Source of the DNA: a virus
Lineage: Duplodnaviria > Heunggongvirae > Uroviricota > Caudoviricetes
DNA: 12,483 nucleotides
Reading direction: 5' to 3' (one strand)
IMG/VR virus record: IMGVR_UViG_2636415477_000012
Shown here: piece after piece, positions 1 through 12,483 of the stretch
Numbering within the stretch: the stretch's first letter is position 1
Layout of the letters: the number at the start of each line of letters is the position of its first letter
Program-made: the position numbers and the translations under genes
The notes under the pieces: model-generated
Seen by the model: only the letters and a program-made list of their open reading frames with translations
Told to the model about the DNA's origin: nothing
Database searches by the model: none

Positions 1-243
1 ATGTTCGCTTTGATTCAACGCGGTCAGATATACACGGACAGAGCTGGATACCCCGTGGTGATTACTCGCATCACTGAGCACTCAGTGTTCTTTCGACGGA
101 TGGACGGACGATCCGGGCGGGTACGCATTGGTGAGTTAAACTGCCTGTTCGAACATATTGACCACCAGGAGTACCGCAAAATTCTCGCGGACACTGAGCA
201 GGAAAAGCACCTGAAAAAATTACGGGCCATGAAAAGGAAGTAA
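1..243 (+). CDS. Small hypothetical prophage protein (80 aa); may be 5'-partial because the ORF starts at the window edge
   Basis: ORF-track entry; same strand and tight spacing with the downstream xis/int module; stop TAA at 241-243 lies 3 nt before the next ATG (247). No recognisable motif. Confidence 0.45.
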   Translation: MFALIQRGQIYTDRAGYPVVITRITEHSVFFRRMDGRSGRVRIGELNCLFEHIDHQEYRKILADTEQEKHLKKLRAMKRK

Positions 244-246
244 AGA

Positions 247-393
247 ATGAATAAAGCATTTGAACAATGGGTCCACCAGCGTTACGGCAATCGCTATGAC
301 CTGACACGAGATGTTGACGGTTTCTACTGTCGTGAAATTGTGAAACGAATGTTTGAAGTGTGGTGCCACTGCCGTGGGCTGAGTGTTGTGTGA
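247..393 (+). CDS. Small hypothetical protein (48 aa, MNKAFEQWVHQRYG...)
   Basis: Not in the ORF track (too short). I translated it by hand: ATG at 247 preceded by AAGGAAG Shine-Dalgarno, stop TGA at 391-393, fills the gap between the two flanking genes on the same strand. Confidence 0.35.
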   Translation: MNKAFEQWVHQRYGNRYDLTRDVDGFYCREIVKRMFEVWCHCRGLSVV

Positions 394-401
394 GGTAATG
401 C

Positions 402-638
402 ATGGGCAATGTGATTCAACTGGCTCCCAATGAATGGGTTTGTGAAAGCGTTCTAATCGCAATTACCGGGCTCAAACCAGGCACAATTCTTCGGGCCCGG
501 AAAGAATGCTGGATGGTTGGAAGAGAGTATATTCACGTATCACCAGACGGTAATCCAAAGCCTTCCAGTGAATGTATGTATAACAGAAAAGCAATAGATG
601 CCTGGGTCGCTTCAATGAAAAACAAACAACCTGGGTGA
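402..638 (+). CDS. xis: Excisionase-like (Xis) small DNA-binding protein
   Basis: 78-aa ORF directly upstream of the integrase on the same strand; GAGGT Shine-Dalgarno 8 nt upstream; contains a W...R...GREY(I/L)... segment reminiscent of lambda-type Xis (lambda Xis has GREYLFHESA). Assignment by position and weak motif only. Confidence 0.55.
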   Translation: MGNVIQLAPNEWVCESVLIAITGLKPGTILRARKECWMVGREYIHVSPDGNPKPSSECMYNRKAIDAWVASMKNKQPG

Positions 639-693
639 TTTAATGCCATGAAGTATGTAAGCTCGTATCGCTCTTGGGCGTCTGGAGGTATCA

Positions 694-2007
694 ATGGATA
701 AAGTCAAATATCCAACAGGCGTCGAAAACCACGGCGGCACATTACGCATCTGGTTTAATTTTAAAGGTAAACGTGTCAGGGAAAATCTTGGTGTCCCTGA
801 CACTGCCAAGAACAGGAAGATCGCCGGGGAACTGCGGACATCGGTATGTTTTGCCATCCGCACAGGAAGCTTTGATTATGCTGCACAGTTCCCTGACTCC
901 CCCAACCTTCAGGCTTTTGGGGTAAGTAAAAAAGAAATTACGGTGAAGGAACTTGAAGAAAAGTGGCTGGATCTGAAACGAATGGAAATCTCTGCAAATG
1001 CATTCAATCGCTATGAATCCGTTGCAAGAACGATGGTTTCGAAAATTGGAGGCAGTAGACTGGTGTCATCGGTAACCAAAGAGGAATTGCTGTATATCAG
1101 GAAAGATTTGCTAACCGGGTATCAGAATTCAACGAAAAACAAAGCAGCAGCAAAAGGACGGAGCGTCGTTACTGTAAATTATTACATGACGACAATCGCT
1201 GGAATGTTTCAGTTTGCTGCAGATCACGGTTACTTAGAAGCAAATCCCTTCCAGGGAATTAAGCCTCTTAAAAGAGCCAGGGCAGAGCCAGATCCGCTAA
1301 CTCGTGACGAATTTATTCGCCTGATAGATGCTTGCCGACATCAGCAGACGAAAAACCTGTGGTCATTGGCTGTGTACACAGGAATGCGTCACGGTGAACT
1401 GGTCTCCCTGGCCTGGGAAGATATCGATCTGAAGGCAGGAACAATTACCATCAGGCGCAATTATACGAAACTTGGTGAGTTCACTCTACCGAAAACTGAA
1501 GCAAGCACAAACAGGGTTGTGCACCTTATCCAGCCCGCTATCAGTGTCCTGAAAAATCAGGCTGAAATGACAAGACTGGGTAAGCAGTACAACATCAAGG
1601 TGCAACTACGTGAATATGGACGTTCAGTGAACCATGAATGTACTTTCGTGTTTAACCCTCAAGTGGTTAGAAAAAGCGAACAGGTAGGTTTTGTCTACAA
1701 AGTCGATTCTGTAGGTGACTCATGGGAAACAGCCATTAAGCGTGCAGGGATCAGGCATCGAAAGGCATACCAGTCACGACACACTTATGCGTGCTGGTCA
1801 TTATCTGCCGGAGCAAACCCAAGCTTCATTGCCAGCCAGATGGGCCATGCAAGTGCCCAGATGGTATTCAATGTATACGGAGCATGGATGACTGACAGCA
1901 ATGCAGAACAGATCGCAATGCTGAATCAGAAGCTGACAGATTATGTCCCAATGATGCCCCATAGTCACCAAAGTGACACCAGAGGCTTATTAAAATCAGT
2001 AAGTTAA
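694..2007 (+). CDS. int: Tyrosine-type site-specific integrase (lambdoid, Rac IntR-like)
   Basis: 437-aa ORF with GGAGGT Shine-Dalgarno. C-terminal tyrosine-recombinase signature: R in GMRHGEL, H-x-x-R in SRHTYAC, and Y in NVYGAW. N-terminal PTGVE...LRIWFNFKGKR resembles Rac-prophage-type integrases from memory. Confidence 0.9.
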   Translation: MDKVKYPTGVENHGGTLRIWFNFKGKRVRENLGVPDTAKNRKIAGELRTSVCFAIRTGSFDYAAQFPDSPNLQAFGVSKKEITVKELEEKWLDLKRMEISANAFNRYESVARTMVSKIGGSRLVSSVTKEELLYIRKDLLTGYQNSTKNKAAAKGRSVVTVNYYMTTIAGMFQFAADHGYLEANPFQGIKPLKRARAEPDPLTRDEFIRLIDACRHQQTKNLWSLAVYTGMRHGELVSLAWEDIDLKAGTITIRRNYTKLGEFTLPKTEASTNRVVHLIQPAISVLKNQAEMTRLGKQYNIKVQLREYGRSVNHECTFVFNPQVVRKSEQVGFVYKVDSVGDSWETAIKRAGIRHRKAYQSRHTYACWSLSAGANPSFIASQMGHASAQMVFNVYGAWMTDSNAEQIAMLNQKLTDYVPMMPHSHQSDTRGLLKSVS

Positions 2008-2018
2008 TCCTTAATACC

Positions 2019-2435
2019 CGTCATGTTAACTGTGTGGAGGGTAACACCACGCTTTATGCCCTGCCGAAACCCGAGGTTGTCCTGCGCTGGCGTGAGCAGA
2101 CCACAGATGACTTCCGCTTCTGTTTTAAGTTTCCGGCGACCATTTCGCATCAGGCAGCATTACGGCATTGCGATGATTTAGTGACTGAATTTTTGACCCG
2201 CATGTCACCGTTGGCTCCGCGCATTGGACAATACTGGCTGCAACTGCCTGCCACATTCGGCCCACGGGAGCTGCCTGCGCTTTGGCATTTTCTCGATTCT
2301 CTTCCCGGTGAATTTAATTATGGGGTGGAAGTCCGCCATCCACAGTTTTTCGCCAAAGGGGAAGAGGAACAAACGCTTAATCGCGGTTTACATCAGCGCG
2401 GCGTTAATCGGGTGATTTTTATTAGACACGTTTAA
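2019..2435 (+). pseudogene. yecE: Internal fragment of a DUF72-family (yecE-like) chromosomal gene, lacking its 5' end and with a divergent 3' end
   Basis: Translation VEGNTTLYALPKPEVVLRWREQTTDDFRFCFKFPATISH carries the DUF72 motifs (VE.N.TFY..P and FRF.FK....H). No upstream start or N-terminal region is present; after ...GVNRVI (about 2415) the frame runs into AT-rich sequence and stops at 2433-2435. Flanked by int on the left and the serine recombinase on the right. Confidence 0.55.
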
Positions 2436-2459
2436 ATACACTACCTAAAGCGATACAAT
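2431..2459 (+). promoter_or_regulatory. Candidate sigma70-like promoter for the serine recombinase gene
   Basis: TTTAAA (2431-2436), 17-bp spacer, TACAAT (2454-2459), about 30 bp upstream of the ATG at 2488 with GAGGTGG Shine-Dalgarno. Hexamer match only. Confidence 0.25.
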
Positions 2460-2487
2460 CTAGGTATCAGTTTTGAGGTGGTAAACA

Positions 2488-3747
2488 ATGAAACGTGTCA
2501 TTTCTTACATCCGGTTTTCATCTGAGAAGCAATCCCGAGGTGATTCATTACGCCGACAATCTAAGATGGTTACAGATTGGCTTAAGGCTCATCCTGAGTA
2601 CTACCTTGACCAAGACTTATCTTTTCGTGATTTGGGGGTGAGTGGATTCACTGGTAAGCACTTGAAAGGTGGCTTAGGTGACTTCTTAACCGCTATCGAG
2701 AAAGGGCTTGTTAAAGCTGGTGATACGCTCTTGATAGAATCTCTTGACCGTTTGTCACGCCAGAACGTAGACCGAGCAAGTGAGCTATTACGAAACATTC
2801 TTCGCTCTGGTGTAGATGTAGTCACCTTGTCCGATGGTGAACATTACACACGAGAATCTCTTAAAGACCCGTTAGCTCTGATTAAAAGCATTCTGATAAT
2901 GCAGCGGTCGCATGAGGAGAGTTTGAGGAAGTCTGAGCGTATACAAGGTGCATGGAACCGTAAAAAAGAACTCATCTCTGAAGGTATCAAGATTTCTAAA
3001 CGTTGTCCTGCATGGCTTAAGCTTAATGATGACCGTAAAAGCTTCTCTGTGATACCTGAGAAAGTAGAGACTGTGAAGAGGTGCTTTCAGCTACGGTTAG
3101 AGGGCAAATCTATCTGGGAGATTGTCAGGACTCTTAATGATGAAGGTCACCAGACACTTAACCAGTACAAAGCAGGTAAGTTTGGTCAAACCTCAGTGCA
3201 AGACCTTCTGAAGAATCGCTCTGTAATTGGTTACTTCACACCTAAAGGCTGTGAAGAGATTTCAGGTTATTACCCTGCAATTATAGATGAAACAATATTC
3301 TACAAAGTCCAGCAACTATCATATTCTCGTTATGGAAGAAAGCCTGCTTCAGATAAACCATTGAGCGTGAATCTTTTCAAAGGGGTTATCCGTTGTTCTG
3401 AATGTGGTCATGCTCTGATTATCACAGGCTTTAGCGATACAAGAAACGGGATTTATCGTTGTCCTCTTCGTAATGAAAACCGTTGTAGTGCTAAAGGACT
3501 TTCACGTAAGCAAACCGATGGTACATTGCTTACTCTGCTATCTCGTCTTGACCGATTTGATAGCGATACGACGAATATCATAGATATGTTGAGGCTACAC
3601 CGTGAACACATCTCAAGCAATATTGAAAAGCTGGTACAGCTATCACTTGAAATTGAAGATTTGTCAGCTGCGTATTTTCATGAAAGGAGATCACTCAATA
3701 ACTTCCATCGAGATCGGGTAATAACATTTGAACAGATCGCTGAATAA
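2488..3747 (+). CDS. Large serine recombinase (serine integrase), N-terminal ~397 aa native; the last ~22 codons and the stop lie inside the IS21-family left end
   Basis: Resolvase-type catalytic N-terminus VISYIRFSSEKQSRGDSLRRQ (Ser nucleophile), recombinase domain, Cys-rich zinc-ribbon CSECGH...YRCPLRNENRC, then the start of a coiled coil. The ORF continues from 3681 to 3747 through the GATC/AATAAC repeats that form the IS end. Confidence 0.85.
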   Translation: MKRVISYIRFSSEKQSRGDSLRRQSKMVTDWLKAHPEYYLDQDLSFRDLGVSGFTGKHLKGGLGDFLTAIEKGLVKAGDTLLIESLDRLSRQNVDRASELLRNILRSGVDVVTLSDGEHYTRESLKDPLALIKSILIMQRSHEESLRKSERIQGAWNRKKELISEGIKISKRCPAWLKLNDDRKSFSVIPEKVETVKRCFQLRLEGKSIWEIVRTLNDEGHQTLNQYKAGKFGQTSVQDLLKNRSVIGYFTPKGCEEISGYYPAIIDETIFYKVQQLSYSRYGRKPASDKPLSVNLFKGVIRCSECGHALIITGFSDTRNGIYRCPLRNENRCSAKGLSRKQTDGTLLTLLSRLDRFDSDTTNIIDMLRLHREHISSNIEKLVQLSLEIEDLSAAYFHERRSLNNFHRDRVITFEQIAE

Positions 3748-3780
3748 CATCGATGGAGATCACTTTTGACTCATTTTGTT
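3689..3780. repeat. Four phased 23-bp subterminal repeats at the IS left end, each starting with GATC
   Basis: GATC at 3689, 3712, 3735 and 3758 (exact 23-bp spacing). AATAAC at 3697, 3720 and 3743, i.e. in the first three units (same spacing). Unit 1 versus unit 3 match at 18/23 positions. Confidence 0.6.
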
Positions 3781-3861
3781 ATTCAGTGATCTCCATCAAT
3801 GTTATTGGAACTTCACAGGTGTGTTGATCTGTATCTTTTGCCATTCCGGTAAAGGATACCT

Positions 3862-5403
3862 ATGCCAACAGTTCCAATTTCTATGAGAAAACTTAAAGAA
3901 ATTCTTAGGCTTAAATACGGTGTTGGACTCAGCCATCGACAAATTGGTCGTAGTCTTGCAATCTCCCCTTCCGTTGTATCCAGATATGCTAATCGGGCGG
4001 CTCAACTTGGCATAAAGCAGTGGCCCTTACCTACAGGATGGGATGATACAAAACTAAAACATGCGTTCCTTCAGACCCAGGTTAAGATGAAGAAGCACTC
4101 TCTGCCTGACTGGGCTACAGTACACCGGGAACTGCGTAATAAATGCGTGACGCTGCAGCTACTCTGGGAAGAATACTGTGAGCGTAATCCAGGCGGTTTT
4201 TACAGCTATAACCATTACTGCCGGATGTACCGTGAATGGCTCAAAACCACTTCACCATCAATGCGTCAGGTACATAAAGCTGGCGAAAAACTTTTCGTTG
4301 ATTACTGTGGACCTACCGTTGGCGTTACCGACCCTGAGACCGGAGAAATAAGAACTGCTCAGGTCATCGTAGCTGTTCTCGGGGCATCAAGTTACACATG
4401 GGCAGAGGCCACCTGGTCTCAGCAGCTTGAAGACTGGGTGATGAGTCATGTTCGCTGCTTCCAGTGGTTGGGTGGCGTTCCTGAACTTGTTGTTCCGGAC
4501 AATCTGAAAAGCGCCACATCCAGGGCATGTAAGTATGATCCTGACGTTAACCCTACCTACCAGCAGATGCTTGAGCATTATAATGTCGCAGTTTTGCCTG
4601 CGCGGCCACGTAAACCGAAAGATAAAGCCAAAGCTGAAGTTGGCGTTCAGGTTGTTGAACGCTGGATCATGGCCCGAATCAGGCATGAGATCTTCTACAG
4701 CCTTGCATCGCTTAATCAGCGCATTCGGGAGTTGCTGGAAAGACTGAATAACAAAATAATGCAGAAGTTGGGTTATTCACGTGCAGAACTCTTCATCCAG
4801 CTTGATAAACCCGCACTGAAGCCTCTTCCTGAAGCCAGTTACAGTTACACCCTGGTGAAGAAAGTCAGAGTTCATGCCGATTACCACGTGGAAATCGACA
4901 AACATTACTACTCGGTTCCATGTTCGCTGTTAGGCCAGCAACTGGAAGCATGGATCTCCGGAGAACTGGTAAGACTCTTCAATCAGGGGCAGGAGGTTGC
5001 TGTGCACCCGCGCAAGCGTACTTATGGCTACAGTACCCGCAACGAGCACATGCCTGAAGCTCATCGACAGCATGCCACCTGGACGCCAGAGCGTCTTCTG
5101 GAATGGGCGGGGCACATAGGCAGTGAAACTCATAGTTATGTGCTTCATATACTGAACTCTCGTCCACATCCGGAACAAAGCTATCGCTTCTGCCTTGGAC
5201 TCCTGAACCTTCATAAAAAATACAGTAAAGCCAGACTTAATGCAGCATGTGCAAGAGCTCTGAAAACAAAGGTATGGCGTCTGTCAGGTATTAAATCGAT
5301 CCTGGAAAAAGGTCTGGATAAACAACCTGTTCAGGATCCAAAACCAGATCTGTTATCCACGATGGAACACGAAAACGTACGCGGCAGTGAGTATTACCAC
5401 TGA
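3862..5403 (+). CDS. istA: IS21-family transposase IstA
   Basis: 513-aa ORF with N-terminal helix-turn-helix region (LSHRQIGRSLAISPSVVSRY) and DDE-type core segments (LFVDYCG ... VVPDNLKSA ... KAKAE); immediately followed by istB. Confidence 0.9.
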   Translation: MPTVPISMRKLKEILRLKYGVGLSHRQIGRSLAISPSVVSRYANRAAQLGIKQWPLPTGWDDTKLKHAFLQTQVKMKKHSLPDWATVHRELRNKCVTLQLLWEEYCERNPGGFYSYNHYCRMYREWLKTTSPSMRQVHKAGEKLFVDYCGPTVGVTDPETGEIRTAQVIVAVLGASSYTWAEATWSQQLEDWVMSHVRCFQWLGGVPELVVPDNLKSATSRACKYDPDVNPTYQQMLEHYNVAVLPARPRKPKDKAKAEVGVQVVERWIMARIRHEIFYSLASLNQRIRELLERLNNKIMQKLGYSRAELFIQLDKPALKPLPEASYSYTLVKKVRVHADYHVEIDKHYYSVPCSLLGQQLEAWISGELVRLFNQGQEVAVHPRKRTYGYSTRNEHMPEAHRQHATWTPERLLEWAGHIGSETHSYVLHILNSRPHPEQSYRFCLGLLNLHKKYSKARLNAACARALKTKVWRLSGIKSILEKGLDKQPVQDPKPDLLSTMEHENVRGSEYYH

Positions 5404-5414
5404 TACGGGATCCA

Positions 5415-6164
5415 ATGATGAATCATCTTTACGAACAACTGACCGCACTTAAACTCACCGGCTTCCGTGATGCGCTTAAAAAGCAACTTGCTCAGCCGGG
5501 CACATACCAGGAGCTGGGCTTCGAAGAACGCCTGTCATTACTGACAGCAGAAGAACTAACCTGCCGTGAAAACAGGAAGGCAGAGCGTCTGATCAAACAT
5601 GCACGGTTCAGACTTAATGCTGAGTTATCAAAGCTGGATTATCGTAACAATAGAGGGCTGGACAGGGCCCTCATCCGTTCACTCAGTCAGGGAAACTGGT
5701 TAACCCTGAAACAAAATATTTTACTGACCGGGGCCACCGGCAGCGGTAAAACGTTCCTGGCATGTGCACTTGGTCATAATGCCTGCCGACAGGGATACAA
5801 GGTCTACTATTATCGCCTTAAAGCGCTGATGGAACAGTGCTATCAGGGGCATGCTGATGGAAGATACAGCAAACTTTTGACCAGGCTGAATAATAGCGAT
5901 CTGCTGCTTCTGGATGACTGGGGGCTGGAACCTCTCTCATCAGAACAGCGTAGCGACCTGCTGGAAATAGTGGATCTGATGTACCAACGAGGCTCAATCA
6001 TCGTAGTGAGCCAGTTGCCGGTGGAAAACTGGTACAAAATGATCGGAGACTCCACACATGCGGATGCCATCCTAGATCGACTGGTTCATGGCAGTATCAA
6101 GATCGAACTTAAAGGAGAATCAATGCGGAAAATACAATCTCCGTTGACCGAAGGAGATCAGTGA
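5415..6164 (+). CDS. istB: IS21-family ATP-binding helper protein IstB
   Basis: 249-aa ORF with Walker A GATGSGKT and Walker B LLLLDDWG; starts 12 bp after the istA stop. Confidence 0.9.
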   Translation: MMNHLYEQLTALKLTGFRDALKKQLAQPGTYQELGFEERLSLLTAEELTCRENRKAERLIKHARFRLNAELSKLDYRNNRGLDRALIRSLSQGNWLTLKQNILLTGATGSGKTFLACALGHNACRQGYKVYYYRLKALMEQCYQGHADGRYSKLLTRLNNSDLLLLDDWGLEPLSSEQRSDLLEIVDLMYQRGSIIVVSQLPVENWYKMIGDSTHADAILDRLVHGSIKIELKGESMRKIQSPLTEGDQ

Positions 6165-6200
6165 AGGTAATTTAAAAACGGTTCTGTGAAAGTGACACGA

Positions 6201-6237
6201 ACCGATCTCCATCGATGTTACTCACCGATCTCCTTCA
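6201..6237. repeat. IS right terminal inverted repeat with two phased GATC units
   Basis: GATC at 6204 and 6227 (23-bp spacing); the reverse complement matches the left-end units, including the perfect 17-mer gatctccatcgatgtta at 6204-6220. Confidence 0.6.
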
Positions 6238-6243
6238 CGGTAA

Positions 6244-6597
6244 TACGCATCAGCTATTACCAGCAAGCTAAAACAACTAAAGAATGAGCTATCACAGGTT
6301 GATGCGGATATCGAGAAGGAGACACAACGCCTTAAATCTATTGATGTGGGTTGTTTGTCTGATTGTGACTTGACTACAAAGGCGGGAAGGATTGAAGCAC
6401 AACTGATAATCAAAAGTGCTGTTAAAGAGGTCGTTTTAAATACTGCTAAACGTCGCTGTAAAGTGACTTTTCACAATGGTAGAGCAATCACCTTACCAAT
6501 AACAGAAAACCCCTCAGAGGACGTTACAGAGGCTATACAGTCGCTTTCTGAGGTCACTGAGAGGGGTTTAATAGATGTTGATGAGGTTATCATATAG
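6244..6597 (+). pseudogene. Probable C-terminal remnant of the interrupted large serine recombinase (coiled-coil region); has no ATG start
   Basis: Open frame from just after the TAA at 6241-6243 to the TAG at 6595-6597 translates to YASAITSKLKQLKNELSQVDADIEKETQRLKSID...; same strand and same reading-frame phase (position mod 3) as the recombinase; heptad-like charged sequence. The ORF track lists only a GTG-initiated part (6346-6597). Confidence 0.45.
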
Positions 6598-6611
6598 TTG
6601 AGATTCTATCG

Positions 6612-7385
6612 TCAGTATCGCTTGTTAGGATTAACAGAATACTTCTTCAAAGTACTACCTGTACCAGCATTATTAAGCACCTTTGAAGCTTGCTCATTAG
6701 CGGCATCTGAGAAGGTGCTTTTTCCGTTCTTAACTCTGACATTTTTACCACAATTGATACGGGCTTGAAGTTGCTCATTAGTAAGTTCACTCGTAGAGCG
6801 ATTATATAGCTCCTGACACATCAACATACCGTTACCTAAGCTTGTCGTAGTGTTCCCTGTATTCTTTTTACTGGTAGCACCACCATCACTTGTGGTAGAA
6901 GTCCTTCCGGTCGCAGCCGAGATATCAGTCTGACCCACAATAGCTTTAAAGTTAATTTCCTGAAAAGTTAATTGGATTCTAAGACCATTGGCAATACCAA
7001 CATCTTTAGAGGCTTTAAAGTTTGTAATAATTGAGTCGTCAATCTTAATACCATCTTTACAGACAACTGAGATAATTTGCTTCTGGTCACGCCAGTTTTC
7101 AAGAGTGTCTATGAAGTTTTCCACCAGCTTATTATCTCTTGAGATAAGGATACTACCGGATTCACCAACCACAACCACACCACTGATTGAAATAGTTCTT
7201 GGTGAACGCATTACATTATCTGTTACAGTCTGCCCTGATTGCATATTTTGAGTGGTAACCATCATAGGGCTGTCAAATTCCATGTTTTCAGTTGCTGATA
7301 GTGACAAGAAATTATCTGGTTGGCCTTGTAGATGGAAGTAAACGCCATCTTTACCACTGTAACGAAGCTGATTAGTGTAAATCAT
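6612..7385 (-). CDS. Hypothetical protein (257 aa) directly downstream of the tape-measure-domain gene; possibly tail-associated
   Basis: ORF-track entry 6612-7406 begins at a TTG. I prefer the in-frame ATG at 7385 (MIYTNQLRY...), preceded by AAGGAG 6 nt upstream. Ser/Thr/Gly-rich C-terminal half. No recognisable catalytic motif. Confidence 0.6.
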
Positions 7386-7460
7386 TAAATTCTCCTTTGA
7401 TTTCAAAGGCTTAGTGTATTTTAATCATTTTTAACCAAGCCTTTGATATATAAGTGTTTT

Positions 7461-7535
7461 CTCTGCTAAGCGTGTTGTACGTAAATTCTATTTTTCAGTG
7501 TGGGTATTAGCTTTACAGATTTCACGTAGCACACG
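7461..7535. repeat. Copy 1 of a ~75-bp conserved intergenic direct repeat, upstream of the 257-aa gene
   Basis: About 90% identical to 9691-9766; the conserved core cgtaaattctatttttcagtgtgg(g/a)tattagctttacagatttca(c/t)gtagcacac is read directly from the sequence. Sits 14 bp after the stop of the 709-aa gene and about 75 bp before the ATG at 7385. Confidence 0.85.
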
Positions 7536-7548
7536 GATATATAAGAAA

Positions 7549-9678
7549 TCATTCTTCCTCTGGATAGCTTGAACTTAAGAGCATATCCTGCGTGAACTGG
7601 TCATTAGCCGATTGACTGAAATTAAAGAAAGCTGGTTCATCCGGTCTAACAGTTGCTTCACCAGTGATATTAACTGACAAGGGCTTCTTAGCTTCTACTG
7701 TTAAAGCATCAACCTTGCGTGATAGTTCACTAATAGTCATTGCAAGTTGAGCATTGCTATTAACCATGTCACCTGTGATAGCTGGTGTAGTTGATTGTGT
7801 GTTATTAACAAGGTTACTCATTGGCTCTTGGAAGTTAGCAATTTTATTAGCTGCACCATTAAACCAGTCAGCGATAGAACTACCAATCTTAGCCCATCCA
7901 TCATTAATTTGGTTTGGTGTAGAATCGCCTTTGTATTCAGGGTTGAAGTTTGTCTCTGTTCCAATACCTGATTGATGTAAGTTCGGATTCTTAGCTGCTT
8001 CAGGGTTTAAATTATCAAGAGCAAAGTTTACCAACTCAGCATAAAGGACAACTCTACCGACTTTACTTAGCGCACCACCTGAAGAACCAGCCTTGCCAGC
8101 TTTAGCTTTATTAACAGCGTCACCGAATGAAGTAACAGCGTTTGCAAGGTTTAACAAGCCTCCTGCTACATTTGCAGCCTTTTGAGCAGTAACAGCTACG
8201 GCAAGCATCTTCAAACCATCAATTAACCCATCAGATAAACCATCAACAATTTTTTTCTGAGTGTCATTTAGTGAACGGTAAGCTAATGTCACCTCATCGA
8301 AGAACGCTCTTACCCTGTAACTGATATCAGTCAGGCTATCCACACCACTTGACATAGAAGTCATGAGACTACCAAGAGATTCACCAAGACTCTTACCGCT
8401 TCCACCTAAACTGTTTAAAAGCGTTGTTAGGCTTCTTGTAAAATCTTGCAGACCATTTTCAGAACCTCTAAAAATATCCGTTAATGAGTTATTCCAGGTA
8501 TTCTTTAAGTTCCCTAACATTGTCTGCGTAGAGTCCTGAATAGCTTTCCAGCCACCTCTGGAATTAATCTGTGAACCAAGTTCTTTAGCAAATTTAGGAA
8601 GTGCATCAGAGGCTTTAACATCACCATTTTTCATCTTATCGAAAAGCTGTTTTTCAGTCAGACCTAAAGCCTTTGCAAATGCCTGAGTAGCACCCGGTAA
8701 AGCTTCAGATAGTTGCCCCTTCAACTCCTCAGCCATCACCTGACCCTTAGAAGCCATCTGTGACACTGCGGTTAATGCTCTTTGAATCTGCTCATCTGAA
8801 CGACCCATTAAACGAGCATAACCTGTAAGGTTTTTAAATAACTCTTCTGACCCTTCAAGACCCATCGTAGTCGTTGCACTTGCACCAAATGAAGCAAATT
8901 GCGCTTGTGTTTCGGTTGTGTCCATACCAGTAATTTTAGTTAAATCTTGAATGAACTTTTTAACCTGTGTACTTTGGTCACCGAATACGAAATCAATACT
9001 TCTTTCCGATGATGCACGCTGTAAACCAACTTCCATTACTCGCTGATAAGCGGATAGTACAGCCTGAAAGCTGATAAATGCACCTGCTGTTTTCACTGCT
9101 ACTGAACTTAAATTATCAAGAGAACTAGCTGCTTTGTCACTATTAATGCTGGTGGATGTATGACCTCTGGCTTTAGCAATTGCTTCTCGTACACTTGAAT
9201 TTAGTTTAGCAAGGGCTTCATTAAATTTTGAATTATCCATTGACCCAGCTTTAGCAGATAGCCCGTAAAACTGACTCTTAATGTATTTCTCGACAATTGG
9301 GTTAAGACCTTTTAGCTTAGACATATTCGCTGAATAAGCTGCTGTGATTGCTCTGTTGCCGCTAATTCGTGGCTGTCTTGGCTGTCTAAGTGGCTTTAAA
9401 GTATCCTCAATTTCCGTTTTAATCTTAAACGCTCTAGTGTTTTTAAGACGCTGCTCAATCTTGTCAAAGGTCTTATTAAACTTCCTTTCAAGTTGCCCTA
9501 AAGAACTTGTCAGATTGCTGTCAAGTTGCTTGGTATCGACCTTAAACGCTCTATTCAAATTACGTTCAATTCTTTGTGCTGACTGCAAAGCTGCCTTTTC
9601 AACTCTTTGCAAGCCCTTAATAACGTTCTCGCTGAAGCCTAGCTCAACGATAAAACTATCAACTGTGAATTTGCTCAT
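7549..9678 (-). CDS. Tape-measure-domain protein (709 aa), phage tail tape-measure-like
   Basis: ATG at 9678 with AAGAGGTGA Shine-Dalgarno and an in-frame stop immediately upstream. Segment ELKGQLSEALPGATQAFAKALGLTEKQLFDKMKNGDVKASDALPKFAKELG matches the pattern of phage tape-measure domains as I recall it. Long helical, Gly/Ser/Ala-rich regions (GSGKSLGESLGSL, AGKAGSSGGALSKVG). Confidence 0.7.
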   Translation of the reverse strand: MSKFTVDSFIVELGFSENVIKGLQRVEKAALQSAQRIERNLNRAFKVDTKQLDSNLTSSLGQLERKFNKTFDKIEQRLKNTRAFKIKTEIEDTLKPLRQPRQPRISGNRAITAAYSANMSKLKGLNPIVEKYIKSQFYGLSAKAGSMDNSKFNEALAKLNSSVREAIAKARGHTSTSINSDKAASSLDNLSSVAVKTAGAFISFQAVLSAYQRVMEVGLQRASSERSIDFVFGDQSTQVKKFIQDLTKITGMDTTETQAQFASFGASATTTMGLEGSEELFKNLTGYARLMGRSDEQIQRALTAVSQMASKGQVMAEELKGQLSEALPGATQAFAKALGLTEKQLFDKMKNGDVKASDALPKFAKELGSQINSRGGWKAIQDSTQTMLGNLKNTWNNSLTDIFRGSENGLQDFTRSLTTLLNSLGGSGKSLGESLGSLMTSMSSGVDSLTDISYRVRAFFDEVTLAYRSLNDTQKKIVDGLSDGLIDGLKMLAVAVTAQKAANVAGGLLNLANAVTSFGDAVNKAKAGKAGSSGGALSKVGRVVLYAELVNFALDNLNPEAAKNPNLHQSGIGTETNFNPEYKGDSTPNQINDGWAKIGSSIADWFNGAANKIANFQEPMSNLVNNTQSTTPAITGDMVNSNAQLAMTISELSRKVDALTVEAKKPLSVNITGEATVRPDEPAFFNFSQSANDQFTQDMLLSSSYPEEE

Positions 9679-9690
9679 TCATATTTTTCA

Positions 9691-9766
9691 CCTCTTTAAG
9701 CGTGAGCTACGTAAATTCTATTTTTCAGTGTGGATATTAGCTTTACAGATTTCATGTAGCACACAT
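9691..9766. repeat. Copy 2 of the ~75-bp conserved intergenic direct repeat, immediately upstream of the tape-measure-domain gene
   Basis: Same orientation as copy 1. Its promoter-distal end supplies the Shine-Dalgarno (cttaaagagg on the - strand) 12 bp before the ATG at 9678. Confidence 0.85.
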
Positions 9767-9768
9767 AC

Positions 9769-9809
9769 AAAAAAAGGAGAAACTACCGATGTCACTCGAT
9801 AATCTCTCC
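9769..9809 (-). terminator. Candidate intrinsic terminator after the 71-aa gene
   Basis: On the - strand: stem GGAGAGA / TTTCTCC (one mismatch; + strand arms 9776-9782 and 9803-9809), ~20-nt loop, followed by seven T (A-run 9769-9775 on +). The loop is large, so it is weak. Confidence 0.35.
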
Positions 9810-9859
9810 CCGTACTATAGATTCGATAGAACCTATCTCATACACCCAACCAATCTTTT

Positions 9860-10075
9860 TTAATGCCTGACAAGATAATGTAGTTCCGTTTCACCTATGA
9901 TTTGAGCATCAGAAGGGATACGGTCAATACACCATTTTGGAATCTTGCGTGTTTTTGGTTTGCGTGAGGTGATAATTTGATGTTTGGTTTTAATTCTTAA
10001 GGCTGGCTTAGTTTGTAACTTTAAGTTTTCACAAACAGACTTAATAGTTTCATAGCGTTCTGTTAAATCAATCAT
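9860..10075 (-). CDS. Hypothetical small basic protein (71 aa)
   Basis: ORF-track entry; ATG at 10075 with GAGGTGA Shine-Dalgarno 4 nt upstream; Lys/Arg-rich; 22 bp after the stop of the upstream gene. Confidence 0.5.
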   Translation of the reverse strand: MIDLTERYETIKSVCENLKLQTKPALRIKTKHQIITSRKPKTRKIPKWCIDRIPSDAQIIGETELHYLVRH

Positions 10076-10097
10076 TCATCACCTCACATATGCATAA

Positions 10098-10802
10098 TTA
10101 AACAGCCTTGCTAAATTCTCGTGGAACACTCAGAAAATCATTGAAGCTGATAATCTGTGCCAACTCTTGACGGTACTCCTTAGCCAGCGCTTGATGGTCA
10201 CTAATCAGCTTAGCCAGTCTTGATTTCAGCAAATTAATCTCATTTTCTCTTGCTTTCATCAGTTTCTCTTTGGCAATTTCTTCAAGCTCAGCTTGTGATT
10301 TATCAGCAACAATTAGAGACAGTCGATGTGGTGCTCTGACAGCTCTTTCGGTGCGAACAACTCTTTGACCTTCTGGTAAATCTGCAATCACTTTACCAAT
10401 CTCTACAGGGTCATACCCCCAACCGTCACGGTCTAGTCGAGAGAAATAAGCATAAGGATTGGTTTGAAGCTCCATCAAAATAGCCATTTCGTCAATTTCG
10501 TCTTCAAGCTTGGACTGAATTTTCTCGTAAACACTTCTCATTGCTTCTTGAGAGTCTTTAATAGCTTGGAAATATCGGCGTTGTAGCTTCAACTTCAAAT
10601 CAAGCTCACATTCCTCATTCATCGAAAAATCAATTTCAACTCTTGGAATCTCGAGTGGTTCTGGTGGAATATATGGACCTTTATTTACTTCGTGTGATTC
10701 CCGCCAAGCTCTATCAAAAGATTCACGCAAAGTTAATTCGTGAATATCAAGTGCACTTGGTTTGTTTTCGATAATCATTTCATGTTCATCACGGATAGAC
10801 AT
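10098..10802 (-). CDS. Hypothetical acidic coiled-coil protein (234 aa)
   Basis: ORF-track entry; ATG at 10802 with GAGGAAAA Shine-Dalgarno; Glu/Asp-rich helical sequence; no recognisable motif. Confidence 0.65.
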   Translation of the reverse strand: MSIRDEHEMIIENKPSALDIHELTLRESFDRAWRESHEVNKGPYIPPEPLEIPRVEIDFSMNEECELDLKLKLQRRYFQAIKDSQEAMRSVYEKIQSKLEDEIDEMAILMELQTNPYAYFSRLDRDGWGYDPVEIGKVIADLPEGQRVVRTERAVRAPHRLSLIVADKSQAELEEIAKEKLMKARENEINLLKSRLAKLISDHQALAKEYRQELAQIISFNDFLSVPREFSKAV

Positions 10803-10919
10803 TATTATTTTTCCTCTTCTAAGATAATTTATGTTTCAGTTTTTAAAAAGCACACCTGACAGCCTACGAACTTAGAAGAGACTTAAAAGGCGTTTGCCAA
10901 GTATGCTTTTTAAAAGCTG

Positions 10920-10964
10920 AAAAAAGCCCTAAACATAGGTTCATCCTTATCTGTAAAGGGCTTT
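10920..10964 (-). terminator. Hairpin followed by a T-run (terminator-like or structured RNA)
   Basis: Stem AAAGCCCT (10923-10930) / AGGGCTTT (10957-10964), 26-nt loop; on the - strand the 3' arm is followed by TTT then CAGC (run of six T counting the stem). Confidence 0.3.
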
Positions 10965-11024
10965 GAAGGTTTGCTTATAACGTTAACGAAGTTTCAGGAA
11001 AAACTTTCTTTAAAAGCTCTGTTT

Positions 11025-11062
11025 AAAAACTCTTAAAGAAAGCCCTAACTCATGATTAGGGC
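11025..11062 (-). terminator. Candidate intrinsic terminator downstream of the HNH/HTH/107-aa operon
   Basis: Stem GCCCTAA (11042-11048) / TTAGGGC (11056-11062), 7-nt loop; on the - strand it is followed by TTTCTTTAAGAGTTTTT. Confidence 0.4.
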
Positions 11063-11286
11063 AAAGCTGTAAGGGTTCAATAATGAATGATTAAGCACTT
11101 TTTGATATATAGCCTATCTAGTGGGCTAAATAGGCCATGTAGCGAAAAGCATTGCACCTTTCAGAATAACTATCCCTAGATGTAGATGGAATTGTTGAAA
11201 GAAATAAGAGAGAATTGCTCTCCCATACTTAAAATTATGACATATTTAAGGTTATTTGTCAACAGCTTTTTAACAGATTGGTAACA

Positions 11287-11364
11287 TTAATTCTTATTTA
11301 CCGTGTTACCTACCCAGCAACCAACAAATAAACCCAAAGCTGTCCAAGCAATTATTAAGCCCAT
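11287..11364 (-). CDS. Possible 25-aa hydrophobic peptide (MGLIIAWTALGLFVGCWVGNTVNKN)
   Basis: I translated it by hand. Its ATG overlaps the TAA stop of the upstream 107-aa gene (TAATG). Single predicted transmembrane-like stretch. No other support. Confidence 0.25.
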   Translation of the reverse strand: MGLIIAWTALGLFVGCWVGNTVNKN

Positions 11365-11687
11365 TAATGCACCACCTTCGAATCCGTAACCAAAATATTG
11401 TCAGCGTACAAAATTGCTATAGCTGCCTTGAGATATTTTTCAGGGCTAACGCTGTATTTGTTCGTTTGCTCGATAACCAATCTTTTCATGTTGCTGTCTT
11501 TAATTGGTAGCATCATTCGAGGCTCGTTAAACTCCACCGAGTGAATAAAGTCAGAGATGCTTTCCGCATTATCAGCCATTAACTCTAACAACTTATCAAA
11601 GTCAATGCTAACACCTACATCAGTGAAAGCCTGAATCATCATAGCGGTGTCGTTATCAACGAAAATTTGCATTGGGTGATTATTCAT
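11364..11687 (-). CDS. Hypothetical acidic protein (107 aa)
   Basis: ORF-track entry; ATG at 11687 with AGAGGAA Shine-Dalgarno about 8 nt upstream. Confidence 0.6.
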   Translation of the reverse strand: MNNHPMQIFVDNDTAMMIQAFTDVGVSIDFDKLLELMADNAESISDFIHSVEFNEPRMMLPIKDSNMKRLVIEQTNKYSVSPEKYLKAAIAILYADNILVTDSKVVH

Positions 11688-11765
11688 TTTTAAATTCCTC
11701 TAAAACACATCTTAAATCTGCCAAAATAGCCATTCTGAGGCCAGTAACCATGCGGGTTACAGAGG

Positions 11766-11812
11766 GAGTGAGACACCTTAGTAATAGGGTAGCTCATCTT
11801 TGAGTCTCACTC
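11766..11812. promoter_or_regulatory. 9-bp inverted repeat in the 137-bp intergenic region (possible operator or RNA structure)
   Basis: GAGTGAGAC (11766-11774) and its exact reverse complement GTCTCACTC (11804-11812), 29-bp spacer; no T-run follows, so not scored as a terminator. Confidence 0.3.
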
Positions 11813-11824
11813 ATTCTCACAGGC

Positions 11825-12211
11825 TTACACAGACGCTTTAATCTTGTAGTATTGACTACGTGATAAGCCGTATTTCTCAGAAATATAACTTTGTGATTGT
11901 CCTTTGGTGATTGCATCAATGATTAAATCTTTATTGTATCTGTTGCCATTGGTTTTGTGCTTGTCACCACTTTTAATAGAGTTGAAATTCTCAATTAATT
12001 TAATGGCGTCTTTAAGGTCGTCTTCGTAAGCATAATCAAAACCCCTGATAAACTCGAAATCACCATTATCTTTTTGTGCTTCAGCCCAGATATCAAATCT
12101 TGAGGCTAATTGCTGGTGGGTAAACTTGGGTTTATTGGTTTGTGTTACGTCCCTCCAGATTCTACCGTCAAATCTTACCAAATGGTCACGATGTTTATAA
12201 AAGTCATACAT
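11825..12211 (-). CDS. Hypothetical protein (128 aa from the ATG at 12211) with a C-terminal helix-turn-helix
   Basis: The ORF-track entry starts at a TTG (12244). I prefer the ATG at 12209-12211, which overlaps the upstream TAA (TAATG) and has GGAGG 5 nt upstream. C-terminal DLIIDAITKGQSQSYISEKYGLSRSQYYKIK resembles resolvase/transposase-type helix-turn-helix. Confidence 0.6.
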   Translation of the reverse strand: MYDFYKHRDHLVRFDGRIWRDVTQTNKPKFTHQQLASRFDIWAEAQKDNGDFEFIRGFDYAYEDDLKDAIKLIENFNSIKSGDKHKTNGNRYNKDLIIDAITKGQSQSYISEKYGLSRSQYYKIKASV

Positions 12212-12483
12212 TAAACCTCCTGTAGTAAGTTGTTTGGGTGGCAATTTCTTTTATTACCATCCTTGAAGATAATCTTTTTAGTTGCCTGAACTTCATGATG
12301 CAAAAACCAGATGACATACTTCAGATAATAATCACGAGTGCCATAACGAATCATTGGATTACCGTAAGCATCATCTCTTGTCTTAACCTCTCCGCCATCA
12401 ATCCATTCAAGCATTCCTGTTTCGTAATTAATCATGAAGTAAGTTGCAAAGAACCGTTTAATATCATCTCGCCATTGCTTCAT
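12211..12483 (-). CDS. HNH-endonuclease-like protein (HNH_3-type pattern); possibly 5'-partial at the window edge
   Basis: YGTRDYYLKYVIWFLHHE...IIFKDGNKRNCHPNNLL resembles the H...DGNK.NN..NL pattern of phage HNH endonucleases, but the usual His before DGN is replaced (FKD), so it may be degenerate. ORF starts at an ATG at the last base of the window. Confidence 0.45.
   Translation of the reverse strand: MKQWRDDIKRFFATYFMINYETGMLEWIDGGEVKTRDDAYGNPMIRYGTRDYYLKYVIWFLHHEVQATKKIIFKDGNKRNCHPNNLLQEV

Follow-up and report, generated by a model that had tools for sequence, protein, structure and literature searches.

A phiP27-type prophage and a conserved serine-recombinase island with Felix O1-like tail genes on either side of an internal remnant of Escherichia coli yecE

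Introduction

As far as we know, virulent-phage satellites have been characterised in detail essentially only in the case of Vibrio PLE and ICP1. PLE resembles the chromosomal island described here in being small, in encoding a large serine recombinase without a full set of virion genes, and in being apparently tied to a virulent myophage, not a temperate phage. It parasitises its helper and also restricts it, and as far as we are aware it remodels capsids and carries neither a tape measure nor a tube initiator. The island differs from PLE in its host, its candidate helper lineage (Ounavirinae) and its gene content, its dependence on a helper is a candidate one, and no sequence homology was detected between it and the catalogued satellite genes. 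PICI, cf-PICI and P4-like satellites share with the island their size class, site-specific integration and a small number of helper-related morphogenesis genes, but they have tyrosine integrases and temperate helpers, whereas the island has a serine recombinase. Their marker genes are alpA, pri-rep and terS (PICI), psu, sid, delta and alpha (P4-like) and capsid genes (cf-PICI); none of these functions was recognised in the island with PHROG, Pfam or NCBIfam, and we know of no PICI, cf-PICI or P4-like satellite with a tape measure plus a tube initiator.

Tail assembly is also a target of defence. Tai systems lie on mobile elements and act against phage tail assembly (PMC11364771); they inhibit through small proteins that attach to the central tail fibre of lambdoid phages and have no homology to the island proteins, whereas the island encodes full-length paralogues of myophage structural proteins. 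The tail core that these resemble is that of Bas63 and Felix O1. In Bas63, gp18 is the tube initiator, and the last 25 residues of the tape measure, gp17, contact the baseplate hub (PMC12609058). The gene in which the island resides, yecE, is in turn the integration site of a group of Stx phages, for which an att core, CAYGCAGTTAA, has been published (PMC5592225).

The present analysis concerns a 12,483-nt stretch of DNA (the window), deposited as virus record IMGVR_UViG_2636415477_000012, in which a short piece of yecE lies between two recombinase-bearing elements. A first-pass annotation, made from the sequence without database searches, had proposed that two independent integrations had struck this one chromosomal gene. 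We compare both junctions with occupied and empty sites in other genomes and consider what the right-hand element may do.

Results

The yecE remnant and the left junction

The DUF72/yecE-like reading frame had been taken for an internal segment of the gene only, and both Pfam and the alignment to intact yecE agree. The frame at 2034-2435 matches DUF72 over profile positions 22-138 of 217 (E 1.3e-31), and window 2014-2419 aligns without gaps to the intact, chromosomal yecE of strain CUVET18-565 (L002 3001-3406) at 98.8% identity. The remnant proper occupies 2027-2419 on the forward strand, corresponds to nt 87-479 of 819 and shows ~99% identity to alleles that are intact; it lacks about 29-32 codons at the N-terminal end and ~113 at the C-terminal end. 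Comparison with the empty site, which the annotation had recommended, places the breakpoints of both elements to the base, exact identity beginning at the att core 2027-2037 (yecE nt 87-97) and stopping at 2419 (yecE nt 479), close to the 3' divergence that had been put after about 2415. The yecE segment is matched in 5,419 of the 5,426 complete E. coli genomes, which is far beyond chance, and the entire 480-nt query (2008-2487) is matched at 99% identity or more in 777 genomes. No RNA family was found in the window by an Rfam scan.

The left-hand element is a lambdoid prophage, inside which the window stops, showing just its last 2 kb. On the forward strand, a DUF4222 protein (1-243) and a small hypothetical protein (about 247-393) stand in a stretch, 1-393, that is collinear with comparison locus L001 9994-10386 at 94.8% identity, and both genes carry these annotations there. 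They are followed on the same strand by the excisionase gene (402-638), which equals L001 10395-10631, annotated "excisionase family protein", and at which the phiP27 record also annotates an excisionase, and by a 437-aa tyrosine integrase of phiP27 type (694-2007; Pfam Arm-DNA-bind_2, 9.8e-24, and Phage_integrase, 3e-18). At the nucleotide level, the integrase alone is 99% identical to that of phage PhiR49_2 and 94.5% to that of phiP27, and the int-xis module gives the same figures (94.5% to the Stx2e phage phiP27, 99% to PhiR49_2). The closest sequenced phage is PhiR49_2, from ECOR13. The records of phiP27 and PhiR49_2 both begin at the att site and end at positions equivalent to window 2036 and 2038, respectively.

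The tyrosine-integrase core, TTAACTGTGTG, lies at 2027-2037 (yecE nt 87-97) and is found alike in attB (TTAACTGCGTG), at the distal junction and here. Expressed as TTAACTG(C/T)GTG, 11 bp by three-way alignment, it is the reverse complement of the published core (PMC5592225), except for a C-to-T change at position 8. As in phiP27 and the other lambdoid or Stx prophages that integrate in yecE, an integrase gene stands at the junction beside this same 11-bp core; the window differs from them in having T, not C, at position 8, and in its last 2 kb of prophage it shows neither stx nor other parts of the prophage body. The annotation had held that yecE is an established site for lambdoid, including Stx-converting, phages and that the left junction fits this, which the shared core and the relatedness to phiP27 uphold. 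It had placed the prophage end 12-26 bp to the left of the fragment; the placement is right, and the spacing can now be given as 19 bp from the integrase stop codon (2005-2007) to the core. Directly before the core, on the forward strand, phage-arm sequence at 2014-2026 partly mimics yecE codons (..TRHV.. against ..ARHF..), matching attB at 9 of 13 positions and being of phage origin by three-way alignment. PGAP carries a chimeric DUF72 ORF through this stretch, starting from an ATT codon at 1989.

The right junction and the serine recombinase

The right junction is the attL of an island with a large serine recombinase. In L001 and L003, attL, attR and attB overlap by exactly 7 bp, which gives the core TGATTTT, common to attB and attP, at 2413-2419 (yecE nt 473-479); L001, L003 and the window do not differ in their att sites. 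Reconstruction of attP gives AGTGTATTTAGAC, core, GTTTAAATACACT, an imperfect inverted repeat with arms matching at 12 of 13 positions around a symmetry centre on TT 2418-2419, and this TT is probably the crossover dinucleotide. Positions 2420-2487 (forward strand) comprise the attL P' arm together with the recombinase leader, a stretch that holds the right arm of the attP repeat, GTTTAAATACACT, at 2430-2442 and a promoter-like site at 2431-2459 that is a consensus match from a promoter scan. The recombinase ATG, at 2488, is 68 bp past the yecE breakpoint; a serine-recombinase gene had been noted about 50 bp to the right of the fragment, so its placement stands and its spacing is refined.

The gene itself is in two pieces. 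Its 5' part, codons 1-394 (2488-3668, forward strand; Pfam Resolvase, Recombinase and Zn_ribbon_recom), has the active-site serine motif, YIRFSSEKQ, at residues 7-15, as read from the translation, and runs collinear to 3669 with its uninterrupted 507-aa counterpart in L001. There, after codon 394 and within a heptad-rich coiled-coil stretch, ISEc12 is inserted, a 2,581-bp element of the IS21 family (3669-6249, forward strand) with terminal inverted repeats TGCGTATT/AATACGCA, istA (3862-5403), istB (5415-6164) and Pfam matches to rve with Mu-transpos_C_2 and to IstB_IS21. Its 5-bp target duplication, TCAGC, is present at 3664-3668 and 6250-6254, and 100% identical copies elsewhere are annotated as ISEc12. 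The displaced 3' part, the C-terminal ~113 codons (6250-6597, forward strand), lines up collinearly with the last part of the intact gene, L001 13657-14004. In L001 and L003 the recombinase gene is uninterrupted, and strains PEC122 and SW070917 have intact islands. Because ISEc12 splits the recombinase, the copy in the window has probably lost its own excision and become immobile. Recombination directionality factors lack a shared signature, and family scans recognised none among the island genes; the source of such a factor could be the island itself or a phage that infects the cell.

Serine integrases of the A118/LI type offer the nearest comparison, sharing the three domains (Resolvase, recombinase, zinc ribbon) as well as a short identical core and an imperfect inverted repeat in attP. 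The A118 integrase structure (PDB 4KIS) aligns with the C-terminal half of the island recombinase, although the relationship is distant (E 1.7e-4). Unlike in that type, the attB of the island is inside yecE, and the recombinase of the window is broken by ISEc12.

Occupancy of yecE

Of the 5,426 complete E. coli genomes, the prophage junction is found in 506, the island junction in 272 and the two together in 16, leaving 490 with the prophage without the island and 256 with the island without the prophage. The genomes inspected include some with the prophage only (L004), the serine-recombinase element only (L003) and neither (L002). The 16 double occupants fall somewhat short of the 25 expected under independence (odds ratio 0.59, p 0.04, uncorrected for phylogeny and detection thresholds). 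Use of a second site in the same gene by a serine-recombinase element had been thought less expected, which these counts contradict: the same attB is filled in 272 of 5,426 genomes, and it is also filled in a more distant enterobacterial metagenome contig.

The annotation had advised looking for the missing ends of yecE at the far ends of the two elements, and in strain SW070917 both were found there. Its yecE nt 1-96 adjoins yecD at the distal end of a 55-kb lambdoid prophage, and its yecE from nt 473 adjoins yecN at the distal end of the serine-recombinase element. The window reaches neither distal junction, and this exact island copy is absent from the complete RefSeq E. coli genomes, where the recombinase is matched at 94.7% at best and is never interrupted by the IS; the far ends are for this reason inferred from other strains. 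The first 96 nt of yecE would thus lie tens of kilobases to the left, near yecD (about 55 kb in SW070917), and the remaining 3' part at the far end of the island, near yecN.

Content and conservation of the island

The right-hand element is a conserved island of ~11.7 kb and ~39% GC and is not a prophage. GC content is 38.6-39.9% among the islands, 38.9% in the Felix O1-like phage and 51% in the host. The five core genes of the family, p107, p234, p71, the tape-measure protein and the tail-tube initiator, are present in 10/10 copies examined, and gene order is kept at yecE, beside wrbA (with a different serine recombinase) and at a third site. The core ORFs are intact, with dN/dS of 0.07-0.39 at dS from ~0.1 to saturation, pairs of p234 with the divergent L001 copy reaching 0.50; by these ratios, the island genes are under purifying selection.

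The core genes of the window copy lie on the reverse strand. p71 (9860-10075) is a small protein without a family match, dN/dS about 0.17-0.39; it is basic, unlike the acidic tape-measure chaperones. p234 (10098-10802) is predicted to be helical or coiled-coil; its named homologues occur in Escherichia, Shigella and Citrobacter only and are all "hypothetical", many further matches being unnamed, and its AF2 model is helical at a low confidence (pLDDT 58), too poor for a fold search. p107 (11364-11687) has homologues in 3,447 clusters at 90% identity, and the 120 matches listed are all "hypothetical" or unnamed. The best fold matches of its AF2 model (pLDDT 72) are weak (E 0.04) and are to chains E/G of F-plasmid relaxosome structures, which we take to be TraY; on this modelling, p107 is possibly a tandem ribbon-helix-helix DNA-binding protein. 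Further along the reverse strand are an HTH protein (11825-12244; weak Pfam HTH_28, with an orthologue in L009) and an HNH_3 endonuclease-like protein that runs to the window edge (12211-12483; HNH_3 5.8e-05, with orthologues in L003 and L009).

NCBIfam and Pfam gave no match for p71, p234, p107 or p183. Across PHROG, Pfam and NCBIfam, island matches are limited to recombinases, tape measure, initiator, HNH, Dam and HTH proteins, and capsid, terminase, portal, packaging, replication and capsid-remodelling genes were not recognised in the island. Among GTDB species representatives, a relative is present in E. albertii only. Those IMG/VR copies whose match reaches the island edge run on into host sequence, with no free-island form seen; being integrated, they are uninformative on packaging. 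An operator-like palindrome, TGATTC-N11-GAATCA, is present in L003 and absent from the window.

Full-text literature searches (yecE/wrbA serine recombinase, Felix O1 satellites, tape-measure satellites, defence hotspots) returned no published description of the family and no paper tying it to any phage, and a survey of E. coli defence islands makes no mention of yecD, yecN or tape measure. The island is apparently undescribed.

Tail genes and the link to Ounavirinae

The tail-tube initiator homologue (6612-7406, reverse strand; 264 aa, "Dit-like" or "baseplate protein", Pfam Dit_like 3.5e-19) shares 68.7% amino-acid identity, end to end, with Felixounavirus garuso_119, the product of the gene directly after the garuso tape measure, and is 66-71% identical to Ounavirinae proteins in general. 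All 299 phage records with a match belong to Ounavirinae, which are virulent and Felix O1-like; among 50,697 records, no temperate phage had a related initiator gene. Since its gene follows the tape-measure gene immediately, it is taken as the counterpart of Bas63 gp18.

The tape-measure protein (7549-9678, reverse strand; 709 aa, Pfam TMP_3, dN/dS 0.14-0.37) is 27% identical to garuso_118 over its full length. Its middle has diverged, at 15-30% identity to the phage, and its terminal segments are conserved, with 79% identity in the first 40-column block and 84% in the last 13-column block, ending in ..LLSSSYPEEE; island copies are 42-80% identical to one another over the whole protein. At the nucleotide level, patches of the island reach 78-83% identity to Felix O1-like phages. 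When profiles of all 44 island ORF groups were compared with the whole garuso genome, the tape measure and the initiator were the only matches, and 13-mers common to island and phage outside the tail genes were short, AT-rich and not convincing.

The island has its tape-measure and initiator genes side by side in the order of the Bas63/Felix O1 tail core, and its tape measure keeps the conserved N-terminal segment and a C-terminal segment matching the hub-contacting end of Bas63 gp17. Unlike in those phages, the genes are chromosomal and unaccompanied by sheath, tube, hub or capsid genes. The initiator homologues, the tape-measure termini, the nucleotide patches and the GC content indicate a helper-lineage link to Ounavirinae.

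Discussion

Two elements in one gene

The distal yecE ends, the single-occupant genomes (prophage in L004, serine-recombinase element in L003, as the first-pass annotation had proposed to look for) and the empty site favour the model of that annotation, and we consider it very probable that the middle of yecE (2027-2419) was left by two independent site-specific integrations 376 bp apart. Its term "prophage pile-up" was half right, because the left-hand element is a prophage and the right-hand element an island of ~11.7 kb. A reading of the yecE-like segment as cargo, that is, as a DUF72 homologue borne by the phage or the island, deserves almost no credence. It could appeal to the stretch 2014-2026, of phage origin yet resembling yecE codons, and to the complete chimeric DUF72 ORF that PGAP annotates in prophage-only strains, but the segment is at least 98.8% identical to the chromosomal allele and ends exactly at both att cores, its missing ends adjoin yecD and yecN in strains of the same arrangement, and empty-site and single-occupant genomes are known. 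The annotation had itself raised a phage-borne homologue as the finding that would count against its model; the segment aligns instead to chromosomal yecE, and the junction mapping leads us to reject the cargo reading. It is likewise very improbable that prophage and island arrived jointly, or were joined by rearrangement, as their adjacency and the 16 genomes with the common arrangement might suggest. The two elements are bounded by separate pairs of att junctions at different points of yecE, single occupancy (490 and 256 genomes) greatly outnumbers joint occupancy (16), and the double occupants range over 85-97% identity, a spread that points to different combinations. We reject a composite element on its separate att pairs and the mostly single occurrence of its parts, and retain two separate integrations.

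What the island may do

We infer, as a possibility that falls short of probable, that the island is a candidate satellite or tail-interfering parasite of Felix O1-like phages. It would exploit or sabotage the tail assembly of an infecting Felix O1-like phage, as a PLE-like satellite, as an interferer with tail assembly, or as both. It has the generic satellite trait of small size (11.7 kb), with the tape measure and the initiator as its only structural genes. A more specific proposal, possible but on the doubtful side, is that it represents the first recognised satellite family of virulent Ounavirinae in Escherichia, Shigella and Citrobacter, whose own tape measure and initiator would dock on the hub of the helper and redirect or corrupt its tails. 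If true, such a satellite would act inside the tail, not on the capsid.

Two other readings bear on this. That the island is a functionless leftover of a temperate phage would accord with its two recognisable structural genes, its many small ORFs of unassigned role and the IS disruption of the window copy; we think it improbable and reject it, given that size and gene order are kept across copies whose dS ranges from 0.5 to saturation, all core ORFs are intact with dN/dS of 0.07-0.39, the same cargo moves with a different recombinase at another site, and no temperate phage among the 50,697 records has a related initiator gene. It is, on the other hand, only somewhat unlikely that the island is a mobile defence element, Tai-like and unpackaged, that poisons Felix O1-like tail assembly with divergent tape-measure and initiator paralogues and is no satellite. 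Interference with tail assembly from mobile elements has a precedent (PMC11364771), the retention of docking termini beside a diverged middle is what a competitive inhibitor would be expected to show, and packaging and replication genes were not recognised. PADLOC, however, found no catalogued defence system in the island, its matches being an orphan methyltransferase (1.2e-09) and two marginal ones (LmuB, CARF3), and a tape measure of ~700 aa, near helper length and with a partner initiator, would suit the building of tails over their blocking. The satellite and defence readings are not exclusive, because PLE does both.

Implications

Should the candidate satellite reading hold, an enteric island with tail-core genes of Felix O1 type would provide a second, tractable system for virulent-phage satellites, in E. 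coli. Felix O1-like phages are widely used in biocontrol and therapy, and the island could alter their host range and efficacy. For the locus itself, double occupancy of yecE is ordinary, and two unrelated recombinases have distinct attachment sites within a single 819-bp gene, both cores being known to the base. This is useful for the typing of prophages and Stx phages, because the island alone (5% of complete genomes) can give a PCR result of "yecE occupied". The island also supplies a natural pair of serine integrase and attB. The SW070917 relative of the window prophage, which has no annotated stx, carries a SPATE-type peptidase and a YadA-like gene.

Results

Window 2008-2487 has matches in 5,419 of 5,426 complete E. 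coli genomes, with yecE/DUF72 annotated beneath them, and window 2014-2419 aligns ungapped, at 98.8% identity, with yecE nt 74-479 of strain CUVET18-565 (L002), our uninterrupted reference locus (yecD-yecE-yecN-cmoA). The internal yecE-like fragment proposed in the first-pass annotation (a DUF72 ORF at 2034-2435; Pfam DUF72, profile positions 22-138 of 217) is therefore real, and the suggested comparison, run on L002, mapped both breakpoints and, together with the distal junctions, defined the att cores. A tyrosine integrase gene (694-2007; Pfam Arm-DNA-bind_2 and Phage_integrase) lies to its left, with an excisionase gene (402-638) among small prophage genes further left, and a serine recombinase gene (Resolvase, Recombinase and Zn_ribbon_recom) starts at 2488 to its right. 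Both genes do border the fragment closely, with amended spacings: 19 bp separate the integrase stop codon from the att core (previously 12-26 bp), the recombinase ATG is 68 bp past the break (previously about 50 bp), and the right break falls at 2419, a small correction to a divergence placed after about 2415.

At the left junction, the empty site and the window junction were aligned with a third sequence, from strain SW070917: the far junction of a prophage of this kind, where yecE is kept to nt 96 and followed by phage DNA; in the window, phage DNA runs to 2026 and yecE resumes at 2027. The common segment is TTAACTGCGTG, in the window version TTAACTGTGTG, and on the opposite strand it reads CAYGCAGTTAA, reported as the att sequence of Stx2 prophages that occupy yecE (PMC5592225), which bears out the earlier assignment of this junction to a lambdoid/Stx phage site. 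Identity across the int-xis region is 99% with phage PhiR49_2 and 94.5% with the Stx2e phage phiP27, and both phage records start exactly at the junction point. The left element is a member of a known family, the phiP27-type yecE integrators, and in Escherichia and Salmonella yecE is on the list of prophage-disrupted genes (PMC3603311). The 13 bases ahead of the core, within the arm-to-core stretch 1989-2037, are phage DNA imitating yecE codons, and in prophage-only strains PGAP annotates a complete, uninterrupted 256-aa chimeric DUF72 protein (L004 2982-3752) starting at an ATT codon within the end of int. Through this predicted protein, the prophage may swap in a new yecE N-terminus instead of simply destroying the gene. 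The SW070917 prophage (L005 35741-42133) also has cargo genes near its distal end, for a YadA-like adhesin and for a 1,335-aa S6-family (SPATE-type) autotransporter peptidase, and an IS4 in its tail-fibre region.

The right junction was resolved in strain PEC122 (L003), where an 11.7-kb insert separates yecE nt 1-479, on the side of an intact yecD, from the rest of the gene (nt 473 onwards) and yecN; SW070917 (L001) combines this insert with the prophage. attL and attR share TGATTTT, and neither arm differs between the window, L001 and L003. The reconstructed attP, AGTGTATTTAGAC-CTTGATGATTTTTATTAGACAC-GTTTAAATACACT, forms an imperfect inverted repeat whose centre is the final TT of the core, the arrangement expected of a serine integrase; over its C-terminal half the recombinase shows a distant alignment to the A118 integrase structure. 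By these sequence features, the right element classes as a serine-integrase element.

The left-site integrase-yecE joint, with related integrases, occurs in 506 of the 5,426 complete genomes, the right-site recombinase-yecE joint in 272, and both in 16; the last span 85-97% identity to the window and thus represent different element variants. The att sites lie 376 bp from each other, and each insertion leaves the other's site whole. Among the single-element strains compared, PEC122 has the island without the prophage and L004 the prophage without the island; the missing yecE ends were found at the distal junctions, the 5' part (to nt 96) in SW070917 and the 3' part (from nt 473) with yecN in PEC122. 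With separate single and double occupants and mutually undamaged sites, the model of two independent integrations holds. The deficit of double occupants (16 observed, ~25 expected under independence; odds ratio 0.59, p 0.04) is uncorrected for phylogeny or detection limits, and we therefore conclude only that the two elements show no positive association. The double insertion was described correctly and is in itself routine; "prophage pile-up" suits the left element, while the right one, from its PEC122 gene content, is not a prophage.

In the window, the recombinase gene, compared with the intact 507-aa gene, is cut after codon 394 by a 2,581-bp ISEc12 (IS21 family), complete with istA, istB and terminal repeats TGCGTATT/AATACGCA, and flanked by a 5-bp target duplication, TCAGC (3664-6254 with both duplicates); the remaining 113 codons lie at 6250-6597. 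The break falls in a heptad-rich stretch, which, from the alignment to the A118 integrase and the structure of that protein, we take to be the coiled-coil motif needed for synapsis. The insertion looks recent, because E. coli has ISEc12 copies at other places with 100% identity. No complete RefSeq genome has the recombinase gene interrupted in this way. The window thus holds two site-specific insertions with defined cores and an IS disruption.

In PEC122, the island comprises, in this order, the recombinase gene, a baseplate/Dit-like gene (a tail-tube initiator homologue), a tape-measure gene, small genes (70, 234, 107, 71, 92 and 183 aa) without a family match, an HNH nuclease gene, a Dam-type methylase gene with an HTH domain, and a small resolvase-type recombinase gene. 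PHROG, Pfam, NCBIfam and PADLOC scans detected no capsid, portal, terminase, lysis, replication or defence system. The gene order recurs beside wrbA in E. coli O121 (L009 4576-19187), with a different, 479-aa serine recombinase and IS66 and IS2 insertions, and at a third site, where Citrobacter freundii is among the carriers; the yecE island occurs in a more distant metagenome contig as well, with p234 65% identical. Stx phages classically integrate at wrbA too, so the family shares at least two loci with them. Five core genes (p107, p234, p71, tape measure and Dit-like) are present in 10 of 10 copies examined. The p234 homologues with a named source belong to Escherichia, Shigella and Citrobacter; among GTDB species representatives, a homologue is present only in E. 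albertii.

About 200 phage records match the island DNA, essentially all Felix O1-like; the match covers part of the Dit-like gene, with identity of about 80-83%. Along its full length the Dit-like protein shares 66-69% identity with garuso_119, encoded directly after the tape-measure gene in the Felix O1-like phage garuso, and tblastn against 50,697 phage genomes gave matches in 299 records, every one from Ounavirinae (Felixounavirus 68-71%, the Sf17 and Citrobacter group 63-65%, Erwinia phages 46%). In a cryo-EM study of the related phage Bas63, gp18, encoded after the tape-measure gene, is the tube initiator, and the tape measure touches the hub and puncture apparatus with its last 25 residues (PMC12609058). 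Island tape measures are 27-29% identical overall to the phage protein, and three parts of it are conserved: roughly the first 45 residues (58-79%), a patch in the centre, and the C-terminal end (..LLSSSYPEEE; 53-84% across the final 13 alignment columns). No other core gene varies as much between copies as the tape measure (42-80% amino acid identity, even within one locus), yet the protein is always full length (678-709 aa; window copy 7549-9678) with both termini kept, which suggests diversifying pressure on its middle. GC content is 38.6-39.9% in the island, 38.9% in the phage and 51% in the host flanks. A terminator hairpin at the island's right end, outside the window (AGCCTCCTTAATTGGGGGCTTTTT; L003 25720-25751), is nearly identical to two Felixounavirus intergenic terminators (garuso 13547-13581 and 50568-50599).

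Discussion

The island family is widespread, is linked specifically with virulent Felix O1-like phages and is apparently undescribed; no description was found in searches of full texts available without subscription. Sequence comparison shows a conserved family under purifying selection with two Ounavirinae-type tail-core genes. We infer that the tape measure and initiator of the island would dock, during infection by a Felix O1-like phage, on the phage's baseplate hub and tube.

What such docking would serve can be read in two ways that are not mutually exclusive. The island could be a satellite, induced, copied and carried in particles with its own core proteins in the tails, a reading we hold tentatively and at somewhat short of even chances. 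It falls, by sequence, within the generic genomic definition of a satellite, and as a satellite it would be analogous to PLE and its helper ICP1, which also pair a serine recombinase with a virulent myophage. Marker-gene tests set it apart from PICI, cf-PICI and P4-like elements, and no homology to catalogued satellite or defence genes was detectable in the island. That the island poisons tail assembly has a precedent in Tai systems (PMC11364771), and we hold it to be slightly less probable. A functionless remnant is improbable. The window copy is damaged, its recombinase gene being interrupted; the core genes are old and functional, not debris, with pairwise dN/dS of 0.07-0.39 (up to 0.50 for p234 pairs with the divergent L001 copy) and synonymous divergence ranging upwards from about 0.1 until saturated.

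Several E. coli copies of the island, at yecE and beside wrbA, carry at their right end the small resolvase/invertase-type serine recombinase (189-191 aa; L003 25137-25706, L001 22944-23519, L009 18612-19187), which could act in multimer resolution or as an invertase. In L003, a 36-nt repeat with the palindrome TGATTC-N11-GAATCA (20261-20296 and 26050-26085) stands upstream of the p234-tape measure operon and in the attR arm, where circularisation of the island would place it upstream of the recombinase gene; it is a possible operator, and was not found in the window copy. Also in L003, a ~130-nt segment is repeated (21048-21174 and 22698-22801) upstream of two leftward gene blocks, and two 48-nt direct repeats (23117-23259), 95 nt apart, lie in a 600-nt non-coding gap; these are candidate promoters, operators or a replication origin. 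The repeated upstream segments hint weakly at regulation, as does p107, possibly a tandem ribbon-helix-helix protein like TraY.

Follow-up and report, generated by a model that had tools for sequence, protein, structure and literature searches.

The window analysed here (12,483 nucleotides of the caudoviral IMG/VR record IMGVR_UViG_2636415477_000012) begins with genes of a lambdoid prophage that occupies the 5' part of yecE, which provide context only: a DUF4222 gene (1-243), an excisionase gene (402-638) and, on the plus strand, a tyrosine integrase gene (694-2007), all assigned by Pfam. An internal fragment of yecE follows (2028-2419, plus strand; Pfam DUF72), corresponding to approximately nucleotides 88-479 of the gene in the alignment to K-12 yecE and lying between this prophage and a separate, second integrated element; the same tandem arrangement at yecE was found in 16 complete genomes. 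The left boundary of the second element is marked by the 7-bp attL core TGATTTT (2413-2419), which comprises the last bases common with intact yecE (about nucleotides 473-479) ahead of the island DNA, as determined by alignment to K-12 yecE and to an island-bearing genome and by comparison of attB, attL and attR. The start codon of a large serine recombinase (LSR) gene is located 68 bp from attL. Rfam and tRNA scans of the whole window found nothing, so that neither a tRNA-type attachment site nor a known RNA plays a part.

The LSR gene is interrupted by a full-length copy of the common insertion sequence ISEc12 (3669-6249, plus strand, 2581 bp); the original prediction had correctly placed the insertion in the IS21 family. 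The copy is about 100% identical, over positions 1-2581, to E. coli copies annotated as ISEc12 by PGAP, and has the terminal inverted repeats TGCGTATT... and ...AATACGCA with TG...CA termini, as well as repeated sub-terminal GGAGATC-type motifs at both ends. Both genes of the element are intact: istA (3862-5403, plus strand), encoding a 513-aa transposase with Pfam HTH, rve DDE core and Mu-transposase C-terminal (Mu-transpos_C_2) domains and so named by PGAP in other genomes, and istB (5415-6164, plus strand), encoding a 249-aa helper ATPase (Pfam IstB_IS21, E = 2e-67). The target-site duplication TCAGC, recognised in the sequence and in the alignment to the intact locus, occupies positions 3664-3668 and 6250-6254, and the left junction reads TTGTCAGC on the gene side and TGCGTATTTTCATG on the ISEc12 side. 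The two parts of the window's alignment to the intact locus overlap by 6 nt, precisely where they meet. A duplication of 6 bp (TCAGCT), which would put the first base of the IS at 3670, was rejected, since TGCG begins each of three independent ISEc12 copies, which agree in their ends and are flanked by 5-bp duplications.

The ORF at 2488-3747 encodes 419 aa and reaches its stop codon 79 nt inside ISEc12. Its gene-derived portion (2488-3668, plus strand) comprises codons 1-393 and two nucleotides of codon 394, whereas the remainder (3669-3747, plus strand) encodes 25 foreign residues (AYFHERRSLNNFHRDRVITFEQIAE) and the stop codon. As was predicted initially, this ORF carries the N-terminal catalytic, recombinase and zinc-ribbon regions of an LSR and ends within the left end of the IS: Pfam detects the Resolvase, Recombinase and Zn_ribbon_recom domains (PF00239 at residues 4-160, E = 1e-19; PF07508 at residues 190-277; PF13408 at residues 296-349), to which the structure model adds the first helix of a coiled coil. 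On the other side of the IS, an open stretch of frame 1 that lacks an ATG spans 6244-6597, in the same frame as the first ORF, as the original prediction had stated; given the IS boundaries and the target duplication, the gene-derived sequence resumes not at 6244 but at 6250, or at 6255 if one duplicate is left out. The 3' part proper (6255-6597, plus strand) runs from the last base of codon 394 to codon 507 and the stop codon and, according to the homologue comparison and the structure model, encodes the second coiled-coil helix and a C-terminal helix/beta domain. The IS together with one duplicate amounts to 2586 bp, a multiple of three, and both pieces are therefore in the same frame; excision of 3669-6254 joins 2488-3668 to 6255-6597 into a single ORF of 507 aa, slightly shorter than the approximately 515 aa expected earlier, though of normal size for an LSR. 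The reading frame is otherwise free of stops or frameshifts, and dN/dS against the intact alleles is 0.13-0.15, which together indicate that the gene was functional until recently.

The repaired protein aligns without gaps, at 95% identity, to an intact E. coli recombinase of 507 aa (WP_219381098.1), so that both parts match consecutive regions of single intact proteins and the assignment of the downstream frame as the LSR C-terminal region holds. The homologues are 500-550 aa long, in the range of the LSR class (about 450-700 aa), and do not end at about 400 aa, where the truncated ORF would have been complete. The motif YIRFSSEKQ fits the catalytic signature YxRxSxxxQ, with Y7, R9, S11 and Q15 invariant in 55 homologues, and the zinc-ribbon cysteines C303, C306, C325 and C333 are nearly invariant. 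The YbcK-type LSRs of coliphages are 35% identical to the repaired protein across residues 1-492, and the best Foldseek matches are full-length serine integrases, including those of PhiC31, A118/LI and Bxb1. The correct annotation of 2488-6597 is one pseudogene rather than two ORFs.

The structural consequences of the insertion were considered on the AlphaFold model of P0001, a 94%-identical homologue (mean pLDDT 82, a confident model), and not of the window protein itself. In this model, which aligns over its full length to serine integrase structures, helices 364-386 and 393-422, connected by the loop 387-392, form a hairpin, and the break at 394/395 would accordingly fall at the tip of the coiled coil. 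A single transposition of ISEc12 cut the gene after codon 394, making the 5-bp target duplication and leaving an ORF of residues 1-394 followed by 25 IS-derived residues. Its product retains the catalytic serine and recombinase domains, the zinc ribbon with its four cysteines and one coiled-coil helix, the first, but is deprived of the second helix and the C-terminal domain; for this reason a loss of LSR function caused by ISEc12 is very likely, as far as the model allows us to judge. Where serine integrases have been characterised, it is the coiled coil that brings the att sites into synapsis and through which the recombination directionality factor controls the direction of the reaction. The truncated LSR should therefore be unable either to integrate or to excise, and it is plausible from the modelled break that the island is locked in the chromosome and passed on only vertically, unless the same integrase is supplied intact in trans. 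The original expectation of a probably inactivated integrase thus gains a structural argument, the break at the coiled-coil tip, and keeps its 'probably'.

The element harbouring the split gene is not a complete prophage; it proved to be an 11.3-kb island in E. coli yecE, whose only structural genes are those of a tape-measure and a Dit-like protein, both related to genes of virulent FelixO1-like phages. The Dit-like tail/baseplate protein (6612-7406, minus strand, 264 aa; Pfam PF21821, tblastn) is 68.5% identical to the protein that Felixounavirus pinkbiff encodes downstream of its tape-measure gene, and the N-terminal 478 aa of the tape-measure protein (7549-9678, minus strand, 709 aa; tblastn) are 30% identical to the Felixounavirus tape-measure protein. 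Neither capsid nor portal nor terminase genes were found in the island, and no recombination directionality factor was identified for it. Searches of PHROGs and Pfam with the small ORFs of 71, 234, 107, 139, 92 and 183 aa gave nothing convincing, most of the small ORFs matching no family of Pfam, PHROGs or PADLOC; PADLOC, run on ten island proteins, detected no defence system, only a weak and implausible ZorA match to the tape-measure protein. The opposite end of the island, which lies beyond the window, encodes a second, small serine recombinase of 182 aa. Within the window the island ORFs are intact and 100% identical to those in a second assembly. We also considered a decayed FelixO1-like prophage and rejected it, as tblastn of all island proteins against phage pinkbiff, covering about 71 kb of its 88.8 kb, yielded no matches besides the tape-measure and Dit-like genes.

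One half of yecE lies on each side of the island, with intact attL and attR and a short core. The repaired attB junction in yecE reads GGGTGATTTTAGACAGCC and the circular attP junction of the island CCTTGATGATTTTTATTAGACACG, the reconstructed attP being dyad-symmetric (GTGTATTTA/TAAATACAC). Islands at other chromosomal sites have cargo 80-99% identical to that of the yecE island, whereas their LSRs are only 34% identical; the LSRs of yecE islands are at least 93% identical to each other. The type of LSR thus follows the integration site while the cargo is common, which by sequence comparison identifies the LSR as the integrase of the yecE island. We found no literature description of this LSR or of this island family; the literature on yecE concerns the lambdoid/Stx phages, which use a different, 21-bp attB.

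The distribution of the alleles bears on how the interruption itself is to be understood. An uninterrupted junction is present in 193 complete E. coli genomes and the full-length gene in 191, and strain EC20-72C-1 is an example with an intact LSR; in a set of 5,426 complete genomes of E. coli, ISEc12 was never found at this site. That the two open frames are unrelated and stand side by side by chance is refuted by the uninterrupted loci and by the gapless colinearity with intact 507-aa proteins, the agreement being, at the sequence level, far beyond chance; nothing speaks for this reading after testing, and we consider its probability negligible. An assembly artefact, that is, a repeated IS misplaced into an intact gene, deserves slightly more attention, since ISEc12 is multi-copy (a median of three places per genome having it), such repeats often break short-read assemblies, and several draft contigs do end in ISEc12. 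Against it, both junctions are clean and carry the 5-bp duplication typical of ISEc12, an identical left junction with the 419-aa truncated product was found in at least five independent draft assemblies and two gut metagenomes, and a scaffold of GCA_002245075.1 matches the window across both junctions, with 99.8-100% identity; an artefact is in our opinion extremely improbable. At least 11 contigs with varying adjoining prophage content encode the identical truncated product, a pattern consistent with vertical inheritance after one insertion. As for the 95 genomes with only partial LSR matches, other disruptions were mostly rejected as the explanation, since most of these alleles are divergent or mosaic and bear the annotation of an intact recombinase; one case is real, namely the LSR orthologue of strain TUM1881, independently split by an IS3-family element.

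Two further readings accept the insertion and deny its consequences. The split LSR might keep its function, either with the fragments expressed separately and reassembled or owing to occasional precise loss of the IS; indeed, both fragments are open and free of further mutations, ISEc12 is intact and presumably active, and the 3' fragment could in principle start at a weak GTG at 6346. This fragment, however, possesses neither an ATG nor an evident ribosome-binding site (Shine-Dalgarno sequence), its in-frame starts being only weak GTG/TTG codons well inside it, and the predicted break lies within a helical hairpin, not between domains; precise excision is not known as a regular pathway for IS21-family elements. 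We hold retained function to be very unlikely, if a little less so than an artefact. Somewhat more weight, though still little, should be given to the reading that the island was already immobile, or that the LSR is not its integrase but a domesticated recombinase or an invertase, in which case the IS would have had no effect on mobility. It draws on the lack of recognisable excision-control or replication genes in the island, on the second, small resolvase at its other end, and on the TUM1881 orthologue, according to which the gene could be dispensable. On the other hand, the LSR type tracks the integration site among islands with common cargo, attL and attR are intact and have a short core, the reconstructed attP shows dyad symmetry, and the dN/dS values among alleles point to selection on the protein; furthermore, only about 5% of the complete E. 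coli genomes have the island, which also occurs in several genera, a distribution which argues that it is mobile. This reading is improbable in our view. We regard it as highly probable that 2488-6597 is one LSR gene, the integrase of the 11.3-kb yecE island, interrupted by ISEc12, and that the island has been immobilised, with the loss of activity and the immobilisation inferred from the position of the break. In itself such a split is an ordinary, textbook knock-out of a mobile-element recombinase by an IS, which matters little, although it can serve to mark a lineage; of wider value is the host island with its tape-measure and Dit-like genes, which is a lead.

In comparison with the integrases of A118/LI, PhiC31 and Bxb1, the yecE LSR has the same domain order (resolvase with the YxRxS serine, recombinase, four-cysteine zinc ribbon and embedded coiled coil); like the characterised serine integrases it is about 500 aa long and encoded at the edge of its element beside an att site whose core is very short. 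Its sequence identity to the solved serine integrases is only 13-18%, rising to 35% with the YbcK-type LSR, its closest named coliphage relative, and it differs from the named serine integrases in its attB within yecE, in its host, an 11-kb island, and in being truncated here. The repaired LSR with the reconstructed attP and attB represents an uncharacterised serine integrase for a conserved site in yecE, possibly of interest to collectors of orthogonal integrases. The ISEc12 copy corresponds to those elsewhere in its 2581 bp, istA and istB, termini and 5-bp duplication. Inactivation of integrases of cryptic prophages and islands by IS elements is generally seen as prophages become domesticated and decay; the yecE island and the TUM1881 orthologue would be instances of the same knock-out, followed in the former by vertical inheritance, but unlike decaying prophages with an IS-hit integrase the island has, in the part covered by the window, no further signs of decay.

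As to the nature of the island, we tentatively suggest that it belongs to an undescribed family of approximately 11-kb elements of Enterobacteriaceae, which combine an LSR and a small resolvase with a tape-measure gene, in most cases a Dit-like gene, and variable cargo such as AbiTii, Dam or HNH, swap their LSRs according to site, have tail genes akin to those of strictly virulent FelixO1-like myoviruses, and could be either PLE-like satellites of these phages or defence islands against them that interfere with tail assembly, the window containing a natural integrase-null copy. We consider this proposal possible but doubtful. The PLE of Vibrio cholerae is an LSR-integrated satellite of the virulent myovirus ICP1. 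The yecE island as a whole, though not its split LSR, resembles it in being small, LSR-integrated, devoid of a full structural gene set and related in some genes to a virulent myovirus, and its 11.3 kb fit the range of integrase-bearing satellites without a complete virion gene set (about 7-20 kb). The yecE island differs in having no recognised replication or capsid-remodelling genes, and PLEs are not known for the pair of tape-measure and Dit genes that makes up its cargo. Should the island prove to be a satellite or a defence element, the Vibrio PLE-ICP1 system would gain a new counterpart in E. coli.

The original prediction described the ORFs at 2488-6597 correctly, judging by the six-frame ORF list and the Pfam domains. 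On the plus strand, the 419-aa ORF at 2488-3747 carries the Resolvase (PF00239), Recombinase (PF07508) and Zn_ribbon_recom (PF13408) domains of a large serine recombinase (LSR). It is followed on the same strand by istA (3862-5403, 513 aa, Pfam rve/Mu-transposase-C) and istB (5415-6164, 249 aa, Pfam IstB_IS21, E = 2e-67) of ISEc12, and the 3' LSR frame is open, again on this strand, until the stop at 6595-6597; neither an ATG nor a ribosome-binding site was found for this orphan part. The proposal that these are pieces of one split gene is borne out: removal of 3669-6254 yields a 1524-nt ORF of 507 codons, whose product aligns without gaps over all 507 residues, at 95% identity, to WP_219381098.1, the intact 'recombinase family protein' of Escherichia coli EC20-72C-1. 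At the DNA level, 2014-3669 and 6250-9700 fall on neighbouring parts of the EC20-72C-1 locus, and the 6-nt overlap between the two aligned pieces represents the target duplication. Homologues retrieved from a collection of 5.8 billion proteins are 500-550 aa long, and do not end near 400 aa. A 600-nt probe across the repaired junction revealed it uninterrupted in 193 complete E. coli genomes, with the entire gene contiguous in 191. Since the IS plus one duplicate amounts to 2586 bp, a multiple of three, both pieces remain in one frame; the truncated product has 394 residues in common with the native LSR, followed by 25 IS-encoded residues. The observed split is confirmed and its interpretation supported; coordinates, size and element type are corrected here.

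The ends of the IS, located by inverted-repeat search and direct reading, are TGCGTATT... starting at 3669 and ...AATACGCA finishing at 6249, and the direct repeat TCAGC flanks them on both sides (3664-3668 and 6250-6254). The 2581-bp element is ~100% identical, from the first to the last base, to elements annotated as 'IS21-like element ISEc12', and its termini recur in three independent copies, one in traG of a plasmid, one in a gene of a P2-like prophage and one in an adhesin gene of the chromosome (two of 2581 bp, the third of 2587 bp with frameshifted genes; 5-bp duplications TCTGC, TCACC and GACAG, one each). Because of this full-length identity and the agreement of the termini, the sequence identifies the insertion as a complete ISEc12 with intact istA and istB. 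The element is common, being present with query coverage of at least 80% in 1,366 of the 5,426 complete E. coli genomes. The four insertion sites, ttgTCAGC, ttgTCTGC, tgtgTCACC and gattGACAG (3655-3668 / 6250-6254 in the window and comparison loci L019, L020 and L021), are alike, which may point to a preferred target close to TGTC(A/T)(G/C)C; as a result of this similarity, BLAST matches to other ISEc12 copies overran the true IS end by a few bases.

As to the effect of the insertion, an AlphaFold model (55-sequence alignment, mean pLDDT 82) was made for P0001, an intact LSR homologue of equal length and 94% identity. It comprises, in this order, the catalytic domain, the long helix E, the recombinase domain, the zinc ribbon, a helical hairpin (helices 364-386 and 393-422, loop 387-392) and a small helix/beta C-terminal domain. 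The best Foldseek matches in the PDB were full-length serine integrases, including those of PhiC31, A118/LI and Bxb1, with ~535-600 columns aligned; the A118 integrase was also found by sequence search. Given the predicted position of the hairpin helices, the insertion after codon 394 would interrupt the coiled coil at its tip. Serine integrases that have been characterised depend on this motif for synapsis and for regulation by the directionality factor, and loss of LSR function is to be expected. The gene was probably functional until recently: repaired, it contains no further stop or frameshift, and its dN/dS against three intact alleles is 0.13-0.15, or 0.26-0.30 for the less divergent, short 3' part.

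A separate lambdoid prophage contributes its int-xis end as the first 2007 nt of the window, where Pfam recognises a DUF4222 gene, a DUF1233 excisionase (402-638) and a tyrosine integrase (694-2007). This prophage is integrated ~88 nt into yecE, in its 5' part, where Stx phages and other lambdoid phages also integrate (PMC8112680). A 392-bp yecE fragment (2028-2419) separates it from the second occupant of the gene; the same tandem is present in 16 complete E. coli genomes. According to the alignment with K-12 yecE, the last yecE-derived base is 2419, and the LSR start codon lies 68 bp beyond this boundary. In EC20-72C-1 the yecE halves are only ~11.5 kb apart and enclose the LSR, Dit-like and tape-measure genes, several small unknown ORFs and genes of an HTH protein, a Dam methylase and a small 182-aa resolvase, but no capsid, portal or terminase. 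The comparison indicates that the owner of the split LSR is a compact island of ~11.3 kb (IS subtracted) and not a prophage. It occupies 2420-12483 and runs ~3.8 kb past the window (L015 6208-10000; L003 37864-49395), its far end being known from the GCA_002245075.1 scaffold. Only TGATTTT is common to attB, attL and attR; the reconstructed attP contains the dyad GTGTATTTA/TAAATACAC.

Islands with the same gene order occupy two more E. coli sites, in the yciI/yciA region and beside wrbA. Their cargo is 80-99% identical to the window at the nucleotide level, whereas their LSRs share only 34% identity with the window LSR, against at least 93% among yecE islands. Since the LSR type goes with the integration site, comparison strongly supports the LSR as the integrase of the island. 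Related islands in Pluralibacter and Klebsiella likewise each carry a site-specific LSR; the Klebsiella relative is again in yecE, with an AbiTii gene aboard.

In outline, the island consists of LSR, Dit-like and tape-measure genes, small ORFs of unknown function, cargo that varies and a small resolvase. It also has two AT-rich ORF-free stretches, one at 10803-11363 (560 bp, ~34% GC), in which Rfam and tRNA scans gave no match, and another of ~1.3-1.9 kb beside the small resolvase, outside the window (L015 7272-9166); both are possible locations of an origin, of regulatory RNAs or of packaging signals. The 234-aa coiled-coil-rich protein encoded at 10098-10802 (minus strand) is labelled 'transposase' by PGAP in other genomes, which looks unfounded, as Pfam, PHROGs and PADLOC gave no match.

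ISEc12 occupies this LSR position in none of the 5,426 complete E. coli genomes. However, at least 11 contigs (five NCBI assemblies and two human-gut metagenomes) encode precisely the 419-aa truncated product, and the GCA_002245075.1 scaffold has the same allele (100% identical to 6041-12483 and 99.8% to 2014-3921). Lambdoid prophages, of two kinds, neighbour the locus on some of these contigs, and on others there is none; this pattern fits a single insertion that was passed on vertically, with a prophage later acquired at the neighbouring yecE attB. In TUM1881, with the same int-yecE'-LSR arrangement, the orthologous LSR is independently split at about codon 362 by an IS3-family element (L025 2489-5345), so IS elements have inactivated the island's integrase more than once.

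The knock-out of an integrase by an IS is an ordinary event, and this LSR and its attB, both uncharacterised, belong to a known family; the island family is of more interest than the split and stands as a lead. No description of such an island was found in the searchable literature, which is not proof of novelty. Its Dit-like gene (6612-7406, minus strand) encodes a protein 68.5% identical, over the full length, to the product of the gene that directly follows the tape-measure gene of Felixounavirus pinkbiff (80% over ~550 nt at the DNA level), and the N-terminal 478 aa encoded by its tape-measure gene (7549-9678, minus strand) are 30% identical to the pinkbiff tape-measure protein. The order of the two genes is the same in both; the remaining island proteins have no match in the ~71 kb searched of the 88.8-kb pinkbiff genome. 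FelixO1-like phages are strictly virulent myoviruses. This synteny and relatedness to genes of virulent phages suggest that the island might be a satellite of FelixO1-like phages or act by anti-phage/tail-assembly interference; PADLOC found no defence system among the island proteins. As an LSR-integrated island carrying tail genes of a virulent phage, it is reminiscent of the pairing of PLE and ICP1 in Vibrio.

Follow-up and report, generated by a model that had tools for sequence, protein, structure and literature searches.

GATC-centred units in 23-bp phase at the ends of an ISEc12 copy within a prophage serine-recombinase gene

A stretch of viral DNA assigned to the Caudoviricetes (IMG/VR record IMGVR_UViG_2636415477_000012; 12,483 nucleotides, referred to here at its full length as the window) carries four GATC tetranucleotides exactly 23 bp apart at the place where the open reading frame of a large serine recombinase comes to its stop. 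What are these repeats, to which gene or element do they belong, and does their GATC tie them to Dam methylation, as a sequence-only reading of this DNA had proposed by analogy with IS10 and IS50? We read the phased GATCs as the cores of putative binding units for the transposase IstA, set at the canonical spacing of the IS21 family in a known element, and we put the probability of this reading at about 85%. Both the element and the architecture of its ends are already known, and the plan of the ends agrees with the published description of the family.

A catalogued IS21-family element

The repeats belong to the left terminal inverted repeat of the catalogued IS21-family element ISEc12, which sits here inside a prophage serine-recombinase gene. 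Positions 3669-6249 of the window are a complete copy of 2581 bp with 5'-TG...CA-3' termini, and ISEc12 positions 1-2581 match, at 100%, hundreds of E. coli plasmid and chromosomal copies that carry the annotation "IS21-like element ISEc12 family" (RefSeq/PGAP naming). No sequence difference separates the window copy from catalogued ISEc12 over the 2581 bp, with both ends, istA and istB included; what is new is the site, the serine-recombinase gene of a prophage. Of 5426 complete E. coli genomes, 1909 contain ISEc12. In independent copies the match breaks off precisely at the equivalents of 3669 and 6249. The left terminus starts with TGCGTATT at 3669, the right terminus finishes with AATACGCA at 6249, and the two ends align as inverted repeats with the TG...CA termini that are characteristic of the IS21 family. 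The sequence-only reading had recognized an IS21-family left end, which the identity with ISEc12 bears out, but it had started this end at 3681 and had allowed that the true end might lie inboard of 3741, with the first two units being recombinase sequence. The terminus is actually at 3669, therefore all of the repeat units are IS sequence. The element and its two genes are arranged as follows:

3669..6249, plus strand: ISEc12, 100% identical to annotated copies, with exact ends; an empty site exists
3862..5403, plus strand: istA, DDE transposase of 513 aa (Pfam rve, Mu-transpos_C_2)
5418..6164, plus strand: istB, AAA+ helper ATPase (Pfam IstB_IS21, E = 2e-67), with the start codon taken from the RefSeq annotation of identical copies

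The order istA then istB is the two-gene arrangement of the family, and both products pass the NCBIfam IS21 equivalog cut-offs, IstA with 310 bits for transpos_IS21 (cut-off 160) and IstB with 270 bits for IS21_help_AAA (cut-off 200), which also upholds the earlier family assignment. The catalytic core of IstA is homologous to that of IS5376 IstA (PDB 8b4h/8q4d, E = 3e-13), with a phmmer alignment that covers residues 107-389 only. The N-terminal helix-turn-helix (HTH) region of ISEc12 IstA gave no phmmer alignment to IS5376 IstA, and residues about 10-50 contain an HTH match below the Pfam threshold. The homology to IS5376 IstA, together with the many identical copies elsewhere, suggests that IstA and IstB transpose ISEc12 via the repeats.

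Architecture of the ends and the inverted unit

GATC occurs at 3689, 3712, 3735 and 3758 (spacing 23/23/23), and AATAAC keeps step with it at 3697, 3720 and 3743. With Tandem Repeats Finder, the array at 3686-3761 has a period of 23 and 3.3 copies, and four equally spaced GATCs were obtained in 0/5000 composition-preserving, block-wise shuffles of the window; the 23-bp pattern is therefore not due to chance. Further GATC sites are located at 3788 and 3826 in the left end and at 6156, 6204 and 6227 near the right end, with 6204 and 6227 again in 23-bp phase. The four left GATCs, the AATAAC series and the phasing of the right-end pair had all been picked out from the letters of the sequence, and each was confirmed. 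From left to right, the units are:

3669..3694, plus strand: L1, the terminal unit, with tip TGC, block GTATT and core GGAGATCAC at 3686-3694 (GATC at 3689)
3695..3717, plus strand: L2, 23 nt, with AATAAC at 3697-3702 and core CGAGATCGG (GATC at 3712)
3718..3740, plus strand: L3, 23 nt, with AATAAC at 3720-3725 and core ACAGATCGC (GATC at 3735)
3741..3763, plus strand: L4, 23 nt, with AATAAC at 3743-3748 and core GGAGATCAC (GATC at 3758)
3786..3808, minus strand: L5, an inverted unit after a 22-nt gap from L4, reverse complement AATAACATTGATGGAGATCAC (GATC at 3788)
6152..6160, plus strand: core-like GGAGATCAG just before the istB stop, in opposite orientation to R1 and R2 (GATC at 6156)
6202..6224, minus strand: R2, the second right unit, reverse complement TGAGTAACATCGATGGAGATCGG (GATC at 6204)
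6225..6249, minus strand: R1, the terminal right unit, reverse complement TGCGTATTACCGTGAAGGAGATCGG (GATC at 6227)

L1 aligns to the reverse complement of the right terminus, and L2-L4 share a single plan of AATAAC, seven variable nucleotides and a core around GATC. With L1-L4 and R1-R2 at 23-bp spacing, the element has the multiple direct repeats of the IS21 family, which take in part of the terminal repeat. A GATC at the place equivalent to 6156 is also present in Pseudoalteromonas relatives; the standing of GGAGATCAG at 6152-6160 as a candidate binding site is uncertain, and it is also coding sequence.

The ends of IS21-family elements are described as direct repeats L1/L2 and R1/R2 "separated by 23 bp", of which two complete repeats are needed for integration, and within each repeat two conserved blocks are set about one helical turn from each other (PMC10122671). 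The earlier view that the repeats of this locus are of the kind bound by IS21-family transposases is well founded in this respect, the 23-bp spacing being a published feature of the family (PMC10122671). In the IS5376 structure, one IstA is bound to each repeat through two HTH domains, with HTH-2 on the first block and HTH-1 on the second, both reading the major groove, and the HTH-1 of the catalytic IstA subunit is located near the R1-R2 junction (PMC10122671). In each 23-bp unit of ISEc12, an A/T block lies towards the tip (AATAAC, but TATT in the terminal unit) and the core (GGAGATCAC) lies away from it. By analogy with the IS5376 complex, each unit would bind one IstA protomer, with HTH-2 contacting the A/T block and HTH-1 the core. 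An IstA tetramer would synapse L1 and L2 with R1 and R2, the 23-bp spacing would aid the wrapping of the ends as supercoil-like crossings, and L3, L4 and the inverted L5 would be accessory sites. GATC would recur every 23 bp because it is the centre of the core recognized by the IstA of this lineage. The GATC core may be the HTH-1 site judging from position only, next to the unit junction; the assignment of IstA domains to blocks and the accessory role of L3-L5 are likewise argued by analogy.

ISEc12 resembles IS5376 and IS21 in its TG...CA ends, its 23-bp direct repeats, its two-block repeats and its homologous DDE core. It differs from IS5376 in the size of IstA (513 aa versus about 400 aa), in an HTH region that is not alignable by sequence, in a left end of four direct units and one inverted unit where IS5376 has two, and in blocks that are A/T-rich (AATAAC) and GATC-centred, whereas those of IS5376 are GC-rich. 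The two-repeat-per-end complex of IS5376 does not account for a five-unit left end with an inverted unit. Looking further afield, Mu and Tn7 also have several spaced transposase sites at each end with left/right asymmetry, and IstB is comparable to MuB and TnsC as a dedicated AAA+ partner (PMC10122671). However, Mu and Tn7 belong to another transposase branch and are much larger elements, and the accessory sites of Mu have a known role.

An IstA scan with one genome per species gave 53 loci. The ISEc12 clade among these has hosts in Enterobacter, Psychromonadaceae, Psychrobium, Aeromonas, Rheinheimera and Pseudoalteromonas, and its IstA identities to ISEc12 are 93%, 59%, 57%, 56% and 55%. Clade elements generally have four direct left units, 23 or 24 bp apart and with a GATC in each, as well as two or three right units with GATC; the remainder of each unit differs. 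The number of direct units is not the same in all apparently intact copies, with three in Aeromonas media, four in A. rivipollensis and two in two Pseudoalteromonas copies. At the level of sequence, this variable number agrees with the published result that two units suffice.

L4 and L5 form an inverted repeat, and here a second reading has to be weighed. The partner pair that had been noted at 3745-3761 and 3788-3804, with one mismatch, was found again and is longer, extending to 22 nt (3743-3764 and 3785-3806, 95% complementary). The 22-bp arms enclose a 20-nt spacer, and the single strand has a predicted fold of -16.2 kcal/mol (z = -5.3). Arms of this length and complementarity, and a fold of this stability, would suit a separate regulatory element at 3743-3806 that is no part of the synaptic end, acting either as an IstA operator that limits transcription into istA or as a stem-loop in read-through RNA or single-stranded DNA. 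Such a role is also favored by the recurrence of the inverted unit in relatives, as its GATC lies 30 bp past that of L4 in Aeromonas, Rheinheimera and Pseudoalteromonas elements and 32 bp past it in some Psychromonadaceae elements, while Burkholderiaceae elements have four inverted units. In an Enterobacter relative (L002), L4 and L5 share one G-to-A change. Additionally, the differing number of direct units in apparently intact copies implies that not all units are needed for synapsis. However, both arms are ordinary units, so that the orientation of the sites alone explains the palindrome, the inverted unit is absent from Psychrobium and ISSso4-like elements, and 3669-3861 gave no promoter-like or terminator-like site. 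We consider a separate regulatory element at L4/L5 possible but rather unlikely.

The putative recognition core and the question of Dam control

Under the reading of GATC as the centre of an IstA-binding core, the core should be examined across relatives. In the first 50 nt, anchored on the terminus, seven sub-lineages of the ISEc12 clade have no invariant columns other than the tip TGC, TATT, two GATCs and one C. GATC is kept in all left and right units of elements in which IstA is only 55-60% identical, and most other positions vary. For a wider comparison, the left ends of 22 related elements (IstA 37-93% identical), the wider ones sampled from plasmids by tblastn, were cut into 23-nt blocks from the terminus using no motif as anchor. 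Nearly all 22 elements show the same periodicity of units, and at nt 21-26 most of them have the core G-R-N-C-R-C. The cores are distributed as follows:

GATCAC or GATCGC: ISEc12 clade; ISSso4-like elements of E. coli
GTGATCAC: Burkholderia vietnamiensis, Ralstonia and Cupriavidus (ISRme9-like), with four direct and four inverted units
GAACAC: ISAs29 family (E. coli and Aeromonas plasmids); a Francisellaceae element and a related MAG
GGCCAC or GGACAC: Pseudomonas, Trichlorobacter
GGACAG: Aliarcobacter
TGCCAC: Nitrosomonas
GTGACC: Burkholderia aenigmatica
GC-rich cores: Alphaproteobacteria

The fit to G-R-N-C-R-C is loose for TGCCAC, GGACAG, GTGACC and the GC-rich alphaproteobacterial cores, and one Novosphingobium element has GATC cores in part of its units. 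Units of non-GATC elements agree with one another in the core just as closely as units of GATC elements do. The G and the C of GATC are common to most core variants of the family, and two positions alone define GATC. These alignments show a core that is shared widely and varies at two positions, and GATC is best read as one of its variants. In a neighbour-joining tree of IstA, the non-GATC lineages (the ISAs29 family, Pseudomonas and Nitrosomonas) fall between GATC lineages, thus the core state would have changed more than once, although the deep branches of this tree are unreliable. The table of drifting cores (GATCAC, GAACAC, GGCCAC, GGACAC and TGCCAC) could provide a specificity-swap set for studies of IstA recognition. 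The residue that follows a conserved Val in the putative HTH-1 helix is Ser in five of seven GATC-core lineages; its possible link with the core type is a lead only, from a sample that is too small.

A further reading concerns the GATCs as methylation sites. The methylation state (full, hemi or none) of the GATC in every unit would alter the binding of IstA HTH-1, or the cluster of six GATCs within 140 bp would recruit SeqA post-replication. We regard this as improbable, and the coupling of ISEc12 transposition to replication-fork passage that would follow, like that of IS10 and IS50, has an equally low chance in our view. The hosts of the clade all belong to the Enterobacterales, Alteromonadales and Aeromonadales, orders that carry Dam, SeqA and MutH, and the ISSso4-like elements of E. 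coli have GATC cores too. A Dam-linked function would likewise predict a GATC that is invariant across the seven sub-lineages of the clade with other positions mostly variable. Among close ISEc12-like elements (about 93% IstA identity), 0/20 unit-GATC columns vary versus 17/120 others (P about 0.05), a difference for which binding-site constraint accounts equally well. Adenine N6-methyl groups sit in the major groove, and the GATCs of E. coli are methylated. The HTH domains of IS5376 read the conserved blocks in that same groove (PMC10122671). Action of Dam or SeqA on the ISEc12 ends in E. coli is possible for these reasons, and the comparison of elements is neutral to negative toward it. As a separate observation, a Dam site in every putative IstA unit arose independently in the ISEc12 clade and in ISSso4-like elements.

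The distribution of cores among hosts speaks against Dam control. All units of the Burkholderia vietnamiensis, Ralstonia and Cupriavidus elements have GATC cores, as does part of the Novosphingobium element, and GATC methylation is not known in these hosts, whereas ISAs29-family elements, which come from Dam+ hosts, use GAACAC instead. Distant relatives keep 23-bp units with GAACAC, GGCCAC, GGACAC or TGCCAC cores. GATC-core lineages make up 2/3 in Dam+ hosts versus 2/11 elsewhere, an association that is not significant (one-sided Fisher test, p about 0.18, calculated by hand on lineage counts without phylogenetic correction and with host Dam status from general knowledge). That only two positions define GATC, its G and C being common to most core variants, also counts against Dam control. 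The success of ISEc12 in Dam+ E. coli (1909/5426 genomes) implies that full methylation is no block to the element. The proposal of Dam control made from the sequence thus gained no computed support. The first relatives had suggested that GATC cores are confined to Dam+ hosts, a candidate rule that the Burkholderiaceae and the ISAs29-family plasmid elements overturned; GATC also occurs where the host is not known to methylate it, host Dam status again being general knowledge.

The known cases of Dam control offer a second comparison. In IS10, IS50 and IS903, GATC also overlaps the transposase promoter, and dam dependence has been experimentally shown (general knowledge; PMC9296519). ISEc12 is like these elements in having a Dam+ host and GATC within its putative transposase-binding ends, in the cores of L1-L5 and R1-R2. 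It is unlike them in that no promoter overlap was found and that the GATC core is also present in relatives from hosts without Dam. A consensus scan, which weak promoters would escape, gave no sigma-70-like site in 3669-3861, and by this weak test no promoter-like site, that of the transposase included, lies over the GATCs. A candidate promoter that abutting the two ends would create (TTCACG at 6234-6239 and TATTTT at 3673-3678) agrees at only 8/12 positions. A link between the IS21 family and Dam is absent from the literature searched, in which a search on ISEc12 ends or an IS21-Dam link returned catalogue mentions only. It is doubtful that methylation or SeqA at the six left and three right GATCs gates the assembly of the IstA tetramer and limits transposition to a post-replication window. 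If true, ISEc12 would be the first Dam-controlled IS21-family element, with methylation acting at every transposase site and not at a promoter, and replication-coupled control of transposition would reach a family that is important for the spread of resistance plasmids.

The insertion site and the interrupted recombinase

The copy of ISEc12 in the window, with its GATC-centred putative IstA units, has split a gene whose parts can be traced on both sides:

2488..3668, plus strand: 5' part of the large serine recombinase gene, 393 codons (Pfam Resolvase, Recombinase, Zn_ribbon_recom)
3664..3668, no strand: left copy of the target-site duplication, TCAGC, with the same pentamer at 6250-6254
6250..6254, no strand: right copy of the target-site duplication, TCAGC; the two copies flank ISEc12
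6255..6597, plus strand: the 3' remainder of the recombinase gene, now displaced: final base of the split codon, 113 codons and the stop

Target-site duplications in the IS21 family measure 4-8 bp, and the 5-bp TCAGC is a short duplication of this kind. Two of three other ISEc12 copies examined have 5-bp duplications, GTTAG and CCTGT; relatives of ISEc12 also show 5-bp duplications, and the Nitrosomonas element has one of 8 bp. When 3668 is joined to 6255, a single open reading frame of 507 aa results, equal in length to the intact homologue. Uninterrupted genes that match the joined 800-nt sequence are present in 193 E. coli genomes; the best match, in strain H2, aligns in a single piece at 95.8% identity, and the uninterrupted gene of H2 has a single copy of the pentamer, which reads TCCGC. 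The last of the alternatives takes the repeats for something other than IS sequence, either iterons of a plasmid or phage or repetitive coding sequence for the recombinase C terminus. It can be dismissed, as the superficial likeness of the repeats to replication-origin iterons and the passage of the recombinase frame through three of them are outweighed by the hundreds of unrelated contexts in which the repeat sequence accompanies istAB at 100% identity, by intact recombinase genes without repeats in other genomes and by a reading frame that resumes at 6255, the empty site refuting both versions.

The interrupted frame, at 2488-3747, runs into ISEc12, from which it takes 26 final codons (3669-3744) and the TAA that ends it (3745-3747), and the IS-encoded tail foreseen in the sequence-only reading is therefore real. 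This stop lies within the AATAAC of L4 (3743-3748). Truncation by ISEc12 has cost the recombinase its final 114 residues, a loss that has probably locked the prophage in place.

GATC content of the prophage and of ISEc12

The prophage DNA flanking ISEc12 shows strong avoidance of GATC. To the left of the element (window 1915-3668) the motif is absent where ~9.5 copies are expected, and to the right (6250-12483) it is again absent, with ~24 expected. The stretch at 1-1914 holds 8 copies (7.9 expected) and ISEc12 itself carries 23, and the only Dam sites of this prophage are those introduced by the element. GATC avoidance has been reported among some enterobacterial phages.

The interrupted serine recombinase and the surrounding prophage

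The following features flank or are interrupted by ISEc12:

694-2007, tyrosine integrase, separate from the serine recombinase and just upstream of its gene
2034-2435, DUF72 gene fragment, also just upstream of the serine recombinase gene
2488-3747 and 6255-6597, large serine recombinase with Resolvase, Recombinase and zinc-ribbon domains
6612-9678, minus strand, Dit-like and tape-measure tail genes with short Felixounavirus phage matches

The serine recombinase is broken after residue 393 with the loss of its final 114 residues, and through this truncation the prophage has probably lost its integration/excision enzyme. The similarity of the Dit-like and tape-measure genes to Felixounavirus phages (e.g., Escherichia phage garuso) is limited to short stretches of ~80-83% nucleotide identity, and any single phage record covers at most 9% of 6255-12483. 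Among E. coli chromosomes, the best match to the ISEc12 flanks reached 95.8%, and the complete-genome set therefore lacks this prophage variant.

Variation of the end units among relatives and remnants

The number of direct left-end units, which are putative IstA-binding sites, varies even between copies of one element. In Aeromonas, L026 and L027 differ in this way (four vs. three), and in Pseudoalteromonas L014-L024 carry four whereas L030 and L052 carry two. These differences look like deletions through recombination between units. In an Enterobacter asburiae relative (L002, 1-150), units L1, L4, and L5 have all replaced G by A two bases ahead of GATC (GGAGATC becoming AGAGATC), whereas the right-end units R1 and R2 have not, suggesting that the left-end units changed in concert.

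The ISRme9-like relatives from Burkholderia, Ralstonia, and Cupriavidus (L059, L061, L072) have the 8-bp palindrome GTGATCAC as their unit core. In their left ends, the four direct units precede a set of three or four inverted ones, which places 8-13 GATC sites upstream of istA. These hosts are not known to have Dam.

A decayed remnant of an ISEc12-related left end adjoins pefI on the Salmonella Enteritidis virulence plasmid (L068, 301-411) and is 82% identical across IS nt 1-116. It has kept all three AATAAC blocks and lost all three GATC sites, now TATA, GGTC, and GCTC; at 18% divergence, the chance of losing all three is ~1 in 6. The IstA encoded on a 2511-bp contig of a Moraxella osloensis assembly (L001) matches ISEc12 IstA at 100% identity, most likely owing to assembly contamination or very recent transfer. 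Moraxella osloensis is a species far from Enterobacterales.

The right end and the abutted ends

A further core-like site lies just before the istB stop:

6152-6160, GGAGATCAG, in the orientation opposite to R1 and R2

This site mirrors the inverted left-end unit L5, and Pseudoalteromonas relatives have GATC at the equivalent position; it is inseparable from the coding constraint on istB. In IS21 tandem or circle junctions, the two ends meet across a gap of 2-3 bp. So arranged, TTCACG of the right end (6234-6239) and TATTTT of the left end (3673-3678) would stand 16-17 bp apart, and the abutted ISEc12 ends would form a weak promoter (8/12) reading into istA.

Follow-up and report, generated by a model that had tools for sequence, protein, structure and literature searches.

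Among described elements, the Vibrio PLEs offer the nearest parallel: PLE11, PLE1 and PLE4 encode a tail assembly chaperone, a tape measure protein (TMP) and, in some of them, the baseplate hub protein BhuB, and the building of chimeric tails from these components has been demonstrated experimentally (Nature 2026, PMC12987554). In E. coli, 224 putative satellites of Stephanstirmvirinae-type phages (Inny, Muut, Mt1B1_P17), 10-15 kb in length, carry an integrase, RepA_N, a major capsid protein, a decoration protein, a TMP and a baseplate gene (Barth, Dunham, Seed 2023, PMC10448857). In phage Bas63, the hub-to-tube adaptor is the tail-tube initiator (TI), and the part of the TMP that touches the hub and the puncture apparatus is exactly its C-terminal 25 residues (PMC12609058); TMP and TI sit on the baseplate hub, where they seed and gauge tube polymerisation.

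In this study, we analysed a window of 12,483 nucleotides (IMG/VR record IMGVR_UViG_2636415477_000012), in which a tape-measure gene sits in a compact mobile island that measures about 11.5 kb and interrupts yecE. We think it rather likely that the region is the tail module of an integrative element of this size, satellite-like toward virulent Felix O1-like myoviruses (Ounavirinae). An earlier note had offered two explanations, a deletion-degraded siphovirus tail or a compact element reusing a tape measure in a non-canonical context, and it is the second that our results support, with a satellite-like element whose context matches that of the Vibrio PLEs (PMC12987554).

The island and its tail genes

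Window positions 2014-2419 correspond to yecE nt 74-479 and lead directly into the left island end (Table 1). The islands of JML285 (11,586 bp) and MS1718 (11,549 bp) likewise lie within yecE, with the recombinase at one end. In the window, an IS21-like element of the ISEc12 family occupies about 3670-6249 and splits the recombinase, thus this island copy is probably immobile, and its tail module is intact. Past the end of the window, where the earlier note had considered a full set of head and tail genes, the 3' part of yecE is reached in the closest relatives after only some 4 kb, made up of small ORFs and non-coding DNA.

Table 1. Positions of the island features in the window.
Feature	Position	Strand	Remarks
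attL (left island end)	2420..2487	+	shared core TGATTTT = yecE nt 473-479
Large serine recombinase (integrase)	2488..6597	+	intact form ~507 aa; at one island end
Recombinase pieces (exon-like)	2488-3669 and 6250-6597	+	
IS21-like element genes	istA 3862-5403; istB 5415-6164		
TI (Dit_like)	6612..7385	-	257 aa from ATG 7385; Pfam, PHROGs, PDB 9ndy_A
Structured TMP-to-TI spacer	7386..7548	-	163 nt; MFE z = -5.7
13-bp hairpin	7395-7454	-	just upstream of TI Shine-Dalgarno
68-nt stem-loop element, copy 1	7467-7534	-	within TMP-to-TI spacer
TMP	7549..9678	-	709 aa; Pfam TMP_3, PHROG 4036, PDB 9ndy_F
68-nt stem-loop element, copy 2	9697..9764	-	directly upstream of TMP ribosome-binding site
Intrinsic-terminator-like hairpin and T-run	9774..9811	-	between 71-aa gene and TMP
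71-aa basic protein	9860..10075	-	island family only; just upstream of TMP
234-aa acidic protein, mostly long helices	10098..10802	-	island family only (Escherichia, Shigella, Citrobacter)
Conserved module leader	10803..11363	-	
107-aa acidic protein	11364..11687	-	in 12/13 other island copies compared, 69-89% identity
128-aa protein, weak C-terminal helix-turn-helix	11825..12211	-	variable among islands
90-aa HNH_3 endonuclease	12211..12483	-	variable accessory gene

The 709-aa product, taken for a tape measure in the earlier note, is a real one, being matched by Pfam TMP_3 (63.6 bits, cut-off 41), PHROG 4036 (E = 4e-84) and PDB 9ndy_F, the Bas63 tape measure gp017 (E = 2.6e-69). Its identity to the Felixounavirus TMP (735 aa) is about 31% overall, but rises to about 80% in the N-terminal 40 aa and is complete in the last 10 aa (LLSSSYPEEE), which form the hub-docking tip. 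The body is about 70% diverged from the phage, and island variants are 10-67 aa shorter. Among islands, TMP identity ranges from 42 to 93%, with N- and C-terminal types swapped in a mosaic manner.

The 257-aa neighbour, previously called unrecognisable, is the tail-tube initiator (Pfam Dit_like, E = 3.5e-19; PHROG 3721, E = 2e-127; PDB 9ndy_A, tube initiator, E = 1.4e-113), and thus the module has two morphogenesis genes, not one. While the ORF at 6612-7406 opens with TTG and would encode 264 aa, its true start codon is the ATG at 7385, preceded by the Shine-Dalgarno sequence AAAGGAGA, from which the size of 257 aa follows; the coordinates first assigned to the 709-, 71- and 234-aa genes on the minus strand also hold. 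TI shares 69% identity with garuso_119 of Felixounavirus (homologue of Bas63 gp18), its core (residues ~37-190 in the numbering of the 264-aa ORF) being roughly 85-90% identical to the phage as judged by eye in the alignment, and its C-terminal extension more diverged than the core. Phage matches to TI comprise only about 300 records, all of them Ounavirinae, and identity among islands is 65-99%.

By sequence, TMP and TI correspond, as direct homologues, to gp17 and gp18 of the virulent Felix O1-like myoviruses (Ounavirinae; Bas63, PDB 9NDY; PMC12609058), with the same order, TMP then TI, and with the TMP termini and the tube-like TI core conserved. In Felixounavirus, the two genes abut within a full tail operon of sheath, tube, tail assembly chaperones, hub and wedges, whereas in the island they are separated by the structured spacer, preceded by unrelated genes and integrated in a chromosome.

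The description of the flanking genes as small or unrecognisable, wrong for TI, stands for the 234-aa and 71-aa proteins, for which homologues beyond the island family were not detectable. The 234-aa protein is a candidate assembly or scaffold factor; the suggestion that it is a chaperone-like remnant found no support, as its comparison by hhalign with the tail assembly chaperone (TAC) of Ounavirinae yielded a probability of 0.7%. In the model of the 71-aa protein, a basic linker lies between an N-terminal helix and a small C-terminal domain rich in beta structure. Further upstream, the 107-aa protein has only a 25% match in the L016 island, and the ATG of the 128-aa gene at 12211 overlaps the stop of the HNH_3 gene (ATGA), which is complete, its start codon being the final triplet of the window.

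Apart from TI, the earlier statement that other recognisable morphogenesis genes are lacking also stands: searches with Pfam, PHROGs and PADLOC detected neither terminase nor portal, capsid, tube or sheath genes, whether in the window or in the remaining part of the island as carried by relatives, and no further baseplate gene was found in the island. Neither a packaging function (small terminase, pac or cos site) nor a capsid-size factor was identified in the island.

Non-coding elements and expression of the module

The dedicated upstream element proposed before proves to be a 68-nt direct repeat, the two copies of which are 93% identical, and the hairpin between the 71-aa gene and TMP is kept upstream of TMP in every island inspected. 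The module leader contains a near-consensus sigma-70 promoter (11262-11234; 11/12 matches plus TG) that is nearly invariant across islands, a downstream 5' hairpin with compensatory changes (11226-11204), a nearly invariant motif, GAAAGGTGCAATGCTTTTCG, of whose 20 positions 11 do not vary at all among the aligned islands, and terminator-like hairpins, such as that at 11062-11042. It is a candidate sRNA or antitermination-controlled leader. To judge from these elements, the sigma-70 promoter is probably constitutive, and since terminators are present in the leader and again before TMP, expression of the module probably needs infection-dependent read-through.

The TMP-to-TI spacer is not present in the phage, and the leader and 68-nt motifs were not found in the phage genome. 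The non-coding region of different island variants repeatedly contains stretches of 40-90 nt that match four intergenic elements of Felixounavirus, one of which is conserved across 155 Ounavirinae phage records; these phage-like cis-elements, which might serve as origin, packaging site or promoter, have no consistent position at the ends of phage records. The conserved non-coding region is present in all relatives examined, several of which carry short helper intergenic copies.

Distribution, excision and likeness to described satellites

Island matches were found in 488 of 5426 complete E. coli genomes (~9%), where related islands occupy yecE, tonB and wrbA, and also in E. albertii, Shigella and Citrobacter. 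The tonB and wrbA islands use different serine recombinases, yet their net size is still about 11.3-11.7 kb, and a replication initiator (HTH_36 / PHROG 'replication initiation protein') is present in some of the variants. TMP and TI together are the most constant feature of the family, and IS insertions occur in many copies besides that in the window. With dN/dS of 0.10-0.35 for the TI, TMP, 234-aa and 71-aa genes, all four module genes are under purifying selection. A metagenome contig of 11,473 nt (virome or cellular sample) contains the predicted attP, lacks the yecE flanks and has ends that adjoin each other on the island map (circularly permuted); read from its sequence, it is an excised related copy, as a circle or concatemer. 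No attP-bearing contigs were found in IMG/VR.

The likeness to PLEs is drawn from their description: both are small islands with a large serine recombinase, both have their phage relatives in a strictly virulent myovirus lineage, and most genes of both have no assigned function. Both encode part of a tail pathway, namely an own, strongly diverged TMP and one hub-proximal baseplate component closer to the helper (identity to the helper 20% for TMP and 41% for BhuB in PLEs, 31% for TMP and 69% for TI in the island), and in both the TMP is shorter than that of the helper and modular between variants. PLEs are about 18 kb long, compared with about 11.5 kb for the island, and their genes TcaP, NixI and LidI serve as comparators for capsid-remodelling, nuclease and lysis genes, of which none was identified in the island. 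The island also differs in its host and helper families, in having the tube initiator where PLEs have the hub, in the absence of a recognised tail assembly chaperone and in being known from sequence alone.

The Stephanstirmvirinae-type satellites share the host species and size class of the island, the arrangement of an integrase followed on the opposite strand by baseplate/TI, TMP, a small ORF, a larger ORF and about 2 kb of non-coding DNA, and modular replication modules, with serine recombinases in a subset; their 'baseplate protein' is again homologous to the tube initiator of a virulent myovirus (Stephanstirmvirinae), at 57-60% identity. However, they show no detectable DNA or protein similarity to the island, belong to another helper lineage and integrate at tRNA or lysR instead of yecE, tonB or wrbA, and at the position of their capsid genes the island, which has no recognisable major capsid or decoration protein, carries the 234-aa helical protein. 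The cfPICI, PICI and P4-like satellites are in concept likewise integrated, small and helper-dependent, but homologues of alpA, pri-rep, capsid, terminase, sid, psu and delta were not detected in the island, and their helpers are temperate while its presumed helper is virulent.

Satellite, defence island or both

By analogy with the Vibrio PLEs, we infer helper dependence, induction, packaging and transfer of the island. Upon infection by the helper phage, the island would excise by its own serine recombinase and replicate, putatively with the initiator in those relatives that have one, and the operon of the 234-aa, 71-aa, TMP and TI genes would be expressed. The island TMP might then enter the helper hub via its phage-identical C-terminal tip, and the TI hexamer, with its nearly phage-identical tube-like core, might nucleate helper tube and sheath.

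The alternative that survives best, though we regard it as unlikely, is a pure anti-phage defence island that is not packaged and spreads by its recombinase and other routes, with TMP and TI as dominant-negative decoys docking via their conserved termini in Felix O1-type hubs and leading to non-functional or tail-less progeny. A poisoning subunit would need just such a combination of conserved docking termini and a diverged TMP body, strong TMP diversification suits an arms race, the module is intact in copies with disrupted integrase, and tail-assembly interference is established on mobile elements (PMC11364771; Rta of PLE11, PMC12987554). On the other hand, PADLOC found no known defence gene in the island, and defence alone does not explain the constant net size of about 11.5 kb despite varied gene content and integration sites, nor the replication initiators and copied helper cis-elements. 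As both roles coexist in PLEs, defence is a partial rather than an exclusive rival.

It is improbable that TMP and TI are passengers, perhaps exapted, without a role in tail assembly, in an integrative island that is possibly plasmid-like or conjugatively mobilised. While integrase, replication initiator and excision would suit any integrative mobilisable element and most island genes have no assigned function, the pair is the most constant part of the family, its hub-contact residues are conserved while the remaining TMP diverges, the copied phage intergenic elements indicate interaction with phage, and Pfam detected no relaxase, oriT or conjugation gene. A tailed prophage that lost its other head and tail genes, the first explanation of the earlier note, is highly improbable, for although the tail-gene pair adjoins an integrase, IS elements are present and the same yecE harbours a lambdoid prophage directly to the left, that prophage was inserted separately, at yecE nt 74, the sole phage relatives are virulent Ounavirinae without a prophage state, hundreds of genomes show an identical architecture at three sites and across several genera, the module genes are under purifying selection, and a complete excised circle of the same size appears to exist.

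The best reading is therefore a PLE-like island that acts on Ounavirinae as a satellite, as a defence island or as both, placing its own TMP and TI in helper tails. The outcome would be chimeric tails, by which island particles are favoured, helper tail assembly is spoiled as a population-level defence, or both; where the module is kept without a working integrase, a defence beneficial to the host suits at least as well as a role in transfer.

Tape measure and tube initiator genes and their phage relatives

The gene map of the window, on which the coordinates and ORF sizes of the earlier note proved correct, is laid out in the table below. The 709-aa protein, taken in that note for a tape measure protein (TMP), clears the curated Pfam threshold for TMP_3 (PF20155; 63.6 bits against a cut-off of 41), and its matches to PHROG 4036 (E = 4e-84) and to the Bas63 tape measure gp017 in the PDB (9ndy_F; E = 2.6e-69) agree with this assignment. 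The 257-aa protein had been called unrecognisable, a description which its matches to Dit_like (PF21821; E = 3.5e-19) and PHROG 3721 (E = 2e-127) overturn: it is a tail-tube initiator (TI), homologous over its full length to the Bas63 tube initiator gp018 (PDB 9ndy_A; residues 12-263; E = 1.4e-113) and 69% identical to garuso_119 of the Felixounavirus garuso.

Features of the window, of related islands and of the phage genome (minus-strand genes are in transcription order; L numbers denote compared island loci, L001 being JML285 and L029 ERZ1090866 NODE_760)
Feature	Sequence	Position	Strand	Remark
Lambdoid prophage end and yecE segment	window	1-2419		
Tyrosine integrase (Arm-DNA-bind_2)	window	694-2007	+	end of lambdoid prophage; ORF map and HMM scans
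yecE nt 74-479	window	2014-2419	+	
Large serine recombinase	window	2488 onwards, resuming 6250-6597	+	split by IS21-like element at ~3670-6249
IS21-like element (ISEc12 family)	window	3670-6249		
istA	window	3862-5403		
istB	window	5415-6164		
HNH endonuclease	window	12211-12483	-	
Weak helix-turn-helix (HTH) protein	window	11825-12211	-	
107-aa ORF	window	11364-11687	-	
Non-coding leader	window	10803-11363	-	561 nt
Sigma-70 promoter	window	11262-11234		near-consensus
Promoter and putative structured RNA	window	11030-11262	-	RNA ~190 nt
234-aa ORF	window	10098-10802	-	
71-aa ORF	window	9860-10075	-	
709-aa ORF (TMP)	window	7549-9678	-	
257-aa ORF (TI)	window	6612-7385	-	
68-nt stem-loops	window	7467-7534, 9697-9764		before TI and TMP, in this order
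236-aa substitute gene	L005	17707-18417		
236-aa substitute gene	L029	7955-8665		
Far-end accessory genes	L005	21915-23211		
Far-end accessory genes	L023	5845-6507		
~95-bp tandem duplication	L001	22206-22374		
attP junction 26-mer	L029	2945-2970		
Copied phage elements	L001	22765-22814, 23239-23287		
Copied phage elements	L011	5860-6449		
Copied phage elements	L007	5954-6096		
Copied phage elements	L023	5644-5784		
Phage counterparts	garuso	5651-5740, 49667-49739, 50067-50115, 57722-57777		

Among phages, both proteins are most closely related to those of the Ounavirinae, a group of strictly virulent, Felix O1-like myoviruses. The tblastn matches fell in about 300 phage records, nearly all of them Felixounavirus, Suspvirus, Mooglevirus or Erwinia relatives by name, and the TI gene shares approximately 80-83% DNA identity with Ounavirinae. 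In the phages the two genes abut within a complete tail operon, and the island keeps the phage order, with TMP directly upstream of TI; beyond these two, no island protein matched the whole Felixounavirus genome. The tube-like core of TI is about 85-90% identical to the phage protein as read by eye from the alignment, its C-terminal extension being more diverged, and the TMP, approximately 31% identical to the phage TMP overall, shares about 80% of its first 40 residues, 70% of its last 17 and all of its last 10 (LLSSSYPEEE). In Bas63 the C-terminal 25 residues of the TMP touch the hub and the puncture apparatus, and the hexameric TI forms the adaptor between the trimeric hub and the six-fold tube (PMC12609058). 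The conservation of the TMP tip and the TI core suggests that the island proteins retain the surfaces for plugging into a baseplate of the Felix O1 type, the TMP body having diverged. TMP length is 679-725 aa in islands against 735-746 aa in phages. The genes of the module (234-aa, 71-aa, TMP and TI) are mosaic among islands, with identities of 42-93% for TMP and 65-99% for TI, and TMP types, two at the N-terminus and three to four at the C-terminus, are found in various combinations.

The 234-aa protein gave nothing significant in Pfam, PHROGs or PADLOC and no match in a profile search against PDB sequences, and its AF2 model, mostly long helices, was too poor for a fold search (pLDDT 55.6). 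The suggestion that it might be chaperone-like is unsupported, because hhalign against the Ounavirinae tail assembly chaperone returned a probability of only 0.7%. Some islands have, in place of its gene, an unrelated 236-aa one (28% identity), labelled 'transposase' in RefSeq without Pfam support, which indicates cassette exchange at that position. No homologues of the 71-aa protein were found outside the island family, and its AF2 model (pLDDT 76) had no Foldseek match in PDB or BFVD at E < 0.1.

An island in yecE, its relatives and an excised copy

In E. coli JML285 and MS1718 the same genes lie within an insertion of 11.55-11.59 kb inside yecE, with attL and attR both in that gene and the att core TGATTTT at yecE nt 473-479. 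A serine recombinase occupies one end of the island, and nothing but small ORFs and non-coding DNA (1.7-2.7 kb) lies at the opposite end. The earlier note had recognised no other morphogenesis genes between the HNH/HTH pair and the TMP gene, and Pfam, PHROGs and PADLOC likewise detect none in the window or in the islands of relatives, whether for terminase, portal, capsid, tube or sheath or for any baseplate component besides TI. The possibility raised in that note, that a full head and tail gene set lies just beyond the window, can be set aside for JML285 and MS1718, because no such genes are detectable in the relatives beyond the point where the window ends.

The island query matched 488 of 5426 complete E. 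coli genomes (about 9%). Related islands at tonB-yciI and at wrbA carry different large serine recombinases, and the family extends to E. albertii, Shigella, Citrobacter freundii and metagenomes; one metagenome contig (L020), considered as a circle, turned out to be an integrated copy adjoining tonB. Like yecE, wrbA is a classical integration site of Stx phages. In the window yecE has been hit twice, with the lambdoid prophage ending at yecE nt 74 and the island lying about 400 nt further on. Net island size, with IS elements subtracted, is approximately 11.3-11.7 kb in all copies, and the constant core comprises, in order, the 107-aa gene, the promoter and leader, the 234-aa and 71-aa genes, TMP and TI. 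A replication-initiator-like protein (HTH_36, PHROG 8102/678) is encoded in wrbA-type, Citrobacter and excised variants, and at its position, beyond the window, yecE-type relatives have a 184-aa ORF without assignable match. The far end is variable, with an HNH-AP2 homing-endonuclease-like protein, a DNA methylase fragment, a Dam methylase and a small resolvase, and with a 306-aa ORF in JML285; these accessory genes are possibly cargo or defence genes. The non-coding region of JML285 also has a tandem duplication of about 95 bp, whose two copies are 76-85% identical and could be iterons of an origin.

In the window copy the gene for the large serine recombinase is interrupted by an IS21-like element, and about 6 nt are duplicated where the two join. 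This copy is therefore probably no longer able to excise and probably fixed in place; its tail module is intact. IS421, IS66 or IS2 insertions were seen in other copies. From attL and attR an attP was predicted, flanked by the inverted repeat GTGTATTTA...TAAATACAC. Its junction 26-mer found no match in IMG/VR and occurred once in the metagenome collection, in an 11,473-nt contig (L029) free of yecE sequence and of chromosomal flanks. The two ends of this contig, one of which carries a Nextera adapter, lie next to each other on related island maps, which makes the contig a complete island in circularly permuted form, from a circle or concatemer of approximately 11.43 kb. This excised relative indicates that the island family is excision-competent.

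Leader, repeated stem-loops and copied phage elements

The tail module is preceded by a sigma-70 promoter that is almost invariant across islands, including that of Citrobacter. Downstream of it follow a 5' hairpin whose stem shows compensatory substitutions, then GAAAGGTGCAATGCTTTTCG, a nearly invariant motif, and terminator-like hairpins, and an extra terminator stands before the TMP gene. Part of this leader is predicted to form a conserved structured RNA that ends in a terminator and could be an sRNA or an antitermination leader; a search of Rfam gave no family match for this RNA or elsewhere in the island. SviR, an sRNA of the Vibrio phage satellite PLE, offers a comparison. The dedicated upstream element mentioned in the earlier note was recovered as a 68-nt stem-loop before both TMP and TI, with a 12-bp stem (GCTACGTGAAAT... 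/ ...ATTTCACGTAGC) and a loop of about 23-27 nt, and variants of this cassette precede TMP and/or TI in L005-L010, L015, L016 and L020-L022. The leader motif, the 68-nt element and the promoter are missing from the phage genome, and they are therefore not taken for copies of phage promoters. The arrangement suggests that the tail operon is kept silent by termination until infection-driven read-through, or that the leader yields an sRNA. Felix O1 itself relies on the RNA polymerase of its host, and how it gets past its many internal terminators is unexplained (PMC3185647).

The non-coding region of the island, outside the window, holds 40-90-nt copies of four Felixounavirus intergenic elements, distributed over different variants. 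The first, present in single copy, has the core GATTTTTAACGTGGCTACNACNATCCACCCATACC with ACC-periodic repeats after it, and is conserved in the non-coding DNA of 155 Ounavirinae records; the second is a hairpin with the invariant loop GGGAACGATAAGA and compensatory stem changes; the remaining two are AT-rich. Comparison of the copied element with phage record ends, as a test for terminal repeats or pac, gave no consistent pattern of position. These copies are candidate origin, packaging or regulatory sites derived from the helper, presumably a Felix O1-like virulent myovirus. Taken with the net size, which stays at about 11.5 kb, they are indirect hints of helper-dependent induction, of packaging into particles derived from the helper and of transduction.

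Nature of the island and comparison with known satellites

Several features point to a satellite: the island has its own large serine recombinase and att sites in yecE, the integrase being IS-interrupted in the window copy; its virion gene set is incomplete, with TMP and TI, both Ounavirinae homologues, as the only recognisable structural genes; and one relative is present as an extrachromosomal copy. Our confidence is evenly balanced on the full reading, namely that the islands are an undescribed family of satellites, each about 11.5 kb long and together found in about one in eleven E. coli genomes, that exploits strictly virulent Felix O1-like phages. Its TMP and TI would replace the tape measure and tube initiator of the helper to give chimeric tails, cis-elements of the helper would be copied for replication or packaging, and the structured leader RNA would gate the tail operon. 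The main rival is a role in defence alone, with the two proteins acting as decoy tail subunits; it is compatible with a satellite, and the PADLOC defence models gave only a weak coiled-coil-type match, of TMP to ZorA (E = 1.9e-4). A decayed prophage, including the deletion-degraded siphovirus tail region proposed in the earlier note, is effectively excluded by relatives confined to virulent Ounavirinae, by dN/dS of 0.10-0.35 in all four module genes, which means purifying selection and not decay, and by constant architecture and size.

Vibrio PLEs likewise carry a large serine recombinase, and their helper, ICP1, is a lytic myovirus. Among their products are a tail assembly chaperone, a TMP and, in some, a baseplate hub; they exclude the TMP of the helper and build shorter chimeric tails, and PLE11 also blocks helper tail assembly (PMC12987554). 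The island, with its Escherichia host, is at most a PLE analogue. Satellites with a TMP and a baseplate gene have also been predicted in E. coli by Barth et al. 2023 (PMC10448857). The element of this type in NGF1 has a gene order analogous to that of the island, except that its capsid gene sits where the island has the helical 234-aa protein, and the baseplate gene of the Barth-type element is a tube-initiator homologue of Stephanstirmvirinae. Neither island proteins nor island DNA had a significant match in the NGF1 element (tblastn, blastn), and Pfam and PHROGs find no capsid protein, decoration protein or RepA_N in the island. We therefore regard the element as one that probably works like a PLE-type satellite and is probably unrelated to it in sequence, and we claim membership in neither the PLE nor the Barth family. 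In the literature searched, no paper ties a satellite to Felix O1 or the Ounavirinae or cites the RefSeq protein accessions of the island.

In-depth knowledge of satellites of virulent phages is limited to one system, PLE-ICP1 in Vibrio, and it was not until 2026 that a satellite was shown to manipulate tails through a TMP of its own. The island family would be a tractable second system, probably unrelated in sequence, in E. coli and with a presumed helper whose baseplate is solved (Bas63), a structure with which the selection of a foreign TMP and TI into the helper baseplate could be tested directly. RefSeq pairs annotated as 'Tape measure protein / phage baseplate protein' should not be taken for prophage remnants. 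Felix O1-like phages serve in Salmonella typing, biocontrol and therapy, and if the island blocks or hijacks phages of this type, its presence could predict the failure of biocontrol or therapy. If the satellite reading is true, the family would be an enterobacterial counterpart of the Vibrio PLE-ICP1 system, directly testable in E. coli K-12 with the BASEL phage Bas63.

Follow-up and report, generated by a model that had tools for sequence, protein, structure and literature searches.

A palindromic cassette of ~70 nt before two tail genes of an Escherichia coli island, with relatives upstream of P1-type cre genes

Two consecutive tail genes in the window, the whole 12,483-nt stretch of viral DNA analysed here, are each preceded by a copy of a ~70-nt palindromic cassette that, judged by sequence, is a member of a family that had gone unremarked and that elsewhere precedes the cre genes of phage P1 and its relatives. 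The cassette is most likely a weak or regulated promoter, and the ~70-nt unit appears to behave as movable and dispensable. It is carried by a ~12-kb E. coli island with a serine recombinase, resembling the PLE satellites, and gene content suggests that this island is a satellite of a Felix O1-like phage. A literature search returned no described Felix O1 satellite and no description of the island.

A repeat search of the window found one 68-nt direct repeat (7467–7534 versus 9697–9764, 93% identity), and a 25-nt core has two exact matches in the window and none in 200 shuffles. An earlier note on this DNA had reported two copies in the same orientation, ~90% identical over ~75 bp; the duplication and the orientation are borne out by the search, identity being 64/75 (85%) over the 75-nt span it had used and 63/69 (91%) over the discrete unit (7466–7534 versus 9696–9764). 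Also reproduced were its placement of each copy upstream of a minus-strand gene (TMP ATG at 9678, 257-aa Dit-like ATG at 7385) and its spacings to the start codon, 12 bp for copy 2 and 75 bp for copy 1. Each cassette is a discrete 69–70-nt unit made of a 55-bp palindrome, with arms of ~15 bp (consensus GCTACGTGAAATCTG / CAGATTTCACGTAGC) and a variable centre, and then a tail, CACGCTTAA, that runs into the ribosome-binding site. The inverted arms previously noticed at the ends of the copies are present and continue inward as an imperfect ~24-bp stem; in the right arm of copy 1 the outer 2–3 bases are degenerate. We set the boundaries of copy 2 from islands that lack exactly that unit (GTAT/GAGGTG, the slash marking the junction). 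A 27-nt nested palindrome is common to the TMP copies and a third copy, and the second hairpin in Table 1 is missing in islands with a short leader variant. An intrinsic-terminator test of the cassette found no T run after either copy.

Table 1. Features around the two cassette copies, in window coordinates
Feature	Position (strand)	Details
Cassette copy 1, 69 nt	7466..7534 (-)	5' of the Dit-like/tube-initiator gene; minus-strand reading GTGTGCTACGTGAAATC...TAGAATTTACGTACAACACGCTTAG
Copy 1 palindrome core, 55 bp	7476..7530 (-)	Left arm GCTACGTGAAATCTG, right arm TAGAATTTACGTACA
Copy 1 -10-like hexamer TAGAAT	7485..7490 (-)	Plus strand ATTCTA; putative start near 7478, minus strand
Cassette copy 2, 70 nt	9695..9764 (-)	5' of the tape-measure gene
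Copy 2 -10-like hexamer TAGAAT	9715..9720 (-)	Plus strand ATTCTA; putative start near 9708, minus strand
Second hairpin, 21-nt arms	7395..7454 (-)	In the leader that separates copy 1 from the Dit-like Shine-Dalgarno
Tape-measure protein (TMP) gene, 709 aa	7549..9678 (-)
Dit-like protein gene, 257 aa	6612..7385 (-)	Felix O1 ORF68 homologue, 72% aa / 80% nt identical
Intrinsic terminator, 16-pair stem + T7	9774..9811 (-)	Ends the upstream 71-aa gene
TMP Shine-Dalgarno region AGAGGTGAAAAAT	9679..9695 (-)

The island TMP matches that of Felix O1 over the N-terminal 47 aa and at the extreme C-terminus, and its middle has diverged. In Felix O1, ORF68 directly follows the TMP gene and the two abut without a spacer, so that the cassette would be an island-specific regulatory addition; in the Felixounavirus Bas63, gp18 is the baseplate-hub tube initiator and the TMP is numbered 17. 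The terminator of the upstream gene lies 9 nt before copy 2 and is kept in all islands. A search for tRNA and tmRNA genes found none.

Among 5426 complete E. coli genomes, 375 carry the element, at 457 places (1–4 per genome, none on plasmids), and every copy examined belongs to one island family and occupies the same island positions, with 2–3 copies per island. E. coli O145 RM9154-C1 has an island with 100% identity to window 9640–9840, the stretch holding copy 2 and the TMP start. A search for related loci with the Dit-like protein by itself returned only two. The thought that the element might recur in phage genomes found no echo, a 91-mer having no blastn match in 50,697 phage records. 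In 6 of the 17 islands fetched, and in roughly half of the island-bearing E. coli genomes (the copy-2 region is covered in 236 of 468), the TMP copy is missing and the TMP gene is intact, which makes copy 2 dispensable. The absence of the unit at TMP is clean and amounts to 68–70 nt, leaving GTAT/GAGGTG in one context (L021) and CTAT/GAGGTG in another (L016 and L020). The cassette is kept where TMP alleles have N-termini only 47% identical and where the Dit-like gene has either of two different leaders, and centre halves have been reshuffled among copies and islands, as in L019 and the E type.

The nearest relatives lie in Cre/lox modules. P1 carries the same 55-bp palindrome at 118–172, GCTACGTAAAATCTG...CAGATTTCGCGTAGC (X03453, NC_005856), that stands just upstream of the Shine-Dalgarno AGAGGTGAAAAATG in the cra–cre region, as the island palindrome stands upstream of its own, and the Shine-Dalgarno string of the island TMP gene also precedes cra in P1. 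When copy 2 together with its Shine-Dalgarno region was compared with the cre-upstream regions of P1 and of JK004, each score beat 500/500 shuffled controls, so that the similarity extends beyond the arms into the tail and Shine-Dalgarno. Family members have GCTACGTRAA / TYACGTAGC arms and a variable centre, and all those without an insertion measure exactly 55 nt from arm to arm. In L148, L154, L155, L156 and JK004 relatives stand before Cre homologues, and in P1 and its relatives the palindrome sits between lox-like sites and cre-like genes, a location that the island copies do not share. Other contexts are a chromosomal site between convergent genes (L086) and a gene for an unknown 487-aa protein; a second arm-pattern scan (GCTACGTAAA...) retrieved only 48-nt coding-region palindromes, which we judged unrelated. 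The P1 record annotates a sigma-70 promoter, P3cre (pR1), whose -10, TAAAAT, lies within the left arm and has an upstream -35 and Dam sites, whereas in the island the left arm reads TGAAAT or ATGAAA, and TAnnnT lacks a -35 and lies beside the right arm. The hexamer homologous to it starts with C or A in most relatives from cre contexts (CAGATT, CAGAAT, AAGAAT, AACTAT). The window differs further in having no lox site and no cre gene, the cassette preceding the TMP and tube-initiator genes instead. The P1 palindrome itself is unannotated in the record. We know of no discussion of it for P1.

We favour, though tentatively, reading the cassette as a -35-less sigma-70 promoter with operator-like arms over reading it as an RNA hairpin. 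Conservation was assessed on 59 distinct 72-nt variants drawn from 156 island copies (alignment A1). T48, A49 and T53 are invariant in 59/59, so that every variant has TAnnnT as its hexamer, in a constant place; positions 50–52 vary, giving five forms (TATTTT, TAGAAT, TAGATT, TAATTT and TAGTTT), and the putative stem partners of the hexamer vary too, columns 22, 21 and 17 being paired in 29/59, 46/59 and 54/59. Both window copies have the T-12, A-11 and T-7 of a sigma-70 -10 element in the TAGAAT that the earlier note had picked out. Its view that no acceptable -35 exists also holds, there being no TTGACA-like hexamer at 16–18 bp from either TAGAAT: the best candidates are AAGCTA, GAACAG and AAGTTA, and a consensus scan reports neither site. 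Neither copy has a TG extended -10 or a UP-like tract, so that basal activity is predicted to be low. Copy 2 follows a strong terminator by 9 nt and precedes the TMP ATG by 18 nt, a place where a new start is needed. The promoter reading also draws on the retention of the cassette amid changing flanks, on its being an addition relative to Felix O1, and on the similarity to the P1 region with its annotated promoter. The invariance of TAnnnT despite varying partners, together with the lack of covariation and of any Rfam match, makes a promoter preferable to a hairpin. On the other side, copy 2 is dispensable, the site of the L086 relative between two convergent genes of the chromosome calls for no promoter, and what is constant across the family is the palindrome and not a single promoter position.

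The promoter idea of the earlier note thus survives in its fixed TAnnnT and in the TMP copy placed directly after a terminator; activator dependence of the phage-late kind gains no support, as we found no P2/P4-type TGT-N12-ACA, no T4 late TATAAATA and no related Felix O1 motif. With the nearest relatives at P1-type cre genes, weak constitutive activity is as arguable as regulation. Borrowing of a Felix O1 promoter was rejected, whole-genome motif and BLAST scans having turned up neither arm nor box nor tail motif in the intergenic regions of that phage, whose temporal control is not established in the literature. Alternative sigma-factor motifs, host transcription-factor sites, attC and oriT, compared by eye with consensus sequences, gave no convincing match.

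We weighed several other readings. We think it improbable that the cassette acts as RNA, transcribed from upstream and folding as a long imperfect hairpin beside the ribosome-binding site, with a role in RNase III-type processing, stability or translational control like that of the lambda N leader or the T7 intercistronic sites. The minus-strand RNA does fold better than shuffled sequences do (copy 1, z = -3.2; copy 2, z = -1.75), a T/C polymorphism at column 55 preserves a G-U or G-C pair on the sense strand, the L086 and JK004 versions have longer and cleaner stems, and relatives at cre genes have the element after the lox-like sites and immediately ahead of the Shine-Dalgarno. Yet 9 of 17 pairs are broken uncompensated among the island variants, and in covariation tests 37/500 shuffles are as good for these variants (A1) and 247/500 for the wide family (A2); the conserved RNA leader or processing site that the earlier note had offered as its other option finds no covariation support in either set. 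The consensus fold has only seven invariant pairs, P1-type members carry an A-C mismatch on the sense strand, and the arms keep their sequence in hosts that differ widely, a constancy not needed by a generic stem. Little read-through RNA would include copy 2, given its place after the terminator. Rfam 15 at E <= 10 returned nothing at either copy and, for five relatives, only spurious miRNA-hairpin matches. Very little credence attaches to a 19-codon upstream ORF (GTG...TAA), stopping one base short of the TMP Shine-Dalgarno, as a leader peptide or coupling device. Of 21 distinct variants 20 keep the frame open, and the 27-nt insertion is in frame, but the conserved ATACCCAC box falls in different frames from type to type and a frameshift affects one variant; equal variability across codon positions (9.2, 8.0 and 8.9) and the missing Shine-Dalgarno led us to rule the small ORF out.

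That the cassette is a selfish or recombination-propagated palindrome, a MITE-like or PeSL-like linker with no required regulatory role, is in our judgement unlikely; duplication would then reflect mobility or gene conversion, and the main effect would be to promote exchange of the flanked TMP cassette. Such a view fits the exact presence or absence of 68–70 nt in two flanking contexts, the shuffled centre halves, the nested palindrome shared by the TMP and third copies, the bracketing of the island's most mosaic gene by direct repeats, and relatives as scattered in context as P1-like cre operons, the convergent-gene site and the 487-aa gene. Against it, we found no target-site duplication at filled/empty junctions and no associated transposase, loops are wholly different between contexts, which speaks against recent transposition, and the invariant TAnnnT and the fixed 55-nt spacing indicate selection on function. 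The earlier note would have given up its reading for a known REP or MITE family scattered without regard to gene starts: in E. coli the copies are not scattered but keep to the same island positions, and many dispersed copies irrespective of genes were not found; what we do see is a discrete unit with terminal inverted repeats, present or absent (L016, L020, L021) and recurring in unrelated contexts. Less probable again is a DNA operator pair without a promoter of its own, on whose arms, 40 bp apart, a dimeric or tetrameric regulator encoded by island, helper or host would control read-through or terminator efficiency. Conservation of arm sequence rather than pairing suits this proposal, as does the constant 55 nt from arm to arm in all non-insertion members despite unrelated centres; however, no common regulator gene is evident among islands, P1-like phages and other carriers, phages of differing Cre/lox specificity have identical arms, and the proposal fails to explain why TAnnnT is invariant where its left partner has changed.

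If the cassette is a promoter, each copy would be a discrete ~70-nt regulatory unit supplying a sigma-70-type promoter with a -10 element (TAnnnT) only. RNA polymerase would start ~7 nt downstream of the hexamer, in the invariant ACGTA, and both tail genes would thus get a common short 5' leader. One arm would fall at about -53 to -39 and the other would overlap -10/+1, positions like those of operator or activator sites; arm sequence is conserved, not pairing, and the arms may bind a protein. Expression might be weak and constitutive or switched on by the helper phage. The island would then express its tail-nucleating and tail-measuring proteins independently of its other genes, giving a handle on when a putative satellite of Felix O1-like phages turns on tail hijacking. 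In a bolder version, which we regard as doubtful, the palindrome is a new kind of portable promoter switch, its two identical arms read by a conserved factor from the host or an infecting phage, and was recruited from the Cre/lox modules of P1-like phage-plasmids into a PLE-like E. coli satellite; it would time production of the satellite TMP and tube initiator so that the tails of a Felix O1-like helper get rebuilt for the satellite. The cassette is a further example of unrelated mobile elements reusing a regulatory unit, and it draws attention to an unannotated, strongly conserved palindrome in the widely used cre regulatory region of P1 and in further Cre/lox modules.

Among known systems, MITEs and REP-type repeats share with the cassette terminal inverted repeats, small size and presence/absence polymorphism, whereas the cassette lacks target-site duplication, genome dispersal and a REP consensus and is fixed relative to gene starts. 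The late promoters of P2/P4, Mu and T4 likewise have a -10 without a usable -35, before morphogenetic genes and with dyad symmetry upstream; the cassette differs in that its dyad brackets the -10, that no activator has been identified for it, and that a regex search of both upstream regions found neither TGT-N12-ACA at about -55 nor TATAAATA at -10. The promoter-early stem-loops (PeSLs) of T4-type phages are, similarly, short composite motifs repeated before consecutive genes, combining a terminator or stem-loop with a promoter and flanking variable gene cassettes at recombination boundaries, as may also apply here (PMC2839356, PMC4122927). The promoters of PeSLs are of the standard early type, and a genome has dozens of PeSL copies in its hyperplastic regions (PMC2839356, PMC4122927), whereas the cassette occurs in 2–3 copies per island and has no -35 and a long palindrome enclosing the -10; layout and mosaicism, with putative recombination at the repeats, fit the PeSL type, while promoter type and copy number differ. 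At the level of the whole element, the closest parallel is with the PLE satellites of the Vibrio cholerae phage ICP1, PLE-like elements in the literature being so far from Vibrio. The E. coli host, the presumed Felix O1-like helper and the unrelated proteins set our island, a putative satellite by gene content only, apart from the PLEs; each is a small island that has a large serine recombinase and parasitizes, in our case presumably, a virulent myovirus, and PLEs carry genes for a TMP and a baseplate-hub protein of their own and make chimeric tails (PMC12987554).

A repeat search of the window returned a single outstanding direct repeat, 7467–7534 versus 9697–9764 (68 nt, 93% identity), with an exact 25-nt core that occurs twice in the window and in none of 200 shuffles. 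This confirms the duplicated element proposed in the earlier note, at 85% identity across the 75-nt spans originally drawn and 91% across the discrete unit. Both copies do precede minus-strand genes, encoding a 257-aa Dit-like protein (copy 1) and a 709-aa tape measure protein, TMP (copy 2); the TAGAAT hexamers, the lack of a −35 element, and the inverted arms were each found as first described. We compared the element across 17 loci of the genomic island that carries it (from Escherichia coli genomes and IMG/VR) and about 100 metagenome contigs. Read on the gene strand, the cassette consists of a left arm, (GTG)TGCTACGTGA(A/T), a center of ∼39 nt that occurs as several interchangeable half-types, a TAnnnT hexamer, and then TT(T/C)ACGTAGCTCACGCTTAA or the variant ACGTACAACACGCTTAA; its downstream end is AGAGGTG-N6-ATG at TMP, and CAGAG plus a leader at the Dit-like gene. 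The island variants align gap-free in a 72-nt frame (alignment A1). Copy 2 is preceded, at a distance of 9 nt, by a strong intrinsic terminator that is conserved in all islands.

Some loci carry further variations. A 27-nt nested palindrome, with the perfect palindrome GGATAAGAATTATCC, is inserted immediately after the left arm in island loci L005 (∼9080–9110), L017, L065, and L106. It occurs in TMP copies as well as third copies, a pattern that suggests either gene conversion among copies or a nested mini-insertion. Third copies belong to a subset of islands (L106 ∼9830–9930; also L062, L065, and L085), where they are placed close to the right end, immediately past the terminator of a small serine recombinase gene, and face outward toward the attachment site, with TAACTT at the −10 position; after excision and circularization such a copy would face the recombinase end. 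The L062 third copy has its outermost arm pair changed from G-C to C-G, a compensatory change. In L003 (Shigella flexneri; 8331 and 13360) and L009, an insertion sequence (ends TGAACCGCCCCGGG...) lies exactly within the hexamer of the Dit-gene copy (TAG/AAT), splitting the cassette with an apparent 3-bp duplication. An 18-codon hydrophobic open reading frame (MLELLIFIATHGNLLIFI) in the spacer that separates the cassette from the TMP stop (L002 1761–1817; the same in L005, L007, and L016) accompanies a different TMP allele.

The 55-nt palindrome also turned up elsewhere in pattern scans, with unrelated centers but an arm-to-arm length of exactly 55 nt each time. In phage P1 it occupies NC_005856 118–172, flanked by loxP (with its LexA box) and cra-cre. 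The P1 record gives a sigma-70 promoter, P3cre (named pR1 in the 1986 cre paper), whose −10, TAAAAT, falls in the left arm; the palindrome itself, in this widely used region upstream of cre, has no annotation in the GenBank record. It recurs in P1-like contigs L156 (Cre 99% identical), JK004, L146, and L147 (79%), and L158; in L148, L154, and L155 it separates a lox-like palindrome from a Cre homolog (PDB 1nzb, E = 3e-71; 45% and 36% identity), and in L029 and L107 it stands ahead of another tyrosine recombinase. The exceptions are L152, where it precedes an unknown 487-aa gene, and L086, where it lies between convergent chromosomal genes. Against the P1 and JK004 regions, copy 2 with its Shine–Dalgarno region gave better alignments than all 500 shuffles, and the string AGAGGTGAAAAATG is common to the copy 2 region and P1 cra. 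A scan of the Felix O1 genome found nothing similar to the cassette. The family-wide invariants (CTAC, CGTA, A15, A48, T52, and T53) are the arms. The hexamer in cre contexts is mostly CAGATT or CAGAAT; thus, T at −12 is peculiar to the islands, and across the family it is the arm sequence that is constrained, suggesting that the DNA itself is recognized in a sequence-specific manner.

We tentatively favor a duplicated, portable promoter/leader cassette, −10-only and with arms placed like operator sites, that would drive the island's two helper-derived tail genes and that has a relative in the P1 cre pR1 region. Hexamer positions T48, A49, and T53 are invariant across the 59 distinct island variants (156 copies), and positions 50–52 vary (TATTTT 31, TAGAAT 19, TAGATT 5, TAATTT 3, and TAGTTT 1); just 29, 46, and 54 of the 59 keep the putative stem partners paired. 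The three invariant positions are the most important ones in the sigma-70 −10 element. The −35 position reads AAGCTA, GAACAG, or AAGTTA and no cassette variant has a TG motif, so any promoter would be weak by itself or factor-dependent. Transcription would start about 7 nt downstream of the hexamer, at the invariant ACGTA (near 7478 and 9708), with predicted leaders of ∼30 nt for TMP and ∼95 nt for the Dit-like gene. The constrained arms might instead form an operator pair with no promoter, a reading that leaves the invariant hexamer positions unexplained and that we judge quite improbable. The RNA leader offered as an alternative in the earlier note holds up as far as folding goes, since minus-strand RNA of both copies would form a long imperfect hairpin (z = −3.2 and −1.75 against shuffles), but comparative tests argue against a selected helix: only 7–8 central pairs are constant among 19 island variants, and are uninformative because they never vary; 9 of 17 pairs are broken without compensation, with 37 of 500 shuffles equal; and in the whole-family alignment (26 sequences) 247 of 500 shuffles score equally well. 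We therefore consider a leader RNA hairpin unlikely. A leader peptide is far less credible still: 20 of 21 variants keep a 19-codon frame open, with neither a Shine–Dalgarno sequence nor third-position bias among them.

The distribution of copies bears on another reading, in which the unit is a MITE-like or recombination cassette that need not regulate anything. Every island examined has the copy that precedes the Dit-like gene; the TMP copy is missing from 6 of the 17 island loci, and the copy 2 region is covered in 236 of 468 genomes. Exact empty sites (TTTTTTGTAT/GAGGTG in L021; ..CTAT/GAGGTG in L016 and L020) compared with the filled site, GTAT/GTGTGCTAC...CACGCTTAAA/GAGGTG, define the unit as a discrete 68–70-nt cassette; L001, L018, and L023 have a deletion of another kind there. 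We rate this reading about as unlikely as the hairpin, and it is compatible with a promoter. Among the main weaknesses of the promoter reading are the dispensability of copy 2 in about half of islands and the lack of family-wide conservation at the −10 position.

Coordinates of features in the window
Feature	Position (strand)	Remarks
int/xis end of phiP27-like prophage	1–2038	attL near 2036; 94–99% identity
yecE fragment	2034–2435	
Large serine recombinase gene, interrupted	2488–3747 + 6346–6597	
IS21-family element	3668–6249	2582 bp; splits serine recombinase gene; 513-aa IstA, 249-aa IstB; multiple terminal repeats
Operon	(−)	Dit-like, TMP, 71-aa, 234-aa, 107-aa, and 139-aa (HTH) proteins, HNH protein
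Dit-like gene	6612–7385 (−)	257 aa
Second hairpin	7395–7454	inside predicted Dit-like leader
Cassette copy 1	7466–7534 (−)	
TMP gene	7549–9678 (−)	709 aa
Cassette copy 2	9695–9764 (−)	
Intrinsic terminator	9811–9774 (−)	
Gap upstream of 234-aa gene	10803–11262	560 nt
Inverted repeat in gap	10834–10861 / 10895–10922	28-nt arms
Near-consensus sigma-70 promoter in gap	11262–11234 (−)	TTGACA-17-CATAAT with TG

The window DNA is E. coli-like, and the island is present in 488 of 5426 complete E. coli genomes; intact islands are ∼11–12 kb and are inserted in yecE or between tonB and yciI. The island spans 2488–12483 here, running past the window end, and is also seen in L001 (10689–22277), L004, L005, and L006. 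The phiP27-like prophage shares this yecE gene with the island, from which it is a few hundred bases distant; thus, two different mobile elements are in tandem there. The IS21-family element is 100% identical to a segment of Escherichia phages PhiR12_1/2/4, and ISEc12-family istA/istB are annotated inside the matched region of one island-bearing E. coli genome. Besides its promoter, the gap upstream of the 234-aa gene has two terminator-like hairpins and the inverted repeat, matched in Rfam by a spurious miRNA only; it is a candidate for the main control region of the island or for a small RNA. A ∼95-bp tandem duplication in L001 (19206–19374), within a 2.6-kb stretch without annotated genes, may represent an origin or an iteron region.

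The Dit-like protein is 72% identical to Felix O1 ORF68 (80% at the DNA level), and TMP shares its N-terminal 47 residues and last codons with Felix O1 TMP, the middle being only ∼34% identical. ORF68 directly follows TMP in Felix O1, a position matching the tube initiator of Felixounavirus Bas63, in which the baseplate-hub tube initiator is gp18 and TMP is numbered 17. The two Felix O1 genes abut, stop overlapping start, so the ∼150-nt repeat-bearing spacer is specific to the island.

The cassette, similar in logic to the PeSL cassettes of T4-type phages (PMC2839356, PMC4122927), is of moderate interest in itself; the surrounding island, of which we found no description in the literature, is of more. 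It encodes a recombinase, TMP, and a hub protein, with no capsid or packaging genes, and looks like a PLE-like satellite, or a tail-assembly decoy, of virulent Felix O1-type phages. PLE satellites of Vibrio were recently shown to use a TMP and hub protein of their own in making chimeric tails (PMC12987554), and their gene content parallels that of the island.

Follow-up and report, generated by a model that had tools for sequence, protein, structure and literature searches.

The window, by which we mean the whole 12,483-nt stretch of DNA analysed, carries the following genes around a gap at positions 10803-11286.

694-2007: integrase gene in the end of a phiP27-like lambdoid prophage
2488-3747: large serine recombinase gene, interrupted by an IS21-family element at 3668-6249
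6612-7406, minus strand: gene for a Dit-like baseplate protein
7549-9678, minus strand: tape-measure gene
Between the tape-measure gene and the 234-aa gene, minus strand: 71-aa gene
10098-10802, minus strand: gene for a 234-aa protein with a C-terminal coiled coil, proposed below to be gated
11287-11364, minus strand: 25-aa hydrophobic small ORF (MGLIIAWTALGLFVGCWVGNTVNKN), which adjoins the gap and is the last gene of the upstream operon
On the other side of the gap from the 234-aa gene, minus strand: genes for proteins of 107, 139 and 90 aa

Complete E. coli genomes carry this string of genes, with the serine recombinase gene first, as an island of ~11.5 kb inserted in yecE, and DNA similar to this island was found in 488 of 5,426 genomes. 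The 234-aa gene is followed by the 71-aa, tape-measure and Dit-like genes in that order, and an ORF-poor stretch of 2.6 kb is present elsewhere in the island. The Dit-like protein is 71% identical to its Felixounavirus garuso homologue, which is itself a neighbour of the tape measure, and the island tape measure is 32% identical to that of garuso, with the N- and C-termini conserved. Searches of Pfam, PHROG, NCBIfam and PADLOC placed the remaining island proteins in no convincing family. For the 234-aa protein of the window, Pfam gave sub-threshold matches only, and searches of PHROGs, NCBIfam, PADLOC and PDB sequences were uninformative; an allelic form gave only a weak PADLOC match, and comparison of the 234-aa protein with phage tape-measure chaperones revealed no similarity. 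Publications on this island, or on satellites of phages like Felix O1, were sought, as were any that mention the motif sequence; the search returned nothing specific, and no description of the island was found. Judged by its proteins, the island appears to be a satellite-like or defence island linked to Felix O1-like phages.

The preliminary description of this DNA had seen no credible ORF in the gap, and this was borne out. No ORF of at least 40 aa is present; there are just ORFs of 21-32 aa on both strands, none of which is conserved in homologues. The GC content of the gap is 0.33-0.35, compared to 0.37-0.41 in the flanks. An unconserved spacer, or a coding gene in homologues, had been named as grounds for abandoning a functional reading. 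The gap is conserved in ~478 E. coli genomes at 71-98% identity, and of the 60 E. coli records listed, 57 have no PGAP annotation at the matching stretch. When the gap was used as a BLAST query, none of 50,697 phage records matched. The first alignment contained 28 homologues, all found by homology rather than by the invariant 20-mer described below. A further 112 loci, of which one was a chance hit, were collected from viral and metagenome contigs by means of the 20-mer, and the combined set held 117 unique leaders.

The features of the gap are given here in the order in which a minus-strand transcript would meet them; all are on the minus strand.

11263-11290: conserved block AATGTTACCAATCTGTTAAAAAGCTG, just upstream of the -35 hexamer, holding a fourth copy of the GCTTTTTAA motif
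11234-11262: predicted sigma-70 extended -10 promoter (TTGACA at 11262-11257, TG at 11242-11241, CATAAT at 11239-11234)
11204-11226: SL1 hairpin (GGGAGAG/CUCUCU) at the predicted 5' end of the RNA
11143-11162: invariant 20-mer GAAAGGUGCAAUGCUUUUCG, 65 nt past the predicted start
11109-11138: SL2 hairpin (AUGGCCUAUUUAG / CUAGAUAGGCUAU), 12-13 bp
11035-11062: T1, a predicted intrinsic-terminator hairpin (GCCCUAAU-CAUGA-GUUAGGGC, 11062-11042), then UUUCUUU
11004-11041: hairpin after T1 (CUUUCUUUAAGAG / CUUUUAAAGAAAG), with the third motif copy, part of the duplicated T1 module
10917-10964: T2, a second predicted terminator hairpin (AAAGCCCU...AGGGCUUU, 10964-10923), then U6
10837-10919: long hairpin of 24-27 bp (5' arm 10919-10895, 3' arm 10861-10837) with a 33-nt apical loop
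10871-10880: anti-SD sequence CUCUUCUAAG in the apical loop of the long hairpin
10800-10823: SD region CUUAGAAGAGGA and ATG (10802-10800) of the 234-aa gene, the target of loop pairing

At its upstream edge the gap meets the end of an operon. The 25-aa ORF begins within the stop codon of the 107-aa gene, stop and ATG sharing the sequence TAATG, and its own stop lies 25 nt before the -35 hexamer. This small ORF stays open in three allelic forms among the 28 loci and is unannotated in RefSeq records. The block AATGTTACCAATCTGTTAAAAAGCTG contains the direct repeat CTGTT-N6-CTGTT, and the ~25 nt upstream of the -35 are more conserved than the adjacent coding DNA. The block is a candidate UP element or operator. 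Downstream of it, the two hexamers are separated by a 17-nt spacer and give 11 of 12 consensus matches, to which the TG is added. All 106 scorable unique variants have TTGACA or TTGATA, the 17-nt spacer, the TG and either CATAAT or GATGAT, and the promoter is better conserved than the flanking coding DNA. Both the hexamers and their conserved spacing are those of a sigma-70 extended -10 promoter, with a predicted transcription start at ~11229-11226. This near-consensus promoter would probably be active constitutively.

The RNA predicted to start here is structured from its 5' end. SL1 folds in 27 of 27 sequence variants with 5-10 bp (mean -8.2 kcal/mol, compared to -1.9 for shuffles), and its arms change together between variants. 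Optional hairpin modules are inserted between SL1 and the 20-mer in places. The 20-mer GAAAGGUGCAAUGCUUUUCG was identical in 28 of the 28 homologues, which had been found by homology and not by this motif. It can form a 6-bp hairpin with the loop UGCAAUG, the six pairs of which never vary and are therefore uninformative on structure. It also includes an SD-like AAGGUG and an AUG, a resemblance that raises leader-peptide attenuation, in which a mini-ORF at the invariant AAGGUG-N-AUG would control formation of T1. However, the ORF opened by this AUG runs for 5-58 codons across homologues, so it encodes no conserved peptide, and the position of its stop bears no constant relation to SL2 or T1. 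We consider such attenuation scarcely credible.

SL2, next in the transcript, varies in a more telling manner. Six of its 12 pairs were changed on both sides, and 92% of alignment cells remained paired, compared to 40-59% when the partners were slid. The folding z-score was -3.6 for the promoter-proximal 199 nt and -7.6 for the whole 432-nt leader. A scan against Rfam, proposed in the preliminary description as a check, found no family: neither the window nor the complete island matched Rfam 15 at the gathering threshold, and a permissive scan returned only sub-threshold matches to unrelated families (eukaryotic miRNA/snoRNA, two Streptococcus sRNAs and the S15 leader). A tRNA/tmRNA scan gave nothing meaningful, and no conserved boxA-like element was seen in the leaders.

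Two related hairpins at 10923-10964 and 11042-11062, each with a run of U/T behind it when read on the minus strand, had been noted before, and both exist. We found that they are duplicated putative terminators, the T2 module being 70% identical to the T1 module. Each combines a G+C-rich hairpin with a U-rich tract in the manner of intrinsic (Rho-independent) terminators, and they are predicted to end RNAs of ~190 nt (T1) and ~305 nt (T2). Between positions 10000 and 12483 there were four terminator-like sites, compared to 1.5 +/- 1.5 in shuffles. The T1 hairpin (11062-11042) was among the four; that of T2 (10964-10923) has a loop too large for the terminator scan and folds separately as an extended hairpin. 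The T1 stem is kept across variants as GCCCUAA, GCCCUGA or GCCCUC with matching 3' arms, although T1 is missing from some loci. In the hairpin after T1, a single U-to-C change converts a G.U pair to G-C in loci L008 and L012, and the T1-T2 spacer is deleted in several loci. Among the 117 leaders, hairpins of the GCCCU..AGGGC type occur twice in 84 variants and once in 33, so that at least one was present in 117 of 117. Most of these hairpins are followed by a U run; one single-hairpin class has the poor tract AGGGCUAUUCAG instead. Some of the single-terminator leaders resemble T1/T2 fusions.

A further predicted terminator lies within the downstream genes. In 81 of 81 unique regions upstream of the tape-measure gene we found a strong hairpin (mean -22.5 kcal/mol) followed by a T5 run. 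The distance from the start of this run to the ATG can be as short as 23 nt, leaving no room for a promoter. The co-directional gene string thus contains at least two or three conserved terminators. The same upstream regions bear on a 68-nt repeat (7467-7534 and 9697-9764), which was present in 14 of 80 of them and is lacking from most islands. These repeats were considered as helper promoters and rejected, with no match in a complete Felixounavirus genome.

Repeated motifs in the gap had been described at three sites, all of which are present:

10840-10851: motif copy tttttaaaaagc
10905-10917: motif copy gctttttaaaagc
11008-11030: motif copy ctttaaaagctctgtttaaaaac

A fourth copy, which the preliminary description overlooked, lies at 11262-11275 directly upstream of the -35. 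tttttaaaaagc and gctttttaaaagc are the arms of a 28-nt inverted repeat with 86% complementarity. Of the GCTTTTTAAAA motifs, two are accordingly arms of the long hairpin, while a third belongs to the duplicated T1 module and the fourth is beside the -35. A 10-mer, ATCTGTAAAG, had also been reported and linked to a 75-bp promoter-like repeat. It is present, one base away from where it had been placed, at 10949-10958; the link fails. The 10-mer is on the opposite strand to the 68-nt repeat, is off by one base and is replaced by CTTCACAGAT in most homologues, and we attribute the similarity to chance.

The longest helix of the gap lies immediately before the 234-aa gene. Fifteen of the 24 aligned pairs of the long hairpin were changed on both sides, and 94% of cells remained paired, compared to 34-48% when the partners were slid; RNAalifold independently recovered this stem. 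The check by covariation suggested at the outset thus came out in favour of structure, with stems that keep pairing through two-sided changes across homologues. The apical loop presents CUCUUCUAAG (10880-10871), which is complementary to CUUAGAAGAG (10823-10814) on the SD side of the 234-aa gene. In six sequence classes the loop-SD duplex had an energy of -13 to -18 kcal/mol, whereas shuffled loops gave -6 to -8. The two partners covary by class, CUCUUCUAAG occurring with CUUAGAAGAG and UUCACCUC with GAGGUGAA. Cognate duplexes were stronger than cross-class ones; these still reached -6 to -18 kcal/mol, and part of the loop-SD energy is generic anti-SD complementarity. The helix is in the same register in leader classes V1, V3 and V4, and over all classes it is not countable in one alignment register. 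The complementarity is nevertheless kept by compensatory change, as would be expected of a hairpin and pseudoknot that sequester the SD and repress translation. The linker from the 3' arm of the long hairpin to the SD varies from ~6 to 30 nt, and the same leader precedes two allelic forms of the 234-aa gene that are only ~25% identical.

The long hairpin also indicates which strand is functional. G.U pairing is workable only on the minus strand, where the count was 398 G.U pairs compared to 63 A.C juxtapositions, and the sense fold was better than the antisense fold in 84 of 91 variants (mean -35.4 compared to -25.8 kcal/mol). Promoter, terminators and SD share the minus-strand direction. Stem pairing that is kept through two-sided changes is a signature of RNA and not of a protein-binding iteron. 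Because of the G.U asymmetry, the three covarying stems and the promoter, terminators and SD that point the same way, the gap most likely acts as a minus-strand RNA rather than as an iteron origin or pac site.

Three readings had originally been offered for the gap. Two of them, a tandem terminator with a regulatory region and a small RNA locus, fit the minus-strand promoter, structured RNA, terminators and SD-sequestering hairpin. The third, a replication origin or pac/cos packaging site with AT-rich iterons, did not hold. The gap is indeed AT-rich with repeated A/T motifs, and a satellite must have its origin and its packaging site at some position. However, the motif copies are inverted complementary arms or parts of a tandem duplication instead of regularly spaced direct repeats, their pairing favours one strand, and the gap has no similarity to the putative helper genome. 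The island's ORF-poor stretch is a better origin candidate by analogy with the PLE satellite of Vibrio cholerae, which combines a serine recombinase with ~3 kb of non-coding DNA (PMC7567579; bioRxiv 10.1101/2022.04.08.487710). We give a DNA-level element here hardly any credence. It is likewise very unlikely that the gap is ordinary AT-rich intergenic spacer, unimportant in either direction, in which the terminators simply close operons and the repeats arose by chance. Operons do commonly end in terminators, and the T1-T2 spacer and several modules are dispensable; against this stand the conservation across E. coli genomes noted above, the near-perfect conservation of the promoter, the covariation of three helices and the changes in loop and SD that occur in step.

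Promoter conservation, hairpin covariation, strand asymmetry, terminator architecture and a loop-SD complementarity that changes in step are all seen in the sequence. With these in mind, we think it reasonably probable that the gap is a minus-strand RNA gate between the two co-directional operons of the yecE island. The near-consensus sigma-70 promoter would start a structured RNA consisting of SL1, the invariant hairpin and SL2. Most transcripts, along with read-through from the upstream operon, would halt at T1 or T2 and yield the non-coding RNA of ~190 or ~305 nt. Those that pass the terminators would fold the 24-27 bp hairpin, whose loop would pair with the SD as a pseudoknot and block translation of the 234-aa protein. 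The 234-aa, 71-aa, tape-measure and Dit-like genes would consequently need an unlocking event.

That the promoter is active, that the terminators are efficient and that translation is repressed are inferences, and so, even more, is the nature of the key to this gate. The key is most likely a processive read-through of terminators that would be set at or just after the promoter when a helper or target phage infects the cell. Read-through is favoured because several conserved terminators downstream of one strong promoter and a structured leader form the layout of processive antitermination, and the conserved terminator before the tape-measure gene makes it look necessary. The invariant hairpin is a candidate loading or recognition site for such read-through, although the strict invariance of the 20-mer fits a base-pairing seed as well as a protein site. 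No antiterminator protein was recognised among the island proteins, which match no convincing family.

The long hairpin could instead be mainly an RNase III site or a fold-back inhibition device. In the RNase III version, cleavage of the stem would remove the anti-SD loop and activate translation, as in the lambda N leader; in the fold-back version, transcripts that start inside the hairpin would be free for translation, as in the protection of IS10/IS50 from outside transcription. The near-perfect A/U-rich duplex of the long hairpin, at 24-27 bp, is long enough for RNase III, and cleavage would abolish loop-SD pairing. However, with a constitutive enzyme such as RNase III, cleavage by itself would not provide a switch; it would free the SD constitutively. 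We found no conserved promoter-like hexamers inside the hairpin or the linker, and the linker varies in length from ~6 to 30 nt. We regard these versions as unlikely.

The unit from promoter to T1 could also be primarily the gene of a trans-acting sRNA, with the 20-mer as a seed for mRNAs of the island or of the helper phage. A strong conserved promoter, a structured RNA of ~190 nt, an intrinsic terminator and one strictly invariant segment are what such a gene would contain. The layout of the island is shared with PLE and its sRNA SviR, the RNA lying between gene clusters in an element with a serine recombinase and an ORF-poor stretch. In a complete Felixounavirus genome, one 14-nt site is exactly complementary to the 20-mer; it is located in the garuso_17 mRNA, 38-51 nt upstream of the garuso_16 start, and pairing at this site is kept via G.U in four other Ounavirinae. 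The chance of a 14-nt match for a pre-chosen 20-mer was estimated at roughly 0.005-0.02. Nevertheless, the best hybridisation energy of the 20-mer in the phage genome was -23.3, no better than the mean minimum of -25.5 for shuffled seeds, and a crude scan of the island's translation-initiation regions gave no convincing target. The 20-mer is predicted to be largely base-paired, an inverted repeat flanking the RNA as in SviR is found in two leader classes only (V1 and V2), and the helper is itself a putative assignment. Mimicry of a helper sequence was also considered and rejected: covariance models of the 20-mer with SL2 and of the long hairpin, when searched against phage, detected only an unrelated A/U hairpin among the phage's tRNA genes. 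We treat the garuso_17 complement as a lead and not as a finding. A primarily trans-acting role for the unit is possible but doubtful, and the specific version, in which the ~190-nt RNA is a satellite sRNA that uses its GAAAGGUGCAAUGCUUUUCG hairpin to bind the garuso_17 site in an early mRNA conserved among Felix O1-like phages, is improbable. An sRNA of this kind would be compatible with the hairpin/SD lock as a separate element, and the regulatory cassette may double as an sRNA gene.

The gap holds new, strongly covarying structured-RNA motifs that are absent from Rfam and that about 9% of complete E. coli genomes possess. Their place is the control point of an island whose tape-measure and baseplate genes are related to those of Felix O1-like phages. 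If the gate is correct, the promoter, terminators, invariant hairpin and anti-SD loop would offer a handle on how the island is kept silent and switched on during phage attack, and the gap would be a compact natural cassette that joins a terminator to a translational lock. If the RNA acts in trans, sRNA-based conflict between satellite and phage would extend from Vibrio to E. coli. The island would then be an E. coli counterpart of PLE and SviR that grips a virulent myovirus and also carries a decoy-like tape measure.

Several known systems resemble parts of this arrangement. In lambda, the strong constitutive promoter P_R' produces a terminated transcript of ~190 nt (6S RNA, ending at t_R') upstream of the late genes, and Q makes transcription terminator-resistant. 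The gap likewise has a strong promoter and a predicted terminated RNA of ~190 nt before structural genes, with further terminators within the operon. It differs in that no Q-like protein, Q-binding element or sigma-dependent pause signal was recognised. Lambda 6S RNA needs no structural conservation, whereas the leader RNA of the gap covaries and is joined to an additional, translational lock. HK022 put and lambda N/nut provide a second parallel, as the gap has conserved promoter-proximal stem-loops followed by terminators, and its one hairpin that is invariant in both stem and loop is what a site for a protein or for polymerase would look like. In contrast to these systems, the gap has no sequence or Rfam similarity to them, no conserved boxA and no recognised N-like arginine-rich protein.

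SviR is an RNA of ~210 nt with an intrinsic terminator, located between gene clusters of the Vibrio cholerae PLE (PMC7567579; bioRxiv 10.1101/2022.04.08.487710). By analogy, the RNA of the gap would be ~200 nt long, with a conserved promoter and an intrinsic terminator, between clusters of an island with an apparent link to a virulent myovirus. In PLE, the helper induces the SviR promoter, in contrast to the constitutive-looking promoter of the gap. The covarying inverted repeats on both sides of SviR have no conserved equivalent here: complementarity between the block upstream of the promoter and the 5' arm is found in V1 and V2 only, and no significant targets were detected.

The immunity system of P4 involves the P_LE leader and the CI RNA of the C4 antisense RNA family, which is processed by RNase P and is complementary to repeated sites in its own leader. 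Shared with the gap are a constitutive-looking promoter, a structured leader RNA and premature termination that would silence a downstream operon. The gap gave no Rfam C4 match, and duplex scans for self-complementarity of the seqA/seqB/seqC type, which are crude and uninformative, found nothing above shuffled controls. In the lambda N leader and in IS10/IS50, finally, an upstream hairpin sequesters the RBS in transcripts from further upstream, as proposed here. The difference is that the SD at the gap pairs with the apical loop of a 25-bp hairpin, as a pseudoknot, rather than with a stem arm. The gap is a conserved non-coding regulatory cassette that brings known kinds of parts together in a new combination and in a new sequence family.

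The gap before the 234-aa gene lies within an island of ~11.5 kb inserted at yecE. The window holds part of this island (2488-12483), and a complete copy is found in the homologous locus L001 (10775-22250). Of 5,426 complete E. coli genomes, 488 carry the island; no published description of it was found in the literature. Among its products are a large serine recombinase, a tape-measure protein that is 32% identical to its Felixounavirus counterpart with conserved termini, and a Dit-like protein that is 71% identical to that of Felixounavirus; the remaining island proteins are orphans. In character it resembles a satellite, or an island for tail-assembly interference, directed against Felix O1-like phages. 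Many of the leader-bearing metagenome contigs have a length of 11-12 kb, close to that of the entire island. The features of the window considered below are as follows.

Features of the island and its surroundings in the window
1-2038: end of a phiP27-like prophage (integrase, excisionase), directly adjoining the island
3668-6249: IS21-family element (istA/istB), interrupting the serine recombinase gene of the island
7395-7454, minus strand: hairpin in front of the Dit-like gene, CAAAGGCUUGGU...ACUAAGCCUUUG
7467-7534 and 9697-9764, minus strand: two copies of a 68-nt direct repeat, 93% identical to each other
11287-11364, minus strand: 25-aa hydrophobic ORF without annotation

The position of the prophage end immediately beside the island suggests that the yecE site is occupied in tandem by the phiP27-like prophage and the island. 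Copies of the IS21-family element in Escherichia phages PhiR12 match it at 100% identity.

A strong hairpin followed by a T-run, forming a terminator, lies directly upstream of the tape-measure gene (window 9770-9809), at a distance from the ATG that can be as short as 23 nt. This terminator is kept at the equivalent position in every island examined (81 unique homologues), so that expression of the tape-measure gene seems to depend on terminator read-through. The copies of the 68-nt repeat are located just upstream of the ribosome-binding sites of the Dit and tape-measure genes. The repeat is optional, being present in 14 of 80 tape-measure upstream regions, and a Felixounavirus genome contained no match to it. 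GTGTGCT...ACTGAAAnATAnAnTT is common to the repeat and to the 3' arm of the gap's long hairpin. The 3' arm of the hairpin upstream of the Dit-like gene, CCUUUG, could alternatively pair with the Shine-Dalgarno sequence CAAAGGAG, and this hairpin may be a further translational switch in the same operon.

A hairpin module of ~28 nt, GAGGATAGTCTTCTATCCGAAGTCTAT, occurs as an optional insert in two separate intergenic stretches of the island. It is found just after the leader promoter in L016, L017 and other homologous loci, and upstream of the tape-measure gene in L077, L025 and others. The module looks like a tiny cassette that is mobile or recombining.

Two allelic forms of the gene that follows the leader occur (window 10098-10802 and L002:15773-16480, the latter in another homologous locus). 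Each encodes about 235 aa, the identity between them is only about 25%, and the leader is the same for both. One form is labelled 'transposase' in RefSeq, and Pfam, NCBIfam and PHROG scans gave no match for it. On the other side of the gap, the 25-aa ORF is translationally coupled to a 107-aa gene through TAATG. Since its frame is kept open in three divergent allelic forms, it probably encodes a real small membrane protein.

Within the island but beyond the window, L001:18607-21269 is an ORF-poor, unannotated stretch of 2.6 kb in which Rfam had no match. Divergent near-consensus sigma-70 promoters flank it (L001:18659-18723), and one of them is directed into the ORF-less DNA. This stretch is reminiscent of the ~3 kb of non-coding DNA in PLE, the Vibrio cholerae satellite, where the PLE origin lies.
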